A DNA stretch of 64,000 bases from Callorhinchus milii (lineage: Eukaryota): positions 75,394,001-75,458,000 of the forward strand of contig NW_024704742.1 in NCBI RefSeq assembly GCF_018977255.1. Direction: 5' to 3'. Positions within the stretch are counted from its first letter, which is position 1. The number at the start of each line of letters is the position of its first letter. Positions 1 to 64,000 of this stretch are shown here, piece by piece. The notes beneath the pieces were generated by a model. The model worked only from the letters and a program-made list of their open reading frames with translations, ran no database searches and was not told where the DNA came from. The position numbers and the translations under genes were made by a program.

Positions 1-707
1 GTCGAACAAGATCCCAAGGTTCCGGTTTGCAAGCTTGAGTATGCAACCATACTCAAGCATACGCTGTCAGCTCCTGAGGTGAGGAGGCGCTGACGGGGGC
101 CAATCAGGAGAGCCTCGGTCTTGTTGACATTCAATTGAAGAAAGTTGGCTCTCATCCAGGACTTGATGTTTGACAGACATTCTGTCAGGACAGCAGTGGT
201 CCTGGAGTCAAGGGTGAAGGCAGAGAGATAGAGGTTGACCCCATGTCTGCGGATGATGTCACCAAGAGGGAGCATATAGATGTTGAAGAGGATGGGACCA
301 AGGACAGAGCCCTGAGGAACGCCGCCCAAGATGGTTTGTGGGCTAGAGGAGAAGCCATTGGAGGAGATGAAGTGCAGGCGGTGTGAGAGTTACGATCTGA
401 ACCAATCAAGCCATGGAGGTTGAGGTGAGAGGAGAGGCAGTGGATGACGATAGAGTGGTCGACGGTGTCGAAAGCAGCAGAGAGGTCAAGGAGGACGAGG
501 AGGCAGAGAGAGCCCTGGTCGCAGACGGACAGAAAGTCATTTGTCACTTAGACCAGAGCAGTTTCTCTGCTGTGGTCGACACGGAAACCCGATTGGAGGG
601 GTTTGAGAAGGGCGTGGCAGGAGAGGAAGGAGCGAAGCTGAAAAGCAACAACTCGTTCTAGGACCTTGGAGAGGAAGGGGAGGTTGGAGATGGGGAGGTT
701 GGAGATA
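1..707 (-). mobile_element. L2-clade LINE ORF2 (RT) fragment
   Basis: Frameshifted motifs NLPFLSKVLERVV, LQSGFR..HSRETALV, LVLLDLSAAFDTVDH. Confidence 0.88.
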
Positions 708-793
708 GCTCTTTTCAAAGAGCCGGCACAGAATCGATAGGCCGAATGGCCTCCTTCTGTGCTGTATAACTCTACGACTTTATGATTCTGTGA
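708..793 (+). mobile_element. CR1-type LINE/SINE 3' tail fragment
   Basis: agagccggcacag...ggccgaatggcctccttctgtgctgta followed by a degenerate (atgattct)-type tail. Confidence 0.6.
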
Positions 794-1789
794 AATGCGA
801 TAAATATTGAATCTGTGTGATTGAAATGGCTGAAATTTGATTGCAGTTACTGACTGGTTGCAGCTGCAGAGAACTGAAAGACACAAGGGAAAAATTCTAG
901 GTCAGCACTAGGTGGAGTCTGGAAACCCCAAATACCATTTCGCCATTTGCGTTTAATCTTTGACTAACTGCAAATTATGTACAGCTGCCAAGACTATAAT
1001 TTAGAAGCCATGTAAGAAGAGGGTGTTTCATATGAATTCTGTCCTTGGATAGTGTGGAAACTGCAAAGAGAAACTTAGCACAGATGTCATGTACACAATC
1101 CTACTCACTAGAATATAGTGTTTGATAGTGTATGAAACTGACCACACAATATGAGTGCTGCTTGATACAGGAAACATGTCATGTTAGTATTTTTTGGAAT
1201 TTTTGGTTGTTTAAATATTAAAATTATAAAGAAGTGGATAACACAACAATGAGTCACAAGAACAGAGGTAATAATGATGATTCATGATATCGCTGTGCTG
1301 ATGATGAGCAAGTCTTGTCCTCCTGCTATGATGCTGTTGCAGAACATTGTGCTTGAAACTGAGGCTGGTTGGGTGATGTTCACTTCCTTTGAAGTGTTAG
1401 AATGTGGGTTGAAGGGATTGATTTGGGATACTTTTCTATTCGTACTATTAGATTTTTCTTTCAAAGTTTAACTTTATTTCATGTATTTCATATTTCAGTA
1501 GCTCAGCCAGTTAAGAACTCAGGTTAGAATTTGCCAAGAAAGAACTGGAAAGAGATCCAGGGGGTGTTAGTTGACTCATCACTCGCCTCATAAAAACAGC
1601 TTGAGGCAACAAAAACAAGGCAAACAGGCTGTTGGGCTTTAATGCTAAATATAAAGGTCAGATCCCTTTGAAGTCCTACTCAAGCTATATAATGCTCTGG
1701 TCAGCCTCTATCTTGAATACTGAATAGAGTTCTGGTCATCCAGATTGAAGGGGCTACCCAAACCCGCACGCGGAGCAATCGGGAATCAT

Positions 1790-2097
1790 GGAGTCCTATA
1801 GCTCAGTGGTTAGAGCGCTCGCTTTGCAAGCGAGAGACCCGAGTTCAGTTCCAGGCAGGGCGAAACCTTGGGCAAGTTTCCTTACTCCACACGCCTAATA
1901 ATAATCCCTCCAAAACAATAATAAAAATTGGTCATTTTCAATCTACGACTGTTTGTGGGACATTGCTGTGCGCAATTGGCTGCCGCGTTCGCCCACAAAT
2001 ATAGTCAATTCACTTTACAGTATATTCTGTGAAGCGCTTTGAGATGTCTAGAAGACGTGAAAAGCGCTATATCAAATGCAAGGATTATTATTATTAT
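1790..2097 (+). mobile_element. tRNA(Ala-like)-derived SINE, short form, full length
   Basis: A box TAGCTCAGTGG, TTTGCAA loop, B box GTTCAGTTCC, L2-like tail, (TTA)n end; near-identical copies at 10555 and 58008. Confidence 0.9.
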
Positions 2098-2197
2098 CAT
2101 CTCCAGTGTTAGAGAAATGAACCATGAGCAATGAGAAGACAAGCTAGGACTCTTCAGTCTTAAAAAAAGACATCTCAGCGGGACCTCATAGAGCTGT

Positions 2198-2715
2198 ACA
2201 ACAACAAATTACATTTGTTTAGCACCTTTCACGTCAGGAGGACATCCCAAGGCGCTGGCCAGTCAGGGATCCGCACCCGAGCTGGTGGTTGGGATCAGGA
2301 GGGATGGAGGGCGGGGAAAATAGGTGTAGGAGGGCGACCAAAGACACAGCCAAAGAGGAGGATCTTGAGTTGGGTCTTGAAGGAAGCAAGGGAGGGGGTG
2401 AGATGGAGGGACTGTGGGAAAGGGACTCTGGGATGGAGTTTCAGAGGATGGGGGCAGAGAGGTTGAAGGCCCACTCACCAATGGTGGGGCTGGCGAGGCG
2501 GGGGACCTGAAGCAGGCCAGAGCCCGCTGAGCGGACTGGAACAGAAAGGACTGGTGTGATGGGGGTTCGGAGTTTTGTGTGGGTTATTATTCGCGTGGCA
2601 GAGTTCTGAATTAGCTGTATTTTTTGCATGGTGGAACTGGGGAGACCAGCGAAGAGGGCATTGGAATAGTCCAGCCCGGAAGTAACAAAGGCCTCCTGTG
2701 GAGCTTGGATCCAGA
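2198..2715 (-). mobile_element. L2 LINE 3' end
   Basis: FVTSGLDYSNAL..LP..QLIQNSA; stem-loop tail plus (TTG)n. Confidence 0.85.
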
Positions 2716-2920
2716 ACCTTCTGACCAATAGGCTTGAATGCTACCAACTGAGGCAGTCTGACAAATAGCTCAATATACAAGTTAAAATCAGGAAGTTAGG
2801 TCAGGACACTGGACTCATTTAAAAAGCAACTTGATGCTGTGATGGGGGGACGGTAGGGTGAGTATTCTGAAAGGATGAGTTCAAATAGGCCAAAGGGCCT
2901 TCTTTATCCAGACCAATCTT

Positions 2921-3282
2921 AATAATAATCCTTGCATTTGATATAGGGTTTTCACATCTTCAAGACATCACAAAGCGCTTCACAGAACATACTGTGAGGG
3001 ATTTGACTGTACACTTTGTGGGCAAAACGCAGCAGCCAATTGCGAACAGCAATGTCCCACAAACCATAATGGATTGAGTGACCAAATTATTTTTTTTAAA
3101 AAGGAATTATTACCCCTCGAAAAGCGATCCGCCAATCAACTAACAACCAGGTTCCTAGTTACTGCTAGGTAAACAGAGGCGTGTAGAGTAAGGAAACTTG
3201 ACCAACATTTCACCGTGCTGGGAATAAAACCCAGGTCTCTCGCTTGCAAGGCTAGTGCTCTAACCACTGAGCTGCAGGTCTC
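2921..3282 (-). mobile_element. tRNA-derived SINE, long form
   Basis: Same head and tail as the 1790 copy, plus a central gcctctgtttacctagcagtaa.taggaacc segment. Confidence 0.85.
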
Positions 3283-3959
3283 TTGTAATCTTGGGACGGC
3301 ACACTAGGCAATAGATAGTCTGTAGTGAAGAGAAATACATGTAGAATAGAGAAATCCATTGTTGTCATTAATATTAAATAGTTCAAGTAGTAATATTTCT
3401 GGAGAGATTAGTAGATTTTCATCAAAAAGTATGGATGTGTTGGGTCCAATAGCCTTTTCCTTTTAAAACAAATATAAATACTTTCTCTTCAAGTGTATTG
3501 GTGCAATGCTGGTATGAAGGATTGTAAAATATGTCATTAAGGACAAGGAAAATATTTTATGATCAAAATACCAGTCCTCTTTCCAGTAGAAAAATCAAAA
3601 GTACTTTTTACCTCCAGTGAAGCTTGCTTTCCTATATTACTTAGGATCTGCCTTTGCCATTTCTTGGGTCAGCAGTTATGTTAATGATTCTTTGGATGAA
3701 CCATTCCTTGGATGAGCACGGTTACATCCCAGAATGGTGCCACAGTTTAACAGACAGAACTATCCCTGGCCAATTAGAAGCCTGCCAAAAATGAAAATTG
3801 CAGTAACTAGTGCATTGTGAGATGAACAAAGAAATGTATCCTAACTGGTAATATCAAGATCGAGGAGTAAAAGAGAAAGGTCTTTTAAAGATGGCAGTAG
3901 ACAATTATACAAATGTTTCTGTAGAGGCATTAAATATACAAGTTATTGTTAAATATGTG

Positions 3960-4480
3960 CAGGCATGGTTAGGCTGCAGTTGGAGCATTGCACCCAGTTG
4001 TAGGCACCTAATTACAGAAAAGGCATCGCAACCATAGAGAGGGAACAGGTCAAGATTCATTAGGATTACACTGGGTTGAAAGACCATAGTTATATGGAGA
4101 GATTTGAAAAATCAAATTGGACCAGTTTTCACTGGAACAAAGAAAGTTAAGGGGCATTTAATTTGAGATTTTCAAAATTATGAATGGTTTTATAAGGTTT
4201 ATAAAAATTCCACTTGACTGCAAGCCTGTAATAAAACATCAAGGTGAGAATTATCACCATCAGAAAATAAATAAATAACAAATAATCCTTGCATTTGATA
4301 ATTGATATAATTATCATCATCAGAAAAAGGGGAGGTAAGAAGATATTTTAAGTAGAGGGCTGTTGGAATGTGGAATATTTAAAGTAAATGGCTGCTGAAG
4401 TTGGGTCTATAACATTTAATTTAAGGAAAATATTAAAGATTATGGGGAATTAACGGGGAAATTCGATTAAAATAGATAGC
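3960..4480 (+). mobile_element. degenerate CR1 3' fragment
   Basis: Decayed LV.LQLEHC.Q, E.VQ.RFIR, FSLEQRKLRGHLI motifs. Confidence 0.55.
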
Positions 4481-4631
4481 AACAGTTATATTATAGAATA
4501 GTGAAATTTAAACCAGTTACCTCCTTTATGCTGTAAATGTACAAATTGTTTTCATACAACACACATGACTTACAGAATTTACAATCTAAATTTTAGAAAT
4601 GTTATATATGAATTATAAACTAAGATTTCCA

Positions 4632-4983
4632 TTTATTTCAGAAACATAATGAAACATGTCATCGTGTGATCAGCAGTAATCCATGGATGAATTTGGGATA
4701 ATTATACACCATGATATTGCAAGGTTTATTGCTTCTGTTCTGCAGTTACAAAATTGCATTACTCTCAATAGTAAACGGATGGAGGCAACAAAATACTTAG
4801 ATGCATTTGAACTTGTGATTTGACAAGCTTTTATTTACAATATGTTGTAACTGTACATGTTGCAGCATAGGAAGCATCAGTTAAAAGATATTTAGTGGAA
4901 AGGTACCATGTAACCTCCTGTTCACTTTGTAAACATTTCCTGAACACAGATAAACCAAATTCAGTTAGTTTATTGTATATACA
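4632..4983 (-). terminator. cluster of candidate poly(A) signals with Pumilio elements; probable distal end of the HOOK3 3' UTR
   Basis: Minus-strand AATAAA at 4969-4974, 4830-4835, 4725-4730 and 4632-4637; TGTATATA at 4976-4983 and TGTAAATA at 4832-4839. TE-dense sequence resumes below about 4480. Confidence 0.5.
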
Positions 4984-6144
4984 TATTTTATATAAGCAGC
5001 ATGTAAATTGCCAGTTACATTATAGAATCAAAGCAGAGAAAAGGGTGACAAATGCAAGTAATGAATCCTCTAAATGTAACACAATGATCTGCATCTAAAT
5101 ACAAAAGATAAATAAATACATACATTAATACAATGTTAATGTGCAACAGGCTAGAGGTTTGCACCAGGTGGCTTCTCCTCCCATTTACAGAACCGGATAA
5201 CCTAACCTTCAAAAGGTAGTCAAAGCAGGCCATTAATACTTTATCAAGACTAAAGTAAACAGGAATATGCTACAATTATAGCAAATAAGGGGAAAGAAAA
5301 AGAACCATGTAAGAGCGAGTGAAAGCAAAGCCATAGTTAGAAAACAAATGCTAAAAATGATCACAATGCAAGAAACATTTGTAGCATAGAAATTAGAATT
5401 ATTGGCATTTAGGTACAAGACCTGAGATTGCTGCTATAAGTAAGAAAGCATCGTCAGTTCACAGATCTAAATGAATTGTTAAGATATTTATGGAAATATG
5501 AAGACATACAAAATCTGTAACAGATGGACAGCTGCGAGTGGCACAAGATGGCATCTTCTTAATACATTTAAAGCTTTCAATTACCCTTTGTGCTTATCAA
5601 GGTGGGGTATATCAGTTTGGTCAAAGTCTTACATTTGACACTAAGTCTTTCTATCAAGGACCTCCTGATAAGGTACAGTATGTCAGTGGGAAGTGAAAGG
5701 TCCTTCTAATCTGCACCAACAAAGTGCCCAACCTTAAAAGAGCACCTACTACTGGACCATTTTTGCTCTGATCAAATTGCCAATTTGGTGCCAAATAGTG
5801 GGCAGTTCTGTGCTTTAGACTCAGCCTACTGGTTTGAGCATGTTAAATTCCTTTAGTTTGGATCTGAACAGCCAGCAGAGAAAGAACACTTAATTGTATC
5901 AGTCTGTTTTGGGGTGCGAATAGAGGTCCAAGGAGAAAGGGCAGTATGCTAAACAAATTGTGCCACCCAATCTCTGACTAGTCCAAAGCTACTGAGTAAA
6001 TGGATCATTTAAAACCAACAGATCGGTTGTATTTGCATGTTAGATAACTGAAACGGCAGTGGGTATGGTTAGTTCCCTGGATTATGCGTCTGAACTCAAA
6101 AGTCATGCAAACGAACAATCATTGCCGGTAAGCCATGCTGGGGG

Positions 6145-6160
6145 TCATGCAATCACGTCA
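6145..6160 (-). CDS. HOOK3: HOOK3 alternative distal terminal exon, coding part: (S)DVIA*
   Basis: Acceptor ttctttctcttaatatgttttgttcttcatttgcag|T GAC GTG ATT GCA TGA; phase-compatible with the donor GCA AG|gtagaa at 10187/10186. Confidence 0.75.
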
Positions 6161-9100
6161 CTGCAAATGAAGAACAAAACATATTAAGAGAAAGAATACT
6201 GGCTAATGTATTAACACTTGAACTTCTGTAACATATACATTAAATGTGTTAATAGTTAGTGTAACCAAGTTAAGCAAGTATTGTATCAGGCTTACTTAGT
6301 TACTATGATAATGGTCATGTTATTGGTTACAACACAAAAGGGAAAAATTAAAATGCATATGCATTTTTAAATATAATCTCATATTCTTTGGCCTTAAAAT
6401 TGTGCCTAAATAATAACTAATACTGGTTCAAACACGATTAGAAAAATGAATAAGAGAGGATAAGCAAACAATCTTTTTCAGATGCAATGATCGACATTTA
6501 ATTATTTGCTATAACTGAATTATTAATAATGAAAATCAGAGTAATGATACTGAGCTACAGTCCAGTTCTATGACAACAGCAGCTTCTATTAGCTTTATAA
6601 AGTGCAAATGAAAATCAGGATGGCTTTGCTTGAATGACTAACCATTTGAAGATAATTAAGGGCACCACATAATGCCATTTAAAACTAATCAGTTTTTTCT
6701 TAACACAAATGTTAATGGTCAATTGTCACATTCATAGTTTCTGCTAGCATAGCTATTATGCAGCAAGTGCTGGAAGCTCATAGATAAGATTGTAGAAAGA
6801 ATAACATTGGAAATTACAATTTGTTGAGTATATTGTAAATTAAAAATAACCAATTTAACATAAGACTTGAATAAACTATCTTCAGATGGTTCCCTAGACA
6901 AAAAAAAGCAGTTTTTTTAAAATAAATTTGTCTTCATCATGTGTTCCACATCTTACCCGACAGCTTAAAAACAAAAGAAAATCTACTTTCCGTTACTCTT
7001 GGAGTTTAATATTACTCTAAAGAATACTTTTTTTAGTCTGAGGATGGAAATCCAAAGATATTGACGCAAAATATATTTAATCTAAATCAACATAAAAACT
7101 AATTTTGTCACGTTAACAAACTACTCTGCAATCAGCAGGTATACAGTTTAAGTAGAATTATCCTTTTGAGATCTTATAACCAAGGCCTCTGAGGCTCATA
7201 CTGCTCAATTCATTTTTGTAAACTGCCGGCAATGTAATAAAGGTATTTTAAATGATTTTCGTTATATTATGTTCCCAATTTATTATAATTTATTTCAGAT
7301 GGTTTTGATAGAAGCACAATAGATGTACACTTCTAATTCGTAAATTATCCAATATCCATTTCCTATTGCCTTGTTTTACAAAGTCCTGAGACAATAAAGC
7401 CCACATAAGAAAATGAGGTATTTTCTAATTTACATTCTCATACAGGTCAGGTAATAACTTGTGAATTTAAGTTCCTTTAATCATCAAGTCTGTGATAATA
7501 TTTTTTTAGCAATTTTTTTTTCTAAATATAGAAATTTTCCATTTGCTTTAAATTTCCATGATTTAAGGTCATATGCAGCAGACTTACTCCAAACAAGTAT
7601 TACTATAAATTACTGAAATTTACAAATCATCAGTTTTAAGATCAATTTATCATTAAACATTTACTCAAGATAGAAGATTCTCAATTGTCTGCATAGTTTC
7701 TGCTACAAGAATCTCATTTATTGAAGCCACTGAAATCAGAAGTCAGACAGTGTTTTTGCTAGAGCGAGTAGGTTTTTCAATTTTTTTTTGCCATATTTCT
7801 ATATTCTAGAACGTATAGGAATTGGGGAAAGTAAAAGTATTTATTCTAATGTGTAATAAACGTTTCTAAAAGATTAGCAGGTCAATTTGAATCACTTCCA
7901 GTAAATTGCACTACTGTATTTGTAAAACTGATTACAATTTTCCCTGAAAACACACACTGAACTTATCACCATTCAAAAACTCATTTAGGCCCTTGAGTAC
8001 TGAAATATTCTTAAAAATAAGTTTTATACATCGTCAGAAGAATGTTCTTTACATTTCTCACAACGGAAAAGTTATATAAGACAAATTCAAGAAATAGATA
8101 GAACCATAAGAAAAAGCTTCATATGGCTTTTGAAATTAACTGAATTTTTCTGTTTGCAACTGTGTTGGTGCAAAATTGCTGCCACTGTCAAAAGGTCTAC
8201 AATGACAAAAAGTACATTTATCACTACTAATATTAATCTTTGCATTTGATATAGCGGCTTTTGTGTCACGAGGGCGTCTCAAAGTACTTCATGGCATAGG
8301 CTGTAAAGTGGAGTAACCATATTCTATAATAAGGTTATTACTACGTAGCCAATTTGCAAATTTAAGATCAGATGCATTTTAGGTCAAATGCTATGTAGTA
8401 CAAGATGGCTTTGAAACACAAATTACCATTAAAAAAGTTCTTCACTGACTTAGTTATTCCAATTTAATTTCCTCCTCAAACTTTTTAAAAACAAGAAGTC
8501 TAAAAACTGTTGATAATACAAGAGAAATTAAAGACACTGGAAGTTTAATTTTTCAATATATAATTCAACTTATCATCAGGGGACCTCCCAAGTGTTAAGG
8601 TCTGAAGTGAGCAACACAAGTTACTCCAAAACTATCCCATAACATTTATACCACAAATGTGCTATAAATTATTAGTATATTTTATTGGACAAAGTTGAAA
8701 ATGATTTCTCAACATGCAATCACTTTTAACAGAATTGTTTAATTGAGGAATCTGAGAAGTAAGTCAGGCAAATTGGTGAGAACTCAAGTCTGAGGTGATC
8801 TTTGTAGTAAAGTTCCTGCAAGTCAGCATGATCTATTTTCTCTAACCGTTCCTCAATTGGATTCCTTAATTAAGGGTCCTGTTTGTAGCATTGAGATCTA
8901 AAACACAGAGTCCTAATCATAATTTGCTTTTGTTGTGAGGAGTCTGCAGCCACAGCTGCTACAGGCACAAAAGTGACAAGAAAAAGACTCCCAGATCAAT
9001 ATACATTCTCACCATTTATCCTATAGTTTCAGCCAATTGTTCTCTCATAGAACAGCCACTGGTTGCTGGAAAATGTGTAGTGAAGCTGATTGAAATCTTG

Positions 9101-10182
9101 CAGTGTTTGAATGTTAGTCAACAGAATAAAGACTTTTAATATTGCCACAACGTTAGTTTGGGTGGTATAGTGGAACATAGTGGATCACTTGCTAAGAAAG
9201 ACAAAGTTGATAACAAGGGGTAAATACAGCTCCCTCCCCAAGCCCATTTCAGCTCTGTGAGACAGTACAAAATAAATTGAAAAGGAAATCACATGTTCAA
9301 CTAATGAGCACCAGTAACTGCTTCTACTTTGCAAATGTTCTTAACTGAAGGCAAATTAGTCAATTAGATTGCACATGTATTTGGCGAATATTTGTGTTCA
9401 TTAATGCAAAGGATGTCAAATGGTGAGGAGTGGAATACCTTTCTACTTTTGGCACTCAGTGACAACACCAATAACACCCAGATATACTTAAAAAGAGAAC
9501 TGGAGAAATACTTGAGGAAAAATAAGTGTTAATAGGGAAAGTGCAGGCATATGCGGTTAAAGCAGTTAGCTCTGTGGAGGAGCCAGCACCAGCAAAGTCA
9601 CGATGAGCCAAATGGCTGTAAACATTTGTGATTCTATAATAAACCTCCAGCTATTCAGCCCAGTCAATGTCCTCAAACTTTTCCATTTCCCACTCCAGCT
9701 TTCTTTATGATCTTCCTGAGTGAGATTGCCAGTGTAGTGCCAAATTCTAGACTGGCCTGAGCACAAAGAATTGGCTGAGTCAGCTCAAAATTTAAGAGAA
9801 ATCTAATGTTAAAAGCATATCCATATTTTCCAAATACTGTGCATCAGAGGAAGAATTTTTAATTATCAGCAACAATTAAAAGGATTAAATTCAGGTCTGT
9901 GGCAATTTTAGGGCTGAAAACTGAATAAAAAAGTAGCCCTCTCCTTGAATTATGGAAAAGATGGAAAGTGGAACAGTTATTTCCACAGTTGTTGATATAC
10001 TGCACTTGTGGCATCAAACTTCATACGTGGCCTTAGCAATACATTCAATACGAACATTAGCACAAAGGTTTTTTTTAAAAAATGAATTTCAAAAAAAGGA
10101 ACTTGATATTTTCCAAGTGGTTGAAGATGGGCAATTACACTATATACTACACAATGTGTGCTCTGGCCGTGGACTGTTTCTT

Positions 10183-10323
10183 CTACCTTGCTGTAGCTGG
10201 TTGGACATGCCCAGGGTATGGTCGCCGTGTGCTTGTTGCTTGTCTCTGTCTCGCTAGGAAAGATTGTCCTGAACCAGTACTAGCAAGTCTGTCTTCTGCT
10301 GCTTTCTTATGAAGAGCCATTCC
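10183..10323 (-). CDS. HOOK3: HOOK3 exon 22, coding part: GMALHKKAAEDRLASTGSGQSFLARQRQATSTRRPYPGHVQPATAR*
   Basis: tctag|GGA...GCA AGG TAG; conserved SFLARQRQAT motif. Confidence 0.97.
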   Translation of the reverse strand, partial: GMALHKKAAEDRLASTGSGQSFLARQRQATSTRRPYPGHVQPATAR

Positions 10324-10554
10324 CTAGAGTAAATTCAGAATTTGAATTTAGTACACTTAAGAAACACTTATGCTTGTTTTAGTGTTAGTACTATATAAAA
10401 AGTAACTGTTTAGCAATTCCAATGAAAATGCAAGTGAATATGAAATCTGTAAGCTGCAAGGAAATGTGAAGCTATGGAAAAAGAGCTAGAAGGCAAACTA
10501 TGGCTTAATTTTGCTAAAAGCTTGCAATGTTATTTGTAGTAATAATATTAATTA

Positions 10555-10863
10555 TAATAATAATCCTTGCATTTGATATAGCGCTTTTCACGTCTTCTAG
10601 ACATCCCAAAGCGCTTCACAGAATATACTTTAAAGTGAATTGACTGTATATTTGTGGGCGAACGCGGCAGCCAATTGCGCACAGCCATGTCCCACAGTCG
10701 TAGATTGTAAATGACCAATTTATCATTATTTTTTGTTTTGGAGGGATTATTATTAGGCGTGTGGAGTAAGGAAACTTGCCCAAGGTTTCGTCCTGTGCCT
10801 GGAATTGAACTCAGGTCTCTCACTTGCAAAGCGAATGCTCTAACCACTGAGCTACAGGACTCC
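10555..10863 (-). mobile_element. tRNA-derived SINE, short form, full length
   Basis: Reverse complement of the 1790 element. Confidence 0.9.
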
Positions 10864-11539
10864 ACAGCCAGTCAGGGTCGGATAATGTAGACTACAGTTT
10901 AGAAGGAAACTAAATGGTTCAGATAAACTTCATTCATCCATTCTGTGTTCTTAAAATCAGTTATACATTTTTACTCAATAGGAAAACCCAGCCAACCAAT
11001 TGATATAAATTTCACTTAAGTATCAAATTTGGAATGTTTAGTTGAAACTGTAAAATAGGATTGCTGCTGTAATTCACCTTCTGACTATTGGCAAACCAGG
11101 GAACTAAAGCAGACTGTTTTATTTAAAAAGAAATGCTTTCAGGTCATGCAATGTGATGCCAAATCAAAATTACAGTACATCAGACGTACCTATATTACTA
11201 AAAAGAATTTAAATGAAAGAGTTTGCATCACTTGCTTCTCCCCCCATTCTTTTTCTCTGTGGGCTTATTCAAGTAAGTTACTGCTTTCATTTTTGCATTT
11301 CCACACCATTTATCTTTGCTCCCAGGCCCTTCTCCACTGCCACAAAATGGCTTAAGATACTATTCCGGTGCGATTCCAGCTAAACATTGGGAGGGCTCAA
11401 AGCTTCACAGAATTGATTGTAATGTGTAACCGTATTTTGTAAGCAAATGAGGCAATTAGTTTATGTACAGCATTTCCCCACATACAGCCAAGAAGTGAAT
11501 GACCAATTTTATTACAGAAGCTGTAAATTGTATTCTTAC

Positions 11540-11611
11540 CATGTTGTACCAGGCACTGACAATCAGTTTCTCCTCATGATCCCTTTGATTCTTTGTCTTC
11601 TCATACTCATT
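11540..11611 (-). CDS. HOOK3: HOOK3 exon 21 (72 nt): NEYEKTKNQRDHEEKLIVSAWYNM
   Basis: tttag|AAT...ATG|gtaaga; Hook-family motif EEKLIVSAWYN. Confidence 0.96.
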
Positions 11612-12329
11612 CTAAAGGTAAATTAATAAAATCAACACATTTGAGTCCAATAGCATTAGTTGTTCGGTGTCTAGTTCAACAAAACAGTAATATAATTCTA
11701 ATCCCTTCAGTGCAGGGAAAGGTAGATCAGTGTTTTGGCTCCAGTGGAGACTTCTTATGACCGTTAACTTCGCTGACTTCCTGGAGAGTGGCAGGGTTGA
11801 TCTGTACTGATGCCTGAACTCCTCTTGCCAAGAAACTCTTAGAAGCCAAACTCTAAGAAAGAATCGCTTGAGATGAGTAGTGAAGGAAAATGAATAGGCA
11901 TATTGTTGAACATGCTGTAATGACAGCTAACACTGAAAGTGGAATCCAAAAAACTTTCTGTGACAAGACTGACAAGGGAATGTACAGGTCTGTATGCTCG
12001 TTCACTGGTGACAACCAGTTTCATGACACACTGCCTGATCACTTGAGCAACCATCTTAAACATCTTGTTTAAGGGTCCAAGCTCCAGAAATAAGGAGGAA
12101 TCCATCTGATGTTTTGGAAACTGCAAATTAATGTGAATAGAAATTGCTGCTTTCTAGCCCTCTGAAGCCTGCTCGACCCAATGCAATCGAGGAAAGTAAA
12201 GTTTAAATTTAGTGACAACTTTATCAGGACTCTGCTGTGCTACTGTTCCCTTGCTCTGAAGCCAATTTTAGCATCTCTATTGCTTCTCCATTTAAGCTTA
12301 TCTAACTCAGCACTCTCCATGGAAGGTTC

Positions 12330-13900
12330 AGAAGTGCACTAAAATTCTACAAAATTCTACAGAAAGAGGCAAATAGGGACTCTGCAGCTCAACTTGGCTC
12401 CAAGTTGATATGCTTGGCAACGCAATGTTGGACACATGTCTTGCAGCTGTCTTGGAGGTCTGGTTACTGAGCCCGGCTGGTCTTCAGTATTGCTGAGTCA
12501 GCCTGGCTCATTGGAATGATTTGGAAAAGCAGACCAGTCACTGGAGCAGGGATTCTTACCTGTTAATGTAAAGGGCGGCATGAAGGGTGCTATATAAATG
12601 TAAGTTGTTGTTAACCTGGAAGTCAAAGGCCTAATAAATAGGATAGTCCTAGCTGGACTAGCAGTAGGAAGTTTGTCAGACATTGCTATCAATGACAAGC
12701 TATGTGGTTTTATGGTTAGACTCCAGCACTACTCCATTGCTTACTCTGGAGTGCCCAAGTCTCGACTCTTGCCAACATGCATCTAATACTTTCTGGAATT
12801 AAATAAGCAGTATCTATCTCTCTGGGAGAGTCCGTATTCCATTCCAGAAAGGGGAATTTCCACGTGTGGGTAGCATGCCACAGAACCTTTAGTCTGGTTT
12901 CGATTCTCTTAAATGCTCAGCGTGAAATGTATGAGAGCATTGCCACCATCTTCCAGTCCACAGCTTGGGCACACATTCCTACACAATGACCCATGTCTCC
13001 CATCAGTTGGAGGAATGGAGCTTGAGCTACTTGCCTCTCTGCAAACCAAGCAAGGTCCAGTCTATGTCCTGGATATACAAAAGTGTGTTCTTAAACATGG
13101 AATCCCTTCCAGCAGCTGTCATCCCAAGCCTCAGTGTTTTCTCATTAGCTATCTAATGAATAGATAGATAGCTAATGAGAAAACACTAAGGCTTGGGTTT
13201 CATCTGCTTCCGCATGGTGGGAGGACCTTTACTGGACAGCTTGTGACGTACCAGCCACCTTGATGTCCTCGAGGTCCAGGTCCAATATTGTGTACTAGGT
13301 TTACTCAGCACTGGCTGCTTAATCAAGCCCAAATGGGATTTGGCAAATAGACATGCCTGCTGTGAAGCTGTTTCCACATCTGTGGGGCTTAGCAACAGAT
13401 CTGTCTAAGCTGGAGGCCTCTCTCCCTGCAGCCAGCTCACTGCTTGGTCTTGGACTTCCCGTGGGCTGGAGGAAGCTCTCTATTGAATTGCACTCAACCA
13501 TAAAGGAGAATTGTTTGGACACTAGACTTTTATGCCACGAGCCTGACCTGCATTCGGACCTTGAAGAGAGATGAGAGCAACCACAATACCATTCAGCACT
13601 TCTCCCTGTGGTCCTAACAACCCCCAGAAACTGATAAGAATCAACTGGGACCGATGCCCATAGTATCTTCCAATCAATAGCCTCAATGCCTTCTCTTGAG
13701 CCGTGCAGAACCATGATTTCAGTTACGGACACCTGCTATCATAGTCTAATATTCAAACAATGAGTGCAGGGCACAAGAAACCCAGGTGAGTTCGACAGCA
13801 GCACAATATCGTCTACAAACAGAAGCACCACAATCCTGTCAGGAATGCCTAGAACAAATATAGCAAGTCCAGCCATCTCAATGCCAAGAATCTTACCCAT
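12330..13900 (-). mobile_element. heavily decayed non-LTR retroelement, R2/RLE-like
   Basis: Collinear remnants LFVDDIVLLSNS (FVDD at 13808-13819), YQFLGV (~13620-13636), QGGWYVT (~13240-13262) and GMLPTR (~12862-12879); outer limits uncertain. Confidence 0.5.
13123..13197. repeat. near-perfect hairpin: 33-bp arms (1 mismatch), 9-nt loop
   Basis: cccaagcctcagtgttttctcattagctatcta / tagatagctaatgagaaaacactaaggcttggg. Confidence 0.95.
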
Positions 13901-14092
13901 TGGAAGAGATGAAAAGTCAAAATACAGACAACTATAGAAACATACATGCTCTATATTAATTCTAGATAAATTTCCAGTAGAAATGCAAAGCAACATTTAG
14001 CAAATAACAAATAACATTTTCTGCAAATTATACAAACAAATGCTGTACTTTCACTTCATATTTTCCAATTAAAAGCTACAAGAGAACATTAC

Positions 14093-14197
14093 CATTAAAG
14101 AGTGAAACATTCGCTCCTTCTCCTGCAGTTGGTTTTTCAGGGCCTGAACCTCAGGGGCTGCTCCCTGGTTCTGTTTGGGATCCAAGGTTCTGATAAC
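14093..14197 (-). CDS. HOOK3: HOOK3 exon 20 (105 nt): VIRTLDPKQNQGAAPEVQALKNQLQEKERMFHSLM
   Basis: tttag|GTT...ATG|gtaatg. Confidence 0.96.
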
Positions 14198-14659
14198 CTA
14201 AAATACAAAGAGCCGTTACACCATAGAATCTGAACAACTGACAAATGGCTGATAGTAACACACAAACTAACAAAAGAATAGTGGGGCCACTAAAAACTGC
14301 AAAACAATTTGGGAGAGGACAAGGCTAGTCCTCATGTCATTAATCCTCATTCTTTTGGATGAATCTTCTCTGCAAACTCAAGTAATAATAGTCCATGGAT
14401 CAAATGTGGCCCCTATCAGCATGATGCATGCTTGCAACCCAACAGTTTGCTTCATAATTACTCTCACCATCTATTAGTGAAAGCTGTGGCCATGGTAATT
14501 ATGCTTCTTGAGTATTAAAAATGTGCACCAGAACCACAAGGTTTACCTACAAAAAAAAGTGTATACTACAAGTTACATAATTGTACAACATGCCATAAAA
14601 ATCACTTCAAGGTTAGGAGCAAGCTGAGATGAACAAATACTCCACGAGACACTATGATT

Positions 14660-14790
14660 TCTGTGTTGCTGGTGGGACCGGGAGGAGAGGGTGGAAAAGA
14701 GAGCAAGGCGAGGGAAGGAGTAGAGAGCGAATGGTGTCTGTGGAGGGAAAGAGGCCAGGATTGAACAGTGGAAGTGGGGGCGGATAAATA
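14660..14790 (-). mobile_element. possible Penelope-like element remnant
   Basis: WPLSLHRHHSLSTPSLA...PPSPPG resembles, from memory, the linker before the GIY-YIG domain of vertebrate Penelope elements; weak. Confidence 0.3.
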
Positions 14791-15744
14791 TTTTGGAACT
14801 TTTGCTCGATTACCTTTGGGGTCCAGGGAGTATTTATGCAGAACTTTCCCCCAGGAGATAGTGGGTGGGGTGAAGTCCATTATAGGGTAGGTATTGCGTG
14901 GTCTGTGGAGGGTGCAGGCATGATGGGCCGAATGGCCTTTTGTCGTTCCATGCCTTCTCATGTTCAACAACTTCATCTGCAGTATCCTCCATTTCCCTAA
15001 CTGTGCAACACAGCAATTCAAAGTCTTTAAAGGAGACTCCTGTAATTTTATTACAAGCTTGGATTGAATGTCTCTACTAAAATCAACATTAGAACTCTCA
15101 TTATAGTAATTCCTGAAATGAAAATATGAAGGAAAAAAAAAAGCAAGTTCACCAGGTTGTTTAGCGGTAGAGATCAAAGTCGGCCTACACTTTGTATGTA
15201 TGGAATGAGATTTTTGTTTGACCCAATTAGAGAGGCTTCATCACTCACACAATGGCCCAGTCCAGCATGGACCAGAGAATGTGTCAGATGGAAGATGATC
15301 AGTTTTCTATTTAAAATTCTACTGGATCCAACTTTTGAACAAAAACAAATAAATTTAAAAAAACTTACAGCAAAATGAAAGGAGGGTAAAGAGAATACAT
15401 ATTTCAAAAGATTGAGGATTATTGACAGTTAATCTACACTTTTTATATTCAGAGCTTTGCCGTATAAAGTATTAATTAGCCAAATATAGTGGCAAGTATA
15501 ACAATACAAGTAATTTCGTTTATGACCACAACTGATTGGATATTCTGAAGACAAAGCTAAATGCAGTATTGCTCAACTGAGAACAAGCTAAGAAAATGAA
15601 AGAAAAACTGTCACGTAGTCATCTCAAATGCATCACGAATTGAAGTTGAATTCCTATTGTACAAAAATGTAGTTATTCTGTTTGCTAAATAGATTTTGCT
15701 TTGACCTGGTAATAAAGAAAATGGAGGTCAAAATGCTCCCATGA

Positions 15745-16132
15745 TAGTAAACCTTGCATTTGGTCTAGTGCATTATCGCATTGCCAAGAGTATGCTTCAC
15801 AGGATTTATGATGAAGTGTAATAACTATGTATTTTGCAGACAAATGTGGCAGCCAGAAATGTCAAACAGCCATGAAGTGAATGAACAATTTTATTTGGGA
15901 GATTGTTGGTCAGAACACTGGGAACAGTGACACAGAATCTTTATCATCCACCTGGACAGGGATATGGCCCTTGGTTTAATGTCTCATCTGAAGGACAGCA
16001 CCTACAAAAATGCAGCAGACTCTTAGCACTGCATCTGTGACAGCCTAGACTGAATTCAAAGTCCTAATGTGGTGCTTGAACCCACAACATTTGACTCAGA
16101 GCTGCGAGTACTACCAACTGAGCCAGGCTGAC
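15745..16132 (-). mobile_element. older Deu-domain-type SINE (SacSINE1/AmnSINE1-like)
   Basis: Plus strand shows ttgaacccacaac...gactcagag...ctaccaactgagcca (head) and aatgtctcatctgaaggacagcacct (core); similar copies at 30395, 41642 and 52820. Confidence 0.7.
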
Positions 16133-18362
16133 ATACTGAAGTACAGTCATCAAATAGAGTATGAGCAATGAATCAGATAAGACAAAGCTCAAGATGAGCT
16201 TCTAGAAATCAATTGAATACCAATTTAAAGAAAATCAAGTAATGATAACTCATTAAATTTTCAATCCAGTATACACGAATATAGAGAAAACATTCTTGGG
16301 GTGTCAAGCCAATTAGGCTGGATATAACTTACAAATATTTTGTCCAATTTAAATGTAATTGATGCATTTCAATACTGTGACTCTGGAGTGCCAACCTAGG
16401 CATGAGATGACAGTTTAACATTCCTACCTAAAAATGGATCCTATTGGTGTTAACAATTACTTTGATCCACCAGCTTCTCAGGTATTAACAAATTACAAAT
16501 AACTGGATTCTCAAATATCAAAAATAACTAGATTCTCAAGAGCTTTCTGACATTACCAAAGGTCAAAGATTCATTGCTCATACTCTATTTGATGACAGTC
16601 CTTTTTTTTTCAAACTATGAAATAAGGTCCTTTGAGGAAAGCTGTACCTGTGTTTCTCAGGCAGATTAGGTACAGCTTTATCTTACATTAGATCTGATAA
16701 TCTTGTTTCTTTTTAATGGAACTATGCATATCAAACAAACTACAGCTAGGATTAGAACTAGGGGAATGAAACGGCTTCTCTATTGGAATCATAAAATAGC
16801 TTCTCCATCCTACAAAGGACTGGATATGAACAGATCAACTTTTGGATCCTGAACACAAGAAATCTTGCTGACCAGTTTCGACTGAAATGTTGATAAGGCA
16901 TAGTAATTTTCAATGAAACTATTTAATTGTATTTGCCTGAAATTCATGATAAATGTTCCATTATACGACACAATTAATGTGCATTTGATAGGAGATCTGC
17001 AATGGCTAAGGGAACAAGTCAGCCCAAATTCATTCTATTCAGTAGAAGGGTGAGTAGTCTACTCAGCTGTAATATAGATCTTATTGAAATTCTTCAATTT
17101 CTTATGGATAGCTTGTAAAAAGCACTTTCAATCTTTTTTGATAGGAAGCATCAATTTTCATCCTCTCCCTTAAGTCAAAAATGGGATGGAACTCTTTTTG
17201 AGATTCAACAAAATAGGATCAAATCCTATTTACATTGGAATGTTAAAAGGCTAACAATTGTTGACTGAGTTACCAAGGAAGGTAATTGAGAACATAAAAT
17301 AATTCAAGAGTCACTAAATTAGATTCTGGAGAAAAAAAGGATTGAACGATATGGTGAAATGACTGGGTGGTGGGGTTGACATAAGAAAAACATGGAGGGT
17401 TTCAACAGCGTGGGGGAAAAAGGTAGTAACTATCCTGGGTAAGGTTGGGAAACTGAACGGATGAGGGCTGGGCTATATGGATTGAAGGACGGTTGGGGGT
17501 TGAAAAAGACCAAGGTTCTACACTGGCTCCATGAGATGGACCAGGCATTCATGCAGGTCAATATGATCAGCGCCTAAGATGAGAATGCTGACTGAAACAC
17601 CTGTTTATAAACTACCTAAAGAATAACAGCCAGCAGATTCTTATCTGAACAACTTCAGCCTTTTTTAAAAAAAAATGGACATCCAAATTGAACTTGGGAA
17701 ACAATCTAGCATGCCTAGACTTCCAAAATGAGTTGACAAAGTACCATATAAGAGACTCCTTCATAAACTGATGTCACTAGGTATCAAGGGTAAATCATAA
17801 ATTCAAAATTGATTGAAGAGAACCAATGCAGAGGGTATTGTTAGAGAAACTTGGTCAAATGGGGAGAGCTCATGTAGAGGTATTATTTGAGGTGTCTCAC
17901 AGATCTGGACTGGGACTTCTTCTATTCCCTGAATATATTAATGACCTAGATTCAAAGACATAGTGCAATGAAGTTAAATTTGCAGTTGGCACCAAGTTGG
18001 GGAAACCTTGGAATCAGAAAAGACAGCAAAGGTCTTACAAATCGAGCTTGAAAGGGTATATAAGTGGGTTGTTGACTCCAAGATAGCTGCATACGGGAAG
18101 CAAAAGAGAAGTAGACAAGGCCTGAAAGAGATCTGAGTATTAGTTGACTCTTTGCTTTCCATGTCAACACATGAAAAATATAAGAGTAGGGTTCAGTGAT
18201 GATAGTTGAAGCTAGAGAGAATACATGTGAGGTCATAAGCATTTGAATTATGTCTGAAAGCAAACCTCTTCATAGAGGCACTTAATGCTGCAAAAGAGCA
18301 ATCAGAACCGAGTTAAATGCTAGGTTTTTAGCCCATCACTGGTATCAATATCAGTCTCAAGT

Positions 18363-18727
18363 GGAGTCCTGTAGTTCAGTGGTTAGAACACTCGCCTCGC
18401 AAGCGAGAGACCTGGGTTTGATTCCTGTCAGGGTGAAATGTTAGGAAGTTTCCTTACTCCACATGCCTCTGTTTACCTAGCAGTAAGTAGGAACCTGGTT
18501 GTTAGTCGATTGGCGGGTCGCATTTCCAGGGGTAATAAGTCCTTCAAAAAAAAAAATGGGTCATTTCAATCCATGACTGTTTGTGGAACACTGCTGTGCG
18601 CAATTGGCTGCCGCATTTCGCCCATAAAATATACAGTCAATTCACTTTACAGTATATCTGTGAAGCACTTTGAGTTGTCTCGAAGACATGATAATGCACT
18701 ACATCAAATGCAAAGATTGATTATTTA
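18363..18727 (+). mobile_element. tRNA-derived SINE, long form, inserted in a decayed CR1
   Basis: Head, central segment and tail all present; CR1-like remnants flank it at ~17750-18010 and ~18770-19150. Confidence 0.85.
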
Positions 18728-19366
18728 TTTAATTAATACGCTGGGAGGCAGCAATAAGCACATTTATATATTGCCATATCAGTTGAATTCAGATCTCCAG
18801 AAATCATGCTCAAGTTGCACAGTGCTCTAGTCAGGCAGCACCTAGAGTAACGTGGACAGTTTGGTTGCTGTGACATAAGGGGAATGCCCAAACCCGAGAA
18901 GCAATGGAAAGGAGAGCAATAAAGGTGATCCCCAGTGTTTGAAGAATGAACTATGAGCAGTGATTAGACAAGCCAGGGCTCTTCTGTCTTGAAAGAGACA
19001 TCTCAAGAGACGACATATTCAGGAGTTACTAAGAAGGCTAAGATGGAGACCAGAATCCTGGATTCATTTAAGAAACAGCTTAATGCTGTAAATGAGAGGA
19101 CATTAAGTGGGTATTCTGAAAGGACAAGATCAAGTGGATTGAAGGGTCTTCATCATCTAAACATTTCTTTTTGTGACAAAATTATATTAAGGTTTCAAAC
19201 ACTATAGAAGTATACAATATCCTATGAGTAAACATTAATATACTGCTCTATTACATTAAAATACATTTAATTAACTTAATTTTAATAATCTTTTAAATTA
19301 TAGTTTCAGGTAATTTCATAATCCATCTTTCCCCATATAAATAAAAATCTGAAAGCGTATACTAAC

Positions 19367-19467
19367 ACTCTTTGCCTTTTCCAGGTATTTCTTGTATCTG
19401 TCCTCCATTTGTTTCATATCTTCATCTTTCTTTCTCAGAGACTCTTGAAGCTCCTCAATCTTTTGAG
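19367..19467 (-). CDS. HOOK3: HOOK3 exon 19 (101 nt): (S)QKIEELQESLRKKDEDMKQMEDRYKKYLEKAKS
   Basis: tgtag|CT CAA...AGT|gttagt; inside ORF 19316..19624. Confidence 0.96.
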
Positions 19468-19837
19468 CTACACAAAGCAGAAAGGCTGGTTTAGCATAAA
19501 CAAGTTTGCATTGTGATTCAGCTTTTAAAAGACAAACTGTCAATTTCAATATTTTGCTAATACATAGCATGTAGGTGTGTAACTGGCTGTTTGTGAACTG
19601 AGGTTTTTGAAGTACCATGGCCACAATAACGCTCTGCTAGCACCCAATGGAGAAAACAGTCACTAGTTTAAGTCAATCTCCTCCAATTTAATCACCAGAG
19701 TCAAGCTTCTGAAATATCTCTTAAGTCCAATCTTGTAATATCTTACTATACAGAAAGCAAGTTTAGGGGGAGTATTTTCTGTTCAAAGTAGCACATAGAA
19801 TAGAAACGTATAATTTATGTACATTTTACATGTACCT

Positions 19838-20771
19838 CCCACCCCAGCCCCTACCAATCCCTCCCTCCACACCTTTGAACCTGTCTCCCCCTCCTCTCTC
19901 ATCACTACCATAACCCGCATGAAACCTACCACCTGCTCCCTCGACCCCATCCCTAACCCCCCCTCCTTACCTTCCAGCTCCACCTCCTTATCCCTTTACT
20001 CATTGACATTATAGACTTCTCCCTGTCCTCTGGTACTGTTCCCACCCCAATAAAATACACCGTCATCACTCCTATACTTAAAAACCCCTCCTTGGACCCT
20101 TCACTACTCCCAAGCTACTGCCCCATTGCCAACATCCCTTTCTTCTCCAAGGTCCTGGAATGAGCTGTTGCTTCCCAGCTTTGCTCCTTCCTCTCCCGCC
20201 ACTCCCTTCTCGAACCCCTCCAATCGGGTTTCCGTGCCGCCCACAGCACAGAAACACGCGATCAAAGTGACAAATGACATTCTGTCCATCTGTGACCAGG
20301 GCTCCCTCTGCCTTCTCGTCCTCCTTCACCTCTCTGCTGCTTTCGACTCTGTCAACTACTCCATCCTCATCCACCGCTTCTCCTCTCACCTCAACCTTCA
20401 CGGCTCTGTCCTTGACTGGTTCAGATCGTACCTCTCACATCACCCTCCACTTCATCTCCACAAACGGCTTCTCCTCTAGCCCCCGAACCGTCTCATGCAG
20501 CGTTCCTCAGGGCTCTGTCCTTGGTTCCCTCCTCTTCAATATCTAAACGCTCCCTCTTGGTGACATCATCTGCAGACATGGAATCAACTTCCACATGTGT
20601 GTGAATGACACCCAAATCTACCTCTCTGCCTCCACCTTTGACTCCAGGACCACTACTGTCCTGACAGGATGTCTGGCAGACATCAAGTCCTAGATGAGAG
20701 CTAACTTTCTTCAGTTGAACATCAACAAGACCGAGGCTCTCCTGATTGGCTCCCGTCAGCGCCTCCTCACC
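19838..20771 (+). mobile_element. L2 LINE ORF2 fragment (5' part of a split element)
   Basis: [37 protein letters not shown]; ends at GSRQRLLT. Confidence 0.88.
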
Positions 20772-22220
20772 ATCCATGGTCCCAGAGATAGGGTGGGGCG
20801 AAACCATTGAGGGCTTTGTAGGTGAGGCCCAGGATTTTGAACTGGATCCTCTGAAGGAAAGGGAACTAATGGAGTCGGGAGAATGGGGTCACAGAGTTTG
20901 GTGCAGGAGAGGACACGCGCTGCAGAGTTCTGGATAATCTGCAACCTGTGGAGGGAGGAGTTGGGAAGGCCGACAAGCAGGGCGTTTGCATAGTCGAGCC
21001 TGGAGGTGATGAAGGCATGAGCAAGAGTTTCAGCGGCCTGAGGTTGAGGTAGTGGCAGAGTTGGGCGATGTTACAGGGGTGAGGGAAGGCAGAGCGGGTC
21101 ATGGCTTGAATGTGGGGAAGAAAAGACAGTTGAGGGTCGAACAAGACACCTCGGTTCCTGACTGGCTTGGTGAGTTGTATTGTGCAACAATGGAGGTTGA
21201 TGCTGCCAGAGCCTGAGGTGCTGAGGCGCTGGCACGATCCAATCTGGAAGGCCTCAGTCTTGTTCACATTCAACTGTAGGAAGTTTGCCCTCATCCAGGA
21301 CTTGATGTCCAACAGACAGTCTGTCAGGACAGCAGTGGTCCTGGAGTTGAGGGTGGAGGCAGAAAGATAGAGTTGGGTGTCATCCTCATACATGTGGAAG
21401 TTGACCCCATGTCTGCGGATGATGTCACCAAGGGGGGGCATGTAGATATTAAAGAGGAGAGGGCCAAGGACAGAGCCCTGGGGGTCGCCAGACGTGACAG
21501 TGCGGGGGCTGGAGGAGAAACTGTTAAAGGCAACAAAATGGAGATGGTAAGAGAGATAGGAATCGAACCAGGCAAGGGCAGGTCTGCGAAGATTAAGTAA
21601 GGAGGAGAGGCGGTGTATGAGGATGGAGGACAAGGAGGCAGAGGGAGCCCTGATCACAGATGTTCAGAATGTCACTAGTGACTTTGACCAGGGCTGTTTC
21701 CGTGCTGTGGGCAGCCGGGATTGGAGGGGTTCAAAGAGGGAATGGCGAGAGAGAAAGGAGCAGAGCTGGGACGCGACGACTCGTTCCAGGACCTTGGAGA
21801 GGAATGGGAGGTTAGAGATGGGGTGGTAGCTGGACAGGAGGGATGGGTCCAGGGAAGGTTTTTTTCAGGATGGGGGTGATGACAGCTGTTTTTAGGGGGG
21901 TTGGAACTGAACCTGTTGACAAGGAGAGGTTGATGACGTCGGACAGGAGAGGGGCCAGAAGGTGGAGCTGGGAGATGAGGAGAGAGGTGGGGATGGGATC
22001 GAGGGAGCAGGTGGTGGGTTTGAGTTTGCGAACAATCGCAGAGAGGGAGAGATAGGGTCAAAGGAGTATGGGAGGGGGATGGGTCATGAGGGAGAGGTGA
22101 TGTGGGGTTGGCTGTGGACAGGGCAGAGGTTGCTGAACTTATCCCCACGATTTTGGTTTTGAGGAAATCCAGCATCTCACAGTTGGAGTTTGAGGAGAGG
22201 GTGGGCGAGGTGTGGCAAGG
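20772..22220 (-). mobile_element. L2 LINE ORF2 fragment in antisense, no 3' tail
   Basis: ORF 20866..21657 with [22 protein letters not shown] (decayed YADD) and [10 protein letters not shown]. Confidence 0.9.
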
Positions 22221-22227
22221 TGGCACA

Positions 22228-22976
22228 CACCACCTTGCTAAGCCAGTCCAGAACCTTGGGGTCTTGTTTGACCCTCAACTATCCTTTCTACCTCACATCT
22301 GTGCCATGACCCGCACTGCCTTCCCCCACCTCCACAACATCGCCCAGCTCTGCCACTGACTCACACTGCAGGCCACTGAAACCTCATACATGCTTTCATT
22401 ACATCGAAGCTCGACTTTGCAAACTCATTAATTGTTGGCCTCTCCAACTCTTCCCTCCAGAGGCTGCAGACCATCCAGAATTCTGCAGCCCATGTCCTCT
22501 CCTGTATTAACCTCTGCGACCCTATCTCCCCCATTTTTGCCCAACTCCATTGGCTTCCCATCACACAGAGAATACAGTTCAAGATCCTGGTCCTCACTTT
22601 CAAAGACTTCCATCGTCTTGCTCCCCCTACCTCTCCGACCTCCTAACCCCCTACCATCCTGCTCGCTTCCTCCGCTCAGCGGGCTCCAGCCTGCTTCACG
22701 TCCCCCACCTCACTCGCCCCACTATTGGTGGGCAGGCCTTTTGCCACTCTGCCCCCACCCTTTGGAACTCCATCCCGCAGTCTCTCCGTCTCGCCCCCTC
22801 CCTTGCCACCTTTAAGACCCATCTCAAGATCCTCCTCTTCGACTGTGCTCTCGATCTCCCTGCGTCCCCCCCTGCCCTCCAGCCTCCCCGACCTCGGGTC
22901 CATAACTCTGTCTGTCCAGCGCCTTGGGACATCCTCCCGACGAGAAAGGTGCTATACAAATGTAATTTTGTTGTTG
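22228..22976 (+). mobile_element. L2 LINE 3' part with tail (continuation of the 19838 element)
   Basis: LAKPVQNLGVLFD...LHWLP...APTLWNSIP; stem-loop tail plus (TTG)n. Confidence 0.88.
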
Positions 22977-23179
22977 CATTACTTGAACAGCAGCAAATGA
23001 TTCAGCGAAAGCAAGCCTCACGCAGAACAGACCCAGTACCGTGCTTTACTGGGTTTGGGGTGACTCAAGAAGAGACTCTCTGGCAATGTCTAGAAGTAGG
23101 ATCAAGGACGAATATATTCACTGATGAAACGAGATCTTCTGAGAATAGATTGAAAATTCAAGGCAAATCTACTATTGTT

Positions 23180-23590
23180 TTATTTGGAAGGTGTAGTACA
23201 GGGAATATATCTTATTTACACCATGAACAGTTCTCAAAGGCTCTCGTCAATATCTGACTTAAATTCGTACGACACTTTGATTAGACCACATTGGAGTACA
23301 ATTCTGGTCTCCACGCTCCAAGAGTATCGCAACGAGTGCAGTTTAGGATTAGTACAATGATATTAGGTTACTGCTATCAGGATAGAGTGGATAGGTTAGC
23401 GCATTTTTTTGTTAGTGAAGAGATGTTTAAGAAGGATCTAATAGAGGTTACTATAATGTCAGATTTTCACATGAGGGAGAGGGGAATAAAAGGGCATAGA
23501 AGGTAATAAGGATTGGGTGAAGACTCATTAGCATGGACTAGATGGTGCAAGTGGCCTGTTTTTCATGCTGTACATTCTTTGCAAATCTTT
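23180..23590 (+). mobile_element. degenerate CR1 3' fragment
   Basis: YDTLIRPHLEY-like segment and a CR1-like tail. Confidence 0.5.
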
Positions 23591-23764
23591 GTAAATTCAT
23601 CACTATGTGCTATACTGTCATGACCCTTTATTTTGCCTTAAACAGGAATTGCATGTGATTATTGTACAAATATTGTAACAAGGGAGTGTAAATAATGAGT
23701 TTCTTTAAATGAAAAGTGATGAAAAATTAGTTTCTGGATTAATTTAAAAATTAAGAAAACTTAC

Positions 23765-23847
23765 AGCTATTGTTATATTTTGGCTCCAAATCGTCAATGT
23801 AAGCTCGCTTCTTCTGAAGTTCAGTGTGAGCTTCGTGCAGTTTTTCC
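23765..23847 (-). CDS. HOOK3: HOOK3 exon 18 (83 nt): EKLHEAHTELQKKRAYIDDLEPKYNNS
   Basis: ttcag|G GAA...AGC T|gtaagt. Confidence 0.95.
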
Positions 23848-25324
23848 CTGAAATAGCCAAATACAATGTTATAACTCTTAAAACATTAAAAAGTGGAATT
23901 AATGGAAAGACAATTTCTACTAATTTGTGGTATTCATGAATACTTAAGGAAAATACTATTTTAGAAGCTTGTCCTGAAATCTCTCAAATCACCAGTTGTG
24001 CATTTCGACATGGCATTTACTTTAAATAAGGTTATCTCACAAATGCTGAAGCATAATCAAAGATTGCGTGTGGGGTGGGGAGGGGGGGAAGAGAAAGAGA
24101 GAAATGGATCATAGTAATGAAAAATTTATATTTTTGATATTGTGATTATCTTCTCAATTTTTGATCAAGAAAGCAGATCAAATTGCTTGAAATCAATCCC
24201 AAGAAATTGATACAATTAGATTTTTCCCCCTGCAAGATGCTTTAAAGATTAAAGAAGCACATATTGAATCTTAGATCAGACATAGATGGTAGTGCAGTTG
24301 CTTGACATGGGGAAACCTTACCAAGGGAAGTAATCCATTTTTCTTTTTCACACGTTATTCTCAATATATCAAAAACATTCTCATGCAACAGTGCTCTAGA
24401 AGTGGGGATTCTTAGACCTGCATTCAGCAGCAATCTTCCAAATGGAACAACCTGTTCTCTTTCTCTGACAAATCCAAACAATAGTGTTTAATAAAAAAAG
24501 GTGTTAATTATCAACTTTAAAAATATTATCAAAGAACTCTTTACAAAATCATTGGCATATTGAGCTTTTATCAGCCAAGCTCCCAAAGCACCCCCACAAA
24601 TACAAATGAAAGAAGGGTGCATATTTTATTGGATTGAATGTTTCTGTGATAGATGTATATTCACGGGTTTATAATGTCTCAGAACTTATTACAATATGCA
24701 GGGTAAGGAATAAAGTATCCACCAAAGCAGTGTTCACTATCAGTCTAGACTATGTACTATAAAGTCCTGTATGATTCTCAAACACATAACCAAATAAAAA
24801 GCATTTCTGAAACTAAATTTTCCCACAGATCCAAGGAACACCATACCAATAATGGGCTTAAAACACTGATGTGCAATCTGGATTTGCCTGCAGAAATTTA
24901 CCCAGAAAGATATTGCATCAGTTTGGAGTTCCTGTGGGCTGACGTGTCACATGTTCAGTTACTGGCAGGAGTCAATATTTACAAATTCAGAACATCACTT
25001 TCACTTTTTGATTTCAATGCGAGTCTCATGATCTGTTCAGGATTTGCCAATATCAATAGGGCTGAAATGAATCTCACTTCCTACAACTAAGTTTGCTTAA
25101 TTCACCATATAATTTAATCACGATTGTGTTATACTTCCAAGTTAGTAAGTTCATTGTGGTGGTAAAAGGGATGGTCTTTCAAGGAAGAGAAGGAGATACA
25201 GAAACAACTGCTTTTACATGATGGACAAAGCTTTCCCACTAGTTTTAATTAAAATAAACTTGCTGCCTAGACTCTGAAGTTCTGATCACCCTTCCACATT
25301 TATTTTTTTGTTTCTGGATTGTTT

Positions 25325-25794
25325 ACCCTGACCAAACTCTGTACACCCAACTCACCAGTTCTAGCCAGGGTCCACTGGCTTCCCATCACCGAACGGATCG
25401 ACTTCAAGATCCTCACACTCTTATTCAAATCCATTCACTCCCTGGCACCTCCCTACCTCTCTGAACTCCTCACTCCCCAATCCACCACCTGGCGCTTCCA
25501 ATCGACTGGCACCAGCCTCCTGCTCATCCCTCGCACCTTCCGCTCCACCATTGGAGGTCCATTGGACATTGCGCTTTCAGCCACTACCCCCCGAAATTCT
25601 GGAACACTCTCCCTCAATCCCTCCGCCTTGCCCCTTCTCTCCCTTTTTCAAGTCCTGCCTGAAAACCTTCCTTTTCGACCATGCTTACGGCCACCTTTCC
25701 ACCACCCCCCCAGTTCAGTCAGGCTCTGCCACTGTTAAGCGCTCTGAGAGACTACCCTGCATGGAGGGCGCTATATAAGTGCAAGTTGTTGTTG
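25325..25794 (+). mobile_element. L2 LINE 3' end
   Basis: HWLPITERIDFKILTL..LAPPYLSELL; tail plus (TTG)n. Confidence 0.85.
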
Positions 25795-25862
25795 AGCGCT
25801 TATTTGTTGTGTTCCTGTTTGTGCTCTGCGTTGAAGGTGGTGGTAGAGGTTTCTCCCAGGAG

Positions 25863-26549
25863 TAACATCCGCGCCATGACCAGCACTGCCTACCACCACC
25901 ACCTCTGCAATATTGCCAGATTCCGTCACCCCTCAGGCTGCCGAAACCCTCACCCACGCATTCGTCACATCAAGGCTCGATTACGGGAACGCCCTCCTCA
26001 ACGGCCTTCCCAACTCTTCCCTTCACAAGCTGCAGGTCATCCAAAACTCTGCAGCTCGTGTCCTCTCACGCACCAGGCTCTGCGACCCCATCACTCCCAC
26101 CCTCGCCTGACTCCACTGGCTCCCCATCCCCCAGAGGATCGAGTTCAAGATCCTCGTCCTCACCTTTAAAACCATCCATAGCCTTAACCCCTCCTACCTC
26201 TCTGACCTGTTGACTCCCTACCAACCTGCTCACTCCCTCCGTTCATCAGACTCCGGTCTGCTCCATGTCTACCGCCCAACCATCGGTGGCCAGGCTTTCA
26301 GCCTCTCTGCCCCCACACTCTGGAACTCCATCCCATGGTCCCTTCACCTCGCTTCCTCCCTTACCTCCTTCAAGGCCGGTCTCAAGACCCTTCTCTTCGA
26401 CTGTGCCTTTGGTCTCCCTCCCACCCCTCACCCCTACACCACCCCTCCCCCATGCCTCCCCCATCTTGGGTCCTGACCCCTGACTGTCCAGCGCCTTGGG
26501 ATGTCATCCTAACGTGAAAGGCGCTCTATAAATGTAATTTTGTTGTTGG
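25863..26549 (+). mobile_element. L2 LINE 3' end
   Basis: AETLTHAFVTSRLDYGNALL..LQVIQNSAARVL; tail plus (TTG)n. Confidence 0.9.
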
Positions 26550-27331
26550 GTCAGGATACAATACAGACTTTTCGCATATGGGTGTTTGTTCAAACCCAGG
26601 CTAGATACACTGGAGTGAAAGTGTGTGCCCTCTCACTGCCAATTATAAAGCTTCTAAATGAAAGGAGTTTGGGGAGTGTCAATTCAGTTCTACAAGGATA
26701 CAGTTGGAAAACGTTTATGAAAAATTATTTTGGAAAGACTTACATGAATAAGTGAGTGATGGCAAGAGTGTTTTAAAACACTGGTTTCAAATTAATTACT
26801 GAGTTGTTAAATTGGATTTGAGCACATCCATAAACATACCACTCTCAGCACACCCACCATGAAAGTGACTCAGTAACTTGGATGAAAAATCTAGTTAAAT
26901 CTGTTTACTTGCTTTCATTGTTCGTATCTCACCAGCCACACAAATGTTTGGGGTAAGAATAGGCAGAAGTGAAGTAAATGAAGTAAACTCCATGAAGTAA
27001 ATTCAAATCCCTTCATGGAGCAAACGTATAGCCCCTCTGTATTGCCAAACCCTTAGTTTTAGAAAATTTCCTGGCCTGCAACATTCCTGCATAAGGAATG
27101 AAGGAATTTTGAGGTACACCGCGTTCCATGAGACACAGCATTTTGTTTGTGATAGGAGATGTCTTCCAAAGTGGGGGTGGGGGGCAACTTTTGCAATGGG
27201 TGTTCAGTATGACTATTTTTGTTTATGGTCAAGACGATGGAAACTGTACAATTTAGGAACAATCCAACAATCCAGGTCAGTTGTAGGTTCATAAAAATAG
27301 CGTGTATGGTAAATTTAAAAAAATTACTTAC

Positions 27332-27366
27332 AAGTGTTCTTCCAGTTTCTTCTTCAGAAGCATTGA
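27332..27366 (-). CDS. HOOK3: HOOK3 exon 17 (35 nt): SMLLKKKLEEH(L)
   Basis: ttttttcag|TCA...CAC TT|gtaagt. Confidence 0.94.
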
Positions 27367-27577
27367 CTGAAAAAAAAGTGTAAAGTTCATTCAAAATGTA
27401 AAGCTAAGTTGTAGAGGCATCAAGTTTCCAAAACAATTCAATAGATGTATAGCAAACCAATTGATCAATTATTAATTAACTTCAGGGATTCATTGATATT
27501 TCTAAATATGTGTTTGATATTACCAAAAAGTTAGTAGATACTGCTTTAAAATGCTATTTAAATAAAACCATACTCAC

Positions 27578-27583
27578 AATAGC
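27578..27583 (-). CDS. HOOK3: HOOK3 6-nt alternative microexon (Ala-Ile) between exons 16 and 17
   Basis: Minus strand reads tactaat(branch)...tctctatttcttcgcaTGCtatcTGCtatag|GCTATT|gtgagta; phase 0, frame-preserving. Confidence 0.85.
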
Positions 27584-27804
27584 CTATAGCAGATAGCATG
27601 CGAAGAAATAGAGATCATATATTAGTATGAAGCAAAAATAGCAGCGAACAGTTGAAACTGTAATGTTTAGCAATGTTGAACAGAAAAGTTTAATTCATTT
27701 AGTTTCTGACACATGCATGCTTGATTGGCATCAAGAGCACTTTCATCATGTCTCCTGATTATTCATATGCATTTCATTATATATATAGCAATTTCAAATA
27801 CATT

Positions 27805-28910
27805 CAACAACTTGCACTTATATAGTGCCCTCCACGGAGGGCAGCGTCTCAACAGTACTTAACAATGGTGGAGCCGGACTCCAAGTGGGGGAGGGGGTGG
27901 GAGGTGACATCACCAAGAGGGAGGTTGAGGAGTTTAGATCCGTAACAGAAGGTTTTAAGGCAGGACTTGAAAAAGAGGAGGGGGCAAGGCGGAGGGATTG
28001 CAGGAGAGTGTTCCAAAGTTTCAGGGTGTAGTGGCTGAAAGCTCGACCTCCAATGGTGGAGTGGAGGATGCGAGGGACAAGCAGGAGGCCAGTGCCAGTC
28101 AAGCGGAGGTGCCGGGTGGTGGATTGTGGGGTGAGGAGGTCAGAGAAGTAGGGAGGTGCCAGGGAGTGAATGGATTTGAACACGAGTGTGAGGATCGTTC
28201 GCCCACAAATATACAGTTCACTTTAGTCTATTCTGTGAAGCGCTTTAAGACGTCTAGAAGATGTGAAAAGCGCTATATCAAATGCAAGGATTATTATTAT
28301 TATCTTGAAGTCGATCCATTTGATGATGGGGAGCCAATGGAGCCTGGCCAGAACTAGTGAGATGGGGGTACGGAGTTTGGCCCAGGTAAGTACGCAGGCG
28401 GCAGAGCTCTGAATGAGCTGGATTTTTTGATTAGTGAAGCTGGGGAGATCGGCGAGGAGCGCGTTTGAATAATCCAGGCGGGAGGTGCCAAGCACATGCA
28501 CAACAGTTTTGGCTGCATTTGGGGTAAGGTCGGAGGGGGTCAATGTGGTGAAGGTGAAGGAAGGCAGTCCTGGTCAGGGACCAGGTGTGGGGGAGGAAGG
28601 ACAGCTGGGGGGTTCAAATGGATGCTTGAATTGCGCACTGGTTCGATGAGTCTGAGGGGGAGCCCAGGGAGCTTGAGGAGTTTAGATCCGTAGGAGTGAA
28701 GACGTTGACAGGAACCAAAGAGTATGGCTTTCCCCTTCTCCACATTCAGCTACAGGAAGTTTGCACTCATCCAAGCCCTGATGTTTGCCAGAGAAGCTAA
28801 ATAGAACATCGGCAGACCTAGAGTTGATATTGGAGGAGACGAAGTAAATTTGGCTGCAGATGACATCACCAAGAGGGAATAAATAGATAAGGAAAAGAAG
28901 GGGCCAAGGA
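27805..28910 (-). mobile_element. L2 LINE 3' portion containing a nested SINE tail
   Basis: TSRLDYSNALL, LHWLPI, LAPPYFSDLL; tail at the 27805 end. Confidence 0.85.
28196..28303 (+). mobile_element. 5'-truncated SINE (3' tail) nested in an L2
   Basis: Interrupts the L2 sequence gtgtgaggat^cttgaagtcgatcc; ends in (TTA)n. Confidence 0.88.
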
Positions 28911-30394
28911 TGGAGAAGGGGGCCCAGGATGGACAATATAAACAGTTTTCTGCTTCCAGACTAAAACACAAATGGTATGACAGCAAGGAAATAATAATAA
29001 TTCTCTTGTTTGATATAGCACCTTATCAGATAAATGGGTTTCCATTTCTGATTATACACCATGTGCTGACGATTCTGTTTCTGGTTTTTATTCTAAGTCC
29101 CAAAGTATAAATAACAATTCTTGTATATGATAAAATGGACCATCACATCATCAAAATCTCTCAATTAAAGACAGAAAGGGAAAACAGGAAAATATACAAT
29201 TTACATATCAAAAATATGGCCTTGTCTTAGAATCTAGCCTTGTCATAAAATGTAATCTTCTCTGAAGATTAATTATTATTTACAATCTGTCATTATTAAG
29301 GCTATTAAACACAGCTGTGGAAAACTATTTGAATTTTCTTCCATCTTATCATTCCAAGGCTCAGCCCTGCTTCTTTCACACAGAATAGCATCTGGAGTGC
29401 TGTCTTACAGTAGCACATATACCACTCTTCTACGAAGAAACCTTAATAATCAAGGTCCAAGGTGAAAATATAAGCAATGTAAATTTCTTTGAATAATCAA
29501 GTCAAGTACTAATATGCTAGATAGTTAAATGGAACATGTTAATACTAAAAGGCCGTTTTAGACAGAGTTCCACAGTACAGAAATTTAAATTAAAAATCAA
29601 ACTAAATATCAGAACAGGTGCCACTTCTAATTCCTTGCCTTGAAAACCCCACTACAGCCACCTTCCCCCGCCCTGCTTGAAACTCTTCGAGAGGATCTCC
29701 TAAAGTTAAATACACTATACAAATGTAAATGTTGTATGATGAGACAGAGTCTGAACTCCTGAAAAAATAAAACAAAATAAAGAATAAACCACCTAACTTT
29801 ACAAATTTTCCTCAATGACCAGTGACTGATCACCTTTAAAGGTGATTGAAGATCACATATGAAAAAGCTCAAGGCATATATTTTGCCACGATTAATTAAA
29901 AGAGAAATGAAAGACCACCACAGGATAATTAGCCATAGAACAAGAAGGATGATCTCTTTTTAAAAAAGCTAAAGCTATAAATAGATAATCTTATAAAAAG
30001 CTTCTAATTTAAATTGTTTTGTCAACATACTTTAATACCTACTGAATATTAAATTCAATGACCTATGATCTATGAATAAAAAAACATATTGTACTTATGG
30101 AAAAATAATAAAACCATGGAACAGCATTATTTTGAACATTCAGAGAGAAAATATTACTTGGTGCACGTGCATGAAAACTGTGCAATAGGAGTGCACAGCC
30201 AGCTGGAGCACACTAAAATAAATAAAATGGCCAATTTTCAGGTGACTGGTCACTGCCAATGTCACTTCTCATTCCCTGTGCATATGCAAACAGTCAGTTT
30301 TTGTATGAGAAGCTATGAATGGGTAACTTCTGGGTTAAATTTGCAGGGTTTCTGATAATTTGATGTGTTAACAACTATAGAAATAGCGATTAAT

Positions 30395-30800
30395 AATCAC
30401 TGAATTTTTGCATTTGGTATAGCACCTTCAGGTCAGCTGGACGCCGTAAAGTGCAGAATATACTGTGAAGTGGAGTGACTGTATTTGTGGGTGAGACGCA
30501 GCTGCCAAGTTGTCCACAGCAATGTTCCACAAACAGCCAGGAATAGAATGATCAATTTTACTTGAGGACTGTTGGCCGGGACACTGGGACAAACTCTCTT
30601 CTCTTTTCGCCATGGGATCTTTAACGTCCACTTGAACGGGCAGACGGAACTTTCGTTGTTAACCCCTCATCTGAAGAATGGCAGCTCTGACGATGGAACC
30701 CCCTTCCCCAGTACAGTGCCAGATTAGACTATGTGAATTCAGGTCCAAAATGGGGCTTGAACCCACAACCTTCTGACTCAGAGGCGAGAGTGGCACCAGA
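30395..30800 (-). mobile_element. older Deu-domain-type SINE
   Basis: ggggcttgaacccacaaccttctgactcagaggcgagag head; gccatgggatctttaacgtccacttgaac core. Confidence 0.75.
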
Positions 30801-31028
30801 GGCAGACACACGGTTTAACTTTCTATTGTATTATAACATTATTAGTATTGACATACAACAGACATTGTTTAACACTAAATAACCCATGGGGGAAGAACAC
30901 CCCTCCAACTTCTAGAGTATAGTTTCACCTCTTTCCGTTTTCAGACTGCAGAACTATAAATTCAAGCAAACATTCAGCAAAGTTGAAATGAATGTTAGAA
31001 CACTTCTAACACTCCAGGTTGCACTCAC

Positions 31029-31116
31029 ATCTTCTGCTCTTGAACCCTGATCTTGTAATGCCTTCTGAAGTTCTTCAACCTGAGACTGGATTTCCAAGAC
31101 CCTCTGATTGGCTAGC
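31029..31116 (-). CDS. HOOK3: HOOK3 exon 16 (88 nt): LANQRVLEIQSQVEELQKALQDQGSRAED
   Basis: aaaag|G CTA...GAT|gtgagt. Confidence 0.95.
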
Positions 31117-31272
31117 CTTTTAACAAGAATTGAAAATAAACTTTATTAAGTTATTTGTTCAGGTGTCACAACCATCCTATGCTTTGCCACTCTGGTTCAT
31201 ATTCCCCTTCACTTCCTAGCCTTCTTTGCTTCACCCTCGTTTCCACTGTTCTAACCCACACGCATTAATTTC

Positions 31273-32725
31273 CACATAACATGTAGGAGCAGGAGTAGGC
31301 CATTCGACCCTTCGATCCTGCCCCGCCATTCAATCATGGCTGATCTTCTAATCTAACTCCAGCTAATAACCTGACCCTGCCTTATCCCCATATCCCTTAA
31401 TCCCTTTAGCAATACGAAATATACCTATCTCAGTCTTGAATATGTTCAAGGACTGAGCGTCAACAGCCCTTTGGGGTAGCGAGTTCCATACATTCACCAC
31501 CCTTTGAGTGAAGAAGTTCTTCCTCAACTCAGTGTGAAAGGGCTGGCCTCTGATTTTAAGGTTGTGACCCCTGGTTTTAGTTTCTCCAACCAGGGGAAAC
31601 AATCTCCCACTATCTACTCTATCATGCCCTTTGATCATCTTATAGGTTTCTATAAGATCCCCTCTAATTCTTCTATATTCTAGAGAATATAGGCCCAAAT
31701 TGGTCAGCCTATCCTCGTAACTCATCCCCTTCATCCCTGGTACTAACCTAGTAAATCTACACTGCACCCCCTCCAAGGCAAGTACATCCTTCCTTAAATA
31801 AGGAGACCAAAACTGCACACAGTATTCCAGGTGTGGTCTCACCAGGGCCCTATACAGTTGCAGCAAGACTTCCCTACTCTTATACTCTAATCCTTTCATA
31901 ATGAATGTTAACATACCGTTCGCCTTCCTAATTGCTGCTGCACCTGCAGACTAACTTTCTGTGATTGGTGTACAAGGACACCCAAGTCCCTTCTTAAAAA
32001 ATAACCCGCTCTACTGTTTTTGCTACCTAGGTGGATGACTTCGCACTTCCCTACATTATACTTCATCTGCCACCTACCTGCCCAATCACCTAACCTATCT
32101 ATGTCTCGCTGCATTTTTTTAATGTCATCCTCTGTGTTGACACTTCCTCCTAGTTTTGTGTCATCCACGAATTTAGATATATTAACTTTGATGTCCTCAT
32201 CAAGATCGTTGATGTAGATGGTAAATAGCTGAGGCCCAAGGACTGATCCTTGTAGCACTCCACTAGTCACATCCCGCCAATCAGAAAAGGACCCGTTTAT
32301 CCCTACTGATTGTTTCCTACCCGTTAACCATTCCCCAATCCACGTTAATATGCTCCCCCAATTCTATGGGTCCTTATCTTTTAGACTAACCTTTTATGCG
32401 GCACCTTATCAAATGCCTTCTGGAAGTCCAAATAGACCACATCCACTGATTCACCCTTATCTAGTTTACTCGAAATATCCTCAAAAAACTCTATGAGATT
32501 TGTCAAAATCTCCCTTTTGTAAAGCCATGTTGACTTGGCCTAATTATATTGTGCTCCCCTAAATACCACAGCACCACATCCTTAATCAACGATTCTAAAA
32601 ATTTTCCTATCACTAATGTGAGACTAACTGGCCTGTAGTTCCCCAACCTTTCCACCTTTTTTAAATAGTGATGTGACATTTGCGATCTTCCAATCCATGG
32701 GGACTGTTCCAGAATCCAAGGAAGG
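31273..32725 (-). mobile_element. CR1 LINE, 5'-truncated, RT and C-terminal region, with frameshifts and deletions
   Basis: NYRPVSLT, SQHGFTKGR, SGVLQGSVLGPQLF, KFVDDTKLGG, LYRALVRPHLEYCVQFWSP, FFTQRVVNVWNSLP. Confidence 0.95.
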
Positions 32726-33352
32726 TTCTTCATCTCTTCCCATCATTACTCATGGCCTTATCCTCCTTATGTGTGTGTGTTTTTTTAAATATCTTCCCTT
32801 CTGCTCTCCACCACACTGATCTCTCAAACGAGATGTTCAAACTAAAGCTCACTTTTCAATTACATAAACAAAAAATATGCATAGCATAGAAAACCAGCAA
32901 CACACCTAGCCACATTCTACCGTATAATCAATGTGTTTCTCTATATTAGGTCTATTACCTTTTCAAGATAGTCAAGAGATATGTGAGAGGAGAATTCTGA
33001 AAGAGTGATAATCAATTTCAGGGAGTCAACAAACAATGGGGAGAACATGGCAGTTCAATGCCCTGATCTCATCATTAGAAAATTGATATCAATAATCAGA
33101 AGCAACATGGAAGATTACCTGCATGAAAATAACTTAATAAATGACAGCCAATATGGCTTTAGATCTTGCTGACCATTTATTCCAAATTAATGATGGGAAG
33201 CCATATGCTATTATGCCATGAAATGTTTTATTTGGTAAACTTAATAGCTAATGTGCATCATTTAAATCCATTACCTACTGTGCAAACCCTAAGTAGATTA
33301 GAAAAATGATCCACATCACAGCAAAGCAGTTGAAAACTGGAATGTTTCATAC

Positions 33353-33493
33353 CTATTCTCAGTCTCCAATTCACTCTTTCTTCTGTTGGCGTCTTCCAGT
33401 AGGCTTTGCAGCAGGGCTATCTTTTCATTATCAGATCCCTCCTGGTTTATCTTCAGCATCTTATTTTCATGCTGCAGCCGGATAAGCTTTTCC
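33353..33493 (-). CDS. HOOK3: HOOK3 exon 15 (141 nt): EKLIRLQHENKMLKINQEGSDNEKIALLQSLLEDANRRKSELETEN(R)
   Basis: tctag|G GAA...AAT AG|gtatga; inside ORF 33316..33579. Confidence 0.97.
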
Positions 33494-34249
33494 CTAGAGC
33501 AAGAATAGGAAAGAGCTAGCAAACTGCACTGCAAAAATAGACAGCAAACTATGGAGAATATTAAGTAGGTTTTTAACACCAGGAAAGAAGAGTAGAAGAG
33601 AGAAAAAAAATTGGGAATAAGAATAAAAAGGCTCCTCCAGCATAAATAACAGGTAGAATGGAAACAATCTTAAAACAAAGTAAAGGGGATTATGAGAATA
33701 AGAGACCTAAAAGAGAAAATGAGATTATGATCGCAGGAAACATAACACACAATTTGAAAGGGTTTTATAAATCAAGCACTGAGATGTTACCCTGCATGAG
33801 GTGCGCTATATAAATACAAGTTGTTGTTGTGTATATTCAATGCTTTTGTAAATATATTCATAGCAAACAGGATGTAGGATTGCTAAAGTATCCTGATAGG
33901 GAAAATCAGAGCTGCAGAACAACTGGTCACAAATTAGCAACCAACAACAACTTGTACCCTGGGGAAGCTGAAGGAGGGCAGAAATGAGGGGAAGTCAATA
34001 CAATACAGTTTTAAGAGGATTTTGAAAGCATGGTTTTATTGGGGTGAATGAGTTAATGTCTGGCATACAACTGGTCAGGACAACAATAGTCCTAGATTAA
34101 AGTTGAGAACCACAGAAGAGATTGGTGACATTGACATACATGTGGAAACTGACAAAGTGATTCTGGTATCATCAAAAATATCTATCAGCCTATTATTTGA
34201 TTAATGCACATTATTCTTAGTTTGGATGGAAATTAGATCTTTTACTTAC

Positions 34250-34319
34250 TTTATTTCAGGCGTTACTATCTCTGCTGCTAAACTGTCGGATGTTTCTTGA
34301 CTAGTCAGTGGGGTAAGTC
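34250..34319 (-). CDS. HOOK3: HOOK3 exon 14 (70 nt): LTPLTSQETSDSLAAEIVTPEI(K)
   Basis: ttaag|GA CTT...ATA AA|gtaagt; preceded by a short 117-nt intron. Confidence 0.94.
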
Positions 34320-34436
34320 CTTAAGGAAATGCAAGAATGAATGCAAGTTATGCCATCTGAATAAAACTGTATGTATTTGCTGTAATTGCATCAAACAGTC
34401 AAGAACGAAAACGGGAATAAAGGTTGTGACACTGAC

Positions 34437-34521
34437 CTGCTGTGAGTTGGTCTTGATGCACTTGTACGCACCTTAGTTCTTCAATAGTTTCCTTCAAGGA
34501 ATCTCTCTCAGTTCTTAACCT
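34437..34521 (-). CDS. HOOK3: HOOK3 exon 13 (85 nt): RLRTERDSLKETIEELRCVQVHQDQLTA(G)
   Basis: tgtag|AGG...GCA G|gtcagt. Confidence 0.94.
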
Positions 34522-35118
34522 CTACAGAAATATTAAAGTTAAAAAAAATTCAAATAAAGTACATCTTGCACATTATGAGGCTTTCACTTACCTAACAATT
34601 ATACTTTTGAAAATAAAATCAAGTTACTCTTTCTCCGCAATTAACATCTTACTGCAATTGGCAATTTTTTGGGGGGCAGCTGCCTGTGGAAACCCATCGC
34701 CAAGCTGAGATTTCCATGCATCTCACCAACACATGGAAATCCTAGAGATAGATTGTTGGAATGGAATGTGCACTCTCCCTGGAGGGATGCATCCTGCTTA
34801 CCTAATTCCATAGAGAATTAGGTGCAGGTTGGCAAGCGCCAAGTTTTGGGGACTCCAGAGTGTAGGTTGGGGTACTGCTGGAATCTACCCAGCTAAAACC
34901 ACATAGCTTGCCATTGATCTCGCTGTCTGCCAAGCTTTTCCCGCTGCTTGTACACCTAGGATCATCTTACCCATTAGGCTTACAGAGTTAATGGGATCTG
35001 AGTGGGGTGACTCCCTGACTCCAGTGACTGGTCTGCCTTTCCAAGTAATTCAAATAAATCTTCAGCAGTGCCCTGGAGCACTGACTCAGGATTACCAAGA
35101 CCCCCACAAAGGGTTAAG

Positions 35119-35443
35119 AATAATAAATAATAATTACATTTGATATAGTACTTTATCATGTCGTTGAGAAATCTCACAGAATATATTGTATTTTGTGGGA
35201 AAAACGCGCAAGGCAGTGTCCTACAAACAGTCATGGATTGAGTGACCACATTTTTCTTTGGAGGAATTATTACCCCCAGGAAGCGATTCACCAATCGATT
35301 AACAACCAGGTTCCTACTTACTGCTAGGTAAACAGAGTCATGTGGAGTAACAAAACTTACCTAACGTTTCGCCCCACTGGGAATTAAACATGGGTGCTCT
35401 CACTTGCGAGGCGTGCGTGCAAACCACTAAGCTACGGGACTCC
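35119..35443 (-). mobile_element. tRNA-derived SINE, long form
   Basis: Homologous to the 2921 and 18363 copies. Confidence 0.82.
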
Positions 35444-36302
35444 ACCTGTTGGCTTGATTCTGACATTTCGTTGCCATATATGTCACCTTGGAGACAGTTT
35501 GGCTCTAAGGAGATCCTGCTTACAGGGTATGCATACGCATATACACCAAGAATGCCAAAGCAAAACATGTCTATGTCTATTTTCTTATATGGATTTTGTG
35601 AATCCGTAATTAATTTTGTCACTTTAACAATGGAGAGTGGCTAACTTTTTTTTTTTAAATCAGTACACTTCAGGGTATTGCCCATCCAGCACTGTGAATG
35701 GACTTTGGGACATCCTCCCAATATAAAAGGCTGTATATAAATACATGTATTGCATTAGTCTTTCAATGCTGGGTTTGCATCTTGTCCAAATTAGCAGTTA
35801 CTTTGTGCCATATCAATGCAGTTTCTAACAGGCACAACTTTACTGTACTAAATTGGCAGTCTCATTTAAAGAGGCCATAAAAATGTCCAATATGAGTAAT
35901 GGAAATGACACATCAGTGCAGAAATTTGGGTTATTTTTAGTTTGAGATTAAAGCATGTTGTTCAGGACACTGGAGAAGAAAGTTTTCCTCTGGAATCCAA
36001 ATTGTCTTATACCAGACTTGCAATTACTTGAAGCTGAAACTTAGCACATAAAGTGAAATGATTGCTTTCCTCTTTAATGAACTTGTAAAACAACTGATCA
36101 CACTTTTTCAAAATAAATTAGATAATACCTTTTCAGTGGAATTATATTCTGTCATGCTTTAGTTGTAAACATTGCAATTTATAATAATACTTGCATTTAA
36201 TAAAGTACCTTTCAAAGCACTTCACAGAATTTACTGTAAAATGTAGTGACTGTATTCTGTAGGCGAATGCGCTCCTAAAATGAATTGTAAAAATATATTT
36301 AC

Positions 36303-36413
36303 ATCTTTCTCTTTCTGGAGAGTGTCCACTTTTTCTTTCAGCCTCTTATACTCAAACTCCATTTTATCTGCCTTTTTTGACTCTTCGGATAAGCGGTTTT
36401 GAAGTTCGACAAC
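36303..36413 (-). CDS. HOOK3: HOOK3 exon 12 (111 nt): VVELQNRLSEESKKADKMEFEYKRLKEKVDTLQKEKD
   Basis: tttag|GTT...GAT|gtaaat. Confidence 0.96.
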
Positions 36414-37523
36414 CTAAAAAAAATTACATCAACAATTAGAAACAGAAACTAGAATTTTTGATCAAAGAAAATTTACAAACTTGACAATTTATGCACAATT
36501 GGAAGGATGCAATGCAAATTTTTTGAATAATTTTTCACGTAAATCTTGCAGTGTGCATTTGTTTCCAAAGTCTAATATGGAATTTTCTAAATTTAATCTG
36601 TTCCACAATTTCTACGAGCAGATTTCTCCAAAATGATGACAAAATATATGGATCTATAAACAGAAAGTAAAGTTAAACACACCATCTCTTCAAGGCTTTC
36701 TGAACAAAATTTACGATGATGAAGCTCCCTTCTTCAAAAAGATTCAGGTGCAAAAGTAGAGCAGCCCCTTTATAACATAGTAGCGCAGATAAAAAAAAAT
36801 TAAACACTGCATTATAACGGGTCTGTGCAAAAAAAAAAAGGATGCTGTTCCACTTCATCTGGTTACCATCAGCATTACTTCTAGATTCTGTAGCGGACCT
36901 GCTGGATTTGTGCAGCTGGCCAGCCCTCATGGAAGAGTACTTCATTTCTGGTAGTGATGAATGCAGAGGAGACTCACATTCTAAGCAAACTGATGCTCTT
37001 GCAGGGTCATCTTGTAGTTAGATTTCTAAAGCAGCAAATCCTATCTAGGTACCAATTTTTAAGAAGAGTTGCCTGGGCAATATTTATCTTAGTTAAGCAG
37101 TTCTTTGTTTCCCAACAATTAACTATTAAGAACTAATTAAAATATAAAGTTCAGTATAAAATGGTTGGGTGTTGAACATTCAGGGTCAGTTCCATGGGAG
37201 AGACACGATAGTTAACTAATCCACAATAACACTTCATTTGTTTAGTGCCTTTCACGTCAGGGGGACATCCCAACGGCATAAAATATCTGCAAGAAAAATT
37301 CTGTAGACTTTGGAAGCAAAATTATGGCAATGATACGATCATGAAAATAATTGTTATAATAATACTACATATGTTGAGATGTTAGAACTAGAAAAGTGTT
37401 TTTTGCCATATCCAATTTTGGCCTAAAGCTGGGAGAAATTCCACCAGGGTGTTGATTTATTCTATGTAGCATTTCAGAGCATTTAGGATTTGGCAAATTG
37501 TTGAAGTTTTGTTTCACAAAATA

Positions 37524-37617
37524 CGCAGTCAAACTATTTTATAGTATATTCTGTGAAGCATTTTGAGACGTCTCAAAGACATAAGGTGCTATATCAAATG
37601 CAAGGATTATTATTATA
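37524..37617 (+). mobile_element. SINE 3' tail fragment
   Basis: ttctgtgaagc...tatatcaaatgcaaggattattatt. Confidence 0.75.
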
Positions 37618-37764
37618 ACTTGAATTCAGTCTCATTGAAGTTGATGCCTGTAATTTGTAAATTATAGAAAACCAACTTCAAAATGAAGGTTATATTTAAG
37701 AATTTGTCAAATTTTGGATGCTGTAAAAACAGGAGAGTAAACCTAGACTCAAGTGGAATTTCAT

Positions 37765-38030
37765 TCTAGATGTCTCAAAGCGATTCACAGAATATACTGT
37801 AAAGTGAACTAACTGCGGTCGAAATGCGGCAGCCAATTGCGCACAGCAGTGTCCCACAAACAGTCTTGGATTAAAATGACTAATTTTATTATTGTTTGTT
37901 TTTTTCCTTGAGGGATTATCATCAGGCGTGTGGAGTAAGGAAACTTGCCCAATGTTTTGCTCTGCTGGGAATCAAACCCAGGTCTCTCACTTGCGAGCGA
38001 AATGCTCTAACCACTGAGCTACAGGACTCC
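37765..38030 (-). mobile_element. tRNA-derived SINE, short form, missing the extreme 3' end
   Basis: Intact tRNA-like head about 60 nt from the exon 11 donor. Confidence 0.85.
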
Positions 38031-38089
38031 TAATATAAACCAGCACCGTCTTTCAATTCTAATTCCAACATTTCTCTACAAATTCATAC

Positions 38090-38291
38090 CTGTCTCTTAT
38101 AAGTTTCTAGCTGTGCCCGGGCAGCATTTGCCTTGCGGAGCTCCTCTTCTAGATTGACCGTGTTCTCCATGTGCATTGTGTTCTTTTCCTCAAGGAGCTT
38201 CACCTGCCGCCGCAAGTCACCCAGATCCTCCAGCTTCTTTTTGTACACTTCTACAATGCCTTCCAGTTTCCCCACTTTATCAGACGAATGC
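38090..38291 (-). CDS. HOOK3: HOOK3 exon 11 (202 nt): HSSDKVGKLEGIVEVYKKKLEDLGDLRRQVKLLEEKNTMHMENTVNLEEELRKANAARAQLETYKRQ
   Basis: gttag|G CAT...CAG|gtatga; overlaps ORF 38084..38275. Confidence 0.97.
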
Positions 38292-39167
38292 CTAACTCAA
38301 TAATAGAACTTAAATCAGCAAGAAAACAAAGCATAAATGTTCTTAAACAAAATCAAGAAATCATAGTAAACATTTTTTAAATGTGGGAGTTGTGTAAGAA
38401 TTAAGAATTACTTAATGGCCTGTAAAGTCAAATAAATCAACCTATTTGATTTTTTTTTGTTAGGATCCACATCCTGTATCAAGCATGTATCTTTCAGAGA
38501 AGCAACACTGCAGTTGGTACCATTCCTAAAGTTTGCCTGATAAGCAATAATCTTGTTTCTCAGAATCATAGTCAGAAGACACTGGCCTAACCCAATATTT
38601 ATCTTAAATGGCCCTGGAGAGGATGATTTTCTGAATTTGCAAACAGCAGGGAGGTCTTGATGAAATCTTCCAGACAAACTGAATAAGAGATCGAGATAGG
38701 TCAAAAAGCCCTCCATAAAGATCAAAACAGTTTCCTTCAGCTTTCAAAAATGACTCCCACAAAGCAATAATGAAAGCTACCACTACTCAGGATTTTTTCA
38801 ATGAGTTTGATGCTACTATGTGGGTGGGGGAAGAGAGGATTTGAACACATTTATCTTTGTTCTATAAATTAAAAATAGAATTTAGTATTTAGAAAAACTG
38901 CAATGGCTGAACAGGGTATGGTTAAGAGGGATAGATTAAAAGAAAAAAGTAGGAAGTTTGGAACTCCATCCTGGATTGGGGGAGGTATCTACACAAGTTC
39001 AGCGGGCAGAAAAACAAAATCTGTGAAACAGATAAAATGCTTAACTTGCCAGAACTAGCTACAATTAAACTTCACGGATGGTGATGGTTCTGGCTCAAAA
39101 TTCTAACGTTGTTAAATGATTGTGAATTTTCATTACAAAAGTCTTTACTTTTATACCTGAACAACTG

Positions 39168-39317
39168 TAATACAAACATTATCCTAGCAATAAAGGGCAC
39201 TATTGCATAAGATAGTTGCAATCCTTGAATAGGTTTTAATACTAAAAGTTGGATACACAAATCTTTATTTCTATCTAATGCAATAGTGCCCTTTATTGCT
39301 AGATAATATTTGTATTA
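39168..39317. repeat. inverted repeat, arms about 47 bp, spacer about 55 nt
   Basis: taatacaaacattatcctagcaataaagggcactattgcataagatag vs ctatctaatgcaatagtgccctttattgctagataatatttgtatta. Confidence 0.92.
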
Positions 39318-39757
39318 ATCTTTATTTCATAGTAATCATCTAATTATTTCTTTGGAATAATGTTTTAAGCACAAAAGGGCATTAAGTTGTAATTATCCCA
39401 TGAATTACCTGAAAATAATAAATATTAAATGTTCTGAGTTTTATAAATGTCCCTTAAAAACCAAGTGGGAAAAATTACACGTGCTAATGGTGCACATCCA
39501 TTTCTAAGCACCCAATTTTTAAGCTCTCAGTAATATCTCAATATACACAGAACTTCAGCCCACAGGAGGGCACCAAGATCCAATCTTAGCTTTCAAAGCC
39601 AAAGTGATTTATGATTCATTAAAAGCGGCATTTTGTAGTGAGGAATACATTTCAAAGAGTTGCTTGATCAAGGAATCACATAAAGGGTTAGAGGTTAGAA
39701 TGTGTTACAGACTTGAAATAAATGTTACACTTAGGAGTATTCAATCATGATTAGTAC

Positions 39758-39898
39758 CTAAGAACGTCCATCTCATCCTTTAAAGTCTGGGCTTCATCTG
39801 CAAGGCTCGTAAGCTCTTCGTTTTGTTCTCGTAATTCAATAAGTTCTTTCTCAAGTTCCTCACATCGAATCCGAAAGTCATCTTTTGCTGCTTCTAAT
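39758..39898 (-). CDS. HOOK3: HOOK3 exon 10 (141 nt): LEAAKDDFRIRCEELEKELIELREQNEELTSLADEAQTLKDEMDVL(R)
   Basis: ttcag|A TTA...CTT AG|gtacta. Confidence 0.96.
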
Positions 39899-41076
39899 CT
39901 GAAATTAACAGATCAACTGCTTTTGTAAAGTTATTCAAATTCTTTCATCCATCTGGGATTTTGCAGCCAATTAGCTTTACAATAGATAAATAACTGAAAT
40001 GTTTTAAATTTGTCAGTAAAGATGAGAAATGATAAAACATTTCTCAGTTTACTTTTGTGTTGAAAGTGAAGGATGTCACCACTAAAGAATAAACACGTGT
40101 GGTATCCCAATATTAACATTTAACCAAAACTTGGGCTTGGTGAGTAAATGCACCAAATAGCATGGTAGAGCATATAGCTGATGGCTTCCTTTCCTTTGAC
40201 TGTTGTTTGCTCTAAAAATGGCCGATATTTGGGTCACTAAGTTGTCACAGATATCACTTTCTGCCTTGAGCATTACAAAGAAAGTGACAACGGCAGTGAC
40301 TCAATGACCTGGATGTCAGCAGGCAAGGCGCTGCTCAGCTGTGCAATACACCTGTGCATTGAAACTGGCTGGCACACCAGTTGGGATTTTATGGATCAAA
40401 CACCCACATTATAACAGGACTCCAACACATCTTCTAATGAGTACAAGGGTTGAAGTGCCAGCACGAAAGATGGGGGTGGATCTAAAATTTCTATTTTGCC
40501 AATGGTACAACTTTTGATTCAAGCAATTAACTATAAATACCCAGCCACTATTCTGTACATCAATTGCCTGTGAAGCTTTTTGAGACGTTATGTTATAAGC
40601 ACTATATCAAACGCACACATTATTAATATGGATCAATTTCTAGTCTATCCTGGAGAGGATTACACATTAAAACTATTTCAGGCTTTGCTGAAATGTCCAT
40701 TCTACAGAGACTAACTCATTCATTTAAATTCCAATTATAGTCAATTTTGATATGCGCAACACCACACTTCATCTTGTTTTGGTACGTCATATTAAACCTG
40801 GTACTTGACAGTTTAGCAATGTAGTGCAATTTTATTATCAGTACCATAGAAATTTACAGCAGTGTCATTATTGGTTCTTTGAAAGAACAATCCATTCAGT
40901 CTCATTTACCTGCCTTTCCCCATCCCCCTGCAAATAACTTCCTTTGCTAATTATTATAACTGTATGCCCTCTAGTCACGTATTCACTGTCCAGTGGAAAT
41001 TATTTCTCCCCTCTGCACTATCAAAACCCATCAAAAACTTTCAACAGGCCTCCACTTTATTCTCATAGGTCAGTAC

Positions 41077-41240
41077 CTGAAGGTTTCTTCTTGTAGCTGT
41101 TCCAACTGGGATTGAAGTTGAAGATGTCTACGTCCTGCTGGGCTGTTGGGGTCTTCAATGGAATCAGATTGGTTGAGGCGATCCATAAGAATTTGATTTT
41201 CTGCTAGTAAACTACTTTTTTCCTCTTGTAGAGCCGCAAC
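41077..41240 (-). CDS. HOOK3: HOOK3 exon 9 (164 nt): VAALQEEKSSLLAENQILMDRLNQSDSIEDPNSPAGRRHLQLQSQLEQLQEETF(R)
   Basis: aatag|GTT...TTC AG|gtactg. Confidence 0.96.
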
Positions 41241-41641
41241 CTATTTAAATGCAGAACAGAAAAAAAAACATATTAATCTGAAACTTACTTTGATGCAAAT
41301 CTACAAATTGCACTTGTGTAGCTCCTTTCATATAGGGTGAACATTTGAAAGTACTCAACAGATCGAATAAGGAATCGATTCAGAGTCCAAATTCCATTAT
41401 AATTATCTTCCAAACCTATGAACAGTATATTCAAAACGGTCATCTCCTTTTGACATTGTACTTTGCATTAGACTTAAACCTAGTCCTTAAGATTGTAAAG
41501 CACCTTTCTTACATCCTGTAAAACTGCAACTAATAGCTGAGTTGCAATACTTCAAATCAAGTCTTAAACTTCGGATCGCAAGTGTCACTCTTTTAGAAAT
41601 GAATTCGGTATAAAGAAATTTATCAATAACTAAAACATAAA

Positions 41642-42035
41642 ATAATAATCACTGCATTTGGTATGGTGCCTTATCATGTCACTGAACATCTCAAAGCTTT
41701 CACACAATTTACTATGAGGTGTAGTGTCTTTGTATTTTGTAGGCAGCCAATTTTCAAACAGTAATGTCCCATAAACAGCCATGACGTGAATGACTAATCT
41801 TTATCTGAGGGATTGTTGGCCAGGATATTGGGATAAACTCCCATCTCTTTTCAAATAGTGCCATGGGAATATCCACCTGAAATGACAAATAGGACCTCAG
41901 TTTAATCCCTTATCCAAATGACAACATCTGCAACAATGCAATGCTCCACATCCTAGGCTGAGTTTGAAGTCCTGACTCGCAGTTTGAACCTACAATCTTC
42001 CAAATCAGAGATGGGTGTTACCAACTAAGCCAGGT
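41642..42035 (-). mobile_element. older Deu-domain-type SINE
   Basis: Homologous to the 30395 and 15745 copies. Confidence 0.7.
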
Positions 42036-45000
42036 TGACCCCCTTAAAGATAGCTGTAAAAGGAACTAGGATATGGAATTGGTGTGGGTGCCTCATGGGT
42101 CAATGCTAGAACCTTTCTCTTGTTAACAATAAATAAAGTGGATTTTCTGACTCAGTGCAATGTAGTTACATTTGGAGTTGATATTAAGCAAGTGAATACT
42201 GTGGAATCTGAGGAGGAAGCCAAGGCAGATCAAGCACCCAGGCTGAACATTGGCAAACAGTGTTCAAAGTACCTTGGGATGTCTTCCTGACATGAAAGGC
42301 ACTATACAAATATAATTTTGTGTTGTAAAGTAAGGTACTGGAAACAAACAAAAGAGGCATGTTTGTTTCAGGGATGAGATGGATGTTGCCAAAGGTAAAT
42401 CTAGGGGTGTGAACTAACTCATCACTCACTATATCCCAACAGTGTGAGAAATCAATAAAAATGAACAGGATGTTGAGCTACACTGCATAATAGGTTAAAA
42501 TCCACAAAAGTTATGTCAAAGCTTTACAATGCTACCACTATTTACCTGGAAAAGAGGGTAGACCACAGCAAGAAAGCTGGACGAAGAAGAATTATCTAAG
42601 GCGCATTTATATTAATCCAAGTTACAAAGAACAAAATGGGCGAGCTCAAAATATTGGCAAAGAGGGAGGAACGTATTGTGGGAGTGACTGAAATTTGATT
42701 CAGAAGAGAAGATGAATGGGGAAATTAACCTGTGGGAAACTAGTGTATCAGAAAGCACATAGAAAGGGGTAAGGGTGGCAATATTTATTAGGGTAAATTA
42801 AATGTAACTAAAGAAAAGGATATTGGAAATGAAACAGTCTATGGTTAGAAGACGCTAGGAAGAATATTTAGTGATTGGAATATGCTACAGGCTGCCAAAT
42901 AATCAACAGAGGTTAGATCTATTGCTGAGATGATCAATGCAGGAGTCTGGGCAAGATTTAGCCCAATGATTAATAAGCAAAACATATCTAAAGTGCTCCG
43001 ATACGCCATCGTTGTGAAGGGCGCTATATAAATGCAAGTTGTTGTAGAAGGTTCATAAAATTGGTAAGATGCCAGGTACTTGATATGACTGTGAGGAATT
43101 CAAACGCTTCAATAAAAGTTGTGCAACGTGACACAAACAAAACAGTACAGGTGATGAAGGAAGTAAAGGACTTCCAAAAGGAATTAGACAAATCCTGGGA
43201 AATTAAGTTGAGGTCAAGAGATTTATGCATCAAAATGAATCTTTTGAGAAGTTGAATGGGTCGGCTGCACAGACTAACTGTCTACGCCTGCCTTAAATTT
43301 ACAATGTATGTAACTGTCTAGGACCATTGGCATCAAGACTGACTCAAAATACTTAATTTAAAAACAAAACCTTCCTCCCTTGCATTTAATGCTAACCCAC
43401 TGACATTTTGTAAATTAGCTGTTGAGATATTTACGCCTGTCATGTAGCACCCAAGAATTGAGATGATCAACTCAGCAGTCTGGACAAAATTTATCTCAAA
43501 GATTAATGAGAAAATAAATTCTAAATTATAGGTTACTGATATTGGATTCTTCAGTTATGCTTAAACTAAATTGAAATAAAACACATTCAAAGGCATCACT
43601 TGAAAATTTTCAAAATACTAAACCTTCCACATGAAATACTTAAATAAGGTAGAAACAACCTATCAACTATTACAGGCACAGATGCCAACTTCAATTTAGC
43701 ATTTGACAGCAAATGTTGTTGTTACTTTAAAAGATGCAAGGTATTAATTACACAACTAATCATACAAGATCCTCTGGCATATTATGAGGAAACATTAAGA
43801 AAATTAGGCAAGTTCTCTTTTGAAAAATTGAAACTAAGGTGAGATCATCCAAGTTTTCAAGAGACTGACTTTTTTGATGCAAGAAAATTGTTCAATATTA
43901 GAAGATTTCAACACCCAGGGATACAACTGAAAAATGAGTAAGACACTTTTTTTAAAAAAAAGAAACAAATAGTTAAAGCAAAACATACAAATGGGTACAA
44001 AAGGCAACTGAATGGAATTCTGGATAATGAAGGGATTGAGACAGGCAGCCGATGCTGAGAACTATTAAGAAATGGGCTTATAGGAACAAATAGCCTTTTC
44101 ATATTTTTAGTTAAGTTTTTTGTAAAGCTTTTTGAGACATTCTCCCAATGTGAAAGGTGTTATATGAAAGTGTAAATCGTTGTTCGAAGATAAAAAGAAC
44201 ATTTATTAACCAACTGAAAAGGCCACTAATTAAATTTTACTATTTCCTAATTTTGCTTATCATATTTACTTGGTCATATTTCATAAACAGCGCTCCTTAA
44301 TTGTAATAGCAAAGATTATTACAGTACTATAATGCACTACCCCCTCTACCCAATGAAGAAATAATAGAACAGAAAGCTCGGGTCATGCACTATAAAACAA
44401 AGTATGTCGAGCAGCAATTTAAATAAAGTTTTTTCCACTATCCTTGGCATTTTAAACAACTTGAATAGGATATCACTTATGTGCAGGTAACATTAAACAA
44501 ACCTTAAGCACTTTTAGCTATGGAGAAACATTGCGGTTCATCTTAACATGCACATGCCTCAACCCAAGATAATCTATTTATGGACCAAATACTATAATAC
44601 AGTTAACCTACTGAATACATCTTCCTACTGTAGAAACTTGTTTCACCTGAACAGTTTATTCAATCAATTTCCAATTATATTTATTGCAAAAATTGTTTTT
44701 GTCAAAACAATAATCACCAGTCTGGCACTGAAATAAGAGGCCAAAAGTATCAGTGGCTGACTACTTGGTTAATTTTCACATCTAGTTGAAAAATGTGAGT
44801 ACGGTGTACGCCTAATTTCTGATAAATTCAGTCATATTGTAGAAACCCTTATTACTGGAATACTATCAGCACATAATAATTTGAGTCATGCATTTTCTCT
44901 TTCTCAAAGGTGGTGATCTTTCCAACCAACAGAATGAATGGCCTCCACATCCAATATAAATAATAATAATCCTTGCATTTACCATAGCGCCTTATCAAAT

Positions 45001-48000
45001 GATAGATCAATGCTAAAAAATTCATACAAAGCAATATTAGATGTGTATATAATTGCTGAAAATGGGCAGAACTATTTAACCATTTAATTATTGCACCAGA
45101 CAGCTCTGATTTCAAGTTATACATAGATTGTTATGTACAAATGAAGTACAACAACATCATGGCTCTCTTCCCACCCCCCCCCCCCTTTTAATTATAGTCA
45201 ATTCACTTCCTTTCAAAGCATTATGAATAATTAGAACAGCCACTCCCATGTAATTTTTTTGATAACAATAAGGGAAAAATAGACAACCAAAGCTGAGATT
45301 GGTTAGATAACCCAGATGGTGGATGTTAATACATTATTTGAGCCTGATGATATGACTGTTAAAAAGATAAATAATAGATTTACCCATTCTTCTAGTTCAA
45401 TACACTCTAATCTCTGTCTAGCTGTCACATCTTGAAAAAGGTGTGCCTTCAAAACAAGGCAAAGTGAAAGAGATGTTAAAATTTCATCACAAACAGCAGG
45501 ATTCAGAAAAGAAAAAAAGCAATGGTGTCAGGTCAGTGATAGAATGTAGAAGATACAGAGATAAATTTTGCAAATACAAAGCTTTCTAGGTGTACACTAT
45601 TGTTCTGACACCTAGGGAAAATATGGTTTGTGAACAGACTTTCAGTATGATCTACTTAACAAAATGAAAACAGTAATATACATCAGTTAACAATGTTGCA
45701 TTGATTGGATAATAACTGGTTGAGATCACCCCAAATTCTGGAATTTTCCTTGCCTATAGCTATCTCCTTGCTGGGGAATGATTTTTTTTTAAACCAACTA
45801 AGGATGAGAGAAGAGAGGAAAAACTCAGGATCTAACCCTTATCATGATTTCTTTCAATAACAAAGGCACTATATTACCACAGGTGATTTTCTTCTACCCA
45901 GAGGCAGCATTGGTGAATGTTGATTTGAATTCTATTCCCTCAGACAGAGCTCATCATATTGTTTCAGTTTTTGTGACAAGGCTAGGCTCATACACTATGC
46001 ATACAGGGCACAGCGTAAAATGTCTAAGGCTAGAAAATACCATTAAGCAACAATATTTTCTTTTTTCTACAAATGGGCGAATCCACAAACTGCACATTCA
46101 GGCATTGCAGCCATTTTGATCTGAAATGTCTCTTCAATACATTGCAATACAAAGATGATAAAATAATTTGTATTCATGTATTACCTCTGGTTAAACTCCT
46201 AGTTTCCAATAAAGTTGATGCCACCATTTTGTTTGTGACGCAAATTAGCTTGTGAGTCCCAAAATAAAGCAGCCTCCTCTCGCATGGCATATTTACACAT
46301 CATCTCATTTGGAGCCTTAACTTTGTTTTGTTTTTTAACCCAGAGATGGCCAAAGGGCAACTCCAGAACTGCTGAAACTGATGAATAATAAATTGATGGG
46401 ACTGCAAAGGGGCTTTGTATGTGAATGTTGAACTTCAGTTAAGATTGAGGAAGACCACACCTAAAAGATAGGTAATCTGGCATTCTTTCATCCTCTATCT
46501 TTTAAATAGGACCTATCCTTATAAACAAACCAAAGAACCTGGCATCCTGAACTGTTACAAAGCCAGGAAACATTTAGAAAATCATGCTCACCACTCCGAT
46601 TGGCTGCCTTGAAGATGGCTTGGAGAGGAAACCTTCTGCACTGAAATTCCCTGAAAACCATGAGCTCAAACAACCTTAGTCAAGGGGAGGAAGTCCATCA
46701 CCATCACTTGTAGTTCACAAACTGTTCATATTGAAATAAGTTAAAAACTACTTTGTTGTAAAATGATTGAAATTTATAGAAATTTACAGGTTAAAAATGT
46801 TGCGACACGATCTTGCCTACAACCAATGTGCACTCTTCAAACACTGCTCCACATGGAAATGCTGAAACCTCTTCATCTAAAAGCATCTGGATGTAGAGAA
46901 AGATATCTCACACCCCATTGCACTAAAGTGGCAATTAAGTCCAAAAATAAAACTGGATAATTTGGTGTTCAATAGCTTCACAGTGTAGGCTTTCCTGGAA
47001 ACCAGAAGATTAAATCCCTGGGTGGTAGAATCCACAATCCTCTAAACAGGTCCGTTTACTTTCAGGAAAGGATTTATTGTATCCTTTCTAACCAACCATG
47101 GGTGCTCCAAGCAAGCGATTCTAATGGGACTGTCAATGCTGAGCATCTTGAGATCCACAGAAATTTATAACACAGAAGGCCATTCAGCTCATTATGCCTG
47201 TGGCTCTCAGTAAGCAGAAACCATTTAGGCCCATTCTTCTGCCTTTTCTCCAAAAGAATCACAATATAAGAATAAAGTCTTCCATGGGAAGAAAGGTAGT
47301 GGCCATCATTTCCTCTAAGGAATCATTTGAATAATCCATGACTGGATACTAGGAAAAGTACAAGAAAGAGTTTCATATAACTTGTTTCATGAGGAAATCA
47401 ACTGAATACAGAAACTCACATTTAGAAACGGAGCCTGAAGAAATTGCTTCTAAACAAATGCTTTAAACGTTCTAATGTTATGTAAGCAATGTGAACGTGG
47501 GAGTGGAACAAGTAAGAAAAAATAGATTAAGTGCTGGTAGGATTGCAGCTGATAGAATGACAACTTGCATTTATATAGTGCTGAGAGATGCTATGCTGTG
47601 TAAAGATCTCTATATAAATGTAAGATTTGACATTGGGAAAAGCTCTGACTTGCAACTGTCATTTACGAAGAAAAGTTTCACATGAGTTCAGAGATAAAAT
47701 GGTGATTTTTGAGGAAGTTTGAGAAAATGCTTTTGTTTTATCTGGAAGTTTTGAAGTAGAATTTTAAAAAAATGTCTTGCTCCTTCTCCATTTATCATGA
47801 TCCTCTATCCTGTCGTTCTTCCCAAACATAAATTGTCACGAACTCAATTATCTTATTTACTGAAACAGCCTTCCCTGGTAATTTATTCTATTTGATCATT
47901 GCCTTTTGAGTTAAATTAGTCTATCTGAAATTCATATTCAATCATTTTTAAATTTGATCTTCCTAGTTTTCAATCACAAACAATTTGGCCAGATTATTAT

Positions 48001-49839
48001 TGCTCTGATTCATTTGAATGTGGGAGTGGAACAAACAAAAAAAAGTAAATTAACTGCTGATAGGATTGTCTTCATTCATTGAATTATGGAATCCACAAAA
48101 AGGAAATGTTTTTGTTTAGGACAATTCTGGCTTCATGACACCATGAACCTTGAGTTTCCACCCTATGTGGCTCTAGTCTTTCATTCTGCATACAAGATAG
48201 CGTTCTCTAACTAATGTCCATTAATGGACATCATTCCAATCTTAATCTATGTACGGTCCTCAGACTTGTAGAAATTGTAGTGAGTTAATTCAGTAGTCAG
48301 AAAGATGTTCTGGACTCAAAACAATTAAAATGTTTTAACACAAAGACAATTTTCCTTCTTCACTAGCCTCCAACATCACAGAACATTGACCAAGTTAGGA
48401 AGAGAAGGCTGTCTTTGCTGGATAGCATAGTCTAGCTGGCAGGACTTGCCTGCCAACTGCTGCTCATCTACAGCAAAGTTTTAGTTATCAACGACAATTG
48501 TGGAGACAGTGTTGATAGCCAAACTCCCTTGAGAATATTGTTTTCTTTAGACCATCAATTCAGATCTAGGTTTAGAGGCCTAATCCAGCTGAACTTTGTA
48601 CAAGAATCCACAGAAAAATTCAGCTGCACCAATCTCACACAGTGAGCCACACAATATGTTGCCAACATCAGGGCAAGAATGCAAAGGTATCAATTGTGCT
48701 TCGAGCAAAAATCTTCTATGCAGAGTAATACAACACTACTAGAGGATATCCTTCATTCAGATTGATGCCATTCTGCTGCTGGCAGACATCCTCTGCACAG
48801 AGTGACACTATTATTTGAAGAGTGTGGCAATACAGTCACAGATTTCCTTAAACAAAATGCCTCACAAATAATGTCCTGCCTTCTCACATGATACATGGAA
48901 AAAGAGCTATCAAAATAGACTGGAATTAATTCCATAAATGCTCTGAAAGTAGATTGAAAGATGGAAGCATGTACTCTGCATCGGTACCTGTGATTCCCAA
49001 GTTCAACTGAAGATACTTTCAATGACCAAGCCAAATGCCATAGTAGACACAGGTTAGGTTGATCGAGGCCAGACCTTCTCCTGGACATTTGGTTGAAATA
49101 CACAATGGAATGAAGCAATTTATTACCATATTAAATTTGTCTGGTTGAGCAACTGGATGACAACCTCCAGAACCTTTTGATACCACTAAATACCATTAAT
49201 AAAAATCATGCATTTTTATATAGAATCTCTTCAACTGCTGCAAGTCAACATGGATCTGAAGGGAAAGTGACCAAATTGGGAACCACAAAATTCGTCATTG
49301 GGTAAAGGACAGCGCACCTCAGAAACTCCTTATAAGTGAATGTTTTCTCTGGCGATTTACGAGTGTGTAATAAGACTTTGAATGATTTGCGATCAGCCTT
49401 TCACTTGGGACTTTAGTTGGGGATGGCGACAGGAGTGACTGCATGGTGGGTCAAAAGCTGACTGTGCTATCAACTGCCACCCTGTTCTCCTGGACGCATA
49501 AACTAGTATGGGACTCTTGTGAAAATACCAAAAAGAGATGCTACTGTCCATGGAGGCTTGTAGAAAGTCCAAGACTATTTATACTATATGTTTTTATCAC
49601 TTTGCCCTTTATTCTGAAGGTTAAAGGCTTTTATAGATCTTGTAAGGTTAATGAGAAATCAGCAGGCTTTTCCAGTTAAAAAATATGCCTTTTTTCACAA
49701 AGCTGTTATCTCCACAGGTTCCTGAGGCTTCACACAGCATTTTTATTTGTTATCCTGCCACTGAGCTGCAGCTTTGATTCTGGCACTGTTGTCATACCTA
49801 GGAAAATGTCTTTAGAACATTCCGAAGCAATTGCAAAGA

Positions 49840-50010
49840 AGCATTAACAATCTGGAGCTCTCTCCCCCCAAAAGGCTGTGGATGCTGGATCCATTCAAAT
49901 TTTCAAGACTGAGGTGGATAGATAGGTAAATGTATCAATATGGGGCAAAGGTGGGTAATTGGAGTTGAGGTACAGATCAGCCATGATCTAATCGAATAGC
50001 GGAACATTTG
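49840..50010 (+). mobile_element. CR1 3' end fragment
   Basis: W.SLPPKAVDA...FKTEVDR; ttgaggtacagatcagccatgatct. Confidence 0.65.
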
Positions 50011-50447
50011 GATATCTTCATAACTGGTACTTTCAGTGCCTTGAATCACATGATGCTACGAAAAGAAAAGGTTGCCATACTAGATAATTTTCATCAAAAG
50101 ATTATGGCGAGTAGAAGTGCACAGTAATCTTGAATTGAATCATTCCAAACAATTGCAGACAAACAGAAGCAAAAAGAACAATTAATTCCCTTGGGTACAA
50201 AGCTTCTGGCAAGACAATGACTACTATGTGGGGCAGCATTTCACAAGCATCGTATGCCATTTATTACTGTCCTGGTGAATTAAATGTATCTGACTTAAAT
50301 CCAGAAGTACTAGCCTGTGTATACCCCAGTAATAAGCAGTAAGCATTTTGTTTGGAAAGGATGCTGAAATTCTCAAAAATCATAGTCCATTAGGAACAAA
50401 GAAATGTTATAATTAGAAACAGATTAAGTGATACAAACCAGACCTAC

Positions 50448-50531
50448 CTGCATATCTAGTTCATGGCATCTTTGTGCTATCTCCTCTTTTGCAGCTAAAG
50501 CTTCATTTAGTTCTTCAGTGGTTTTCTTCAA
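50448..50531 (-). CDS. HOOK3: HOOK3 exon 8 (84 nt): LKKTTEELNEALAAKEEIAQRCHELDMQ
   Basis: tctag|TTG...CAG|gtaggt. Confidence 0.96.
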
Positions 50532-52055
50532 CTAGAAAGGAATACAAAATCGATAGGACTTGGTTTTGAAAAGTTGAGTCAAAAATTCACGAGGACAGAT
50601 TTGATTCCTCTAAGATAATTTTTTAAATAGACTTCTTTGAATTATGCAGTATTTGTTCAGGTCTCTCTCCCTCGCTTGAGTTCTAACTCTGCCCCTGTGA
50701 AGCACTCAGACATTATCCTTAGTGAAGAGCACTATATAAATAAATATAATTACAATTTTCTTAAAATATAAGAACTAAGGTTTCAGAACTAAAGAATTAG
50801 ATCTAAAGGTTGGACAACTGCTGGTTTGATCACATGAATACTGCTTTAACTTTTGAGTTTACTGAGGCAGTTCCAGCAGACCTAATCAAACTGATTTTTT
50901 AAAGATTCTGGCCTGTATAATCAGAAGTACATAGCCAAGACTTATAAATCATCATAGTACCACAAGCTGTGATTCATACCCAAGTCTAGAGAATCCACTG
51001 CAGTAGTGATTAAGTTCCAACCAATGGGAGAAATGAGGCTCCAAAGATGGTTGTGTTTCCAGAATGCATGATATGAATCACCCCAAAATTCATATTATAC
51101 AGTAAGTCAAAGAATAAACAAGTCTATATCCTAAAATAAATCAATCTTCCCCAAAACAAACGAGAAATGGGGGCAGGGGGGGAATATCCCAAAAGAGAAA
51201 ATGATTTTTTTAAAAAAACTTTCAGCAGACTTAAATCCGACAAGAAAGATTTTTTTTCCCCTTCTGCTCAGCTCGTAAACGTGTTTTGACTTTTCCCTTC
51301 TATTTTAATGCAGTTACACTGGCAAGCATCACTCTTCAGCACCTTGCCTAAATGGGTATTATCCACGAGTCAGCCTCAATACCAATGACTCATTAATAAT
51401 AACCATATGGGCAAGGTACTGAAGGTTATTCCACAGCAGGGATGACCCAAACCTGCCCTGACATGCACACCTCCAGCAGTGGTTGCTGGAGATGAAAATC
51501 AGGAACCTTAGCTGATTTTCCCCTTTGTGAAAAAAATGGCTTGGAGGCCTTGTTGCCTCAGGTGAGATCATGCAGCTGTTCACTGGATAAAAATAAATTG
51601 GGGCATTGTTTCCAGCGTAGGATAATTATTATTGTCCATCAATAAAATCTTGAGGGAAAATCCGCTGCAGTTTAATCTACAGTTAATCTGCCTTTGTAAA
51701 GATGAATATATTAAAGTACTAGTTTTACCCAAGTCACAGAGAAATGCAGTTTATCCAAGGCAGGAGTGGGCTACTATAATAACAAAACATTTTATATAGT
51801 ACCTTCACATCAGGTGAATGTCTCCAATCACTTTACAGGATGTAATGTAAAGTGTAGTGCCAGTATTTTGCAAACAAATTATAAAACTTAAATAGCTAAT
51901 GTATGCAAGCCAAAGATGGTATTCTGAATAATTAATAAAACTTATAATATAGTCTTCACTTACACTTATTTTAGTCAGTGTATATTTGTGTCTTTATTTT
52001 AGTCAGTGCATACCTATGGTTTAGCTTTTTTCACAAAAGCTTCTGGTTTAATTAC

Positions 52056-52118
52056 CTGCCGCTCAAGGTCCAGATAAGCATCATTTCCAAGGGCTGCTGG
52101 CGTTTCTTTGCTCATGAG
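52056..52118 (-). CDS. HOOK3: HOOK3 exon 7 (63 nt): LMSKETPAALGNDAYLDLERQ
   Basis: tgcag|CTC...CAG|gtaatt. Confidence 0.95.
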
Positions 52119-52819
52119 CTGCAAACAGGAAGTATGAATTAGTCACAGTAAAAAAAACATTGATATGCCCAACACTCTATTTGTATTAAAATTAATCAGG
52201 TTCTCAAACAAATGAATCTCCCAACCTGTTTTGAATTGAAGCTTTGTTTTTTCAAAGAATTATTTCCATTATATTCAACTTGAGTTATAAGTAACTATTC
52301 ATGAAGCAAAAATCAAAGCATTTCATCTCATTTATTTACAATTTGGTTTAATTGAATAATGGAACAAACCTTAGCTTGGATGAGAAACTTAATGGCAATA
52401 GCCAATCCACCTAATAGTTTACCTGAAAGCGATTTACAAAGTACCACACACACAAAAATAATTCTGATTATTTTTCTGAACTTAAAAAAAGTAGTACATG
52501 GAAATGCAAAATAAATGGATTGAAAAATAGGAAACCTAAAGTACTTATAAGAGAAGTATAGTCAGATTTGGAGGGGGCAGGGTTTATTATCCATATAAAA
52601 TGGATGCTGACACTAGAAACTGCTCAAATCCAGTAACACAAAATTAAGGGGAGTAAGAGAGAGGAAACAGCAAAACATTTCCAAAGGAATTAGAACAGTT
52701 ATAAAATCAAGCAGACAAGCAGCAAATGAAATGGAACACCAATTCAAGTAAACTGCTACACATAGGTAGAAAAACGTCAGAGCAAAAATATTCATTCAGA
52801 ATGGAACCGAGTGAAAATA

Positions 52820-53150
52820 GAATGAATACTGAAATGGAGTGACTATGTTTTTCGTGGCCAATCGCAGCAGCCAACTTGAACACAGTATTGTTCCACAAAC
52901 AAACAAAAGGTGAATGACCAATTTTATTTGAGGGATTGTTGGCCAACACACTGGCCTGGAAAGAGAAATTGGTGCCATGGGACCTTTAACATCTACCTAA
53001 ACTGGCAGACAGATCCTTGATTTAAAATTTAATATTATGGCAACTCCAACATTGCAGCAGCGCCAAGCACAGCATTGGAGTGTTATCTTAGACATATGAG
53101 TTCCAAGTCCCAACATGGGGCTTGAATCCACACCTTCTGACTCACTTGAA
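52820..53150 (-). mobile_element. older Deu-domain-type SINE
   Basis: Homologous to the 30395 copy. Confidence 0.68.
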
Positions 53151-53642
53151 CCAGGTTGAAACACAAATTCTGAGAAGAACAGAAAAACATCTTTAAAAAT
53201 TACAGGTGTATTTAAGAATCTCTGAAAGAAGGTAAACCAGTCCAGGTGGAACTTATGCACATAAATGTCCAATTTCAAAATGCTAAAAGTTAACAGTATT
53301 AGAGAAACAAGCAACAAATTGAGGAACACAACATTCCCCATGGACTAGGTTCAAAGGGAAAAATTTATGATCTGAATACAGTAACTGCCTCTTTGCATAA
53401 ACTGCCTTGTCCATCATGGTTAATAACATTTATTTCCGTCTCCACTTGTACAAAAAGAACTCAGATTAACTTTGATTTGGCAATAAAAAATTCCCGTTGT
53501 ATATGCTGCAGAAGCATAGGATTAAATAACAGACAGATAGCAGATGCAGTAATTAGACATATGGATTACATGCAGCAGCGGGGATAATATAAAAAGGCAA
53601 AAAACACTCGTAGTGAGAGGAAAAGATTCATATACAACCTAC

Positions 53643-53710
53643 CTCCTGAATGGCTGCCATAACAACATGCTGAACAGACTCTTCCATCATCATGATAGTT
53701 TGTATGTGCT
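53643..53710 (-). CDS. HOOK3: HOOK3 exon 6 (68 nt): (E)HIQTIMMMEESVQHVVMAAIQE
   Basis: ttcag|AG CAC...GAG|gtaggt. Confidence 0.96.
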
Positions 53711-55088
53711 CTGAAACACAATCAAAAGTTTGTTTGCCATAAACATAGATGACTGAAAATTATTTAACAGTGCAATCGGATTATGACATAGATCAAGCCA
53801 TTTAACTGGTTGCTTTTTGACAATATAGTGGAGCTCAGCAACTGTATCAAGCTTTATGAATGCACAAGGATATGGAGCAAAAAAATACATCACTGCACAA
53901 AATTCTGGATTTTGGCTAGGCATCAATGATTGCTGAAGAAACAGGCAAAGGTTTAGAGAGAAGGAACTCTCCAAAAATCATCTCACTTCATTGAAGACTA
54001 ACATTCTTGGATTAGTTTTCAATATAGTGACTAGTCAATTTGAACATCTTTGACCATAAATTGTCTAAATGACATAATTAAAATAAATGCATTTAAAAGT
54101 ATTTGCCTACAGAATAGTCTCAACACTATATATTAAAAAATATACAATATATAACATGAGTTCTGGGTAATGGAAGAACCCAAACCATTGAAAAGCTTTT
54201 CTTTGATTCCATTCCAATGGGAATTTTTTTGACCTCAGAAAAACGATAGCCATGTGAGGATCATTCGGGGGATACTTCCTTAACTCAATCTGACACTATC
54301 CTAATAATCCTAAAGTTTTTTTTATATATTATATAATAAATATAATAAAAGTCTGTGACAGAAACATCAAAGATGTGTTCAGATAAAGAAAGCCCTTTGG
54401 GCCATTTGATCTCATCCTTCTAGAATATCCAGCCTACTGTCCTCCCATCAGAGCATCAATCTGTTTTTAAATAATGACCCTCAGAACTGCAATGCTGACT
54501 TTGTGATCACTCACTGGCAATCCTTAACTCTCATGGATCAAGGGTCCAGAAAGCAAGGGAGGAAAAATAAAACTGATCAATAAAAATTAAAATTGAGTGA
54601 ACAACAAGGTGATAAAAAAATCTTTACTAGTTATAAATAAGGCCGTTTTTTAAATCTCGACAATGGTGGAGGAAAATGACAATTTAATTTAAGATCTTGG
54701 CTTGCTTCTAACTCCGGCATCCAAACATCTTTATCTTCTATTTTAAATCCCCAATATTACTGGTGAGTGGAAGATTTTGGGGGTAGCATTTTGATCATGT
54801 GTTCATTGTGAACCCCTCAGAGCTTCCACCAGAATGAGTACAACAACTTTGTTTTAGAAATACTTCATGAAGCACCGGATCATCTAGTAACCTGTGTGTA
54901 CCCCTGAGATTTATGGAGAATGCTGCAAAGAATTTTAAAAATTCTGCTAGGCAACACTGAATGTCACTAAGAAGAACAAAGAGTTTACAATGGGTTTGAC
55001 TATCCAACAAAGGTGGGTAGCTGAGTGGAGGCCAGTCACTTCACTGCAGGAAAACACAGAAACTGAAACATCTGGGCTGCTTACTCAC

Positions 55089-55184
55089 ATCTCCTAGTGG
55101 CAGTTATAAAACAACAGAAGAGGAGGTCTGATAACAGATCTCTGGACCGTCTTCTTGATGGGTTATGCACATAGCAAAGGAATA
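55089..55184 (-). other. HOOK3: candidate 96-nt alternative (poison) cassette exon in HOOK3 intron 5
   Basis: 74-nt AG-free, pyrimidine-rich tract ending caaag|, and consensus donor GAT|gtgagt. Open in the HOOK3 frame, but joining it to exon 6 creates T|AG. No transcript evidence. Confidence 0.45.
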
Positions 55185-55544
55185 CTTTGGGACGCATGGA
55201 GAAGGAGAAGCGGAGAGCACACATGCAAACAACATAGAATATATGAGCAACGCAGCATTACTCCTACAATCAGACTCTTGTTTCAAGTATAGCTTTTTAT
55301 TAGATAAATAAAAACTGAATGCTGGAAGTTCATAGCAGGTTGAACAACATCTGAACGGATTAACAATTCATCAGATATTATTGCATGTCACAAACTTTAT
55401 ACCCACTGTCTCCATTAACCATTGTTTCCACGGAAATTACTTTCCTTGCCACTTTCCTACATTTTAACATTAAGTATTTTGTTCAAAATAGCAATCGGAT
55501 AAACAAGGTGGTTGCTTCAGTGATACAAATTTTGAGGTATTTAC

Positions 55545-55677
55545 CTTGTTTCTGCTCACAGTTGACAGCACAACCAAGAATTAGCTGCAGCATTCGCCCG
55601 AGTTCTGCGGCATCAGAATGTTCTCCTATCAAGTTAACGTCTGGCAGAGGAAAGTCAGCAATCTGCTGTCCCAAGAC
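55545..55677 (-). CDS. HOOK3: HOOK3 exon 5 (133 nt): VLGQQIADFPLPDVNLIGEHSDAAELGRMLQLILGCAVNCEQKQ
   Basis: tacag|GTC...CAA G|gtaaat; contained in ORF 55483..55776. Confidence 0.97.
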
Positions 55678-56519
55678 CTGTAATTGCAGATTATAGTATA
55701 AAGTGGTAATACCATACGACACAGATTGGAACATCAGCACATTTACTGTTGTATAATAGCTGCTAGTCATAGACACAGATGGTTATCTTTGATTAATAGT
55801 AACACAAAGCAATACTATTGAAGTGGTAAGGATCCTACAGTGATTGTATTCAAATCAATTGTTGGGTCAATTAGCATAGACGTTCGTCATCATTTTGTTA
55901 CAGCATGGATTAAAATAGTATTATGAACAAAATATTAAAACCAAGAGCTAGCGTTCCACATTTCCAGTGATTATTTCACTCCCTTTTGTATTATTTCCTG
56001 TGGCTATTACAAATCTCTAGCTTTCAAAATAATAGGTTCCCATTTCTGCACTTGTACACACACAGGATTGTGTCTATCAAGTTGTCTTGCGTCCACTGGG
56101 CTTCACATACCATAAGCGAAATCCTGAGTTTGCACGAATCTTGAGTATAGGGTCTGTGGGGGTGGTGGAGGGAGAAAAATAAAGAAGCAAGATGTTTCCC
56201 TACAAATTATCGTTTTAGACAAATCTCGGATCCTACAAAACATTTTTAAGGAAAACAAAATACACTTAAACCCTGACTAGCCGTACTAATATGGAGGAGA
56301 TTTGGTCTGCCGAGCTGGATTTTCCAGGTAAGTGTAATTACATTGCCGGTATCGGAATTGTAATTGTTTGAATCCTGTGAGAAGAAGAAAACGGATAAGC
56401 CATCTTTGGTGAGGCTGCTCACTGCCAACTCTCCTAGCATGCAGCATTGGCAGCATTCATGTAGGTTAACATATGAAAGCACTTCAGAGAGACAATGCCA
56501 AATAATGAGCTTGCAGGTG

Positions 56520-57230
56520 GGGAGAAAAAAGAAGTTTACTAAAGACAGATGACCATTTTCCCTACTTAAAGATGGCAACAGAGTGGGGGCAAGGTGTAGA
56601 TTTTTGGTGGAGGAAGTTCCAGAGGGTAGGGGAATTGTGGCGGTAACCTTGCGATGCGAAGCAGAGAGAGTTTGGGATGTGCAGCAGGTCCGAGTTAGCC
56701 AAGTGGAGGGGGTGGACAGGAGAAGATCACTGAGGTAGGGAGTGACAAGATTATGTAGGGATTTGTAGACGAGAGTGAGCATCTTGACAATCAATTCAGT
56801 TGAAGACCGGGAGTTACTGCAGTCAGGAGGAGGATGGAGTGATATGCAAAGTTTAGTGCGGTAATTGAGGCTAGGACACTGGATTAATTTAAAAAGCAGT
56901 TTTATTCTATGATGGTGGTGGGTAGTATGGAAGGGTAGGGGGTAGGCTTCAGATGTAGGGAAGGTAAAATGAGGTGGAAACTTCCAGCAAGGAAAGATGA
57001 GGTGATCAGTGCCAAAGGTGAGGAGGCTGAGTCAGATGGCTTCCATTTTGCCCAGATTGAGCAGAAGCCATTTAAGGCTCATTCAGAACTTCAATATAAA
57101 TTTACATTGCACATTTCAGTGGGAGCACTTCCCGAGGCACTAGATAGTTTGGTGAAGTTTGTACTCATACTGGGGAGGGGGGGGGGTAAGATGGCCAAAA
57201 TACACAGTATTGTAAATAAAGAGGACTTTC
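56520..57230 (-). mobile_element. degenerate L2 fragment
   Basis: KMLTLVYKSLHNL..PYLSDLL; decayed W..LN..L.LN.GK.E further upstream. Confidence 0.6.
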
Positions 57231-57303
57231 AAACACATTATCTCGGATCTAGGACAGAACACTGAAGCATGCCACGGAAGTAATAGTTGGAAGAAAATCT
57301 TAC

Positions 57304-57354
57304 CTCATGATAGTAATCCAGAATTCCTTTTAAAATTTTCTTTAAATTGCTAAC
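57304..57354 (-). CDS. HOOK3: HOOK3 exon 4 (51 nt): VSNLKKILKGILDYYHE
   Basis: tttag|GTT...GAG|gtaaga; phase matches neighbouring exons. Confidence 0.95.
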
Positions 57355-58007
57355 CTAAACACAGAAGACAGTTTTAAAATTAACAAGTACAATGAAATAG
57401 AATAGCATTCAAACCACATACAAATCGGTCGGCAGTGGGTGGCGATCATCACTTTTGTTCAAATTAAATTTTTAAGTCCCAAGAAAACCCAGAACAGTCT
57501 CATCACATACAGGCAGCGTATAAAGAGCAGTAAGGCATACTTGGTATCCACAGGCAATTACTGTCATGTACAATGACAACATATTTGTAGGATAACACAG
57601 CTGCCAATTCGTGAACAGCAAGATCCCACAAACAACCCTGAGGTGAATGACACACTAATCTGAAAGGTTGTTGGACTGGCAGTTGCACCAAGCAGTTAAA
57701 TATGCATTCATGAACCAAAAGTCAATACCCTTGTCACAAAAACATGTTGCACCTTGCTTTATAAGGTTACATTTTATCCGAAACTGAAAATGACACAAGA
57801 AATTCAAGAGAACAAATTAAGTTAGTTTGCAGCGTGTAGAACCCATTTCCTCAGTGTGTTCGATACCCACCAGCTTCCTCAGATTGTACTAGAGAAACCA
57901 AGAACAAATGCTTCCTTCTACTGGTTTATGTTCATACGGGAATTTAGAACTTAAAACAAATAAGCTCAGGTTCCAGGCTATGCATCCACCCCTCAGTGCC
58001 TTTCAAA

Positions 58008-58330
58008 TAATAATAATAATAATCCTTGCATTTGATATAGTGTTGTTCACGTCGGGAGGACGTCCCAAAGCGCTTCACAGAACACACTGTAAAGTGAATT
58101 GACTGTATATTTGTGGGCGAACGCGGCAGCCAATTGCGCACAGCAATGTCCCACAAACAGTCGTAGATTGAAAATGACCAATTTAATTATTGTTTTTGGT
58201 TTTGGAGGGATTATGATTAGGCTCTGTGTGGAGTAAGGAAACTTGCCCAAGGTTTCGCCCTCTGCCTGGAATTGAACTCAGGTCTCTCACTTGCAAAGTG
58301 AGTGCTCTAACCACTGAGCTACAGGACTCC
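58008..58330 (-). mobile_element. tRNA-derived SINE, short form, full length
   Basis: Reverse complement of the 1790 element, with (TTA)n tail. Confidence 0.9.
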
Positions 58331-58781
58331 ACAAATACAATGATGATGATGGGAGGAATATCTGTTTCTTCTATTAACTGACACAAATGCATATTGACCA
58401 CAAATGAATAAATAAACCACATGCTGTGGAATATAACAATGGTTATCAAATGATAGATTGTAAAATACAGTTGATGGGTCAACTTTCTGGAATTTGCTTT
58501 CAAATCACATAAATTATGACATATTAACATAATATGGAAGTAAAGATGTCCACATACTTAGTGAATCACTCAAAAAATAATTCAGGTAGTTAGGCAATCC
58601 ATTGAGGGATACTTATGGAAGGAACAGCTGCAGTAGATATCTCTGGAGGGAACTGCTACTGCTTGTGTAACTTAATCTTCTGCCTCTAATACTTTCACAT
58701 TTTAACTCAGAGGATACATGGCCAGCAAAAATAGCTTTGAGAGTGTCAAAGGTTACCAAAGAGCATGGCATGGGGGAGATG

Positions 58782-59093
58782 ATAATAATCCTTGCAATAG
58801 ATATAGAGCCTTATCACATCTTCGAGACGTCTTAAAGTGCTTCACAGAATATACTGTAAAGTAAATTGACTGTATTTTGTGGGCGAAACTCGGCAGCCAA
58901 TTGCACACAGAAGTGTCCCATAAACAATCGTGGATTGAGTGATCAGATTATTATTCCATGTTTATTTAATTTTTAGAAGGGATTATCACCCCCGGAAAAG
59001 TGATCCACCAATCGATTAACAACCGCGATCCTACTTATTGCTAAGTAAACAGAGGCGTGTGGAGTAAGGAAACTTGCTCAATGCTTCGCCCTG
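58782..59093 (-). mobile_element. tRNA-derived SINE, long form, lacking the head
   Basis: Central segment and tail present. Confidence 0.82.
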
Positions 59094-59872
59094 AGATAGA
59101 CTGTAGTGATACAATGATCAGGATGCACATAGTTGTAAGCAACAATAAAAAAAAATTATCTTAAGAAAGTACCTTGGTAAATGAAAATGTTTTAATCTAT
59201 TGCATGGGGCTTTAAATTACGTTGAGAAGAAGTCTGACTCCTTCATTGATATGGCAGATAGGATTTGGAAATTGCCGTTTGGAAATCCCTGATATTGATT
59301 GATATTTTGTTCAAAACCATAGTTGAGTTCTTTGTTTTAGCTAATCACTTAAATGGGAGTTACAAGAGATTAATTTATCAGCTATTTCATAAAAATAGTG
59401 CATTACTTTCCATTCATGAAAGTACTTGAACATGGTATGTAATGTTGGTGGTATGTACATTAAAATGCTTGATATTTCTCTGAATCTAAATCTATTCTGT
59501 TCACTAGAAATGCTCAGAAAAATAATTTTACCCACCTGATCTGAATTTTCCCAATGAGTTGCATACATGTCTAACTCACACATATGGCTTGTTGCTTTTA
59601 CAGAGTCTGAAATTTGGAATGAGGAAATGTAACTGAACCTATATCGATATCCTGACACATGTACAAAGTTGGGATTTACTGAATAATTGAGAAAAATAAC
59701 TTATGTAGAGGCAACCTAAAGATGCTTACCTGTATAAGGTTAAGACTGAAGTTTGGGACAACCATATGCAGTTGATGGAAAATCCCTTTGTAAGCACACC
59801 CCACAATATAGAAATTGTTCATCATATTTTCAACTAAGAACTCACAAAATACATTAAATATAAACCGAGTAC

Positions 59873-59945
59873 CTTCAGACGCCAGTTATCCCCCACTTCA
59901 GTTTTGACACGATTTATCCAGGTGTCATCAAACCATGATTGGTCG
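59873..59945 (-). CDS. HOOK3: HOOK3 exon 3 (73 nt): DQSWFDDTWINRVKTEVGDNWRLK
   Basis: tacag|C GAC...CTG AAG|gtactc; Hook-domain motif GDNWRLK. Confidence 0.95.
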
Positions 59946-60564
59946 CTGTAAAATCAAAATCAAACTCATGAGCCCAGTTCATCTATTTACATGCATCATT
60001 TAGAGCAGAAGATTTAATCATCTGAAGATTTGATTATCTGAAGATTAGTAAACCACTAGCAATTAGGCATTTCAAGAGATTGAGCATCATTATCTATTCA
60101 ATTTTCCAAATTAAAACAGGATACAATTAAGATACTGTCAGAGCCCATTCAACCTCAGAGTGAGAAAACTTCTGTACATGGTTGTTGTTGTTGTATTGGT
60201 TCAGAATGTGATAATTCAAACCCCTCATGTATACAAAGTTGGAATTTATTAAATAAATGAAAAAGTAATTAACATCTAGAGGCAACTTGAAGATGCCATC
60301 TGACTAATAATATCTAAGCAATGTTTTATGACAGCTCTAAAATCCAGCTTGAGTGTAATTTTCCTCCTGCTCCCCCCCACCAAAAAAATTATTTGATTGC
60401 ACTATTCTTTCAAAATGTGCTTCTGAAGCACAGTGACAATAATGCACTATTATCCATTAAAGTCATAGGATGTCAATATAGGTTGGCAGTCCTTCATATT
60501 TTTAGATTATTATTTCTCATGGTGTGGTGACTCCCATTGGAAACTTAGTTTCCCCTCTCCACCC

Positions 60565-61150
60565 CTCTCTCCTCGCCGGCCTTCCCGGCACCTCCCTCCA
60601 CAAGCTGCAGGTCATTCAGAACTCTGCAGCTCGTGTACTGTCCCGCACCAGACTTCGGGACCACATCACACCCACCCTCGCTCGCCTCCACTGGCTCCCC
60701 ATCCCCCAGAGGATTGATTTCAAGATCCTCATCCTCACCTACAAGGCCATTCACGGCCTTGCTCCCTCCTACCTCTCCGACCTACTATCCCCCTACCTAC
60801 CTGCCCGTACCCTCCGTTCCTCTGGCTCCGGTCTGCTCCACGTCCCCCGCCCCAACCGCCCTACCATCGGTGGTCGGGCCTTCAGCCTCTCAGCCCCGAG
60901 GCTCTGGAACTCTATCCCCCAGTGCCTTCGCCGCCTCCTCCCTTTCCTCCTTCAAGGCTGGTCTCAAGACCTTTCTCTTTGACCGAGCCTTCAGCTCCCC
61001 TCTCGACTCTCTTCCCCCTCCTCGCTCCCTCCCTTCCCTCCCCTCACCCTGACCATTTCCCCCCTCCTTGGGTCCTGACCCAACTGTACAGCGCCTTGGG
61101 ACGTCCTCCCGACGTGAAAGGCGCTCTATAAATGGAATCTTGTTGTTGTT
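60565..61150 (+). mobile_element. L2 LINE 3' end, relatively young
   Basis: ORF 60524..60982 (LQVIQNSAARVL..LHWLP..RIDFKIL..APRLWNSIP); CpGs retained; intact stem-loop tail. Confidence 0.92.
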
Positions 61151-62280
61151 AGTGATTTCCGAGAGAGATACTATTAACATTGTGTATCTCCCAGGAACAC
61201 GTTTCAGAACAACATTTGTGAAGGTCCAGAAACTGGTTGAAAGCAGGGTGTTATAGAAGCAAACCCGCATAGGTTACTTTTCTTTAGGAACCAAATAATG
61301 CAATTCCTAGTTCGAGGAAAAAGAGAAGAGAAAAAAAGCTATGCTGTGTTTTGCTTGGATAAATTGGGATTTTTTGTGTGATTTTGGGGTAAGGAGGTTT
61401 GTGCTACTGCATCCATTGGAAGTTTGAGTTGACAAAATACAATAATGACAGCATGTCTGTCAATTAATCCAACTAACACAAAGCTGATCTATAGATGTCC
61501 AAAAGTACATCTTGAATTGAGCCTACAAAGCAGTCTCTTAGAATCATGCAGTTACCCTATGGCAGCCATAAATGAACATAGCATGCTTAGCAGTACTTAT
61601 TAATGTCTAAGAGTTGTTGTGTGGAAGGTATACCAGCAAGTACCATTAAGTTTTGATTAATTATTGCATGAATTTCTCAAGTTACATAGTCAACTGATAG
61701 AATCTTGAGAATGGAAATCAACGGAACATCGTCAGCTCATGTCTCATTGAAGCAATATGATGGGATCCATACCAACACTGACTCCAGCTGAGCCAGCCTG
61801 ACATCTCAGCACAGGATGCTGACTGACGAACAGGGTTGGTTGCATGGTTTAAGACTGACAACCAGGCTGGGACAATTCAAGGCCAATGAAGCACATTCTT
61901 ATTAAAACAGCCCCAGAATACGCAACACCATGACTACCCAAATGTTAAAGCGACTTTAAAAAAAAGGCCAAATCTGTGAGAATTACACAGACTTGGCAAC
62001 CCTGCGCGGGGATGCAATCCACAACCTTCTAATTCATACGCAAGAGTGCTACAAACTGAGTTAGGCTGTCGCCTAATAGAACAATATTTCGAAGGATAAG
62101 AAGTAAATACCTGAACTACTGGGAGATATAATAGTAACACAGGAACAAAAGTAGGCAATTTTGCCTGTTGAGCTTGTCTGTTATTATCTTAAATAATGGA
62201 CAATCTGTAACTGAGTGCCATTTACCTGCCTTTTCTGCATATCCCCAAATTTCCTTTCTGATCAAGGTGTTACATCACAA

Positions 62281-62414
62281 ATAATAATCCTTGCATTTGA
62301 TATAGCGCCTTATCAGGTCTTCTAGATGTCTCAAAGCGCTTCGCAGAATATACTGTAATGTGAATTGACTATATATTTTGAGGCCGAAACACAGCAGCCA
62401 ATTGCGCACAGCAA
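62281..62414 (-). mobile_element. SINE 3' half
   Basis: ataataatccttgcatttgatatagcgcc...cagccaattgcgcacagc. Confidence 0.82.
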
Positions 62415-62689
62415 TTACAGTCCAGTGAAAGTACAGTGAAAGCCTGTTAAGATGGACACATTGGGGCAGACGTTTTGCTTGCCTTAAGAAGCGCCCGAGG
62501 TCAGCCGAAGTTCTCGTACCTCTTCCAGCCCAGCAGAGCAGTGGTGCTTCCTCCTTCCGATTGCCATTCCCATCGGACGGGAAGGACACCAATGAGCGGC
62601 GGCACTGAGATGACTGACAGTCTTGGACGCCGCTTGTAAATGTTTGTGCTCCAGCCATTCACAAGCAGCTCCAGCTGTCAATCAATCAC

Positions 62690-62892
62690 AATAATCCCTC
62701 CAAAACCAAAAACAATAATAAATTGGTCATTTTCAATCTACGACTGTTTGTGGGACATTGCTGTGCGCAATTGGCTGCCGCGTTCGCCCACAAATATACA
62801 GTCAATTCACTTTACAGTGTGTTCTGTGAAGCGCTTTGGGACGTCCTTCCGATGTGAAAAGCGCTATATCAAATGCAAGGATTATTATTATT
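62690..62892 (+). mobile_element. SINE, 5'-truncated short form
   Basis: Near-identical to the 3' two-thirds of the 58008 copy. Confidence 0.88.
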
Positions 62893-64000
62893 AATTTGAC
62901 TCTTCCCATTCCCATCGTTGTTCTTCCCCATTCCTCACTGATTGACAGCCCAACTCTAGCCACTTGTGAATGATTGGAGCCCGCTGTCAATCAATCTTAG
63001 ATTCCTATCTCCATCCTGGAGCCGCTTGCCACACAGAAGGCCGAGTAAGTACATTCAGCATCAACCAGCACAACATTTTGCACAGATTAACAAGATTTTG
63101 TCCGAATCAACCGGCATATTTAAAATGGATAAAACAAATGAATTGGACCGGGGGTTTTGTTTGAATGATGTTGTCCGGGGTTAACTGGCATCTGCTTAAA
63201 GCGGATTTCCCTGTATTATTATATTCTACAACCATAGGAAAGAGTCTGTCTTCATCTACTTGGCCAATTCCCTTCACTTCAACACCCTGAGCAGATCTCC
63301 CCTCAACTTCCTTTGTTTAAGAGGGTACAGCTCCAGTTTTCCAATTCTGTCTTTGTAACTAAAGATTTTTCAATTCACGCTGCACAGCCTCCAACAGGTA
63401 ATCCATCTTTTCAAATAATGTTTGAAGTAGTTAATTTCCATAAGCATGCTGAAAAGCCTTAGCGATGTACAAGCCATCATCCTGCATATAGTTGAATAAC
63501 CTTTTTCCATTCAAATGAACAGGTTTGACTATGATCACTTAAAACAAAATCCAACAATCAGTTAGGAGCATTAGTTTTAAAAATCATTTCCAAATGATTA
63601 ACATCAAGTGGTCCGAGACCTATCCAGTATGAAGGGCATCATATAAAAAATAAAATAAACAACACACTGTTGTTGCAGCACTATTAATGGACACTGGTGA
63701 AGCCTGCGCACATAGGGAGCATAGCAACAGGAAACATTTCAACTCTGTAACTGAAAAGGATAACTTCGTAGCAGTAGGAGCTGTATTAGGCACACCACTA
63801 CTAACTTCAGATAAAAGAAAATACACCTGCTGTACATTCTGAAAATCTTAAAGAACATTAAATATTAGCTAAACTAGTAACCATAAAAATGACAGACGGA
63901 ATGGGAGAAAATATAAGAAGAGATTTAAAGTTTTTTTTAATTACAGTACTTAGCAGTACAACAAGTAAATGAACTGATATCAGAGTGGCGTTATTTGCTG

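Follow-up and report, generated by a model that had tools for sequence, protein, structure and literature searches.

The HOOK3 gene of Callorhinchus milii ends in a splice switch, in which a 5' splice site that overlaps the stop codon is either left unused, yielding a protein that terminates in -PATAR, or joined to a downstream acceptor, yielding one that terminates in -PATASDVIA. This switch is real, ancient, already annotated and unstudied, and its mechanism is of a familiar type. The last coding exon (minus strand, from 10323) has GCT ACA GCA AGG TAG as its final codons, read as -PATAR-stop, and removal of 4026 nt together with the TAG leaves -PATASDVIA-stop, in which the Ser is forced by the AG|T at the junction. 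Near certainty attaches to what was observed: the two forms of the RNA, the splice junction, the poly(A) site of the retained form and the conservation of the tail.

The gene lies on the minus strand of the window, the whole stretch of 64,000 nt that was analysed, and C. milii HOOK3 models can be placed exon by exon on positions 10186-59944 by tblastn (Table 1). Its assignment as a HOOK3 orthologue is based on the Hook domain and coiled coils, on exons that are 93-100% identical to named C. milii HOOK3 records, with best matches for the last exon of 100%, on the presence of Pfam PF19047 and PF05622 on the HOOK3 matches, and on PDB matches that are Hook3. In the structural study of the human complex, the motif EEKxxxSAWYN, carried by the penultimate coding exon of HOOK3, is FTS-binding, and the helix FLARQRQAT (human HOOK3 694-702) binds FHIP1B (PMC11996680); counting back from the C-terminus places this helix in the part of the last coding exon that is common to both isoforms. 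The equivalent of human Ser707, given as an Aurora A site in PMC8215223, falls at about 10219-10221 (minus strand); cartilaginous fishes have Pro there (RRPYPG), and lizards and snakes Ala. Elsewhere in the gene, about 21 residues (AHLFQDVTARQRLECIELEEW; 45372-45458, minus strand) are encoded by a cassette exon that is present in RefSeq X1 and some shark models and missing from others. An exon at 14093-14197 is skipped or replaced in three UniRef C. milii models (P0002-P0004), and a further C. milii model (P0240) terminates in intron sequence near 13351; these four are probably model artefacts. The sole Rfam match is a tRNA-like head (RF00005, 10791-10858), which belongs to a short repeat recurring through the window, likely a tRNA-derived SINE, and the Rfam scan of the terminal intron gave no match.

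Table 1. Features of the HOOK3 3' end in the window
Feature	Position	Strand	Basis
Penultimate coding exon, NEYEK...AWYNM	11540..11611	-	tblastn, 100% to C. milii models
Last coding exon, part common to both isoforms (GMALHKK...QPATA + AG)	10187..10323	-	
5' splice site AAG|GTAGAA, overlapping Arg-stop (AGG TAG)	10181..10189	-	used in X5
Stop codon TAG of the retained (-PATAR) isoform	10183..10185	-	
Alternative terminal intron, GT-AG, 4026 nt, beginning inside the last codon; 3' UTR if retained	6161..10186	-	
Branch-point-like TTAAT (6187), pyrimidine tract and acceptor TTGCAG	6161..6190	-	branch point from motif only
Alternative terminal exon coding start, T GAC GTG ATT GCA TGA = Ser-Asp-Val-Ile-Ala-stop	6145..6160	-	TGA 6147-6145
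RBFOX-type cluster: TGCATG 6151-6146, GCATG 6138-6134, TGCATG 6109-6104	6104..6151	-	putative, motif-based
Poly(A) signal AATAAA (4835-4830) and cleavage site near 4813	4813..4835	-	X2 poly(A) run; X1 contig end at 4815

The RNA evidence consists of four runs (X1, X2, X5 and X6) out of 14, analysed as contigs over positions 3400-10500. All four are taken as RNA, since in each of them a contig runs from 10324 straight into the penultimate exon, without the constitutive intron (10324-11540). In X5, a contig of depth 22.3 joins 6160 to 10187; the 4026 nt left out have canonical ends, and the trunk contig stops exactly at 10187. The shorter side of this joint has 30 letters against a bridging rule of 31, and the adjoining contigs fork precisely at 10187. 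The X5 contigs thus bear out the original prediction, made from the letters of the sequence, that a splice from 10187 to 6160 removes the TAG, swaps -PATAR for -PATASDVIA and deletes 4026 nt of 3' UTR. The retained branch in the same run (8147-10216) has a depth of 10.1, so that the spliced branch is the deeper one, a ratio to be taken as rough because the junction comes from one of the four runs and is contig-based. The retained form is represented by a single unbroken X1 contig (4815-10324) that spans the whole intron and is joined to the upstream exon, indicating that -PATAR is made by full retention and not only by cleavage within the intron, and by X2, in which the intron is covered in two pieces and a poly(A) run is attached at 4813. 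The intron is therefore found unspliced in RNA that is otherwise spliced and polyadenylated. The X6 contig extends 116 nt beyond the acceptor and just 15 nt beyond the donor. As contigs speak for presence only, neither the uncovered intron in X5 and X6 nor the missing joint in X1, X2 and X6 was counted as absence. The differences between runs suggest regulation, although contigs are prone to lose rare forms, and regulation of the terminal splice by tissue is probable.

Retention of the terminal intron would thus pair the -PATAR ending with a 5.4-kb 3' UTR, and its removal together with the stop codon would pair -PATASDVIA with a 3' UTR of 1.3 kb. The precise lengths are 5370 nt and 1332 nt, if the spliced form shares the poly(A) site of the retained form, as is inferred; X5 contigs reach 5147. 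None of the five AATAAA hexamers within the intron was seen used in the four runs. In X2, contig depth doubles at 7412-7420, from 84.9 to 169 toward the 3' end, which may reflect 3' bias. A stop codon elicits EJC-dependent NMD when an exon junction follows it by more than about 50 nt. The new stop begins 13 nt past the last junction; EJC-type NMD should thus target neither of the two forms, and the predicted lack of a junction after the new stop agrees with the four runs, in which no further joint is present between 6160 and 4813.

The terminal donor is weak, matching five of nine consensus positions, where six other HOOK3 donors match five to six. Such a weak donor, constrained by the overlapping TAG, is predicted to make retention of the intron the default. 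The acceptor at 6161 (TTCTTCATTTGCAG|TGACGTGATTGCATGA, exon from 6160) had been described as strong; it is a good acceptor, yet it is non-unique, since among the 154 YAG sites between the donor and the poly(A) site three have a richer pyrimidine tract and five an equal one. With so many candidate sites, several of them with equal or better tracts, the sequence by itself is no proof of the splice. What places the splice beyond chance is that X5 contigs join 6160 to 10187 and that named protein records across jawed vertebrates have the same ending. The intron also contains, by plain count, 16 AUUUA and five ACUAAY motifs. In a metagenome scan, three loci were found among 182 candidate stretches, and the only true relative is one contig, L001, which shares GCAAG|GTAGA at the donor (reading GCAAG|GTAGAT) and stops 1.4 kb past it, with no acceptor within the contig.

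Both endings are already found in public gene models, as RefSeq has XP_007890129.1 (X1) with SDVIA and XP_007890130.1 (X2) with PATAR for C. milii, and HOOK3_XENLA of Xenopus laevis (Swiss-Prot Q6GQ73, cDNA AAH72875.1) ends in SDVIA. An ending of the form S-[DN]-[VLMI]-x-A-stop is present in cartilaginous and ray-finned fishes, amphibians, turtles, crocodilians and birds. The statement in the original prediction that other vertebrate HOOK3 models end in SDVIA proves correct from fishes to birds, whereas the ending was not seen in the mammal records. In the search with the spliced tail, 116 of 117 new records among the best 120 of 878 matches end in S-[DN]-x-x-A; these 116 belong to ray-finned fishes, amphibians, turtles, a crocodile and birds, and the sharks, rays and chimaera come from other searches. 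Of the 192 tails of five residues with an initial Ser in the records retrieved, 191 end in Ala. Counted as one record per taxon in 67 taxa chosen as carrying the tail, position -3 is D in 56 and N in 11; position -2 is V in 61, L in four, M in one and I in one, in a sample where similarity-ranked searches favour conservative tails and clade-level changes at this position are few (about four); and position -1 accommodates seven residues (I 33, V 12, T 10, K 6, M 4, S 1, F 1). The tail is carried by none of 50 mammal and none of 14 lepidosaur records, which were picked by name, many of them from a PATAR-seeded search, with large clusters only sampled (15 of 1195 members listed), and no mammal or lepidosaur is named among the best 120 of 878 spliced-tail matches. 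This distribution of sequence records suggests that the exon was lost in mammals and lepidosaurs and the donor kept.

The same donor is joined to other endings as well. The UniRef C. milii model A0A4W3J666 (P0242) uses a third acceptor at 873 for an ending of 31 residues (873-780, minus strand), and several shark genera have a further ending of 49-58 residues (S-ISAISIFYHEKRPF...; P0013, P0018, P0021, P0026, P0027 and P0268), for which no significant match was found in the window. An ISAISI stretch common to these two endings was rejected as not significant: even in the most favourable comparison, 335 of 2000 shuffles did as well. In mammal records and one other (P0383, P0399, P0283, P0341 and P0342), the donor leads to different endings, one of them a run-on that is probably the HOOK3-FNTA read-through. 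The S-F-[FV]-I... endings of seal and bonobo are possibly a remnant of the lost exon. That unrelated, lineage-specific endings are so numerous (11 of the 50 mammal records run past the donor into such endings, beside the long shark ending and acceptor 873 in C. milii) is what could be expected if the donor were cryptic and the switch splicing noise or an annotation artefact. Such noise would hardly keep one five-residue exon in 67 taxa from chimaera to birds, place it at the end of the Xenopus Swiss-Prot and cDNA record, or produce the deeper branch in X5, and this explanation, already largely refuted, is very improbable. The original prediction had named the lack of both junction reads and a conserved block as the result that would count against it; the joint exists in X5, and the tail is kept in the 67 taxa.

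How the choice between the endings is made may be indicated by three (U)GCAUG elements that lie within 57 nt of the start of the new exon, the first of them overlapping the Ile-Ala-stop codons. Clustered (U)GCAUG near a regulated splice site is the arrangement expected of an RBFOX target, and this is the sole instance of a pair or triple within 55 nt in the 55 kb of the gene. The chance of the pair and triple is 4.4e-4 and 1.5e-5 per 60 nt, respectively, under a first-order model, and they were found after 40 motif-by-region looks. RBFOX binding near the acceptor is predicted to tune removal of the intron, and on these motifs its involvement stands at about even chances. A form of regulation in which the terminal splice is obligately coupled to the neural Ala-Ile microexon was rejected, because proteins derived from assemblies or cDNA show each of the four combinations (P0201, P0202, P0203, P0251, P0284 and P0016); a 2x2 count of microexon against ending in gene models was set aside, as such models combine exons freely. 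Records that bear the microexon also carry the spliced tail, a poor fit to simple neuronal repression.

The added tail is predicted to be a class II PDZ-like ligand that would give the adaptor an extra partner. Class II PDZ ligands have the pattern hydrophobic-X-hydrophobic, and the syndecan ending EFYA (PMC6747541) provides a precedent that ends in Ala. The pattern is present at -2 and -1, with V, L, M or I at -2 in 67 of 67 taxa and any of seven residues at -1. The terminal Ala is small for the hydrophobic end of a PDZ ligand and is confounded with GCAUG: GCA-TGA itself spells this motif, so that a constraint on the RNA may be what keeps the Ala invariant, and the argument for a PDZ ligand is weakened to the extent that Ala-stop is fixed as RNA. 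The same observations allow that the event is mainly a 3' UTR switch, in which 4 kb of UTR are removed and splice signals, together with the RBFOX element, preserve five residues that arise as a harmless side product. A 3' UTR of 5370 versus 1332 nt, the forced Ser, the GCAUG in Ala-stop, the freedom at -1 and the AUUUA and ACUAAY motifs of the intron are consistent with this idea, and NMD would be escaped since a donor ahead of the stop leaves no junction downstream of a stop codon. D or N at -3 and exclusively hydrophobic residues at -2 in 67 taxa, however, fit no known RNA element, and in characins and catfishes Met or Lys at -1 destroys the U of UGCAUG, yet Ala-stop persists. A switch that mainly concerns the UTR is possible but rather less probable than the model in which a weak donor and RBFOX-type elements set the choice and the tail acts as a class II PDZ-like ligand, which may be given an even chance as a whole.

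For that model, a protein partner that reads the free C-terminus of -SDVIA is, judging from the residue pattern, a balanced proposition, and that the partner is a PDZ domain in particular is somewhat more doubtful. The cryo-EM model of human FTS-HOOK3-FHIP1B in PMC11996680 spans HOOK3 627-705 of 718, and in it one of two tails (helix 694-702) latches onto FHIP1B. As the model covers 627-705 only and a single tail sits on FHIP1B, the last HOOK3 residues may be free. Against a PDZ partner, the authors of that structure call the extreme C-terminus of HOOK3 buried and unable to bind cargo directly (PMC11996680). The boldest version, in which an RBFOX element is written into Ala-stop so that the same bases would encode a PDZ-type tag on a dynein/KIF1C adaptor and control its splicing, as old as the jawed vertebrates, with a cargo link that bypasses FHIP, and with mammals and lizards independently losing the tag and keeping the donor, is improbable. 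A swap of C-terminal degrons is improbable too: the Arg end (Cul2-FEM1 type) would be exchanged for an Ala end (non-Cullin type), altering HOOK3 turnover. Arg-ending and Ala/Val-ending C-degrons are both known, although FEM1 degrons require additional internal sequence (PMC7458402 for both), and the final residue is invariant in both endings, the Arg being also explained by the overlapping donor.

Splice events of a similar kind are known from other genes. In GluA2 (short and long) and GluN1, the C-terminus is likewise swapped when the last stretch of coding sequence is spliced with a different donor or acceptor, GluA2-long being without the type II PDZ motif (PMC8257547). In these receptors both forms are spliced and PDZ binding is established, whereas in HOOK3 the intron, which contains the stop codon, stays in one of the forms, and the PDZ ligand is only predicted. 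Closer in layout is GluN2A-short, a last-exon exitron in which, as in HOOK3, an intron within the otherwise last exon is removed and the C-terminus altered (PMC8257547); there the intron is part of the coding sequence and alters the reading frame, whereas the HOOK3 intron contains a single coding base, then the stop codon and 4 kb of UTR. In calcitonin/CGRP, controlled by Fox-1/Fox-2, a UGCAUG at +45, early in the alternative exon 4, blocks the acceptor (PMC2777236), and the HOOK3 elements stand at +10 and +52. Calcitonin/CGRP switches to another exon, whereas the outcome in HOOK3 is retention, UGCAUG is absent from the 300 nt upstream of the acceptor, and the role of RBFOX is putative. In the HOOK3 literature among the matches listed, no published description of the event, its regulation or its function was found, and the string PATASDV is absent; supplementary tables or splicing databases may list it. 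PMC10256740 and PMC4403257 mention Hook3 just in passing, and PMC4370497 states, with data not shown, that Hook exons are not spliced in human brain.

The functional HOOK3 papers cited here concern the human -PATAR form and assign cargo binding to FHIP, whereas the reference HOOK3 of Xenopus is the spliced form. If fishes, amphibians and birds make a tagged form with a short 3' UTR, studies of transport in these animals face two adaptors, and the apparent loss of the tail in mammals and lizards offers a natural comparison. Even if the tail is inert, the locus would still be a clean case of 3' UTR shortening by splicing that carries no risk of NMD.

Follow-up and report, generated by a model that had tools for sequence, protein, structure and literature searches.

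The minus strand of the 64,000-nucleotide stretch of Callorhinchus milii DNA analysed here (the window) carries a HOOK-family gene, represented without its first exons. The window covers positions 75394001–75458000 of contig C1 in an assembly of 991.5 Mb. Fifteen exons of the NCBI entry 'protein Hook homolog 3 isoform X1 [Callorhinchus milii]' (P0007, 740 aa) match this strand at 92–100% identity, from ~59.9 kb to 10.2 kb. A neighbouring 46-residue exon (33492–33355) matches seven HOOK3 entries of C. milii with 100% identity. Judged by these matches, the host gene is the HOOK3 orthologue of C. milii, and the species is the chondrichthyan on which the initial annotation of this DNA had made its dating conditional.

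The intron considered here separates an exon encoding "...SRAED" from one encoding "SMLLKKK...". The upstream exon terminates in ...GCAGAAGAT (SRAED), followed by a gtgagt donor at 31028–31023. The downstream exon opens with TCAATGCTT and is followed by a GTAAGT donor at 27331–27326; its 35-nt length agrees with a contig joint from 23846/7 to 27331/2 ('cut +1'). The initial annotation had read a microexon with its regulatory elements at 27571–27720, and we found TACTAAT, the tract, the two TGC, the AG, GCTATT and GTGAGTA all as described there (Table 1). The putative branch adenine lies 38 nt from the 3' splice site with no intervening AG, and a GCATG at 27601–27597 (minus strand) overlaps the distal UGC. 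At 6 nt (GCT ATT), the exon falls within the 3–27 nt microexon class and keeps the frame. Because the intron is in phase 0, inclusion yields SRAED-AI-SMLLKKK – the product initially proposed, upheld by the reading of the flanking exons.

Table 1. Elements of the HOOK3 microexon locus in the window, listed in the direction of transcription
Feature	Position	Strand	Basis or remark
Upstream constitutive HOOK3 exon, 88 nt, ...LANQRVLEIQSQVEELQKALQDQGSRAED	31029..31116	-	100% tblastn match, P0007 residues 527-556
TGCATG, RBFOX-type hexamer	27712..27717	-	~130 nt upstream of microexon; no evidential weight
TACTAAT, candidate branch point	27621..27627	-	branch A = 27622; consensus prediction only
Pyrimidine-rich tract tctctatttcttc	27602..27614	-	-31 to -19 relative to 3' splice site
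Two UGC (TGC in DNA) between tract and AG	27589..27598	-	27598-27596 = -15..-13; 27591-27589 = -8..-6
3' splice site AG of microexon	27584..27585	-	sequence read and RNA-derived contigs
Microexon GCTATT (Ala-Ile), 6 nt, alternatively included	27578..27583	-	contig of run X1 and NCBI isoform X1 protein
5' splice site GTGAGTA of microexon	27571..27577	-	GTAAGTA is the conserved counterpart in the HOOK2 paralogue
Remainder of short downstream intron	27367..27570	-	whole intron 211 nt, 27577-27367
Downstream exon, 35 nt, SMLLKKKLEEH + 2 nt of Leu	27332..27366	-	tblastn and RNA contig joints

The microexon is alternatively included in C. milii RNA

For four small runs from the same organism (runs X1–X4), we compared Logan contigs with positions 23700–33550 of the window. 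Ten small runs carried the label 'RNA? (a guess)', none being recorded as RNA, and X1–X4 were taken as cDNA from their intron-less contigs. All four have contigs from which introns 23848–27331 and 31117–33352 are removed, which indicates that these contigs derive from spliced RNA; at the upstream exon's other end, a joint from 31115/6 to 33352/3 was seen. That the spliced contigs come from a processed pseudogene was considered and rejected, because only one genomic locus matches exon 15 at 100%, the sole other match being a 70% paralogue.

The single junction contig of run X1 (depth 283.8) connects 27366 with 31028, and AATAG stands between them. Adding the C at 31028 gives AATAGC, which is GCTATT on the opposite strand, so this contig includes the microexon. 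Runs X2, X3 and X4 each have one contig (depths 112.7, 127.8 and 84.9, respectively) with a direct joint from 27366 to 31029. For X4, the interval between record coordinates 3264 and 3301 is 36 letters long, enough for the 35-nt exon and one ambiguous base but not for six more; for X2 and X3, skipping was read from the reported joints. Inclusion was thus found in one of four runs, which come without tissue labels and whose contigs attest presence, not absence. The six-nucleotide Ala-Ile cassette that had been proposed for HOOK3 is therefore genuine, being included in the RNA contig of X1 and skipped in X2–X4.

The same exon is already part of the NCBI gene model. P0007 carries AEDAISMLLKKK (AED-AI-SMLLKKK), in the context ...QDQGSRAEDAISMLLKKK..., so the description of the microexon as "hidden" does not hold. 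Nor is it new: the gene model of the species contains it, and its human and mouse counterparts appear in published SRRM4/eMIC target lists.

Conservation and age of the insert

We surveyed HOOK3-type proteins for forms of the junction between the two flanking exons. Among the first 120 proteins listed, 49 matched the junction pattern (38 with no insert, seven with Ala-Ile (AI) and four with Val-Ser (VS)). A second protein search was seeded with an AI-bearing Galeopterus protein and scored on the junction region, which enriched for AI forms. Across 201 HOOK3-type proteins of at least 300 aa, 134 have no insert, 33 have AI, six have VS, one has AV (Polypterus), one has VSRN, two are long read-throughs and 24 fall outside the pattern. 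These counts are not frequencies because clustering at 90% identity hides most isoforms, and the 33 of 201 with AI is in addition drawn from a sample enriched by an AI-bearing query. The proteins outside the pattern include Clupea forms reading ADD-AI-AIMLKKK.

Proteins with AI come from fishes (whale shark, thorny skate, chimaera and Alosa), frogs (Xenopus, Rana, Nanorana and Pelodytes), squamates (Sceloporus, Crotalus and Pseudonaja), turtles (Chrysemys and Mauremys), birds (Gallus, Corvus, Falco, Tyto and Nestor) and mammals (Rhinopithecus, Trachypithecus, Pipistrellus, Puma and Galeopterus). On the evidence of these annotated proteins, the AI insert at the HOOK3 junction is deeply conserved, from chondrichthyans to mammals. 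An AEDAISVLL isoform that the initial annotation had ascribed to other vertebrates is present in mammals, for example in Galeopterus, Rhinopithecus, Pipistrellus and Puma. Since AI isoforms are annotated across vertebrates, mammals included, the isoform named there is real.

Two further comparisons bear on the age of the exon. Sea-lamprey 'Hook homolog 3-like' isoforms X1 (719 aa, P0381) and X2 (717 aa, P0379), which share one cluster, are identical except for a Pro-Ile between ...ARATD and SIVLTKK. The hagfish protein P0250 reads ASD-SISLTKK, equivalent to the skipped lamprey form, and speaks neither for nor against a microexon there. In C. milii itself, the homologous intron of the HOOK2 paralogue (contig C29) reads ...ctctctctttccccc...tcTGCaatAG|GCCATT|GTAAGTAT, and NCBI HOOK2 isoforms X1 (710 aa) and X2 (708 aa) of this species differ only by AI at residues 530–531. 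A third paralogue (contig C5) has no AI-like candidate in its homologous 770-nt intron.

The HOOK3 and HOOK2 loci of C. milii were aligned in place of a cross-vertebrate alignment of orthologous introns. They share TCTGC(T/A)ATAGGC(T/C)ATTGT(G/A)AGTAT, with 21 of 24 positions identical and unalignable flanks. The common core, TGC-N3-AG|GCYATT|GTRAGT, places the proximal TGC at −8 to −6 in both genes. As far as these two paralogues go, the alignment shows that the conserved unit is a 24-nt core made up of the proximal UGC (−8 to −6), the AG, the exon and the donor.

Because lamprey has a Pro-Ile version and HOOK2 a paralogous AI microexon, the exon is older than jawed vertebrates. The initial annotation had dated the switch to early jawed vertebrates; a chondrichthyan does have the exon, but the date proposed was too recent. 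An origin before both the HOOK2/HOOK3 duplication and the lamprey–gnathostome split is well supported by these protein and gene comparisons. This earlier dating is a modest addition to what was first proposed – lamprey and HOOK2 together place the origin before HOOK2 and HOOK3 separated.

Probable SRRM3/4 regulation and competing readings

Original work on SRRM4/SRRM3-dependent neural microexons is reportedly that of Raj 2014 and Gonatopoulos-Pournatzis 2018. A further source describes UGC in the region from branch point to 3' splice site of neural microexons, pyrimidines that peak 15–30 nt upstream, and predicted human branch points at a median of 45 nt for neural microexons versus 34 nt for other exons (PMC12871342). 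In the shark microexon the tract spans −31 to −19, the UGCs begin at −15 and −8, and the branch point, placed by consensus match only, lies at −38. This predicted signature fits the architecture of SRRM3/4 neural microexons, with the branch point as a consensus candidate.

Counterparts in mammals have been assayed. The supplement of PMC7935315 – whose file 7 we took, by its columns and legends, as S4 Data, a list of 314 exons raised by SRRM4 in HEK293 cells – includes a 6-nt human HOOK3 event, HsaEX0030349 (chr8:43000271-43000276), with a PSI of 35.9 with GFP and 88.8 with SRRM4. Supplementary file 6 of the same paper puts the normal-tissue PSI at 10 for breast and at 15.6 for kidney. With a PSI of ~36 in control HEK293 cells and these tissue values, the human exon, as tabulated there, is not strictly neural. 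For mouse, sheet Mmus of Table S2 in PMC8797185 lists Hook3 MmuEX0023183 and Hook2 MmuEX0023175, each of 6 nt and each classed as MIC and eMICdep. In that source, the eMICdep group is defined from N2A cells after Srrm3/4 double knockdown and from the hippocampus and cortex of Srrm4 knockouts. HsaEX0030349 has no occurrence in the copy of the PMC8797185 tables examined, and hence lies outside the human list given in that copy.

From gene name, 6-nt length and the mammalian AI isoforms, we infer that the human and mouse events are orthologous to the shark microexon. SRRM3/4 dependence of the shark exon, which the initial annotation had read from its motifs, is supported by this orthology, the human event being SRRM4-responsive and the mouse event eMIC-dependent in the supplementary tables just described. 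The identifiers HsaEX0030349 and MmuEX0023183 are in VastDB/vast-tools style, and VastDB also covers elephant shark.

Other sources add little on this exon. HOOK3 does not appear in the supplementary tables of PMC7821500 (8 files), PMC12626424 (12 files) and PMC12868881 (1 file), nor in the first 12 of the 18 supplementary files of PMC9303857. A search of literature text found no discussion of the HOOK3 microexon, its SRRM4 link or the two event identifiers, and literature on HOOK3 and splicing held nothing relevant among the matches listed. HOOK3 in PMC4176328 concerns an edited GT-AA intron and is unrelated to the microexon, and PMC4370497 reports that HOOK exons show no alternative splicing (data not shown). 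PMC9109281 mentions HOOK3 and microexon only incidentally.

The competing reading that survives best accepts a real alternative microexon but has its inclusion in the shark set mainly by PTBP-type repression through the CU-rich tract, by RBFOX or by NOVA, or has it broadly partial. We take the tract tctctatttcttc to resemble a PTBP-binding sequence, the GCATG that overlaps the distal UGC (27601–27597) would suit RBFOX, and runs X1–X4 come without tissue information. RBFOX activation was looked for by motif placement: the 211-nt downstream intron contains no GCATG, and the TGCATG that the initial annotation had pointed out, though present at 27717–27712, lies upstream and is unenriched in the window (37 occurrences versus 47.6 expected). 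Upstream RBFOX sites tend to repress, and we give this chance-level hexamer no weight. The human exon does have a non-neural baseline (PSI of 36 in HEK293 controls, 10 to 16 in the two normal tissues, breast and kidney; PMC7935315, supplement), yet SRRM4 alone raised it by 53 PSI points in the same supplement, and the mouse Hook3 and Hook2 events tabulated in PMC8797185 both belong to the eMIC-dependent class. The proximal UGC also keeps its position in two paralogues that otherwise lack alignable intron sequence, and we regard control mainly by other factors as improbable.

A second competing reading takes the six extra bases as an extension of the upstream exon, with GTGAGT translated as Val-Ser and followed by a GC donor, giving ...GATGTGAGT joined directly to TCAATG. 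The window does contain GTGAGT followed by GC at 31022–31021, and AED-VS-S... occurs in six of the 201 proteins (C. milii P0005 and P0006, both Ensembl-derived, two from Cetorhinus, one from Aquila and one from Bubo). However, the letters of the run X1 contig, AATAG with C, are the reverse complement of GCTATT and not ACTCAC; no 27366-to-31023 joint is among the joints listed; and NCBI isoform X1 has AI. The contig letters and the isoform lead us to reject a Val-Ser alternative donor in this gene, and we accord this reading hardly any probability. In the VS models, the six bases were probably misplaced by the aligner onto the upstream donor side of the intron. These models (Ensembl-derived for C. 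milii, Aquila and Bubo, and from NCBI for Cetorhinus) call for caution when very short exons are annotated.

That the exon is a chance splice-like motif in intron sequence never used would suit the 1.72 YAG-N6-GTRAGT matches expected at window composition, but this reading is refuted by inclusion in an RNA-derived contig, by annotation in C. milii and by conservation of the two-residue insert, which occurs from lamprey to mammals as well as in HOOK2, and can be dismissed. The bare splice motif is indeed no rarer than chance, with one YAG-N6-GTRAGT in the window and at least one in 84 of 100 shuffles. Among 21 minus-strand YAG-(3 to 27 nt)-GTRAGT candidates, the microexon is alone in having a pair of TGC within the final 20 nt, and it ties for the top pyrimidine content (0.73) – a ranking that is suggestive only. 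We regard the microexon as genuine because of the RNA contigs and conservation, not because of motif statistics.

The shark exon is thus very likely the orthologue of the known 6-nt HOOK3 microexon (HsaEX0030349, MmuEX0023183), a frame-preserving Ala-Ile cassette between ...AED and S(M/V/I)LLKKK. Where SRRM3 or SRRM4 is produced, the protein with the eMIC domain would engage the UGC between the displaced tract and the AG and would aid early recognition of the 3' splice site, the exon itself being too small to be recognized by exon definition. Its recognition would be completed by the strong GTGAGT donor. In cells without SRRM3/4, the microexon would mostly be skipped.

Possible coiled-coil consequences and relation to known microexons

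The insert falls after residue 540 in 718-residue forms of HOOK3. Published layouts place the Hook domain at 1–160, coiled coils at 160–239, 240–440 and 480–665, a crystal structure at 553–624 and the KIF1C interface at 607–622 (PMC12152161), with FTS/FHIP contacts at 663–718 (PMC11996680). In a folded-back, autoinhibited state, CC2 is cross-linked to CC3 and CC4 (PMC11996680). The two residues would therefore fall within coiled coil 3, with the dynein-activating N-terminal part on one side and the binding sites for KIF1C and FTS/FHIP on the other.

We computed the hydrophobic phase on either side of the junction from a simple 3.5-residue periodicity, taking as upstream the three windows nearest the junction. 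Upstream, the phase is 19–36 degrees in C. milii and 7–36 degrees in a primate pair (P0154 / P0121). Downstream, it is 338–354 degrees in C. milii and 337–348 degrees in the primates when the microexon is skipped, and 181–196 and 173–194 degrees, respectively, when it is included. From these phases, the skipped form would keep one register across the weak segment DQGSRAED, and the included form would have a two-residue break. Inclusion would shift the heptad phase by two residues, about 206 degrees. The suggestion, made initially, that the insert could shift coiled-coil register agrees with this calculation, by which the two halves would be out of register.

The structural effect of Ala-Ile in coiled coil 3 may be a bend, a rotation or a longer hinge. 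A wider proposal is that the microexon is older than HOOK3 and was retained over roughly half a billion years as a coiled coil 3 register or hinge switch that retunes the fold-back autoinhibition or motor coupling of HOOK adaptors in neurons. Its dating is well supported by the comparisons above, but its functional part is conjectural and the proposal as a whole doubtful. If it is true, the C-terminal end that binds KIF1C and FTS/FHIP would be turned ~200 degrees relative to the dynein-activating end. A literature search on the HOOK3 microexon and its splicing found no paper on the function of the two added residues. An effect on autoinhibition or neuronal motor coupling is testable because the site lies in coiled coil 3 of an autoinhibited adaptor, between its dynein-activating and KIF1C/FHF-binding parts.

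Among the closest known systems is NCBI C. milii isoform X1 (P0007), which uses the same exon without any difference, along with two other optional exons. In the sea-lamprey isoforms, too, this junction has an alternative insert of two residues; theirs is known from proteins and is Pro-Ile in place of Ala-Ile. The human event HsaEX0030349, as listed in the supplement of Head et al. 2021 (PLoS Biol, PMC7935315), agrees in gene and length, and mammalian proteins have AI at the AED|S junction. It differs in being from another species, its SRRM4 response was measured in human cells, and its identical position is deduced from isoforms. The mouse Hook3 and Hook2 events tabulated by Torres-Mendez et al. 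2022 (Sci Adv, PMC8797185) are likewise 6 nt long and fall in the same two paralogues that have AI in C. milii. Their flanking introns differ: by the FullCO field, the mouse introns are ~2.3 kb upstream and ~1.6 kb downstream, whereas those of C. milii are 3.4 kb and 211 nt. Compared with SRRM4/SRRM3 (eMIC) microexons in general, as the available sources describe them, the shark exon is alike in its length within 3–27 nt, in its preserved frame and in the layout of tract and two UGC, with a candidate branch point at −38, and it shares with them a strong donor and deep conservation.

Val-Ser gene models at the microexon junction

Six HOOK3 gene models (P0005, P0006, P0059, P0063, P0136 and P0137) read AED-VS-S... 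in place of AED-AI-S... at the junction that houses the 6-nt microexon. The Callorhinchus milii, Aquila and Bubo entries are Ensembl-derived, and the Cetorhinus entries come from NCBI. The donor of the upstream HOOK3 exon, GTGAGT (window 31023-31028, minus strand), translates as Val-Ser and is directly followed by GC. These models probably misassign the microexon's six added bases as an extension of the upstream exon with a GC donor. Within the contig from the RNA-derived set X1, the letters are GCTATT, not GTGAGT.

Other variable HOOK3 exons and related sequence

The optional exon encoding HLFQDVTARQRLECIELEEW is flanked by HOOK3 exons located near 50.5 kb on one side and 41.2 kb on the other. 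In many species HOOK3 isoforms differ in length by ~21 residues (e.g., 718 vs 740 and 721 vs 742), a pattern suggestive of a second conserved HOOK3 cassette. At the last coding exon, one option reads through unspliced to ...PATAR-stop; the other is spliced (GCAAG|GTAGAA) to a small exon ~4 kb downstream that ends in ...SDVIA-stop, as in isoform X1.

Features outside the HOOK3 microexon
Feature	Location	Strand	Remark
Optional exon encoding ...HLFQDVTARQRLECIELEEW...	window about 45380-45440	-	used in C. milii HOOK3 isoform X1
HOOK3 alternative C-terminus	window 10183-10189 and about 6145-6159	-	isoform X1 uses spliced form
HOOK2 6-nt Ala-Ile microexon GCCATT	L033:1385-1390 (L033, stretch of contig C29) = C. 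milii assembly G000 contig C29, about 2043284-2043289	-	homologous intron of C. milii HOOK2
HOOK-like stretch	G000 contig C8:12439200-12439896		about 50% identity to HOOK3 residues 214-330 and 606-711

HOOK3 introns are rich in interspersed repeats and reverse-transcriptase-like open frames (window 27805-28465, 25300-26500, 30600-32600 and others). One unit of ~110 nt, near window 28196-28304, has at least 10 copies in the window. The RNA-derived contig sets show very high word depth over these repeat-rich intron parts, starting in the tens of thousands and reaching about 200,000. Elsewhere in the genome, both HOOK3-matching segments on C8 fall inside 700 bases. This stretch is not near-identical to HOOK3 and may represent a HOOK-related copy that is intron-poor or rearranged.

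Counterparts in other vertebrates and in HOOK2

Mammalian proteins P0108-P0111 skip both microexon-flanking exons, joining ELETENR to EKLHEANN with the loss of 41 residues (88 + 35 nt). Consistent with such isoforms, the FullCO field of the mouse event in PMC8797185 Table S2 gives alternative upstream donors and downstream acceptors. Two HOOK3-like isoforms of the lamprey Petromyzon marinus (P0381 vs P0379) differ solely by Pro-Ile at the HOOK3 microexon junction, and the insert is also present in the Logan-derived protein P0229.

Ala-Ile is likewise the sole difference between NCBI C. milii HOOK2 isoforms X1 and X2. The HOOK2 microexon is preceded by TGC at -8..-6 and followed by the donor GTAAGT. 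PMC8797185 Table S2 also lists a 6-nt event in mouse Hook2 as eMIC-dependent, that is, Srrm3/4-dependent.
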